Shown piece after piece: positions 1-28,357 of a DNA stretch of 28,357 nucleotides. The translations under genes were made by a program, and so were the position numbers. Source of the DNA: a virus (lineage: Duplodnaviria; Caudoviricetes); the IMG/VR virus record IMGVR_UViG_3300010366_000050, positions 1-28,357 of that record, one strand, 5' to 3'. The notes below the pieces were generated by a model, which made no database searches, had not been told where the DNA came from, and saw nothing but the letters and a program-made list of their open reading frames with translations. Every line of letters starts with the position of its first letter. The first letter of the stretch is position 1.

Positions 1-284
1 TCGAGGACCTGCTGGCCGTGCTGCTGCAAGCGCTGGGTAATGTCCTGGAGGCCCTGCTGCGGCGCCTGCAGGACCGTGGGCGCGTTCTGGGTGAGCGGCT
101 GCAGTAAGGACTGCCCGTAGTCCTGCAAGCGGCCTGTGATGTCGGAGAGGCCCTGCTGCGCGCCCTGGCCGAGCTGCTGGACACCCTGCCCCGCCTGCTG
201 CAATGGCTGCAGCAGGCCCTGGCCGTACTCCTGGAGTCGGCGCGTCGCCTCATCGGTGGCGTCGTCCAGCAGCAGGAACGGCAT
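1..284 (-). CDS. 5' part of a Gln/Gly-rich repeat virion (putative ejection) protein; runs off the window
   Basis: Own translation from ATG at 284: MPFLLLDDATDEATRRLQEYGQGLLQPLQQ...RLQDYGQSLLQPL...RLQQHGQQVL; starts 4 nt after the stop of 288..1316. Confidence 0.7.
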   Translation of the reverse strand, partial: MPFLLLDDATDEATRRLQEYGQGLLQPLQQAGQGVQQLGQGAQQGLSDITGRLQDYGQSLLQPLTQNAPTVLQAPQQGLQDITQRLQQHGQQVL

Positions 285-287
285 CGC

Positions 288-1316
288 TCAGCCCTGCGCG
301 TGGCCGGGGATGCCCTGCCACTGCGTGACGCCGCCAGGCTTGGACCCGTACCACGTCGGGTACCAGCCACGCTTGAGCGCGGCGTCCAGGGCGAAGTCGA
401 CGCTCGCACGCCATGCCGCCGGATCACCTGGCTGATAGCCGGTCTGCTGGGTGAACTCGTTCCCCAGGCCCGCGGCGGTGCCGTACTGGCTGTAGCCCTG
501 GCCACCATAGTGCAGCTGGAACGGCCACCACGACGAGCCGGTGCTGAAGGTGCCGCGTATCGCGGGATCCGTGAACGCCGGCTGCTCAGGCTTTTGCGGG
601 TCGCGGCCACCCTCAAAGTAGGCAACGGTCATGGCCGTCGCCGGATCGATGCCGCGCGCGCGCGCTGCCTGGTCGATGTAGCTCTGGATCTCGCCGGGCT
701 GCGGATTGGCAGGATTGACGCCGCCCAGATGCCGCGTGAGGTCCGGGTCGGGCGAGAGGGGCACCACCGCTTCGGGCCCCTGCTCGCCGATCAGCGCGAG
801 CGTGGGCTGCGTCACGACACCACCGCTCGCCATGGCTGGGATCACGCCCGGTGGTGGCGGGGCGGGCATCGGCGGCGGCGGCGCGAGCGGTGCGGGTGCC
901 GGCGGCATAGGGAGTGCTGGCTGAGGCGCCGGCACCTGGTCGGGCTGCGCGAACGTCGGGGCCTGCGCGCCCGCGGGCGGCTTCGGCACTGGCACGTTGG
1001 CCTTCGCCGCCTGCGGCAAGGCTGGCTGCGGCTCGAGCGGCTTGTCCGGTGGCATCACCGCGCGCCCGTCGTCAATGAGTCGCTTCATGCTGGCCATGAA
1101 CTGGGCCGGGTCGCGAGCCGCTTCCGCCTGCAGGTACTGGCGGTCGCCCGTCAGGATGGCCTGGTGATAGCGCGCGTCGAGCTGCTCGTTACTGACGCGT
1201 GAGACGTCGGGCATGGTGCCTTTGAAGACGTCCTGCGCGATCGAGTACGCGTCGTTGGACGCCTCCCTCGTCAGTGCGTTTCGTATCAAGGTGATTTCAG
1301 CATCCGAGTTCGCCAC
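288..1316 (-). CDS. Virion protein with Pro-rich linker, tape-measure-type motif and C-terminal lysozyme/transglycosylase-like domain
   Basis: MASGGVVTQPTLALIGEQGPEAVVPL motif; IDQAARARGIDPATAMTVAYFEGG lysozyme-fold helix with candidate catalytic Glu; GGAGG RBS upstream. Confidence 0.65.
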   Translation of the reverse strand: MANSDAEITLIRNALTREASNDAYSIAQDVFKGTMPDVSRVSNEQLDARYHQAILTGDRQYLQAEAARDPAQFMASMKRLIDDGRAVMPPDKPLEPQPALPQAAKANVPVPKPPAGAQAPTFAQPDQVPAPQPALPMPPAPAPLAPPPPMPAPPPPGVIPAMASGGVVTQPTLALIGEQGPEAVVPLSPDPDLTRHLGGVNPANPQPGEIQSYIDQAARARGIDPATAMTVAYFEGGRDPQKPEQPAFTDPAIRGTFSTGSSWWPFQLHYGGQGYSQYGTAAGLGNEFTQQTGYQPGDPAAWRASVDFALDAALKRGWYPTWYGSKPGGVTQWQGIPGHAQG

Positions 1317-1337
1317 CTGAACTCAACCTCCGCACCT

Positions 1338-1409
1338 TACACTTGCACGCACGAAGCCCCCGCGATGCTTGCAACATCCGGGGGCGCGACACCGAAAGGA
1401 TGAGTTTCG
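1338..1409 (+). promoter_or_regulatory. -10 box (TACACT), structured leader hairpin and RBS for the HNH gene
   Basis: TACACT 1338-1343; stem GCCCCCG(c)GATG 1356-1367 / CATCCGGGGGC 1375-1385; AAAGGA before ATG 1410. Confidence 0.55.
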
Positions 1410-2087
1410 ATGTACTTGGAGTCTACAGGCAGATGTAACGAACCCCGCGTCTGCGAATGCTGCGGAGTTGCATTCTATGCCAACAAAACGGAGGTTCGCT
1501 ATGGTCACGCCCGCTTCTGTAGTCGGTCGTGCGGCGCGCGATCCCCAAAGCGCAAGCAACGCGCGACCCGACCGTGCGCACTTTGCGGTACCGAATTTCG
1601 TATGCGCAAGAGCGCGGCGAAATTCTGTTCGCGCGAGTGCTCCGCGCGAAGTCAACAAGCGCGAAAGTGGTGTATCTGTGAGAGTTGTGGAAAGCCCTTC
1701 TGGGCACCGAAAGGCACTCCCCGGAAGTACTGTTCGCAGCGGTGCTACTTCCGCAATGTGGGCCGTGTGACACGCGAGTACGCGCGCCGGCGCTTTGAAC
1801 GCCGCGTGCGCCGCACGGACGGGTGCTGGACACTCAAGGGTGGGGTGAGCCTGTTTGGGTATGGACGTTTCTCGATCGACGGCAAGATCGAGCAGGCCCA
1901 CCGTGCATCGTTCATGTTGCATATGGGGCCGATTCCACCGGGCGCGCTCGTCTGCCACACGTGCGATAACCCACGCTGCGTTCGCCCTGACCACCTGTTC
2001 ATTGGAAGTCATCACGACAACATGCAGGACCGCATGCGCAAGGGCCGCTGGAAGTTAGGGCTGCAGCAGCTGCCGCTCGCGATGTAG
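1410..2087 (+). CDS. Free-standing HNH homing endonuclease with three N-terminal zinc-finger repeats
   Basis: 3x CxxCG..F....FC/YCSRxC-type repeats; GYG, AHR, VCHTCDNPRCVRPDHLFIGSHHDN (HNH_3 type); antisense to the surrounding operon. Confidence 0.9.
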   Translation: MYLESTGRCNEPRVCECCGVAFYANKTEVRYGHARFCSRSCGARSPKRKQRATRPCALCGTEFRMRKSAAKFCSRECSARSQQARKWCICESCGKPFWAPKGTPRKYCSQRCYFRNVGRVTREYARRRFERRVRRTDGCWTLKGGVSLFGYGRFSIDGKIEQAHRASFMLHMGPIPPGALVCHTCDNPRCVRPDHLFIGSHHDNMQDRMRKGRWKLGLQQLPLAM

Positions 2088-2095
2088 TTCGGCAC

Positions 2096-2278
2096 TTACT
2101 TGTTGAAGCCTTTGAGTGTCTTGGCCAGGTTGGCCTGGCGCTTCGTCTGCGTCGATGCTTTCGAGCCGGGCTTCGTCACCTTATTGGCGTACTCGCTCAC
2201 GCTCATGCCCGCGGCTTTCGCCTTCTTCGTAAAGGCACCTGGCCGCTTGATAGCGCCCTGGACCCACTTCTCGGCCAC
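2096..2278 (-). CDS. Small basic phage protein (60 aa)
   Basis: KWVQGAIKRPGAF...KRQANLAKTLK motif typical of small phage head-region proteins; tight packing with neighbours. Confidence 0.8.
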   Translation of the reverse strand: MAEKWVQGAIKRPGAFTKKAKAAGMSVSEYANKVTKPGSKASTQTKRQANLAKTLKGFNK

Positions 2279-2281
2279 GGC

Positions 2282-2428
2282 TCACTTGCCTTTCTTGGGG
2301 GCCTTGCGCACCGGCACGCCACGCGCGCGGTCGAGCGCGTTATCCCTGCTCGAGCCTTGCTTGATCCCGGCCCGCTTGTCGGCCGCGGTGTCCGTCGCCT
2401 CGGTCCACTTCTTCCTGGCCTGGGCCAT
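2282..2428 (-). CDS. Small basic protein (48 aa), not in ORF track
   Basis: MAQARKKWTEATDTAADKRAGIKQGSSRDNALDRARGVPVRKAPKKGK; fills the gap between 2278 and 2433. Confidence 0.7.
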   Translation of the reverse strand: MAQARKKWTEATDTAADKRAGIKQGSSRDNALDRARGVPVRKAPKKGK

Positions 2429-2432
2429 GGCG

Positions 2433-2648
2433 TTACTTCTTTGGGGGCGCGCCGGAGCCCTGGTTGCGGATCACCGCGTTCGGCATGCTGCCACCCGCGA
2501 TGTCGCCGCCGTGGTTGCTCACCGGTCCGCCCGTGTGCGCACCGCCAATGCAACTGCTCTTGAGCCCACCAGTGGTGGGTGGGTGCTCACGATCCGAGGG
2601 CGGCTTCCAGCCGCCGGCACTCGGGTTGCCGCCTAATTTGTTCGCCAT
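2433..2648 (-). CDS. Small Gly/Pro-rich protein (71 aa), paralogue of 2652..2831
   Basis: WKPPSDREHPP and MPNAVIR motifs; GGAGG RBS. Confidence 0.75.
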   Translation of the reverse strand: MANKLGGNPSAGGWKPPSDREHPPTTGGLKSSCIGGAHTGGPVSNHGGDIAGGSMPNAVIRNQGSGAPPKK

Positions 2649-2651
2649 GAG

Positions 2652-2831
2652 TCATCGACCTCCCTGACGCGGCGCCTTACGCACCACCGCGTTCTGCATG
2701 TTCGTCGTGATCGCGTTGTTGCCAGCCGCCGGACCACTCGGGCGGGTGCCGTGGACGCCTGCCTTGGGCGGGTGCTCACGGCCACTGGGTGGCGTGTACT
2801 TGCCGTTGCTCGTGTTCGTGTTCTTCGCCAT
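2652..2831 (-). CDS. Small basic protein (59 aa), not in ORF track
   Basis: MAKNTNTSNGKYTPPSGREHPPKAG...MQNAVVRKAPRQGGR; GGAGGAG upstream at the end of the portal gene. Confidence 0.75.
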   Translation of the reverse strand: MAKNTNTSNGKYTPPSGREHPPKAGVHGTRPSGPAAGNNAITTNMQNAVVRKAPRQGGR

Positions 2832-2837
2832 CGGCGC

Positions 2838-4796
2838 TCAGACTCCTCCTGCGCCGGGCGCGCCGACGTTCTGCGCCGCGCCCTGCATCACCTGCTGCCC
2901 TGGCGGGGGCAGTGCACCAGCGCCATTCGGTGCGGTGGCCAGCGCGGCCAGATCGGGCACGCCGCCGGCGCCTGGTCCGCCACCTTCAAAAACGCCCGGT
3001 GCCGGCGTCTGCATGCCTCCCGGCAGGCCCGGCTGCCCGGGCTGGATGTTCGCCGCCATGGCCTGCGCTTGCGCCGCCGCGCCGAGGATGTCGCCACGGC
3101 CGGCGAACTGGAACACCTGTTGATCGAGCCATTGCTGGTATTGCGGCGACTGGCGGATACGGTCGCGCGCCTTGGAGCGCCGAATCTCGTCAGGATTGTC
3201 GCCCAGATAGTCGATCGCCTCGTCGCTGCCCCACGTGCCGGCTTGCAAGCGCTCATGCGCATATCTGGCTTTGATCAGGTCGTCGGTGGGCAGCTCCTGC
3301 TTGACGTCCCAGCGGATCTTGACCGGCCGCGCGAAGTCGTCGGGCCCGAGGCCGATGTAGCCCGAGCCGGTCTTCGTGGTCTGGCCGGTGTAGCCGACCC
3401 AGATCTTTTCCTGGACCTTGTTCTGCGCCAGGTCCCACAGTTTCTCGGTCTGCCGCTTGAGCAATTCCTGAATGTTGTTCACGATTGGACCGACACGGAC
3501 GCGCTGGTAGCTGAGCACCTGGCTGATGGCAAAGCCGGCGCCCTCGAGGCCGCTGAGCTGCGTGACCCGCGGCGACTCGAGCTCTTTGATGGCGTTGTCG
3601 ATCAACTGCATGTGCTTTTCGAGCGTGGTCGCGTCGGGATAGTTGATGCGCTGCAGCTGACGTCCGGGGCCCAGGTTGATCACTTCGCCTGGGAGAGGTC
3701 CGGGATCACGGTCCCTGGGCTTGCCGTCGTCCCCGATGACGGGAGCCGCACTCGAGTCACCGTAGGTCACCAGTGGGCTGAGCAGGTCGCGTGCGACGTA
3801 CTGCGCATGCATGGCCCTGAGGTACTGGCGGTACTGCACCAGCCACAACTTCGTCTGGCTCACACCCCAGCCGACCTTGCGATTGGCCCAGTGGTTCATC
3901 CACAACCCCGGCGCGAAGTCGTATGGCAGAAACCCGTAGCCGTGCTTGAACTGTTTCACAATTGCGCCGGTCGGCTCGTTCTTGTAGTTGGTGCCGGTGA
4001 CGCACCAGCTCGCCCAAGTCTCGTCCCAGTGCTCCGCCATAGTGACGCTGGTCGGCAGGATCGGGCGGTTGTTCGCGCCCCAGGCGTTCGAGGCCTGCGG
4101 TTGGCCCATGAGCTCGGGGACGATGTTGCCGTCCTCGTCCACGCCCAGCCGGTAGCGGCGAAACGTGGTGCGCACCGGGCGGTCGGTGATCTCGAGCATC
4201 TCGCAGATGCGGCCGCCGACGGTGTCGGGGTAGATGGTGCGGGCGTCGACGAACTCCCACGCGAAGGGCGGACCGCACGACTTTTTCACGTCCTCGGTCG
4301 CCTTGTCGTAGTGCTGCCACGCCTCGTCCGACTCGCCCGGATTCGGCACCGGATAGGCATAGCGTTTGTCCCACGCGTCGGGCAGGAACAGGATTTTGCT
4401 CCACGCGCCGCCATCGTTGAGCGCCGCGTCGGTGAGGAACGTCATCGTGTCGCGGCCGGGCGTGCGCGCACCGCAGGTCCAGAGCGTCTCCTCGGTCCAG
4501 TGCTCGCGCTGGCTGGCCGCGGTCTGCGCGGTGTCCGACTCGCCGCCGTCAAGGTGCAGCTTGGGGCGCTCGAGCGTCAGCATCGCGGTCTGCTGGAACG
4601 CTTCTTCGGAGACGTCGGGATCGCGCGGGTCGACGTTGACGAGGGTGTACTTCTCGTCGGCGCCCATCATGGCCGGGATGCGCATCTCGCGCTGGGCGCG
4701 GGAGCCGTCGATCTGCACGTCGTCGCGGCGATAGCGGTCGTACATCTCCGACTGGAGCTCGGTGATGTAGGACGCCGAGGGCGGATCTGCGGCCAC
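2838..4796 (-). CDS. Portal (head-tail connector) protein
   Basis: 652 aa immediately after terL; low-complexity Gly/Pro/Gln C-terminal tail; size and position typical of portals. Confidence 0.75.
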   Translation of the reverse strand: MAADPPSASYITELQSEMYDRYRRDDVQIDGSRAQREMRIPAMMGADEKYTLVNVDPRDPDVSEEAFQQTAMLTLERPKLHLDGGESDTAQTAASQREHWTEETLWTCGARTPGRDTMTFLTDAALNDGGAWSKILFLPDAWDKRYAYPVPNPGESDEAWQHYDKATEDVKKSCGPPFAWEFVDARTIYPDTVGGRICEMLEITDRPVRTTFRRYRLGVDEDGNIVPELMGQPQASNAWGANNRPILPTSVTMAEHWDETWASWCVTGTNYKNEPTGAIVKQFKHGYGFLPYDFAPGLWMNHWANRKVGWGVSQTKLWLVQYRQYLRAMHAQYVARDLLSPLVTYGDSSAAPVIGDDGKPRDRDPGPLPGEVINLGPGRQLQRINYPDATTLEKHMQLIDNAIKELESPRVTQLSGLEGAGFAISQVLSYQRVRVGPIVNNIQELLKRQTEKLWDLAQNKVQEKIWVGYTGQTTKTGSGYIGLGPDDFARPVKIRWDVKQELPTDDLIKARYAHERLQAGTWGSDEAIDYLGDNPDEIRRSKARDRIRQSPQYQQWLDQQVFQFAGRGDILGAAAQAQAMAANIQPGQPGLPGGMQTPAPGVFEGGGPGAGGVPDLAALATAPNGAGALPPPGQQVMQGAAQNVGAPGAGGV

Positions 4797-4805
4797 GACG
4801 CGCTC

Positions 4806-4811
4806 AGTCTA
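4806..4811 (-). promoter_or_regulatory. Candidate -10 box (TAGACT) for portal and downstream genes
   Basis: TAGACT 9 nt upstream of portal GTG; no Shine-Dalgarno in the short intergenic gap. Confidence 0.4.
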
Positions 4812-4821
4812 ACGCCATGGG

Positions 4822-6078
4822 TCAACGGCTAAACGCGTAGCTCGAGCGCGTGGTGATCGCCGGCGCCGCGCACCCCAGCCACGCCAGTGCCAACGCGATC
4901 ACCGTGTCGTCGTGCCCGCCCACCGGCGCGCCGTACCTGAGCAGGCCACTCGGCAAGCGCTCCGCCTCGTACGCAAGCAACTCTGCGGTCTGCACCGCAT
5001 CATCCAGCAGCGCGAGCTCGCCGTTCTCGATGGCCAGGCTCAATGCCTGGATGGCCGCGGCCTTCGACGCGTTCGTCGCCAGCCACGGCTGCATCGGCAA
5101 TGCACGCCGGCTCTCCCCGAGCATGTGCGAGTAGCCCTGGCTGAGCCGTTCAACGATCGGATTGCCCATGGCGTTGGTCTCGGCGACGATGGCGCGCGGG
5201 TGGTACAGGTCGGCCCAGCGGTACAACCGTTCAGCCTGGAACTCCCAGTCGACGCGCGTGAAGCGATCCATGGCCGCCTGCTCGCTGGTGGTGGCATCCA
5301 GCACGCTGATGACGGTGAAGTCATTCGAGCGACCCCAGTCCACGCCGAAGACGTACTGATGCCCACCGCGGCGACTGCTCGGCTCGAGGTAGGCCGCACC
5401 CGTCACGCCGCGAAAGACGCCAGCGCCCTCAAGCGACAGGAACTCGGCCAGATATTCCTGGGCGTACTCGCGTTCGGTCAGGTCGTGCCGCGCCGCCTCG
5501 ACCTCCTCGCCCGCAATGAACGGGTTCACACCGGTCGGCATCTGCCAGGACATCCAGTCCGTCTCGAGCGGGTCCTGGCCACGCTGGAACAGACTGAAAA
5601 AGTCGTTCAGGCCGCGCGGTGTGGACATGAACCATGCCTCGCCCTGAAAGTCGGTGAGCGTGGGCCGAATGGCCTGAGCCCAGATATCACTGAGCCGCGG
5701 CACCATCGCCGCCTCGTCGATCACCACGCTGGCGTAGCGCCGGCCGCGCGCGGGGTCGCCGGTGTCCATCGACCAGCATTCGATGGTGCCGCCGCCGAGG
5801 ATCTCGAGCCGATGCTCCTGCTCGGACTTCTCGGCCGTCACGTCGAGCAGGACGGCTTTGAGCTTGCGCCAGAACTCCTCGAGCAGTTTGTACGTCGGCG
5901 CGAAGTACCCACCGGGGCGACGGCTGAGCGCGCAATCGACTAGCAGCTCCTGGCCGAGCGTGCTCTTGCCAGTGCGCCGCCCGAGCGCGACCACGTTGAA
6001 GCGGCGCCGTTCGGCCTTGATCTGGGCCTGGGCCGGGTGCAGGCGCGGCAGGCGGATGGTGCGCTCGAGCGTGGTCAC
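4822..6078 (-). CDS. terL: Terminase large subunit
   Basis: LHPAQ, Walker A GRRTGKS, Walker B VVIDEAA, STP coupling motif, RNase H-like GVDWGRSND and HDD. Confidence 0.95.
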   Translation of the reverse strand: MTTLERTIRLPRLHPAQAQIKAERRRFNVVALGRRTGKSTLGQELLVDCALSRRPGGYFAPTYKLLEEFWRKLKAVLLDVTAEKSEQEHRLEILGGGTIECWSMDTGDPARGRRYASVVIDEAAMVPRLSDIWAQAIRPTLTDFQGEAWFMSTPRGLNDFFSLFQRGQDPLETDWMSWQMPTGVNPFIAGEEVEAARHDLTEREYAQEYLAEFLSLEGAGVFRGVTGAAYLEPSSRRGGHQYVFGVDWGRSNDFTVISVLDATTSEQAAMDRFTRVDWEFQAERLYRWADLYHPRAIVAETNAMGNPIVERLSQGYSHMLGESRRALPMQPWLATNASKAAAIQALSLAIENGELALLDDAVQTAELLAYEAERLPSGLLRYGAPVGGHDDTVIALALAWLGCAAPAITTRSSYAFSR

Positions 6079-6443
6079 CGGACCAGCTCGCGCATCTGGG
6101 CAACGCGGTCCGTGTGCAACGTGCGCGGCCCACAGCTCAATGCGCGTTTCGCGAACGTCATGGCCGCGATGCGACGCCCCTCACGCCGCGCCATCAGCGC
6201 CAGGTAACAATACGCCACCGCGTCATTCGGGTTGTCGCACAGACGCAGGTGCAGCAGGCGCCGATCGCGCGCGGCCTTCTTACGCTGGTGCCACACGTCG
6301 GGCGCCATGCAGCGGCGCTGGACGTGCGCGATCGAGCCGGCCACCATCCGAAACCCGCACTCCAGGTGGATCGCCTGGCTCTGAAAATTCGGCGACTGCT
6401 CGCCTTCTTCGACGGGCTCGCCGCAGTGCAGGCAGTCACTCAT
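6075..6443 (-). CDS. Hypothetical zinc-binding protein (start reassigned to MSDCLHC)
   Basis: CxxC...HxxC; ATGA and GTGA overlaps with neighbours. Confidence 0.55.
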   Translation of the reverse strand: MSDCLHCGEPVEEGEQSPNFQSQAIHLECGFRMVAGSIAHVQRRCMAPDVWHQRKKAARDRRLLHLRLCDNPNDAVAYCYLALMARREGRRIAAMTFAKRALSCGPRTLHTDRVAQMRELVR

Positions 6444-6673
6444 CTTGCACCTGGTGGCGGCAGCCTGTCGTCGGAGCGAACTTCGACCTGGTCGGCGTCG
6501 AAGTCGGCCACGATCTTGCGCAGGACCTCGATCATCTCGAACTGCGCCATCTCTTCCGCCTGCGACGGATCGACCGCGCCGAGGGCCTGGCGCTGGAAGG
6601 CGCCGACGATGACGCGAACGTGGTAGTCGCCGTCGACTTCCCATAGCTCGGCGAGCTTGCGCGGCTTACTCAT
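6440..6673 (-). CDS. Hypothetical protein
   Basis: 77 aa, overlaps both neighbours, GC3-rich codons. Confidence 0.6.
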   Translation of the reverse strand: MSKPRKLAELWEVDGDYHVRVIVGAFQRQALGAVDPSQAEEMAQFEMIEVLRKIVADFDADQVEVRSDDRLPPPGAR

Positions 6674-6914
6674 CGCGGGCCTGCCTCACCGCATCGGCGA
6701 TCTGCTGCGACATGGGCGGCGGCGTCTCGTCTGGGCTCAGGTAGGCCGTGATCTCGGCGATGTGGTCGCGTTTGTCATCGTCGGCCAGCGTCAGCCAGAA
6801 GCCGATCAGGATGTTGCGCAGCTCGTGGTTGGTCAGGTTCTTCGTGACGATGTGCAGCGCAACGCCATCGCGGTCGTAGACGAAGCTGGCCGTGGACGGA
6901 TAGCGGCTACTCAT
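6666..6914 (-). CDS. Hypothetical protein
   Basis: 82 aa, overlaps terS stop, GC3-rich codons. Confidence 0.6.
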   Translation of the reverse strand: MSSRYPSTASFVYDRDGVALHIVTKNLTNHELRNILIGFWLTLADDDKRDHIAEITAYLSPDETPPPMSQQIADAVRQARDE

Positions 6915-7266
6915 CGTCGTCGCGCTGCTCGAGGATCAAGGGCGCCGGGTCATCGCGAATGAGACGGATGATGGTTTCGGACTCGGAGTGCACCTGGACT
7001 GCCGCCTTGTGGCCGAGCAACTCCAGCGCCCAACGTGCCGCGGCCAGTCGCACTGCGTCACTATCGGCGTGCTCGATCAACGCGCCCACTGCGGCGATGG
7101 CCGGGAACTCGAGTGCCCGCAAACGCTCCTCGGCTTTGGCCAGGGCTTGGGGCGACTTGCCGCCATGCATGTGACAGACCCGGTGGCCGGGACTGGTGAA
7201 GTGCTGGCACTGCTCACCGCGACGATTCTTCGCGTGGCACCTGACCATGGGGTGAGTCGTGACCAC
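6907..7266 (-). CDS. Terminase small subunit-like protein (HGG zinc finger)
   Basis: RCHAKNRRGEQC...VCHMHGGKSP; SDAVRLAAARWALE helix; upstream of terL. Confidence 0.7.
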   Translation of the reverse strand: MVTTHPMVRCHAKNRRGEQCQHFTSPGHRVCHMHGGKSPQALAKAEERLRALEFPAIAAVGALIEHADSDAVRLAAARWALELLGHKAAVQVHSESETIIRLIRDDPAPLILEQRDDDE

Positions 7267-7270
7267 TGGG

Positions 7271-7423
7271 TCAGGCCGCCTTCCACGGCTTGGTGGGCAG
7301 GTACCGGATCTGCTGCTTGTCGGACTCGGAGCGGGCCTCGTCGCGGATCTCGACCTCGAGCAACGCGATGAGCAGGTCGAGGGTGGCGAGCATGGCGCGG
7401 CGCTCCTGGTCCTCAGGACTCAT
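7271..7423 (-). CDS. Small hypothetical protein (50 aa), not in ORF track
   Basis: MSPEDQERRAMLATLDLLIALLEVEIRDEARSESDKQQIRYLPTKPWKAA; TGATG overlap with upstream gene. Confidence 0.55.
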   Translation of the reverse strand: MSPEDQERRAMLATLDLLIALLEVEIRDEARSESDKQQIRYLPTKPWKAA

Positions 7424-7827
7424 CAGGACTCATCTGGGCGTTCGTTGCGGCGAGCGATGCCGACACGGAAGCGCACCTCGAGCGCGTAGCAGCCGGCATG
7501 CGGACAGTCCGCGGCGTGGCTGGTGCGGTCCCACGGATCCATGCGCCGCTCGCACGCCGGGCACACAAACGGCGGGTCGGGACGGACCTCGACGACGGGC
7601 TGCGCGGGGCTGAAGTCGGGCACGTCGAGTCCCGCGGAATGGGCGCGAAACTTGACGAGCTCCTCGCGCAGAAAGCGCCGCGCCAGGTTGAGCGTGATGG
7701 CGGAGCGCAGTTCGAACAGAGCGTTCCAGGCGTGCTCGAAGGCTTCGGCATTGCGGAACTCCTGGCGGAAGGTGCTGGCCAGCAAGCGGGCGTCGGCTTC
7801 GGTGAGCGGGTGCTCAGCGGTCGCCAT
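7423..7827 (-). CDS. Hypothetical protein with C-terminal Cys/His zinc motif
   Basis: Start MATAEH with GGAGGG RBS; CPACE...HAADC. Confidence 0.6.
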   Translation of the reverse strand: MATAEHPLTEADARLLASTFRQEFRNAEAFEHAWNALFELRSAITLNLARRFLREELVKFRAHSAGLDVPDFSPAQPVVEVRPDPPFVCPACERRMDPWDRTSHAADCPHAGCYALEVRFRVGIARRNERPDES

Positions 7828-8449
7828 TCGTCCCTCCAAAAGAATTTTCATGGGCAGCAGCGGCAGCAGCCCGGCGTTCGGCGTCGATGCGGCGCAGGTG
7901 CTCGAGCAGCAGCGGGTTGTCCTCGCGCGCGGGCGCGGGAGTGGTTAACTCACCGGGAACTACTGCTGCTGCTGCGGCAGATGAATGAGAAACCGGAGAG
8001 ACCGGTTGGTCCGGTCCGGTTGGTCCGGTCCGGTCCGGTTGGTTGGTTGGTCCGGTAGCCCCTGCACGTGTTCCGGACGTGCGCGGCACGTGTTTCGCAC
8101 GTGCAGTTCGCATCCGTTCCGCATTCGCTGCACGCCGCTCGACCAGACGGCCGGCGTAGTCCATCCAATCATGGATCTTCAGCACCTGGTCGACCCCGGT
8201 CTGCTCCACGAAACCCGCGGCTTGCAGCCCTGTCCAGAAGCGCTCGGATTTGCCCCGCCACTCGCACGCCCGCGCCACTGTCGGCAGGTCGTCCGCGTGG
8301 ACCAGCCCATCCGGCGCGTAATCCAGGGCCCACCACCATAAGAAGTGGAGATGGCCCACCGCCGCCGGCACGCTGCAGGTGAGCGCCGCCGCGAGGCGTA
8401 GCGTCTTCGGATGATGGCCCAGGGCCTGGTGGCTTTCAATCCACGCCAT
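7814..8449 (-). CDS. Phage replication initiator (replisome organiser-like)
   Basis: MAWIESHQALGHHPKT..VGHLHFLWWWA..DG..IHDWMDY, followed by RAANAERMR helix and a repeat-rich linker; GAAGGA RBS. Confidence 0.75.
   Translation of the reverse strand: MAWIESHQALGHHPKTLRLAAALTCSVPAAVGHLHFLWWWALDYAPDGLVHADDLPTVARACEWRGKSERFWTGLQAAGFVEQTGVDQVLKIHDWMDYAGRLVERRAANAERMRTARAKHVPRTSGTRAGATGPTNQPDRTGPTGPDQPVSPVSHSSAAAAAVVPGELTTPAPAREDNPLLLEHLRRIDAERRAAAAAAHENSFGGTNGDR
8001..8105. repeat. Short CCGGT/TGGT tandem repeats and GCACGTG repeats inside the initiator gene; candidate origin
   Basis: accggttggtccggtccggttggtccggtccggtccggttggttggttggtccggt, then three GCACGTG copies. Confidence 0.55.
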
Positions 8450-8514
8450 AACTGTCCTTCGCTTCGATGTCTCCCCCGTCCGAAAGAATCGCGCACTGGT
8501 GGTGCTCATGTCGG

Positions 8515-8841
8515 CTAGGCGAGCACCTCCACGATGGTCTGCCAGTCCGACGGACGCCACACGAACGTCTCGATGCCCGGACACTGCTCGAGGTCGGCGA
8601 TCGCGGATTTCTGCGCCGGCGATAACCGCCCGTGCTCAGACTTCAGTTCGGCGAAGATGATCCGCGGCGCGCGCACCAGGATCAGGTCGGGCATGCCGGA
8701 CTGGGTGCCGATGCTGTCGAGTTGGTGCCACCTCCACTTCCACCCGCTCAGCGCCGCGCGCTGTCGGATGCGCCACATGAAGTGCTTTTCCGACTCATCT
8801 CCGATGAGCTCGGAGTGGGTGAGCGTTCGGTTTATGCCCAC
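8515..8841 (-). CDS. VRR-NUC family nuclease (resolvase-like)
   Basis: SEKHF..GMPDLILV..IFAELKSEHGRLSPAQ..VWRPSDW PD-(D/E)xK motif; start likely GTG 8841. Confidence 0.9.
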   Translation of the reverse strand: MGINRTLTHSELIGDESEKHFMWRIRQRAALSGWKWRWHQLDSIGTQSGMPDLILVRAPRIIFAELKSEHGRLSPAQKSAIADLEQCPGIETFVWRPSDWQTIVEVLA

Positions 8842-9050
8842 GCGTACCGCGCGACCTCCATCCGGTAGCGGAATGTCGACATGGGCCGCTGGCCCAGCTT
8901 CATGCGGCCGTGCCAGTACACGCGCAACGCCTGGCTGGTCCGTTGAAACTCCTGACGGGTGGTGTCGCACGCCGACGTGCATTCCGCGGGTTCCTCCGGA
9001 TGCACCGGGCAGAACCAGCGCACGGGATGCCGCACGCGCTGATGCTTCAC
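8832..9050 (-). CDS. Hypothetical protein
   Basis: 72 aa, GTGA overlap with the recombinase stop; CPVH..C..C. Confidence 0.5.
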   Translation of the reverse strand: MKHQRVRHPVRWFCPVHPEEPAECTSACDTTRQEFQRTSQALRVYWHGRMKLGQRPMSTFRYRMEVARYAWA

Positions 9051-9799
9051 CGCTTGCCGACCGCCTCCGCTTCACGCTCGCGTTGCATGATGTCCTTCAG
9101 CACCTGCGAGCCGTACTCGCGCAGGTCGTTGCGATCCATCGGCAGCGTGATCTGCTGCGGGTTCAGGCCGACGGACTGCGCGCGTGAAAGGACCTTGAGC
9201 CAGTTCTGCCAGATCTGCTCGTCCGCCGAGCGCACCAGGTCGTGGTCCTCCGCCGGCGCCGCGTCTTTGATCGGCTCGAACCCCTCCTCGACCTCGCCGC
9301 TCTCGACATTCACGCGGTACGCGCCAGGAATGGAATCGACCTCGGTGTCGTCGGTGATACCCAGCCCGCACAGGCTCAGCGTCACCCGCCGCTTGGCTTT
9401 GGTCTCGGCACGCATCATCGCGTTGGCCAGCGATTCGCCCTTCAGCCCACCCGTCGCCACCGCGCCAATCGACGAGTCGCTGCGCCCATCCGGCGCCGTC
9501 GCCGTCGCTGTCACCACGAGCAGCTCGCCCAGTTGCTGCCGCTCGAGCCGCGTCACGCTGATCTTGTGAATCTTGCGTAACTGGTCCGTACAATCGCGCC
9601 GCGCGTACAGGACAAGCTTGCCATTCAGCCGCAGGTAATCGAACGGCTTGGTGTACGGGTTCAGCCCGAGCGAGTTGCAGACGTGCAGGTAGTAGCTGAC
9701 ACGCGCCTCGTCGTCGAGTCCGGACAGGTCGCCATCGACCAGTGCCTGCTCGATGCTGGTGGCCTGGGTCTGGTTCGGTTTCGCGAGGGGTTGGGTCAC
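9047..9799 (-). CDS. Single-strand annealing recombinase, Red-beta/RecT-like
   Basis: YYLHVCNSLGLNPYTKPF and NAMMRAETKAKRRVTLSLCGLG motifs; GGAGG RBS. Confidence 0.75.
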   Translation of the reverse strand: MTQPLAKPNQTQATSIEQALVDGDLSGLDDEARVSYYLHVCNSLGLNPYTKPFDYLRLNGKLVLYARRDCTDQLRKIHKISVTRLERQQLGELLVVTATATAPDGRSDSSIGAVATGGLKGESLANAMMRAETKAKRRVTLSLCGLGITDDTEVDSIPGAYRVNVESGEVEEGFEPIKDAAPAEDHDLVRSADEQIWQNWLKVLSRAQSVGLNPQQITLPMDRNDLREYGSQVLKDIMQREREAEAVGKR

Positions 9800-10551
9800 T
9801 TTTGTTCCTCCAGATCATCAAACAATTTGCCCTGTATCGGTTCGTCCCGAAGACCCTGCACCACGGAAATGACAAGCCACGCCGTGCGATGCTGATTCAT
9901 GTTGCCCACGACAAGCGAACTGCGAGCACTCAGGTGAAGCGCAGCCGCTAACTCGTTACGTCGCTCATCGCCGTATTTCCTGAGAAACTCGAAGCATCCC
10001 CAATCGCGCAGCATCAATTTGTGAAACTCGGAGTCATCCCAGAACTCCAGTCGCGGCGTGAATGCAAATCGCTGCTGCGACTCCCGTACCAACAATTGGT
10101 CATCGAATAAAGCCAACCGCGGAGCCTCTGGGGAATCGGGATTGAAGGTAAATCTGAGATGCGGCGTTTGCTGCGGGTGAATAACAGCCAGCGACATCCG
10201 ACGCTCATTTGCGACGGCGATGCTCGGCACGACGTACTTCTTGAGCAATGCCGCCCGCTCTCGCCGCGTTATTTCGCCCGTCTTGTGAAACGTCAGATTG
10301 ATCGCTTCGTGCACTCCCAGCCGTCGATCACCCGCCAGCTTCCACGATTCACGCCGGCTATCTCTCGGATTTCGCTCGAGTTGAACGCGATTGACTGTCC
10401 ACCGCTCTGGTGCATATCGGCGTGCAAGGGGATAGATACGCATCAAGCTGTCGAGTTCGCGCGACACCCCCGCCGAACACACGAAAATACGCCCGTCTGA
10501 ATTGGGTTCAGGAACAGTTGTGCCGAGCATCACGAAGTCCTCAATGACCAT
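9796..10551 (-). CDS. Conserved hypothetical protein (VCSAG...RIYP...DSRRES type)
   Basis: 251 aa, AAGGAG RBS, coupled to the DUF4326 gene; more A/T-ending codons than neighbours. Confidence 0.7.
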   Translation of the reverse strand: MVIEDFVMLGTTVPEPNSDGRIFVCSAGVSRELDSLMRIYPLARRYAPERWTVNRVQLERNPRDSRRESWKLAGDRRLGVHEAINLTFHKTGEITRRERAALLKKYVVPSIAVANERRMSLAVIHPQQTPHLRFTFNPDSPEAPRLALFDDQLLVRESQQRFAFTPRLEFWDDSEFHKLMLRDWGCFEFLRKYGDERRNELAAALHLSARSSLVVGNMNQHRTAWLVISVVQGLRDEPIQGKLFDDLEEQK

Positions 10552-11260
10552 CTGTCTCCTTGAGCAGGCCCATCAGCAGCCCAGCATGCGAGGGCATCGA
10601 TTCCTGGATGAGAAGCCCCTCGAGGTGGTCAAGCAAGATGTCGCCATGGCAGGGCTCAGGTGCGCACCAGCACGCGAGCGCCTTACCTTCCAGGTCGCCG
10701 ATTCGCATGAGCAGGCTCGGCTTGAACTCAAGATAATGATCACGGTAGTTCGCGATGACGGTTTCACGGTCGCCATCGTCATCGAGCAAGTAAGGATTTC
10801 CCCAGATTGAGTTGCGATCGATTCGCTCGAGCCGTCCTGTCTCTTTTGCCCATGCAATCAGGCGCGGATGCGAACGGAAATTGACGACGACCGCGAGCCC
10901 CTCCTCAAGGACCCCCCGCAGTCTCTTCTCGTCATCGGTCCAGTCCCCAGGAACATCAACCTGCTCAGTGCGCAGCGCCTTATCGACCGCAGCAATCGCC
11001 CCACGGAGACTGATGCCTGGATCCAAAACGGACACGCGTGTCCCATTTCGAGCCAGTGTCATCAAGCGTCGTGCATGCCGCGGCGTATAGCGACATTCCT
11101 CAGCGAGCCAGTCCATGAACTCACCGTGTCGCACGAGGGACCTCGCGGTGAGAAGATGCTCGCCGATAGCGACCTGAATCTCAATTGGACGACGTTGGGC
11201 GGCTCGAGCCTCATCCTCAAGAAGACGGATCTCTTCGGCCAGCGCGATGAGATTCGTCAC
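10541..11260 (-). CDS. DUF3102-DUF4326 fusion protein
   Basis: N-term IGEHLLTARSLVRHGEFMDWL; C-term IDRNSIWGNPY...LEGKALACWCAPEPCHGDIL. Confidence 0.85.
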   Translation of the reverse strand: MTNLIALAEEIRLLEDEARAAQRRPIEIQVAIGEHLLTARSLVRHGEFMDWLAEECRYTPRHARRLMTLARNGTRVSVLDPGISLRGAIAAVDKALRTEQVDVPGDWTDDEKRLRGVLEEGLAVVVNFRSHPRLIAWAKETGRLERIDRNSIWGNPYLLDDDGDRETVIANYRDHYLEFKPSLLMRIGDLEGKALACWCAPEPCHGDILLDHLEGLLIQESMPSHAGLLMGLLKETDGH

Positions 11261-11382
11261 TCCGGTCGCACCTCCGGTGGCCGCGAGTGTTCATTCGCCC
11301 GCTTCATCGCGCGAGTCTGAATTTCCAAACAAGGCCAGCGGCACAGGCACGTGTCACACACATAGCCGTCGCGAAGTTTCAC
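11257..11382 (-). CDS. Small zinc-finger protein (41 aa), not in ORF track
   Basis: MKLRDGYVCDTCLCRWPCLEIQ...; GTGA overlaps at both ends. Confidence 0.5.
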   Translation of the reverse strand: MKLRDGYVCDTCLCRWPCLEIQTRAMKRANEHSRPPEVRPE

Positions 11383-11453
11383 CGCGCGGTGGTCGCCAGG
11401 AACGCCACCACCAGGATGGCGAGTGCGATCAACAAAACAGCACGAGTGTCCAT
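11379..11453 (-). CDS. 24-aa single-TM microprotein
   Basis: MDTRAVLLIALAILVVAFLATTAR fills the gap, and its stop overlaps the next start. Confidence 0.4.
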   Translation of the reverse strand: MDTRAVLLIALAILVVAFLATTAR

Positions 11454-11458
11454 GGCAC

Positions 11459-11959
11459 TCAACACAGCCCCATACGCACCGGCGTCCACTCGCGGGCGCG
11501 ACCCTGGGCTAACATCCAGGCCGCCGCCGCTCGTGCCGCGGACGGGTCGAAGACCGAGAGTCCCTGGCGGCCCTGCGGCGTCGACTTCCACGTCGACGGC
11601 AAAAATTGAAGCAAGCCCGCGGCGCCGCTCGAGCGGTTCACGGCGGTGGGGCTGCCGCCCGACTCGTAGTGAACCAGGCACTCGATGCGGCGGGCGAGTG
11701 CCGCCGACACGCCGGCTGGTGAGCCCGGCGTATCGACGGCCTGGCTGGGCGGTGACGGGGGAAGTTCGCCCATGGTCTGTAAGAGGTACTGCCGCGGCGG
11801 CACGCCCACCGTGGCCGCCGCGGCGCGCAACTGCTCCGGATCTTTGCCAGAGTCGGCGGCCAGTTGGGTGACGTCGTCCTCCGACGCCAGCGCGGCCTTC
11901 ACTACCGAGAGCAATGACATCGCCACGAGCGTCGCCAGCACCACCCGCCTCATAGGCAT
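11459..11959 (-). CDS. Secreted lytic transglycosylase / Rpf-like protein
   Basis: Signal peptide MRRVVLATLVAMSLLSVVKAALA; CLVHYESGG..AVN..GAAGLLQFLPSTW lysozyme-like motif. Confidence 0.8.
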   Translation of the reverse strand: MPMRRVVLATLVAMSLLSVVKAALASEDDVTQLAADSGKDPEQLRAAAATVGVPPRQYLLQTMGELPPSPPSQAVDTPGSPAGVSAALARRIECLVHYESGGSPTAVNRSSGAAGLLQFLPSTWKSTPQGRQGLSVFDPSAARAAAAWMLAQGRAREWTPVRMGLC

Positions 11960-12219
11960 CAGTACGGCAGATCCTCGTCGTCCGCTGGCACCGTGACCGC
12001 CGTCGTCGGCACATCCGACGGCGTCACCGCGTCCCGTACGCGCCACGCCGGCGACCTCGCCAACTCGGCATGCACCAAGAAACGCGCGTGCTCCATTGCT
12101 ATAGCCATCGGATCGAGTTCGCCGTAGGTCGTGGTCTCGCTCACTTCGAGCAGTACCTCAGCCGATTCGGTGCCGTAGTTGCCGTCGCTGACCTGTTTCC
12201 GAAATATCACGTGGCTCAT
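11959..12219 (-). CDS. Hypothetical protein with acidic SSB-like tail (DDEDLPY)
   Basis: MSHVIFRKQVSDGNYGTESAEV; coupled overlaps; GGAAGG RBS. Confidence 0.65.
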   Translation of the reverse strand: MSHVIFRKQVSDGNYGTESAEVLLEVSETTTYGELDPMAIAMEHARFLVHAELARSPAWRVRDAVTPSDVPTTAVTVPADDEDLPY

Positions 12220-12401
12220 GCGTCCGCCTTCCCACCCAAGCAATCGTGGCGACGGTTGGGCACGAGTTCGTCATGCTCTTTACACAGGAAGCGGTCACAT
12301 AAAACGCACCAGGTCTCGACGGCCCGATGGCAGTCGCCCTGCTCGCACACGTCGGGCACGTCCCGCTCGTCCGGGATCAGCGGCAACACCCCGTGGCTCA
12401 T
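12216..12401 (-). CDS. B-box-like zinc-finger protein
   Basis: CEQGDC..WCVLCDRFLCKEH..HDC. Confidence 0.6.
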   Translation of the reverse strand: MSHGVLPLIPDERDVPDVCEQGDCHRAVETWCVLCDRFLCKEHDELVPNRRHDCLGGKADA

Positions 12402-12544
12402 ATGCCGTTCCTAAACCACACCAGGACCTCGGCCGCCGTCAGCAGGAACGCGCACGCCAGCACCACCCGCAGCAGCAGCACGCGCGACCGCTGGCGCTCG
12501 TGCCAGGCCGCGTGGTCATGCAAGAACTCGTCGTCAGCCCGCAT
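12398..12544 (-). CDS. Small membrane protein (48 aa), not in ORF track
   Basis: MRADDEFLHDHAAWHERQRSRVLLLRVVLACAFLLTAAEVLVWFRNGI; overlaps at both ends; GGAGG RBS. Confidence 0.55.
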   Translation of the reverse strand: MRADDEFLHDHAAWHERQRSRVLLLRVVLACAFLLTAAEVLVWFRNGI

Positions 12545-12804
12545 CAGAACGCGGCCTCCTCTCGACTACGGAAGAACTGCTCGCGGTCGGCGTCCCACTG
12601 CATGCTCTGCAGCACTTCGGTCAGCCGCGCGAGCCGCTCGGGCAAGCCGGCGAAGTCGGCGCTCAGCGCGAAGCCATCACGCACGCCCGCTTCGTGGCCA
12701 CGCTCCCACGCCTCGCGCACCAGCGGGTCATCCAGGACGGACACGTCAGTGCTCTGGCGCTTGCGGACACTGCCGCGCCACGCGAAGAACGGATCCCCAC
12801 TCAC
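12544..12804 (-). CDS. Hypothetical protein
   Basis: 86 aa, GTGA overlap with the upstream Arc-like gene. Confidence 0.6.
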   Translation of the reverse strand: MSGDPFFAWRGSVRKRQSTDVSVLDDPLVREAWERGHEAGVRDGFALSADFAGLPERLARLTEVLQSMQWDADREQFFRSREEAAF

Positions 12805-12974
12805 GCGACCCGCTCCGTCTCCACCTCCGGGCAGGCGCGCTCGAGCAGAATGGCGGCCTGGTCGCGCCAGCCGCGCCGCTCGAGGGCGGCGAGGCGTTCG
12901 ATCGCTTTCCAGACACGCCGCGGCGCGTAGATGAGCTTCGCTTCAACTTGCTCGTGCGGGTCCAGCTCGGTCAC
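12801..12974 (-). CDS. Arc/Mnt-like ribbon-helix-helix regulator (57 aa), first gene of the leftward operon; not in ORF track
   Basis: MTELDPHEQVEAKLIYAPRRVWKAIERLAALERRGWRDQAAILLERACPEVETERVA; strand-P-helix-RR-helix pattern; GTG 6 nt after CAGACT. Confidence 0.6.
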   Translation of the reverse strand: MTELDPHEQVEAKLIYAPRRVWKAIERLAALERRGWRDQAAILLERACPEVETERVA

Positions 12975-12997
12975 GCGACCAGTCTGGAGGACGCGAG

Positions 12998-13029
12998 CGT
13001 CAAGCTAACAGTGCCGGAATGCGTCCAAT
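12998..13029 (-). repeat. Left copy of 32-bp inverted repeat (promoter-proximal box)
   Basis: cgtcaagctaacagtgccggaatgcgtccaat matches the reverse complement of 14316-14347 at 31/32. Confidence 0.95.
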
Positions 13030-13140
13030 GATGGCCGCGTGCCGGGCACCGCATGTTACTCTAGCGACACAGCGATCGCACCTGAGATGCACGCTAGGGT
13101 GCCTGTTCTGACGCCAGCGTCGTACGCCAATCTGACGGCG

Positions 13141-13350
13141 GTGCTCGTGCCGGGACTCAGAGCCGCGCGTCTCGAGCGAGCCCTCTCGCAAGAGTTGCTC
13201 GCCGAGCGCGCCGGCCTTGGCCGCAGGACGGTCAGCCGCGGCGAGAGTGGGCTGAACATCCGCGTGAGCAGCGTGCGCCGCCTGGCCGCTGCGCTGCGCG
13301 TCGCACCGCGACGCCTGCTGCAAGCGCCCACACCCAGCCCGAGCCACTAG
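13141..13350 (+). CDS. XRE/Cro-CI family HTH regulator
   Basis: LRAARLERALSQELLAERAGLGRRTVSRGESG..VRRLAAALRV; probable leaderless GTG 7 nt after CAATCT (longer starts possible). Confidence 0.85.
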   Translation: MLVPGLRAARLERALSQELLAERAGLGRRTVSRGESGLNIRVSSVRRLAAALRVAPRRLLQAPTPSPSH

Positions 13351-13563
13351 TGTCGTGCCGGCGTTTCTTTACAGTCCCTTCATACCGCGATAACTTGACT
13401 CATTCCTTGTCTTTTCTTTGGACGCTCCACTGCGGCACGGTAGCGTGAGGCCCGGCCACCTGCCGGTCGCCAGTACGACAGTCTTCCTCGGCTAGAAACC
13501 AGGCAGCCAACCCCTGGCGACGATCCGGGATTGGGGGTTTGGTTGGTGACAGGTAAGCCATCC

Positions 13564-14313
13564 ATGACGATCGAAGAATTGCTCGACCGCTACGAGTTGT
13601 ATGAGGCCACGCGGCGCGCCAGGCATGTCGTGCATCCCTCCAAAGCCGGCTTCGTTGACGGCTTCCCGGATGTCGGGCTGGGCAAGTCGAAACAGGCGCT
13701 GTACGACTACCTCAAGCGCTTCAACCTGCCCTGGCCCTTCCTGCCCGAAGATCCGACCGCGCTCGTCTTTGTCATCTTCGGCCAACCACCTTTCGACCTG
13801 ACCTGGGTCAGCCAATCCGTCGCCGACGCGCTCGGCTGCGACCGCGCGGACCTGGTCAATCACGACTCGATCCAGGCACTGCGTGCCGGCCGTCGCTGGA
13901 GTGACGCCAAACTTGCGCGGGTCCGTCGCCTGCGTGACGATCCGTCACTCGAGACCCTCTGCATCGAGCGCACCCATCTGGTCACCGCCGAGCGGCTGCA
14001 CCTGCCCGTCCGTCTGGAAGTCTGCTACACCGGCGCGCAGACCGACCGTTTCTACTTCAGGGGCGAGGTGCTCGGCGCGGCGTACGCCGCCCGCCAGCAG
14101 CCCGAGCTGTTCAATGTCTATCCGGACTTCGTCTATGAGATGCAGCCCCGCGACAGGACCGACCACCTGACCGAGCTCCACCAGGTCCCAGGGTACGAAG
14201 GCGCGCTGATCGCGCAGTTCACCCGTCTGCGCAACGACCCGGACTATCTGCGGAGTTTCATCGACAAGGCGATTGGCACCTATCGCCCGCCGGACCGGCT
14301 CGCCAGCGACTGA
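13564..14313 (+). CDS. Putative regulator with Fis-like HTH and PAS-like domain
   Basis: GLGKSKQALYDYLKRFNL resembles a Fis-type recognition helix; LTWVSQSVADALGCDRADLVNH and LVTAERLHLPVRLEV resemble PAS/PAC elements. Confidence 0.55.
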   Translation: MTIEELLDRYELYEATRRARHVVHPSKAGFVDGFPDVGLGKSKQALYDYLKRFNLPWPFLPEDPTALVFVIFGQPPFDLTWVSQSVADALGCDRADLVNHDSIQALRAGRRWSDAKLARVRRLRDDPSLETLCIERTHLVTAERLHLPVRLEVCYTGAQTDRFYFRGEVLGAAYAARQQPELFNVYPDFVYEMQPRDRTDHLTELHQVPGYEGALIAQFTRLRNDPDYLRSFIDKAIGTYRPPDRLASD

Positions 14314-14315
14314 AG

Positions 14316-14347
14316 ATTGGACGCATTCCGGCACTGTTACCTTGACG
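14316..14347 (+). repeat. Right copy of 32-bp inverted repeat
   Basis: attggacgcattccggcactgttaccttgacg, followed after 11 nt by CAGACT exactly as for the left copy. Confidence 0.95.
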
Positions 14348-14371
14348 GTCATACGCCGCAGACTCGTGCAC

Positions 14372-14551
14372 ATGCCCCCCGAGCCCGCACCGGACCCGCC
14401 GCGGCAAGCCGACGTTGAGTATGTCAGTCACTACGCCACCGAGGACGATCGCGTCTGCATCCAGGCCCTCTTGCTTCTTGCTGGCTATGGCGCCGCGCTC
14501 ACGCCGCCACCAGCCCGTCCGCTCCGACCAGCAGGCGATACAGCAGCGTGA
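14372..14551 (+). CDS. Small protein convergent with and overlapping the integrase 3' end; RDF candidate
   Basis: ATG 7 nt after CAGACT; MPPEPAPDPPRQADVEYVSHYATEDDRVCIQALLLLAGY...DTAA; function inferred only from context. Confidence 0.5.
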   Translation: MPPEPAPDPPRQADVEYVSHYATEDDRVCIQALLLLAGYGAALTPPPARPLRPAGDTAA

Positions 14552-16208
14552 TTGCATTGTTGTCACTAGTGGTGCCGTTAGTGGCAACAATGGCGGTGCT
14601 GCTACGCTCGCCGAAGTAGAAGTCGACGTCGATCGTGGCGTGCTTACGCCGCCGACCGTCCCTGTTCGCGCCCACGATCTCGGTGGTGACCACGATCCTC
14701 GCCACCAGGCGGGTGATGACCTGCCGCTTGCGCTCAACGTCGTTGGTTCGCGAAATCTCGTCGACGCTTTCCTGGACCTGCCGCAGCATCGTAGCCGCGC
14801 TGGTGAGCGCCCGCTCTTGCTCTTCGGCCAGCTCGCGTTCGTTGCGCATGCTGTCCAACTGAGCGCGCAGGGCCGCGGCTTCGGCGGTAATCACTTCGAG
14901 GTCCTCTTGCAATTCCGCAAACGTGATGAGCCCGCGGCGATTCTGCTCACGCGCGACCCTGCGCTCGCCCTCCTTCGCCGCGAGCGCACGGCGCAGCTCG
15001 GCCTCGTGCCGGGCGCGCTCCGCGACGGTGCCTAGACGCCTGCGCAGCTCGGCCTGGGCCATGCCGAGCGTCTGCTGCGGGTCAGCCGCGAAGTCCTTGA
15101 TCTTCGACCAGACGTAGTCCTCGAGCGGCAGTGCGTAGACCTGTTTCCCGATACACCGGTCCGCCGCATTGGGGTTGATGGTGCCGATCTGCGCGTTGCA
15201 GCGGTAATAGCCAACAGGAAAGCCGCGGGTGTGGTTGTACGTGTGGGCGTAGCCAGCGCCACAATTGCCACACCGCATCAGGCCGCGCAGCAGGTGCGTC
15301 TCGCGGGCGTTGCGTTGGCTGAGCGCCTTGTTGCGCTGCATGTTGCGATTGGCGAGCGCCCACGTTTGTTCGTCAACCAGCGCCGGCACCTCCCGGCGGA
15401 TCGTGCCCAACTTCGACTTGAACACATGCGTGCCCTTGTAGATTGGGTTCATGACCATTTGCCGAATCCGCGAAGGCAGCCAGGTCTTGCCGCGGTCCAC
15501 GACCTTGCCATTACCGTAGCGGCGCGCGGTGGAAACGCCGAGTGCGTTCAGGCGACGTGCCTCCGAGATCGTCGATGCGCCGTCGTACGCGAGGCGGTGA
15601 AAGACGCTCGCCGCGAGCTCGACCTCGACGAATTCGCCAGTCTTGCGCTCGCTAGGAATCAGGAAGCCCGAGCCTTTAGCCGCGGGCTCGATGTCATAAC
15701 CGAAGTTGACGGGGCCGCACGTCCAGTGCGAGCTGCGCACCTTCCGGTCGCGGCCTTTGGTCATTTCCTGCAGGATCGTCGCGCGGTGCAGGCGGGCCAC
15801 GCTGGCATGCATGTCGCGGACGAACTCGCCCTGGGGGCTGCTGTCGAATTGTTCGACCAGTGAAATCAGGGTGCAGTTGAGCGTGGCCAATGTCCGCATG
15901 GCGCAGGCATACACCCAGACGTCGCCGCGGGTGATGCGGCTCATGCGCGTGATGACCAGGACCGGGTTCAGGTTCGACATCGCCTGAATCGCATGGATCA
16001 TCTCCGTCGCTGCGGGCCGGTCTTCGAGCAGCAGCGTGCCGCTGGCGGGATCGTCCCAGAATTCGCCAGCGACCCATGGGTGGTGCTGGTCCTGCCAGTT
16101 GCGCAGGTCGAATTGCTGCGATTCGATCGTGCCGTCCTCGGCCTGATCGTCCGAGCTGACGCGCCCGTAGAAGAAGTGCGGGCGTTCCTCAAGCGGTACA
16201 CTGTGCAT
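14499..16208 (-). CDS. int: Large serine recombinase (integrase)
   Basis: YGRVSSDDQ catalytic Ser, SRITR, recombinase domain (FGY..NPIYKG), zinc ribbon LLRGLMRCGNCG..YYRC, coiled coil. Confidence 0.95.
   Translation of the reverse strand: MHSVPLEERPHFFYGRVSSDDQAEDGTIESQQFDLRNWQDQHHPWVAGEFWDDPASGTLLLEDRPAATEMIHAIQAMSNLNPVLVITRMSRITRGDVWVYACAMRTLATLNCTLISLVEQFDSSPQGEFVRDMHASVARLHRATILQEMTKGRDRKVRSSHWTCGPVNFGYDIEPAAKGSGFLIPSERKTGEFVEVELAASVFHRLAYDGASTISEARRLNALGVSTARRYGNGKVVDRGKTWLPSRIRQMVMNPIYKGTHVFKSKLGTIRREVPALVDEQTWALANRNMQRNKALSQRNARETHLLRGLMRCGNCGAGYAHTYNHTRGFPVGYYRCNAQIGTINPNAADRCIGKQVYALPLEDYVWSKIKDFAADPQQTLGMAQAELRRRLGTVAERARHEAELRRALAAKEGERRVAREQNRRGLITFAELQEDLEVITAEAAALRAQLDSMRNERELAEEQERALTSAATMLRQVQESVDEISRTNDVERKRQVITRLVARIVVTTEIVGANRDGRRRKHATIDVDFYFGERSSTAIVATNGTTSDNNAITLLYRLLVGADGLVAA
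14555..14592. other. 38-bp imperfect palindrome; candidate attP (or terminator of 14372..14551)
   Basis: cattgttgtcactagtgg-TG-ccgttagtggcaacaatg, 15/18 symmetric around a central dinucleotide. Confidence 0.45.
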
Positions 16209-16250
16209 TGCGGATCAATTCCTCTTTCCTACACTGCGGTTGATCTGCGC

Positions 16251-16285
16251 GAGCCCTGCGTCGTCTTCAGTTCGACGCAGGGCTC
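16251..16285. terminator. Perfect 13-bp stem hairpin between HTH gene and integrase
   Basis: gagccctgcgtcg-N9-cgacgcagggctc; no U-tract, so the terminator role is uncertain. Confidence 0.45.
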
Positions 16286-16299
16286 AATCGTTGCCGGGG

Positions 16300-16488
16300 T
16301 CAACGAAGCGCCTGGGGCTTGACGTTCAGTGCCTCGGCGAGCTTGCGCACCGTCGAGGGAATCGGGTTCGGCTCGCCCTGCTCAAGGCGAATGATGGTGG
16401 TCCGGGTGACGCCTGCGAGCTTGGCCAGGTCGTCCTGGGAGAGTGCGGCATTCAGGCGCAGGTCGCGCAGGCGAGAGAGCGGAGCCAT
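16300..16488 (-). CDS. XRE family HTH repressor (62 aa)
   Basis: LRDLRLNAALSQDDLAKLAGVTRTTIIRLEQGEPNPIPSTVRKLAEALNV; ATG 7 nt after TAACCT. Confidence 0.9.
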   Translation of the reverse strand: MAPLSRLRDLRLNAALSQDDLAKLAGVTRTTIIRLEQGEPNPIPSTVRKLAEALNVKPQALR

Positions 16489-16602
16489 CCTCGCAAGGTT
16501 ATACGAACGTCTGATAGATGTCTCGCCAGCGCCGGCGCCTAGTGGGTATCTCATGTCTGATTATTGTTGCATACATGTCCGTCGTGCGCTACTATTACGG
16601 GT
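16489..16602. promoter_or_regulatory. Divergent leaderless promoters with candidate operators
   Basis: Rightward TTGCAT(16567)-17 nt-TACTAT(16590)-7 nt-ATG; leftward GAGACA-17 nt-TAACCT-7 nt-ATG; related 15-mers at 16507 and 16553. Confidence 0.7.
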
Positions 16603-16887
16603 ATGGAAAGAGGAACCGCACTCCCCCGCTGGGCCAACGTTCGCGTGACCCTCGGCGACAAATCCACCCGCACCGGCCACGTGCTCGTCGACTCCGGCGA
16701 CCGCGTCATGGTCGAGTACACCACCCCCGCTGGCTTCTTCGCCGCTCGCAAGTTCGACCGCTCGGCCGTCGAGTTGCTGCCGACCACACTCTGCGGCACC
16801 CACGGCTCTCGGAATCGGGTCTGCGCCGCCGCCGCCGGCCACGTCGGCGAGCACAACTTTGTGATTCGCTCGGGCCGCGAGGACTGA
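16603..16887 (+). CDS. Hypothetical early protein (beta-rich N-terminus, C-terminal Cys/His motif)
   Basis: Start MERGTAL at the leaderless ATG; CG...C....GHVGEH. Confidence 0.7.
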   Translation: MERGTALPRWANVRVTLGDKSTRTGHVLVDSGDRVMVEYTTPAGFFAARKFDRSAVELLPTTLCGTHGSRNRVCAAAAGHVGEHNFVIRSGRED

Positions 16888-16890
16888 GCC

Positions 16891-17148
16891 ATGGCCATCC
16901 TCGTCAGCGCCACCGACCCGCGCGGCCCCAAAGCCGTCGCCCTCGCCACCAACGCCGGCCAGTGGCTGCGCTGCCGCCGCCGCGACGGCCGCAAGGCCTA
17001 CGGCATCCAGGGCAGCGATGGCGTGTACTACCTGACCACCCGCTCGTCCTGCACCTGCAAAGACTTCGAATACGGCCACGGCCGCGCCTGCAAGCACATG
17101 CTCGCCGTCGAGTTGCACTGCGAGCTCATGGCCGAGCAGGCCGCCTGA
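16891..17148 (+). CDS. SWIM zinc-finger protein
   Basis: SCTCKDF..ACKHMLAV; GAGGA RBS. Confidence 0.85.
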   Translation: MAILVSATDPRGPKAVALATNAGQWLRCRRRDGRKAYGIQGSDGVYYLTTRSSCTCKDFEYGHGRACKHMLAVELHCELMAEQAA

Positions 17149-17609
17149 TGGAACCACTGCAACTGCACATCGCCGCCAGCGCGTACTTCGCCTGGCGCCA
17201 GAGGTTCTGGGACAAGGTCTGGAAGACCGAGACCTGCTGGATCTGGCAAGGCGCACTGAGCAAGGCCGGGTATGGAACGTTCAACCTCGGTCCGCGGCGC
17301 GCGGGCTATGTGTTGGCACACCGCGCTGCGTATGAGCAGCTCGTCGGACCAATCCCAAACGACTTGCAGTTGGATCACCTGTGCCGCCAGCCCGCGTGTG
17401 TAAACCCAGCCCATCTCGAACCGGTCACCAGAAGCGTCAATGCCCGTCGTGGGTTCGAGGCGGTGACCGGTGGCCACTGCCGCCGGGGTCACCCGCTCAC
17501 GCCCGAGAACGTCTACTGGCGAAAGGATCGGCCTGGTCGGTGGGCATGTCGTGCTTGTAACCGTGAGTGCCAGCGAGCTCGATACCAAGCGAAGCGAGGA
17601 CAAGCATGA
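17148..17609 (+). CDS. HNH endonuclease
   Basis: RFWDKV..CWIWQG..GYG..AHR..LDHLCRQPACVNPAHLEPVT..N; HCRRGH..CRAC. Confidence 0.9.
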   Translation: MEPLQLHIAASAYFAWRQRFWDKVWKTETCWIWQGALSKAGYGTFNLGPRRAGYVLAHRAAYEQLVGPIPNDLQLDHLCRQPACVNPAHLEPVTRSVNARRGFEAVTGGHCRRGHPLTPENVYWRKDRPGRWACRACNRECQRARYQAKRGQA

Positions 17610-17869
17610 GCGCGCTCGCCAATGCTGCCACCGAATACTTCCGGTGGAGATTTCACCACCCTCACGAAACCGAGGATCCGTCCGCCGTCTGGGGCGCCGC
17701 GTGGCGCGCCGGCGGCCGGGCCGCGCTGCAGGACAGCGCCCGCCTGGTCGACCTGGCGCCGCTGCTGCGCGAACTGCTGTGCCTGCTCGAGGACGGACGC
17801 GTCGAAGAGGTGCTGCGCCGCACCGACCGTCGCCCGCGCCCCATCTTCGACGAGGAGGTGGCCTTCTAA
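17606..17869 (+). CDS. Hypothetical protein
   Basis: Start MSALAN, ATGA overlap, GAGGA RBS. Confidence 0.65.
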   Translation: MSALANAATEYFRWRFHHPHETEDPSAVWGAAWRAGGRAALQDSARLVDLAPLLRELLCLLEDGRVEEVLRRTDRRPRPIFDEEVAF

Positions 17870-18066
17870 TGAACGCGCGTGTACCGACGAAAGTGCGAGG
17901 TGTCGTACGCCTCGTCCACTTCGTCTATAGCCGTTGGGATCGCTGGACTGCGTGCGGTCTGTCCAAGGCTCAGTTCAAGGCTGAACTCGGCACGTGCAAC
18001 CGACGGACGACAGGTGTCGTCTCGCGTGTCACATGTCCGCGCTGCATGCGGGTGGTGGGTTCATGA
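17869..18066 (+). CDS. Small zinc-binding protein
   Basis: VH..TACG..VTCPRC; TAATG overlap, GGAGG RBS. Confidence 0.6.
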   Translation: MNARVPTKVRGVVRLVHFVYSRWDRWTACGLSKAQFKAELGTCNRRTTGVVSRVTCPRCMRVVGS

Positions 18067-18422
18067 ACGGCCGCGTGCCGACCGAAGAGGTCGAGGGACT
18101 CGTCGAAGCCGTCAATGCGAACGGGCTGAAGCTTGGCGGCGCGTGGGTCAACGTGAGCCAGTTTCACCCGGTCGACCTGCCCGAGGTCGGCGCCCACGTT
18201 CGGCTGCGCATCGACTCGAAGGGCTACATCCGCAGCCTTGACGTCCTCGAGACCGAACGCAAAAGTGCGGGAGTTGCCGAACGCGACGAGCGGATCACCA
18301 AACTGGCGGTGCTCAAGGCCGCGGCTGAATTCGTCGGACTCTGGGGTCAGACGCGCGCCGAAGTGAAGTCTGAGCACGTCCTGCTGCTTGCCGATAAATG
18401 GCTCGAGTGGGTCGAAAGATGA
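18063..18422 (+). CDS. Putative OB-fold/ssDNA-binding protein
   Basis: Beta-rich N-terminus, then RDERITKLAVLKAAAEF..ADKWLEWV helices. Confidence 0.5.
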   Translation: MNGRVPTEEVEGLVEAVNANGLKLGGAWVNVSQFHPVDLPEVGAHVRLRIDSKGYIRSLDVLETERKSAGVAERDERITKLAVLKAAAEFVGLWGQTRAEVKSEHVLLLADKWLEWVER

Positions 18423-18568
18423 AGCGGTTGCGCCACTGGCTGGCGCACCTGCTGGGGTGCAACATGGGCCAGGTGTGCAGTTTTCTCAATGAGCACGGCC
18501 AGGGCTTCGTCGGCTTCAAGTGCGACGGCTGCGGCCGGCTGCAGCACGTCGAGCCTTGGAGGTTCTAA
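18419..18568 (+). CDS. Small CxxC protein (49 aa), not in ORF track
   Basis: MKRLRHWLAHLLGCNMGQVCSF..GFKCDGCG; coupled at both ends. Confidence 0.6.
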   Translation: MKRLRHWLAHLLGCNMGQVCSFLNEHGQGFVGFKCDGCGRLQHVEPWRF

Positions 18569-18882
18569 TGGGGCTTAGGGCTACCAAATTGGACGAGATC
18601 CAGCAGCGTCACGCTAACGGCTACAAGGGCATCGACGCTGAACGTGTGTTCCCCGACGTGGCAGCACTACTGTCCGAAGTTGGACGGCTGCAAGAGATCA
18701 TCACCGCCAAGGACGAATTGCTCGTGGCTTACCGTCTCGGCAGGGCTGAGTCAGAGAACGAGCAACTGCGAGCAGCACTCAAGGAACTACTGCGATACGT
18801 CTCGTTCGATTCGCCTGAACATCACATCGTCATAAACGCGCTGAGTCGTCCGTCGGGGCTTGGTAACGCTAAAGATGGCTAG
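18568..18882 (+). CDS. Hypothetical coiled-coil (Ead/Ea22-like) protein
   Basis: LDEIQQR..DVAALLSEVGRLQ..ENEQLRAAL; GGAGG RBS. Confidence 0.6.
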   Translation: MGLRATKLDEIQQRHANGYKGIDAERVFPDVAALLSEVGRLQEIITAKDELLVAYRLGRAESENEQLRAALKELLRYVSFDSPEHHIVINALSRPSGLGNAKDG

Positions 18883-19142
18883 ATCTACCAAAATGGAGCA
18901 GGGATTCAGAGACTGGGTCGCAGTGACGAGCGGTCAGACTGCCCATGGGCCGCAGCCCCGCGAGGCTTACGAAGCCGGCTGGCGGGACGGCACCCGTGAA
19001 TTGCGCGAGACGTTGGAGGCAATCAAGCGGAGCCTGTCCACTGGCTTCATGGATCTGACAGAGGCGCGGGAGATTGCCGAATACATCGACCGCCTGACGG
19101 CCGAAGCGCTCGGTAACCCTAAAGATGGATAGATCGACTAAA
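18858..19142 (+). repeat. Two 35-bp direct repeats at gene junctions (18858-18892, 19108-19142)
   Basis: 30/35 identical; each contains the next ATG and the previous TAG. Confidence 0.85.
18875..19132 (+). CDS. Hypothetical protein
   Basis: Starts inside junction repeat 1 (MARSTK). Confidence 0.6.
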   Translation: MARSTKMEQGFRDWVAVTSGQTAHGPQPREAYEAGWRDGTRELRETLEAIKRSLSTGFMDLTEAREIAEYIDRLTAEALGNPKDG

Positions 19143-19511
19143 GGTCCACGCCCACCATCCTACGAGCAACTCAACGCCGACCTCGGACGATATCGGGAGG
19201 AATTGCACCTGACTCAAGTCGAGCGTGACGAACTCCGCGCCGAGAACGAGCGGCTACGCGAAAACCTTGTCAAGGCTGAAGCTGAAGTTGAAGAAACCTG
19301 CGCCGAGAACGAGCGTTGGAAGGCCGGCTACGAGGAATACAAGGCCCTGTATGACAGAACGGGCCAAGAGAACGAGCAACTGCGGGCTTGGCGCGAGCAG
19401 TTGCGAGCAGATCTGGCGGCTCACCACGCACTGGGCTACGAACGCGAGATGCTGCCTGGCACAGTGATGTGCGAGGTATGCAAGCAGGTGCGGCTAGAGC
19501 AGTCTCGATAG
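19125..19511 (+). CDS. Hypothetical coiled-coil protein
   Basis: Starts inside junction repeat 2 (MDRSTK); three ENE(R/Q) repeats; C-terminal CEVC. Confidence 0.65.
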   Translation: MDRSTKGPRPPSYEQLNADLGRYREELHLTQVERDELRAENERLRENLVKAEAEVEETCAENERWKAGYEEYKALYDRTGQENEQLRAWREQLRADLAAHHALGYEREMLPGTVMCEVCKQVRLEQSR

Positions 19512-19640
19512 CGCCACACCCCCGATCAGCGCACCGATGATGAGCGGCACCTGGCCGATGGCGACAAAGACGATCGCCAGGATCAGCACCAGTAGGCCGA
19601 TGATCCAGCCCACGGTGATGGGTGGCATGGCAATTTGCAT
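19494..19640 (-). CDS. Small 2-TM membrane protein (48 aa), holin-like; not in ORF track
   Basis: MQIAMPPITVGWIIGLLVLILAIVFVAIGQVPLIIGALIGGVALSRLL; GAGGT RBS. Confidence 0.65.
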   Translation of the reverse strand: MQIAMPPITVGWIIGLLVLILAIVFVAIGQVPLIIGALIGGVALSRLL

Positions 19641-19642
19641 GA

Positions 19643-19822
19643 CTACCTCGCAGTCTCGCGGCCGAAGATGAACCCCACGGCTGAGCCGATGATGACCAGG
19701 GCGCCTTTGGTGGCCTCATCCGAAACCGGTGCCACGATAATCCACGTCATCGCCAGGATCAGCACCAGGGCCAGGACCGCCGTGATCACCAGCTTGGCGA
19801 GCTCGAGATGCTGCTCGGTCAT
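19643..19822 (-). CDS. 2-TM holin-like protein
   Basis: MTEQHLELAKLVITAVLALVLILAMTWIIVA..ALVIIGSAVGFIFG. Confidence 0.7.
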   Translation of the reverse strand: MTEQHLELAKLVITAVLALVLILAMTWIIVAPVSDEATKGALVIIGSAVGFIFGRETAR

Positions 19823-19949
19823 GGCGCGTAGTCCAGCGATGACGGACCTCGGAGCCGGCGATGCCGCCGACGAAGCCGGCAATCGTCGGTAACCCGTGCC
19901 GACCGAACCAGTCCGCCAGGAACAGCAGGAAGTCGGGCCACCCATTCAC
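19716..19949 (-). CDS. Small membrane-associated lysis-cassette protein
   Basis: Hydrophobic N-terminus FLLFLADWFG..IAGFVGGIAG; 3' end overlaps the holin gene. Confidence 0.45.
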   Translation of the reverse strand: MNGWPDFLLFLADWFGRHGLPTIAGFVGGIAGSEVRHRWTTRHDRAASRARQAGDHGGPGPGADPGDDVDYRGTGFG

Positions 19950-19955
19950 CCACGC

Positions 19956-20447
19956 TCAGCGCACGATATAGACCATCTGCCAGCCCGGCAGGTGCGCCCA
20001 GTCGCTGGCACCCACGTGGTCGGTGATGCCCTTGTAGCCGGGCGCGCTGTTGGCCACCCATAGGCCTGAATCGTCCAGGCCGCGCCCGCCGACGAAGTGG
20101 TACCAACTCGTCGAATTCAGGATGTACGCCGTCGACGCCGCGATGCCCAGCGCGCTGTCCCACGACACCCACTCCTGCCGCGCCTGGACGCCGTACGACT
20201 CCAGCACGCGCACGATGCACTGGGTGTCCTTCAGCCCCGACCACTCGTCCACACAGGCTGGATAGCCGATCTCGTACGCCACCCGCTCACGGCTCGAGTA
20301 CGGGCTGAGCCCGGTGGCGCGCAGCAGCCAGTCGGTCGCGCAGATGCTGCACGTCCAGTTGTAAACCTGCGGCGCCATGGGCAGGTCGCGGTTGTCGTTG
20401 TACGTGTCCCACCAGGTCTCGGGCGGCGCCGGCGTCAGCTCGTCATC
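19956..20447 (-). CDS. Peptidase C39-like (papain-fold) endolysin catalytic domain; no convincing start of its own
   Basis: QVYNWTCS (Gln/Cys), YHFV (His), VANSA (Asn); next to holin-like genes. Confidence 0.7.
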   Translation of the reverse strand, partial: DDELTPAPPETWWDTYNDNRDLPMAPQVYNWTCSICATDWLLRATGLSPYSSRERVAYEIGYPACVDEWSGLKDTQCIVRVLESYGVQARQEWVSWDSALGIAASTAYILNSTSWYHFVGGRGLDDSGLWVANSAPGYKGITDHVGASDWAHLPGWQMVYIVR

Positions 20448-20628
20448 GAAAGGGCACCGCCCGGACGGCGTTATCCTCCTGGAGCCAGTAATAGATGTTG
20501 TCGCGACCGTACGTCTGCGAGATCTTCTGACCGTCCGGTTCGTTGACGACGAAGACCTCGTTGCTGCGCGGCTCGTCACCGTGATCGGCCATCGCCTGCT
20601 GCACGCCCGGTCCGACGTTGAAGCTCAT
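20443..20628 (-). CDS. 61-aa protein, probable N-terminal domain of the endolysin
   Basis: MSFNVGPGVQQAM...AVPFR; ends CCC TTT CGA TGA, overlapping the peptidase frame. Confidence 0.65.
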   Translation of the reverse strand: MSFNVGPGVQQAMADHGDEPRSNEVFVVNEPDGQKISQTYGRDNIYYWLQEDNAVRAVPFR

Positions 20629-20795
20629 GTGCCCACCACCCCCTGCAGCACCGCCGCCTCCGGTGTCCCGTCGACGCCGTCTCTCCGCGCGGACTCGACC
20701 TGTGCCAGCAACTGCCGATTCTCCACGCGCAAGCGATCCAGCTCCATGCTCACCGCCACCAACTCACTGAGGATCGCGCGTAAGGTCGGGTCCAT
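20625..20795 (-). CDS. Small coiled-coil protein (56 aa), possible fibre chaperone; not in ORF track
   Basis: MDPTLRAILSELVAVSMELDRLRVENRQLLAQVE...; fills the gap. Confidence 0.6.
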   Translation of the reverse strand: MDPTLRAILSELVAVSMELDRLRVENRQLLAQVESARRDGVDGTPEAAVLQGVVGT

Positions 20796-20798
20796 CGG

Positions 20799-21557
20799 TT
20801 ACGCCCAGTACGGATAATAGATATTGACGCCGTTGCTATTGGCCTGAATCCAGCCCTGCATGGCCGTGCTCGCAGGCCCAAAGCCAGTGCCGCGGATGGG
20901 ACCAAGCGTGGCTGTCGTGCCGTTGCCCTGGCCCAGGTTGCCGCCGTGGGCAATCGTGGTCGGGCTCGGCGAAGTCGGCGTGCCACCGGCGACCAGGCCG
21001 CCGTTGAGGGTCGCCAGGCCAGCCACGGTCAACCCGGCCCCACCACTGAGTGTCAGGCCGGTGGGACCAGGCAAGGTCGCCCCCGAATTGAAAGTTGCTA
21101 GCCCGGTGACAGTCAATCCGCCGCCACTGATGGTCAGTCCGGCAGTCGCGATCGTTGCCCCAGAGTTCAAGGACGCCAGGCCGGTCACCGTCAATCCGCC
21201 CGCGTTGACCGCCACCCCGCCCGCGGTCACCGTCACGCCCGCGGCGAAAGTCGCCATGTTGGGCGCGGTTCCGAACGAGGGATTGGGAAGCGTGCCGCTC
21301 AGCGTGCCGCCCAGCGTGCCGACATTCGTGGCGGCCGCGCCAGCGGCCATGTCCGTGGCGGTGATGGTGCCGTCGGTGATCATGCCCGAGGTGATCGAGC
21401 CCGCGGCCAGCGCCGGCCCCTTGCCGCTCGAGTGGTCGTGCTGGTCGACCGCCAGCGCGAGCGTCTGGACGTCCTCTTTCTTGAACAGGTCCGTCCCTGC
21501 GGTGGCATACGGAAACTGGAGCGCGCCGCTGAAGTTGGTGGCGGTGAGTCTGGCCAT
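20799..21557 (-). CDS. Tail fibre/spike protein
   Basis: HDHSSGKG, ITSGMITDGTIT, three Gly/Thr beta repeats ending GLTV(T/A)GLA; AGGAG RBS. Confidence 0.7.
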   Translation of the reverse strand: MARLTATNFSGALQFPYATAGTDLFKKEDVQTLALAVDQHDHSSGKGPALAAGSITSGMITDGTITATDMAAGAAATNVGTLGGTLSGTLPNPSFGTAPNMATFAAGVTVTAGGVAVNAGGLTVTGLASLNSGATIATAGLTISGGGLTVTGLATFNSGATLPGPTGLTLSGGAGLTVAGLATLNGGLVAGGTPTSPSPTTIAHGGNLGQGNGTTATLGPIRGTGFGPASTAMQGWIQANSNGVNIYYPYWA

Positions 21558-21566
21558 GTGCTGCTC

Positions 21567-23516
21567 CTAGGATGGGGGTGGCTCGACGGCGGTCCACTGC
21601 ACCGCCTTGACGTGCAGCGAGCCGCGCCACTGTCGCCCGACCTCGTCGAAGGCCTGGCTGAGCTTGTAATCGACGAAACTGAGGTACGCGCTGGTCTCGT
21701 CGGGCAGGATGCACTGCACCGCGCCGGGGTTGTCGACCGCCTGCTCGATCAACGCGCGAATGGCGTTGCGCCCGATGCGCAGCGGCACGCCATCTCTTCG
21801 CACCAGGCCGTCTGCGCACAGGATGTCGCCCTCGAAGGTCATCAGTCGTGACGGGCGCAGCGCGTGCCCGATCGACACGGAGCTGACCGCAGGCGAGCTG
21901 GTATTGACGGTGTTGTGCAGGTGCACGCGGAACTCGGCCAGGATGGCCACGGTCCCGACCGGGAACGGCTGGCGGTCGAAGGTGCCCGCGTTGAAGGTGT
22001 AGCCGAAGTCGGTCCACGTGCTCTGCGCCGGTGTCGTCTTGTACTCGAGCGTGAGCGTGTTATTCGCGTCGATCTGCGGCCCGGTGACCGACCAGGAGCG
22101 CAGCGTCTTGCGCGTGGCGTGATAGGTGCCGTGCCACTGCGGCAGGCGCACCCAGTCATCGCCGACCACGAAGCGGTACTGCGAGCAGGCCAGCGGATTG
22201 AACACGCACGCGTTCAGCAGCCGCACCACCGAGCCGTCGCTGAAACCGATCAGCGTGAACGTGTGACCGCCGGGCGCGCCGATCGCGGTGGTGAACATCC
22301 GCGTCGGGTATTTGCCGGCCCAGCCGCGCACCACCGAACCGTTCCAGGCGTCGATGCGCTCCGGGTTGGCCAGCACGTTGGTCAGCGTCTGGTATGTCGA
22401 AAAGGTACCCTGGATGATGTACGCGCCGAACTTGAGCAGATAACTCGTCGACGTATCGGGGTTCCAGATGCCCGCGTAGCCGAACAGCGCGCCCACGCCG
22501 ACGAAGCTGGTGATCTGGCCGCGGACGGGTCCGTTGTAGTCGGGCAGCGTCTCGGGGCCGATCTCCTCGATGCTCAGGTCCGGGCCCATGCGCGACAGGT
22601 TGGTGCCATAGCCGAAGTAGACGTCGTTCAAGAACTGGCCGCGGCACTTGCCATTGCGCGCATTCGAGGCGTACTGCAGGAACGGAAACAGCGGGTGGTC
22701 GTCGCCGGCCTGGTCGAGCGTGTACAGGCCGTCGGTCTTGGCGATGATCAGCACGCCACCGGCGGTCGACACCAGACTGGTGATCGGCGCGCTCTGATCG
22801 CCCACCCTGAAGATCAGATTGGTGTAATTGGCCTCATTGGTCGGGTCGGCGTTGGTGTCGCACTTGCGCAGGCGGTTGGTGTTGTCGGCCCACCACCACT
22901 CGCGCGCGATGCGAATGAACGCCAGCGCGGTGAACGTCGCCATGTTGGTCCAGGTGGTGCCGTCGCTCGAGTACGCCGCCGGGTGCGCCGGACCGAAGGC
23001 CACCCACGCGCGCGCGACGCCGTCGAAGTTGGAGGCGAACACGGTTGCGGCCTGGATGGTGTAGCCGGCGCCGAAGTCGTGCGCCACGGCCCACGTGTTG
23101 CTGGCCGGCGTGTAGCGCAGCACCTGGCTCCCACCGGCGGCGTACAGGCTGCCGCCGAGCTCGAAGAAGTCAACGATCTCGCCGTTGGCGGCGCCCGTTG
23201 AAGCGAGCACCTCCGGCCCCTTGCACCACGGGTGCACGCTCAGGTCGACGCCCATGGCCTCCTGGTAGCGGTAGTCGCGCCACTTGTGCTGTGTGCGCAT
23301 GCCCAGGCCGATGCTCAGGCTCTCGTACGGTTCCTCGCGGTCGGCCATCGGGCTGAGATTGGCGTAATCGAAGTCGGGCGGGTCGACACTCGAGATGTCC
23401 TCGGCCTTGGAGGAGACCAGCGCCGGCTGACCAGGTCCTGGCGAACCAATGAGCAGGCCCTGGCCCGAAACACGGATGTGGAACGGGTACGGCGCGCGCC
23501 TGGAGTAGACGCTCAT
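21567..23516 (-). CDS. Tail nozzle/tubular protein B-like (beta-propeller); start reassigned to MSVYSRR
   Basis: 649 aa, beta-rich with YSSDGTTW Asp-box; ATGA overlap with the upstream gene. Confidence 0.6.
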   Translation of the reverse strand: MSVYSRRAPYPFHIRVSGQGLLIGSPGPGQPALVSSKAEDISSVDPPDFDYANLSPMADREEPYESLSIGLGMRTQHKWRDYRYQEAMGVDLSVHPWCKGPEVLASTGAANGEIVDFFELGGSLYAAGGSQVLRYTPASNTWAVAHDFGAGYTIQAATVFASNFDGVARAWVAFGPAHPAAYSSDGTTWTNMATFTALAFIRIAREWWWADNTNRLRKCDTNADPTNEANYTNLIFRVGDQSAPITSLVSTAGGVLIIAKTDGLYTLDQAGDDHPLFPFLQYASNARNGKCRGQFLNDVYFGYGTNLSRMGPDLSIEEIGPETLPDYNGPVRGQITSFVGVGALFGYAGIWNPDTSTSYLLKFGAYIIQGTFSTYQTLTNVLANPERIDAWNGSVVRGWAGKYPTRMFTTAIGAPGGHTFTLIGFSDGSVVRLLNACVFNPLACSQYRFVVGDDWVRLPQWHGTYHATRKTLRSWSVTGPQIDANNTLTLEYKTTPAQSTWTDFGYTFNAGTFDRQPFPVGTVAILAEFRVHLHNTVNTSSPAVSSVSIGHALRPSRLMTFEGDILCADGLVRRDGVPLRIGRNAIRALIEQAVDNPGAVQCILPDETSAYLSFVDYKLSQAFDEVGRQWRGSLHVKAVQWTAVEPPPS

Positions 23517-24565
23517 CCGAGGTACTGCCCCGCGAGCTGGCGTGGCGGGCCAAAGTACCGCCGCCGTCTGAGCGTGCGCTGCGGCAACGGCGCGGTGAAG
23601 TGTTTCCGACATTCATCGGTGAACCATGCCGCGGCAGTCGCCTGGTCGCGGATCAAGCGCTGGTTCGCGCCCTGCTCGAGCTGGTGCGCGAAACGGCGCC
23701 AGGCGATCACCAGTGCCGCGGAGGCCGCCCAGAAACGATCGACCGGCGCCTCGTCTGTCTCGAGCGTCAGCCCGGCCTGAGCGCCGAACGTGCCACCGCT
23801 GGGACGGCAGTGATCGTACGCGCGCTTCAAGCAACGCAGGTACAGCATGTCGCCGTCGACGAAGGTGGTGGTCCCGGTGTTCAGATAGAACGAACCGCCG
23901 TCGCGTTCGATCATGCCGTGCACCACGTGCTCGAACGGGTCGACGAGGTTGCGGTCGTCGGGCGGGTGGAGCACGCCGATCTGCAGGATGTCGTTGGGGT
24001 CCTGCAGCCACGGGCATACCGCCGCCAGGTCGTGGCGGTTGTACAGCGGCGACGGAATCGCCGCCACCTCGACCACCAGCCAGCAGTTCTTCAGCCCGTC
24101 GTTGATCAGGCGATGGGTCGTCGGCACGTCGAACGGGCCGAGGATCTCGAAATGCTCGCCGATCTCGCCGCCGTTGGGACAACTCACGCCGGTCCCGTCC
24201 AGACATTCGTAGGTGTAGGCCTCGAAGTCCACGTACGGCAGCGTCTCGAGCGACTGGTACGTGCGGTTGCTGGCGAGCGACGTCGGCGAAATAGACCAGG
24301 GCAGGTCGGGCGTGAGGGTGCCAGTGGGCGGGTCGTACGTCATGACCACGCGATTCTGGTCGGTGGACTGCGTCGCGTACGGGCGATAGATCGGCCGATC
24401 GACGTACTTGTCCATCTGTGAGATGCCAGACTGGATGGGGTACACGTCGCACACAAGCTGATTGGTCGTCGAGCCGCCGGTGGCGCGCACGACATAGCTG
24501 TCGGGTCCGATGTACTCGCCCGCCTCGACGCTGAACGTGGAGCGGTACTGGCCAAGCGTCGGCAT
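23513..24565 (-). CDS. Head-tail adaptor/tubular protein A-like
   Basis: MPTLGQYR start, HRLINDGL motif, position before the propeller protein. Confidence 0.55.
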   Translation of the reverse strand: MPTLGQYRSTFSVEAGEYIGPDSYVVRATGGSTTNQLVCDVYPIQSGISQMDKYVDRPIYRPYATQSTDQNRVVMTYDPPTGTLTPDLPWSISPTSLASNRTYQSLETLPYVDFEAYTYECLDGTGVSCPNGGEIGEHFEILGPFDVPTTHRLINDGLKNCWLVVEVAAIPSPLYNRHDLAAVCPWLQDPNDILQIGVLHPPDDRNLVDPFEHVVHGMIERDGGSFYLNTGTTTFVDGDMLYLRCLKRAYDHCRPSGGTFGAQAGLTLETDEAPVDRFWAASAALVIAWRRFAHQLEQGANQRLIRDQATAAAWFTDECRKHFTAPLPQRTLRRRRYFGPPRQLAGQYLG

Positions 24566-24568
24566 CGC

Positions 24569-24688
24569 TCAGACCATCTGCAGGCTCGGCGCCGGGGGCG
24601 CCACGGCGTGACCGAGCGGCGGCGCGGGTGCCGTCGCCGATACGCGCAGGAGTGGCGCCGGCGCGAGTTGCGTCGCTTTAGTTGCCAT
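24569..24688 (-). CDS. Pro/Ala-rich microprotein (39 aa), not in ORF track
   Basis: MATKATQLAPAPLLRVSATAPAPPLGHAVAPPAPSLQMV fills the gap. Confidence 0.4.
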   Translation of the reverse strand: MATKATQLAPAPLLRVSATAPAPPLGHAVAPPAPSLQMV

Positions 24689-24869
24689 ACTTCAGGTCCT
24701 CGAGCGCGTCCACGTTGAGCAGGCGCACCAGGTCGTCCGGGATAGTCAATTTGACCACCGTGCCGTCGTCGAGTTTGCAGGTGACGATCAACTGCCCGGT
24801 ATGCACCCACAAGCCATTCGTGTGCGTCGCGAGCAGGTTCGTCGTCTGCGTTGCCGGCGCCTGCGTCAT
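24678..24869 (-). CDS. Hypothetical virion-region protein
   Basis: 63 aa, ATGA overlap. Confidence 0.6.
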   Translation of the reverse strand: MTQAPATQTTNLLATHTNGLWVHTGQLIVTCKLDDGTVVKLTIPDDLVRLLNVDALEDLKYGN

Positions 24870-25261
24870 ACGTCGAGCACCCGTTTGCCCTTCTTTTTGA
24901 TGACGATCGACGGACGGTCCGCCGCCCCCGCGGGCACGAGCCGGTCCCGCGCCAACACGGCGTCCTCAATCGCGCGGTACGCCCTGAGGTAGTCCGCTTC
25001 ATCGGCGATACCCAGCTCGTGCATCGCCTGCGCTGGCGACATGCCAAGAAACCGCTCGCCTTCGACAACGTCGGGTGCGCCGCGCTCGAGCGGATCCAGA
25101 CAATAGCCGTCCCTCGAGACGCGTCGGATGGTATCGGCGAGTAGCAGCGCGTACGCGCGCTTGACCTCGTCTTCGGTCTGGCAGTACCGCCGCGCGCCCG
25201 AGATGAGCTCGATGCGGTAGTAGCCAGGTCCGAAGGTGCAGCCGGGGCGGTGGTCCATCAC
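24866..25261 (-). CDS. Hypothetical virion-region protein
   Basis: 131 aa, abuts both neighbours. Confidence 0.65.
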   Translation of the reverse strand: MMDHRPGCTFGPGYYRIELISGARRYCQTEDEVKRAYALLLADTIRRVSRDGYCLDPLERGAPDVVEGERFLGMSPAQAMHELGIADEADYLRAYRAIEDAVLARDRLVPAGAADRPSIVIKKKGKRVLDV

Positions 25262-25681
25262 TCAGGTCGGCGTTACCGTGTTGTCGCCGCTCACCGCGTA
25301 CAGACCGGGCCCCTGGCTCGAGACACGGTAGTGAACCAGCACCGCGCTCGTGAGCCCGGTCACGACCACGCCGTGCGTGGTGACGGCCGGTGCGGCGTAA
25401 AAGGTGTTGCCGTACGCGGTGGTCGTGCCGTACTCGACCAGCGAGTCGCCTGGCAGCGTGGTCGTCCAGGCGATCGACGCCTGACCGGGACCCGGCGTGC
25501 CGGTGATGCCGGTCGGCACCACGACCGCGCCTTGCGGGCGCGCGCCCTTGCCAGCACCGGCGGATCCGAGCCCAGCGTCGGTCGGCCACGTGGCGGGTTT
25601 CGTGTTGCCCAGGTCGGCCGCGTAATCGGTCGGCGTGTGCGTCCACAGTCCGCCCGCGGCGCCCTGGCCTGCGATCGGCAT
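25262..25681 (-). CDS. Putative capsid decoration protein with FN3/Ig-like domain
   Basis: ASIAWTT..DSLVEYGTTTAYG..HGVVVTGL..HYRVSS (purple acid phosphatase N-terminal/FN3 pattern). Confidence 0.7.
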   Translation of the reverse strand: MPIAGQGAAGGLWTHTPTDYAADLGNTKPATWPTDAGLGSAGAGKGARPQGAVVVPTGITGTPGPGQASIAWTTTLPGDSLVEYGTTTAYGNTFYAAPAVTTHGVVVTGLTSAVLVHYRVSSQGPGLYAVSGDNTVTPT

Positions 25682-25684
25682 GGC

Positions 25685-25987
25685 TTAGGGCGCCGGCGGC
25701 GGCGGAGCCGGCATGGCCCCGGAGTTCGCGGTCGCTTCGGTCGTCGCGACGCCCGACGCCGGCGGCTCGCCGGAACCCGGACTCACGATCTGACGGAACG
25801 CGTCCGTATCGTCGATGGTCAGTTCGCCCTGGACGGTGAATCCCTCGCGCAGGTACGTCTCGGCGTTGGCCGCGGAGCCGACGAAGGTGTCGCCGCCCGG
25901 CTTTTTGTAGGTGAAGTACAGGTTGCCCGGCGGCGTGCCGAGCACTTCCTGTTGCGCGGCCCGTGCCGCGTCCAGCCACGCGCTCAT
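25685..25987 (-). CDS. Hypothetical head-region protein
   Basis: 100 aa, GGAGG RBS, ATGA overlap. Confidence 0.7.
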   Translation of the reverse strand: MSAWLDAARAAQQEVLGTPPGNLYFTYKKPGGDTFVGSAANAETYLREGFTVQGELTIDDTDAFRQIVSPGSGEPPASGVATTEATANSGAMPAPPPPAP

Positions 25988-26553
25988 GGGCGCCTCCGTG
26001 CTTCACGCAGCGGGTCGTACCCACGCCCGCGCTGCAGTTTCGAATTGAGCTCTTCCATACTCATGTGCGTCTCGACGCCCACCATGCGCGGGTCGTCCGC
26101 CGCCGGGGGTGCCGGGTCGGGCCTGGCCTGCGGCAGGCGCATCTTCAGCCCGGTCTGCGCCTTCGCTTCTTCGAAGATCTCTTCGAGCTCGGCCGTCGTG
26201 CGCAGGCTGAACGGGTTGTCCTGGTCCTCGTCGAGCACGTACTGCGGCACGCGCTGGGCGACGCGGCGAATCGCCGTGATCAGCGCGGCGCGCTTGCGCT
26301 GCTCGGCGAGCACGGCCGGCCTGACCTCGGTGGTCCATTCGCGCGCCTCCGACGGCCGCAACATCACGAAGCCCAGGTTTTCGTACATGGTGCGATTGTT
26401 CGGGTCGCTCTGCAGCTGGACGATGTCGCCATCCGGGCGGCGATACCACGCCAGGGGAAAGTTGTACGTCAGGCCGACCGCGGGATTGCCCTCGATCGGC
26501 GCCGCGCGTTGCTCGAGGCGCTCGAGCAGCGACTGGCCCGCGTCCTGGGTCAT
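25984..26553 (-). CDS. Hypothetical head-region protein
   Basis: 189 aa directly after the capsid stop. Confidence 0.7.
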   Translation of the reverse strand: MTQDAGQSLLERLEQRAAPIEGNPAVGLTYNFPLAWYRRPDGDIVQLQSDPNNRTMYENLGFVMLRPSEAREWTTEVRPAVLAEQRKRAALITAIRRVAQRVPQYVLDEDQDNPFSLRTTAELEEIFEEAKAQTGLKMRLPQARPDPAPPAADDPRMVGVETHMSMEELNSKLQRGRGYDPLREARRRP

Positions 26554-26554
26554 C

Positions 26555-27143
26555 TCAGCCGATGCCCCTGGCGTATACGCCGAACGTCGGCCGCATCATC
26601 TGGTGGCCGAAGATAACCTCACTGGCCAGCTTCCAGGTGAAGAAGTCGATGTCGTAGAACAGGTGCATCTTGGGGCTGCGCTGCACGATCAGCGCAAGCG
26701 CCTCGCGCTGGAAGGCGAAGTTGTTGGCCTGGCCACCCGCCGGCTTGACCAGGTTGGTGGTGACGAACAGGTTCATGCCGTACATGTCGCCGAGACTGCC
26801 GGTGACGGCCGGCTTCGGGTTGCCGACGTACAGCGCGTTCGACCAGCGGTCGAGGCCGATTTTGTTGGCCTTCTCCGCCGGGCTCAGAATGAGAAAACGA
26901 TCGTCGGCCGGCGCGTCGGCGTCGTCGAGATACTGGTTGGAACGAATGACATCGACGTCGGCAAGCGCGGTGCCGAGCGTGCCGACGGTCTGGGTAAAGC
27001 CGGCCACGTCGGCCGCCAGTTTCGAGTCGATGTCGCGGGCGATGGCATGGCCCATCTTCATCTGGTACTCGTTCTGCACGTCGACGATTGACTGGACCTT
27101 GACGATGTCCTCAATGCCGACGGCTGCGTAATCCCATATGTTG
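26555..27143 (-). CDS. Major capsid protein, exon 2
   Basis: NIWDYAAVGIEDI..MGHAIARDID..DAPADDRFLILSP..GSLGDMYGMNLFVT..VIFG (HK97-fold, P22 coat-like pattern). Confidence 0.85.
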
Positions 27144-27915
27144 CAGCAACCCGGAGCTTTCGCTCCGGACCGGACTATCTCTTCATTCCGGCAGGCTGAC
27201 CTGTCGGAAGCGGGGCGCTGGTGCGGGCGTATCGTTGGGCGTCTCACCCGCTAGTCTCTGAACCTTCTCGACTACTCGGCCATTGGCCGGCCCCGTCGAG
27301 CTTGGCTGCGGATTCCCGTGCATTCGATGGCGACGAAGGAATAAGGCAATCTCGCGTTGCTCGTCCGTGTACCGCAGATGCGGATCGCGTGACTGGGCAA
27401 TCTCGATAAAGCGACTGAGTGCCGCGGCCTGGTCGTGTTTGGTCACGAGATACGGCAGGATTGCGTCCAGTACCCGACGCGCTCCGACAAAAGCCATCAC
27501 AGATATTTGGTACTGCGGTCGTTTGCCGAGACGCGTGGGATCCAAGTCCGTCGCTTTCAGGAAATTGTGTTTCACCCCTATCGACGTCAGGAGACTGGAT
27601 ACGTGATCGCAGGTAGGAACATCCGTATGCGTGAGCGCGATCAAGGGGCGATAGCGTTCTGGCTCTCGCTCGTGATTTCGCAGTCGGCGCGTGTTGGGTC
27701 CGTCCGGCTTCCACTTCCAAACACTCCGATAGAGGGAGATCGTTCCTTCGCCGTCCAGGAAGCCAGCCAGCCACGCCGCATCGAGTGGATTCACTGCTAT
27801 GAATGTGCAGCATGTTGGTTGTCATCCTGTTGATGTTTAGGGTTCCCGACAGTTCACCCCGTGTTTTCACTCTCGCCGTCAGGCGGCGAGGCGTGCCCCC
27901 AACATCTCTCGATCA
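27144..27915 (-). ncRNA. Group I intron (772 nt) in the major capsid gene
   Basis: P GAACUGUCGGGAAC, Q AAUCCGCAGCCAAG, R GUUCAGAGACUA, S AAGAGAUAGUCC, P3 CGGGGUG/CGCCCCG, P9 GAAA hairpin, U before the 5' site and terminal G. Confidence 0.9.
27183..27794 (-). CDS. Intron-encoded LAGLIDADG homing endonuclease (single motif)
   Basis: AAWLAGFLDGEGTI; LDAILPYLVTKHDQA. Confidence 0.9.
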   Translation of the reverse strand: MNPLDAAWLAGFLDGEGTISLYRSVWKWKPDGPNTRRLRNHEREPERYRPLIALTHTDVPTCDHVSSLLTSIGVKHNFLKATDLDPTRLGKRPQYQISVMAFVGARRVLDAILPYLVTKHDQAAALSRFIEIAQSRDPHLRYTDEQREIALFLRRHRMHGNPQPSSTGPANGRVVEKVQRLAGETPNDTPAPAPRFRQVSLPE

Positions 27916-28178
27916 AGGGTAATGGTGGTAGCTGTTTCAGCCACTGTCTCGTAGACGATGGCCGTGTTCTCGGTTTTCGCACGCGCGGCGACGTTGCCGA
28001 CGGAGGCAACCTTGACGGTCCTGCCCACACTTGCGTCATCTTCAAAACCTCGATTGACGCATTTGGCAAACACTAAATTAGACTCTGTTGCTCGCAGTAC
28101 CTGCTTGCTCCAGATGTCCGGCGAGAAAACGCCACCAGCGATAGTTTGATCGACAAATTCGCTTGCCCCAGTGGCCAC
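27916..28178 (-). CDS. Major capsid protein, exon 1 (spliced product 283 aa)
   Basis: FSPDIWSKQVL..GRTVKV..TITL; AAAGGA RBS; joins exon 2 in frame. Confidence 0.85.
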
Positions 28179-28200
28179 TGGTTCTTATTCCTTTCGGCGT

Positions 28201-28234
28201 TCTATTAGTTGTATTTGTTAGCTACAACTATAGA
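28201..28234. promoter_or_regulatory. AT-rich imperfect palindrome upstream of the capsid RBS
   Basis: tcta(t)tagttgta-N9-tacaactataga. Confidence 0.5.
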
Positions 28235-28238
28235 GAGA

Positions 28239-28357
28239 TCACCGCCGCTGTTCGCGGCGCACGTCGATGCCGCGCTCGAGCCGGACGCGCACGCCCGGTC
28301 TCGGTCGGCCCTTGTCGTCGAAGTAGCGGTCGTACTCCTCGAGCGTCATGGCGGCGA
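28239..28357 (-). CDS. 3' end of putative scaffolding protein (partial)
   Basis: ..AAMTLEEYDRYFDDKGRPRPG..; the MxxEEY motif and position before the capsid gene fit scaffold C-termini. Confidence 0.55.
   Translation of the reverse strand, partial: AAMTLEEYDRYFDDKGRPRPGVRVRLERGIDVRREQRR

Follow-up and report, generated by a model that had tools for sequence, protein, structure and literature searches.

In the 28,357-nt stretch of viral DNA analyzed here (IMG/VR record IMGVR_UViG_3300010366_000050; referred to as the window), a cassette of regulatory genes is bracketed by two inverted, almost identical 32-bp boxes, one facing a long leftward operon and the other a short open reading frame (ORF) beside an integrase gene. 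This raises the question whether the boxes are a shared regulatory site coupling lytic genes and excision, as inferred in the original prediction, or crossover sites at which the enclosed segment is inverted, as it considered alternatively. At the level of sequence, three motif copies precede CAnnnT hexamers at fixed spacing, the box tracks the regulator, the small ORF tracks the integrase, and a separate attP-like dyad is found (Table 1). It is quite probable that the repeat represents two of three copies of a motif changing with the enclosed PAS-domain regulator, and that these are its predicted sites, from which three weak promoters would be activated. The coupling through a shared site gains support from the covariation of box and regulator, from that of small ORF and integrase, and from the third copy.

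The outer boxes, lying on opposite strands, differ at only one of 32 positions, confirming the 31/32-bp inverted repeat noticed originally, and a pattern search of the window allowing up to three mismatches returned only these two copies, with no match in 100 shuffles. The two boxes form the core of a 52-nt inverted repeat (81%), which no other inverted repeat in the window exceeds in length. Direct reading of both sites likewise verified the hexamer CAGACT 11 nt to the outside of each copy, followed by leaderless starts without Shine-Dalgarno sequence, namely GTG 12974 after 6 nt (left) and ATG 14372 after 7 nt (right). The previously noted absence of a −35 element holds for the outer promoters across regulator classes, and a scan for consensus σ70 promoters detected none of the box promoters. 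The near-identity of the outer arms itself is a lineage accident, and the conserved feature lies elsewhere. Two other interpretations were rejected: the boxes as transposon ends, as no target duplication was visible by eye and the targets stand in fixed register outside the arms, and an extended −10 element within the box, for which only 3 of 14 copies have the required T at the final position.

The earlier description, according to which only an XRE gene and an HTH-PAS-like gene lie between the repeats, is correct for the two genes and omitted a third, internal box. This copy is weaker, with 12 differences from each outer copy, and CACGGT (13436-13441) follows 11 nt further on. In matrix scans of the window and of all eight related loci it was the top non-seed match, at the same place, and in related phages it switches to the minus strand when the regulator gene does. 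It is overlapped by the −10 element of a σ70-like promoter (TTTACA-17-TAACTT), the spacing of which, with TAAC(T/G)T, is kept in six of seven close phages and degenerate in L005. A leader hairpin upstream of the regulator gene has a weak consensus (−4.9 kcal/mol).

Table 1. Features of the cassette and its surroundings in the window.
Feature	Position	Strand	Basis and remarks
57-aa first gene of leftward operon, ribbon-helix-helix-like	12801-12974	minus	leaderless GTG; RHH call weak
CAGACT, putative −10 hexamer of leftward promoter	12981-12986	minus	register kept in 7/7 close phages
Left box	12998-13029	minus	inverted-repeat and motif searches; predicted to bind activator, around −55 to −24
XRE-family HTH gene, possible co-regulator	13087-13350	plus	Pfam HTH_3; start ATG 13087 or GTG 13141
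σ70-like promoter TTTACA-17-TAACTT	13368-13396	plus	putative basal promoter of regulator
Third (internal) box	13393-13424	plus	best non-seed matrix match; predicted autoregulation site
PAS-domain regulator, putative master activator	13546-14313	plus	AlphaFold, Foldseek, box covariation
Right box	14316-14347	plus	inverted-repeat and motif searches; predicted activator site
CAGACT, putative −10 hexamer of right promoter	14359-14364	plus	small-ORF scan, family regions
59-aa ORF, candidate recombination directionality factor	14372-14551	plus	tracks integrase type, not regulator
Large serine integrase	14499-16208	minus	Pfam (Resolvase, Recombinase, Zn-ribbon) and PHROG 95
Candidate attP dyad	14551-14596		centre TG 14573-14574, inside integrase 3′ end
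Divergent cI/cro-like region	16300-16610	both	separate; context, gives canonical TAnnnT contrast

As expected from the original prediction, the paired box recurs in related phages. All eight relatives compared first contain it, with conserved blocks and variable spacers. In the family set of 42 cassette regions, the right promoter was placed in 35, namely 28 in which a scan found CAGACT or CACACT 6-7 nt upstream of the small ORF and seven further ones placed by hand, and seven regions were left without placement. For 32 of the 35, the best other match to the right box was an opposite-strand copy 0.4-2.6 kb away, the exceptions being L017, L080, and L087. These copies mostly show an nAnnnT hexamer in register, though it was absent from the query. 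Within the box a 12-nt repeat can be recognized, with C at positions 7, 19, and 31, which becomes explicit as three TGCAC in L038 and L047.

Mantel tests across 31 phages, in which pairs are not independent and regulator, XRE gene, and boxes are linked, so that covariation can reflect shared descent, revealed that box similarity follows the regulator (Spearman 0.59, p 0.001; Pearson 0.88) and not the integrase (Spearman −0.03, p 0.69); the small ORF follows the integrase (Spearman 0.24, p 0.001; Pearson 0.91) and not the regulator (Spearman 0.04, p 0.18). For 18 pairs with like integrases and unlike regulators, box likeness was 0.16 compared to a background of 0.17, and small-ORF likeness 0.45 compared to 0.08. 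L038, for example, shares with the window the integrase (76%) and the 59-aa ORF, whereas its regulator (29%) and box are different.

The AlphaFold model of the regulator (pLDDT 86.5) comprises a three-helix N-terminal domain (approximately residues 8-65), a PAS domain (approximately 70-177), and a helical tail. While a Pfam search gave no match and missed the PAS domain, Foldseek and VIA recovered this fold (Z 12.8, rmsd 2.5, 100 aligned). Translation probably starts at GTG 13546 (255 aa), because relatives begin with MTGKP. Of the original HTH-PAS assignment, the PAS part is thus upheld by structure, the start has been moved, and the N-terminal ‘HTH’ found no structural match: this domain corresponds to no Pfam family and to no solved fold (nothing above Z 2.7; model pLDDT 66). 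It resembles the domains of two relatives (hhalign 90%), which themselves have sub-threshold Pfam HTH matches only. The HTH reading goes back to this profile match, and the three-helix domain is a likely, though only putative, DNA-binding part. Between regulator classes, hhalign gave 90% for PAS and L021, 73% for L021 and coiled-coil, 31% for PAS and coiled-coil, and below 8% for others; at the sequence level, a single domain joining all classes is supported only partly. No conserved His or Cys that would mark a PAS ligand was found in the family, only P63 and V73 being nearly invariant. The XRE gene was correctly recognized in the original prediction, as it matches Pfam HTH_3; its frame is open from ATG 13087. 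No XRE match was obtained in 13 of the 42 cassette regions, and L092 keeps three boxes without it. The two XRE proteins encoded in the window are each shorter than 90 aa and show HTH matches only, with no peptidase domain, and thus do not represent a RecA-cleavable cI-like repressor.

To the left, the box is followed by a 57-aa gene, a homologue or analogue of which is present at this place in 25 aligned phages. Its designation as Arc-like opening gene of the operon holds for the position; the ‘Arc-like’ label goes back to a strand-helix-helix pattern, RHH_5 being touched by one of 25 family members (E 0.015), and a PDB search yielded nothing useful. Replication initiator, terminase, portal, and capsid genes follow on the same strand. 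Since only a single box pair was detected in each phage locus, the late genes would need read-through or another regulator. In the cI/cro-like region, TAACCT stands 7 nt before ATG 16488 of a short XRE gene in leftward direction, and TTGCAT-17-TACTAT 7 nt before ATG 16603 in rightward direction. The leaderless starts of this gene pair mostly have TAnnnT upstream (30 of 40 leftward candidate hexamers), in contrast to CAnnnT at the box promoters.

The 59-aa ORF is convergent with the serine integrase and overlaps its 3′-end, as originally described. A homologue search found none. Its tracking of integrase type makes it a candidate directionality factor (RDF); it is cognate to its integrase and adjoins the attP-like dyad. 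In this dyad 15 of 22 arm positions are paired, placing it in the top 0.02% of the window. Of 41 regions with a serine integrase, 21 have a similar dyad, located +31 to +103 relative to the stop of the integrase gene. Contigs from one run, possibly the one from which the window derives, contained neither a loose end at the dyad nor an integrated form. Beside the tyrosine integrases of L092 and L083, the small-ORF slot holds excisionase-like HTH_17 genes; L092 shows the order box, CAGACT, HTH_17 ORF, tyrosine integrase, with the box preceding an excision-factor gene convergent on the integrase.

A further difference between regulator classes concerns GAAC-N4-GTTC, a LexA-type motif linked to DNA damage (PMC3323433), which is present in 15 of 15 cassettes with a coiled-coil regulator and in none of 13 PAS cassettes, a count made after the motif had been seen in the coiled-coil class and in which each class may be one clade. 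In the window, no such motif was found in 12900-14500 or 16200-16700 with one mismatch allowed. Its presence implies that levels of the coiled-coil regulator increase upon DNA damage, in keeping with an activator of induction. The distribution suggests that inputs are swappable; least certain is that the PAS domain is the input replacing LexA control.

In the mechanism proposed here, the regulator would have three targets, namely its own gene, the leftward lytic operon, and the gene of the probable excision factor. Each leaderless promoter would be covered by its box from about −55 to −24, which would stand in for the missing −35 element (class II activation), the bound activator compensating for the C that replaces T at −12; protomers arranged head to tail would read the 12-nt repeat. 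A low regulator level in the lysogen would be provided by TTTACA-17-TAACTT. Active regulator on the internal box would shut this promoter and open the CACGGT promoter, resulting in feedback, while on the left box it would turn on the RHH-like gene followed by the replication initiator, terminase, portal, and capsid genes, and on the right box lead to production of the directionality factor, with which the integrase would excise the phage.

The boxes might instead be operators at which the same PAS protein acts as a repressor, silencing lytic operon and excision gene in the lysogen until it is released by a ligand. The boxes lie partly within the polymerase footprint, the −10 of a consensus-like promoter is shared with the internal copy, and the covariation is equally compatible with activation and repression. 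Nevertheless, this appears unlikely, as the outer promoters lack a −35 and carry C at −12 across regulator classes, in contrast to the TAnnnT promoters of the phage, and should therefore be weak without help; moreover, a lysis repressor in the place of the coiled-coil regulator, behind its LexA-type box, would rise upon DNA damage. The XRE protein could also read the boxes, either alone or as an indispensable partner, for which the Aeromonas XRE-LuxR module is the model; excerpts of PMC10432266 provide a precedent for such a two-factor requirement. An XRE gene does lie inside the cassette in 12 of 13 PAS phages, with a Pearson correlation between box and XRE of 0.74. However, the partial correlation of box and XRE drops to 0.15 with the regulator fixed (box and regulator given XRE: 0.71; n=25), and L092, L055, L062, L070, L088, and L094 have paired boxes with no XRE match, which makes it decidedly unlikely that this protein is the reader; it may act as co-activator or repressor.

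If box and CAGACT formed a promoter for an alternative sigma factor of host or phage, no activator would be needed and the retention of the CAnACT hexamer across all regulator classes would be expected, but a change of regulator brings an entirely different upstream box and leaves the hexamer as it is, and the regulator folds as PAS, not as sigma domain 2, so that we consider this very improbable. In DNA-invertase phase switches such as Hin/hix and Fim, inverted repeats surround a regulatory segment near a recombinase. The serine recombinase of the window might correspondingly invert the 1.35-kb segment, with the repeats as crossover sites: the 31/32 inverted identity adjoins the recombinase, the arms of L073 are near-identical as well (35/37), and spacer variants are common to left and right copies of different phages, indicating that some exchange between copies occurs. 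In contrast to those switches, the boxes do not track the recombinase, as also evident from their presence beside the tyrosine integrase of L092, and do not form a dyad (10-11/22 at best, with the attP-like dyad lying separately after the integrase). The arms differ at 5-10 of 32 positions in six close relatives, and the interior has a single orientation in 13 of 13 PAS cassettes. Contigs of one run at a depth of ~65, which drop rare forms, contained no strand-changing joint in 11500-17500, and hence no true inversion joint for the second orientation envisaged originally; an apparent ‘opposite strands’ joint with a loose end at 14347 turned out to be the left copy on the same 2708-nt contig, situated beyond the short stretch compared. 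Inversion, the alternative offered in the original prediction, is thus extremely improbable.

Activation of several promoters by one regulator is reminiscent of SetCD from SXT/R391 ICEs. According to excerpts of PMC4344509, its box covers the place of a missing −35 or lies immediately upstream of it, the −10 is poor, copies of the box precede transfer/replication genes and xis, xis and int are convergent, and induction proceeds by activation, as likewise proposed here. In the window, too, repeated boxes cover or closely precede a −35 region that departs from consensus and keep a constant distance to a poor −10, as read from the sequence with predicted transcription starts. Unlike the regulator here, a single gene with PAS domain and no Pfam match, SetCD is described in these excerpts as a two-protein FlhCD-like complex, released by the RecA-cleavable cI-like SetR, whereas the short XRE proteins of the window have no peptidase domain; a box before the regulator's own gene, leaderless targets, and a phage instead of an ICE are further differences. 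The TF-smORF modules covered by excerpts of PMC10432266, VqmA(Phage)-Qtip and Aeromonas XRE-LuxR, similarly are swappable phage-specific transcription-factor modules in a fixed slot, with XRE beside a sensor regulator and a counter-oriented small gene; they also show self-activation, as proposed here, and an SOS-independent input, which may apply to the PAS cassette. As described there, their effect is exerted by a small antirepressor, and the phages are linear, plasmid-like, and from Proteobacteria, whereas here lytic operon and integrase cofactor appear to be direct targets of the regulator, and the SOS-linked and sensor-type versions substitute for one another in a single slot. In SPbeta, as far as excerpts of PMC8270828 describe it, serine integrase (sprA) and small cofactor gene (sprB) likewise flank attP on the circular genome and excision is timed by cofactor transcription; sprB uses host sigma promoters, whereas the cofactor promoter of the window carries the box of a phage regulator, and its attP-like dyad lies inside the last integrase codons. 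FG214 was the top Foldseek match of the PAS domain, not separable from other PAS domains. Like the regulator, it combines PAS and a helical DNA-binding part in one chain, as outlined in excerpts of bioRxiv 10.64898/2026.03.15.711900; identity is 12%, homology is seen for PAS only, FG214 is not a phage protein, and the family of the window has no conserved heme ligand.

We tentatively put forward, as a reading that is possible rather than favored, that a family of uncultured soil phages of ~39 kb decides on lysis by a plug-in activator cassette and not by a cleavable repressor. The CAnACT promoters would stay fixed, and the part between them, consisting of an input, an unclassified DNA-binding domain, and its three cognate boxes, would be exchanged as a unit; the coiled-coil version would heed host LexA, whereas the PAS version of the window would have dropped LexA and respond to a redox cue or a small molecule by starting excision and replication at the same time, and the same anatomy would serve dozens of cognate serine integrase/RDF/attP sets. 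For the question how temperate phages of uncultured soil bacteria are induced, in many cases in the absence of DNA damage, this family would be a natural experiment with the same outputs and different inputs (LexA-type box or PAS domain). It offers several presumably orthogonal regulator-box pairs testable in reporter strains without the host. The promoter rule also helps to locate, for each serine integrase, its attP and its excision cofactor, which as a rule are difficult to identify, since RDFs have no fold in common (excerpts of PMC12286644).

The exact 21-mer of the box had no match in viral contigs, locus scans with single proteins returned no loci, and no relatives of the PAS regulator were found in GTDB or among cultured phages. 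A literature search covering mostly open papers and their main texts found no description of this layout. The five Actinomycetota/Chloroflexota genomes matched by a neighbouring gene do not contain the cassette; the matches of this gene comprise one MAG titled Actinomycetota (63%), four Chloroflexota (42-46%), and two weak others.

The paired box and its regulator gene form a real and conserved regulatory design. The 28-kb phage contig, which makes up the entire record, encodes a large serine integrase along with a terminase, a major capsid protein and a replication initiator. As originally noted, it carries two near-identical inverted 32-mers, each followed after 11 nt by CAGACT and after another 6 or 7 nt by a start codon, which was borne out by a pattern search and by the sequence itself. 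The 32-mers are one base apart, and no further match with up to three mismatches is present in the window (0 in 100 shuffles). Two elements near the XRE gene (Table), both noticed by eye, are possible promoter and operator candidates of this gene. A minor contig (run X1; depth 3.5 vs about 65–69) matches the window over the right box and the first part of the 59-aa ORF before diverging; it stems from a co-occurring relative or variant.

Table. Positions of features in the window and in numbered loci (L) of related uncultured phages
Feature	Locus	Position	Strand
Left box	window	12998–13029	−
TGTTACTCT, resembling an extended −10, directed at the XRE gene and away from the adjoining left box	window	13054–13062	
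XRE gene	window	13087–13350	+
CCTGT(T/A)CTGAC, kept at DNA level in 7/7 close phages	window	13103–13113	
Third box copy	window	13393–13424	+
Regulator leader (100 nt)	window	13447–13551	
PAS regulator gene	window	13546–14313	+
Right box	window	14316–14347	+
Match to minor contig	window	14321–14391	
59-aa ORF	window	14372–14551	+
Serine integrase	window	14499–16208	−
Dyad centre	window	14573–14574	
60 bp around integrase start	window	16197–16256	
60 bp around integrase start	L002	3946–4005	
60 bp around integrase start	L003	12681–12740	
HNH endonuclease gene	window	1410–2087	+
HNH endonuclease gene	window	~17148–17609	+
Split major capsid gene	window	26555–28178	−
Cassette with additional DNA	L036	5324–7701	
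Co-directional ORF and integrase	L025	6780–8535	
Related prophage end	L108	7600–10260	
AIGTYxPP/FNV carrier	L012	7184–7777	
AIGTYxPP/FNV carrier	L080	5655–6356	
AIGTYxPP/FNV carrier	L055	1027–1590	
AIGTYxPP/FNV carrier	L081	6436–7128	

A first search with the 249-aa regulator yielded four homologues, and a profile 52 matches, including some long multi-PAS proteins. The alignment drew nine loci, one being the window (L001) and three (L003, L004 and L006) a single phage, which leaves six distinct relatives with 38–76% identity. The paired box, which was to be sought in related phage genomes, is kept at the same places in all six, with arms differing at 5–10 of 32 positions; its conserved blocks are ATTGGACnCAT, CTkTTaGTTrGACG and, beyond 11 variable bases, CAsACT. 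A matrix was trained on the 14 outer copies, whose own scores are circular; its best non-seed match in the window and all eight other loci was a third copy upstream of the PAS gene, again with CAnnnT in register behind it. In 6/7 phages this copy overlaps the −10 of TTTACA-17-TAAC(T/G)T. The regulator leader has GGGGG ahead of the GTG and, further upstream, C-rich sequence with which it can form a stem; the consensus fold across six phages is weak. A 60-bp stretch spanning the integrase start shows 97% identity between phages whose integrases are just 27–28% identical, likely marking a module-exchange joint or a conserved promoter/RBS.

Scans using the integrase and two neighboring genes added 105 loci; among the resulting 114, a PAS regulator occurs in 26 and a serine integrase in 80. 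Regions were taken if their serine integrase lay on the minus strand with more than 1.8 kb to its left, and L092 was added by hand; 73 regions collapsed to 42 distinct ones, loci without a minus-strand serine integrase being excluded from the counts. Thirteen contain a PAS regulator, 15 a coiled-coil class protein (C-terminal helical domain, WPP end) and 14 something else. CAGACT or CACACT was found by scan 6–7 nt upstream of a small integrase-convergent ORF in 28/42 regions, and seven further right promoters were set by hand. When only the 36 nt upstream of the hexamer were scored over the whole locus, the best other match was an opposite-strand copy 0.4–2.6 kb leftward in 32 of these 35 regions; L017, L080 and L087 failed this test. 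The box differs from one regulator clade to the next, being TGCAC three times with a 12-nt period (L038, L047), TTCCTGATT..CTTTTTAG (L022, L024), ATTGGATGGTT..CTGTTTC (L073) and GGACA..TGTCC (coiled-coil class), and the third copy moves with the regulator gene, even when the latter lies on the minus strand. In L036 about 1.8 kb of additional DNA separates the XRE gene from the right box, so the cassette can carry cargo. In L025 a CACACT promoter, a 50-aa ORF and the serine integrase are co-directional, whereas they are convergent in the others. The short motifs AIGTYxPP and FNV, present in the C-terminus of the window regulator, recur in otherwise different regulator classes and are possible oligomerisation or polymerase-contact motifs.

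Covariation was analyzed in 31 phages (omitting L092 and any region that lacked an assigned regulator or promoter), with p values that overstate independence because the compared pairs share ancestry. For the box, likeness tracked the regulator (Spearman 0.59, p 0.001), with no link to the integrase (−0.03, p 0.69); for the small ORF it tracked the integrase (0.24, p 0.001; Pearson 0.91), with no link to the regulator (0.04, p 0.18). It is this double dissociation, rather than the p values, that carries the argument. The clearest case, L038, combines an integrase at 76% and a homolog of the 59-aa ORF with a regulator at 29% and a different box. The XRE gene is linked; partial correlations with the box were 0.71 for the regulator and 0.15 for the XRE gene (n = 25), which has no match in 13/42 regions.

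The alternative that the adjacent recombinase inverts the segment is contradicted by several observations: the box is indifferent to recombinase identity, its best internal dyad (10–11/22) amounts to no dyad, the interior is oriented alike in 13/13 PAS cassettes, and the contigs of the one run found contained no strand-changing joint over 11500–17500. An apparent opposite-strand joint was the left copy viewed from a short stretch. Recent homogenisation likely explains why the arms agree at 31/32 positions; those of L073 agree at 35/37.

If CAGACT serves as the −10 hexamer of a leaderless mRNA, as its spacing to the start codon suggests and as TAACCT-7-ATG and TACTAT-7-ATG elsewhere in this phage mirror, the box would span about −55 to −24 and cover the −35, where GTTAGC or GTTACC stands. 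Box promoter hexamers start with C, whereas candidates at the separate cI/cro-like pair start with T in 30/40 leftward and 27/42 rightward cases (chance matches included). According to PMC4344509, the SetCD box compensates for an absent −35 and precedes xis. Provided that CAGACT is the −10, a box over the −35 with a C-initial hexamer would be the same signature of an activator-dependent promoter, and a SetCD-type master-activator mode is predicted, similar in working but without the window system being a member. Likewise, the cassette resembles the swappable TF modules described in PMC10432266, yet is not a member. Literature searches found no account of this regulatory layout.

GAAC-N4-GTTC, a Gram-positive-type LexA site (PMC3323433), occurs without mismatch in 15/15 coiled-coil, 0/13 PAS and 5/14 other cassettes (elsewhere 0.0125 per kb), having been noticed in the coiled-coil class ahead of counting. 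An SOS-freed regulator would fit an activator of induction. Because the site is absent wherever PAS is present, PAS is suggested to provide another, predicted input. Alternatively, it may simply replace the coiled coil as dimeriser, with control coming from XRE or the leader.

The regulator had been described as HTH-PAS-like, of which the PAS part stood. The AlphaFold model (43 sequences, pLDDT 86.5) shows three N-terminal helices, a core and two C-terminal helices, and this modeled core was confirmed as a PAS domain by Foldseek (198 matches at E ≤ 0.001) and VIA (Z 12.8, rmsd 2.5, 100 residues). Folded alone, the N-terminal part reached pLDDT 66 and matched nothing in fold searches. By profile it aligns with the L021/L070 domains (90%), which have weak Pfam HTH matches and align in turn with the coiled-coil class (73%). 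By these data it is likely a DNA-binding domain, and the HTH reading is unproven. No conserved ligand residue was found in the regulator, and no relatives among cultured phages.

L092 and L083 have a tyrosine recombinase as integrase, and their CAGACT precedes an ORF with HTH_17, the usual excisionase fold. Beside serine integrases this slot holds unrelated ORFs of 47–90 aa, as expected because serine-integrase RDFs have no common motif (PMC12286644). The dyad within the window integrase (15/22 paired) is in the top 0.02% of the window. Dyads within the top 0.1% of their own locus (230 positions tested) occur in 22/41 serine-integrase regions, with at most about 8 expected; 21 fall within the integrase gene, 31–103 nt from its 3′ end, and on visual inspection their sequence varies with integrase type. 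In SPbeta, attP is flanked by the cofactor gene and the integrase (PMC8270828), as the candidate attP dyad is by the putative cofactor ORF and integrase. Should the dyad serve as attP, the integrase (14499–14575) would have its final ~24 codons exchanged upon integration, and cofactor cassette and integrase would sit at opposite prophage ends. In L108, from a MAG titled Actinomycetota, a related prophage end has a tyrosine integrase by a tRNA-like 3′ half and two XRE genes; the cassette was not found there.

Elsewhere in the window, two HNH endonuclease genes are free-standing, the rightmost being missing from the corresponding place in L002 and L003. An endonuclease-like ORF of 203 aa (PHROG 5046) divides the major capsid gene into two parts, each assigned to PHROG 267, which probably reflects an inserted intron or intein-like element that carries a homing endonuclease.
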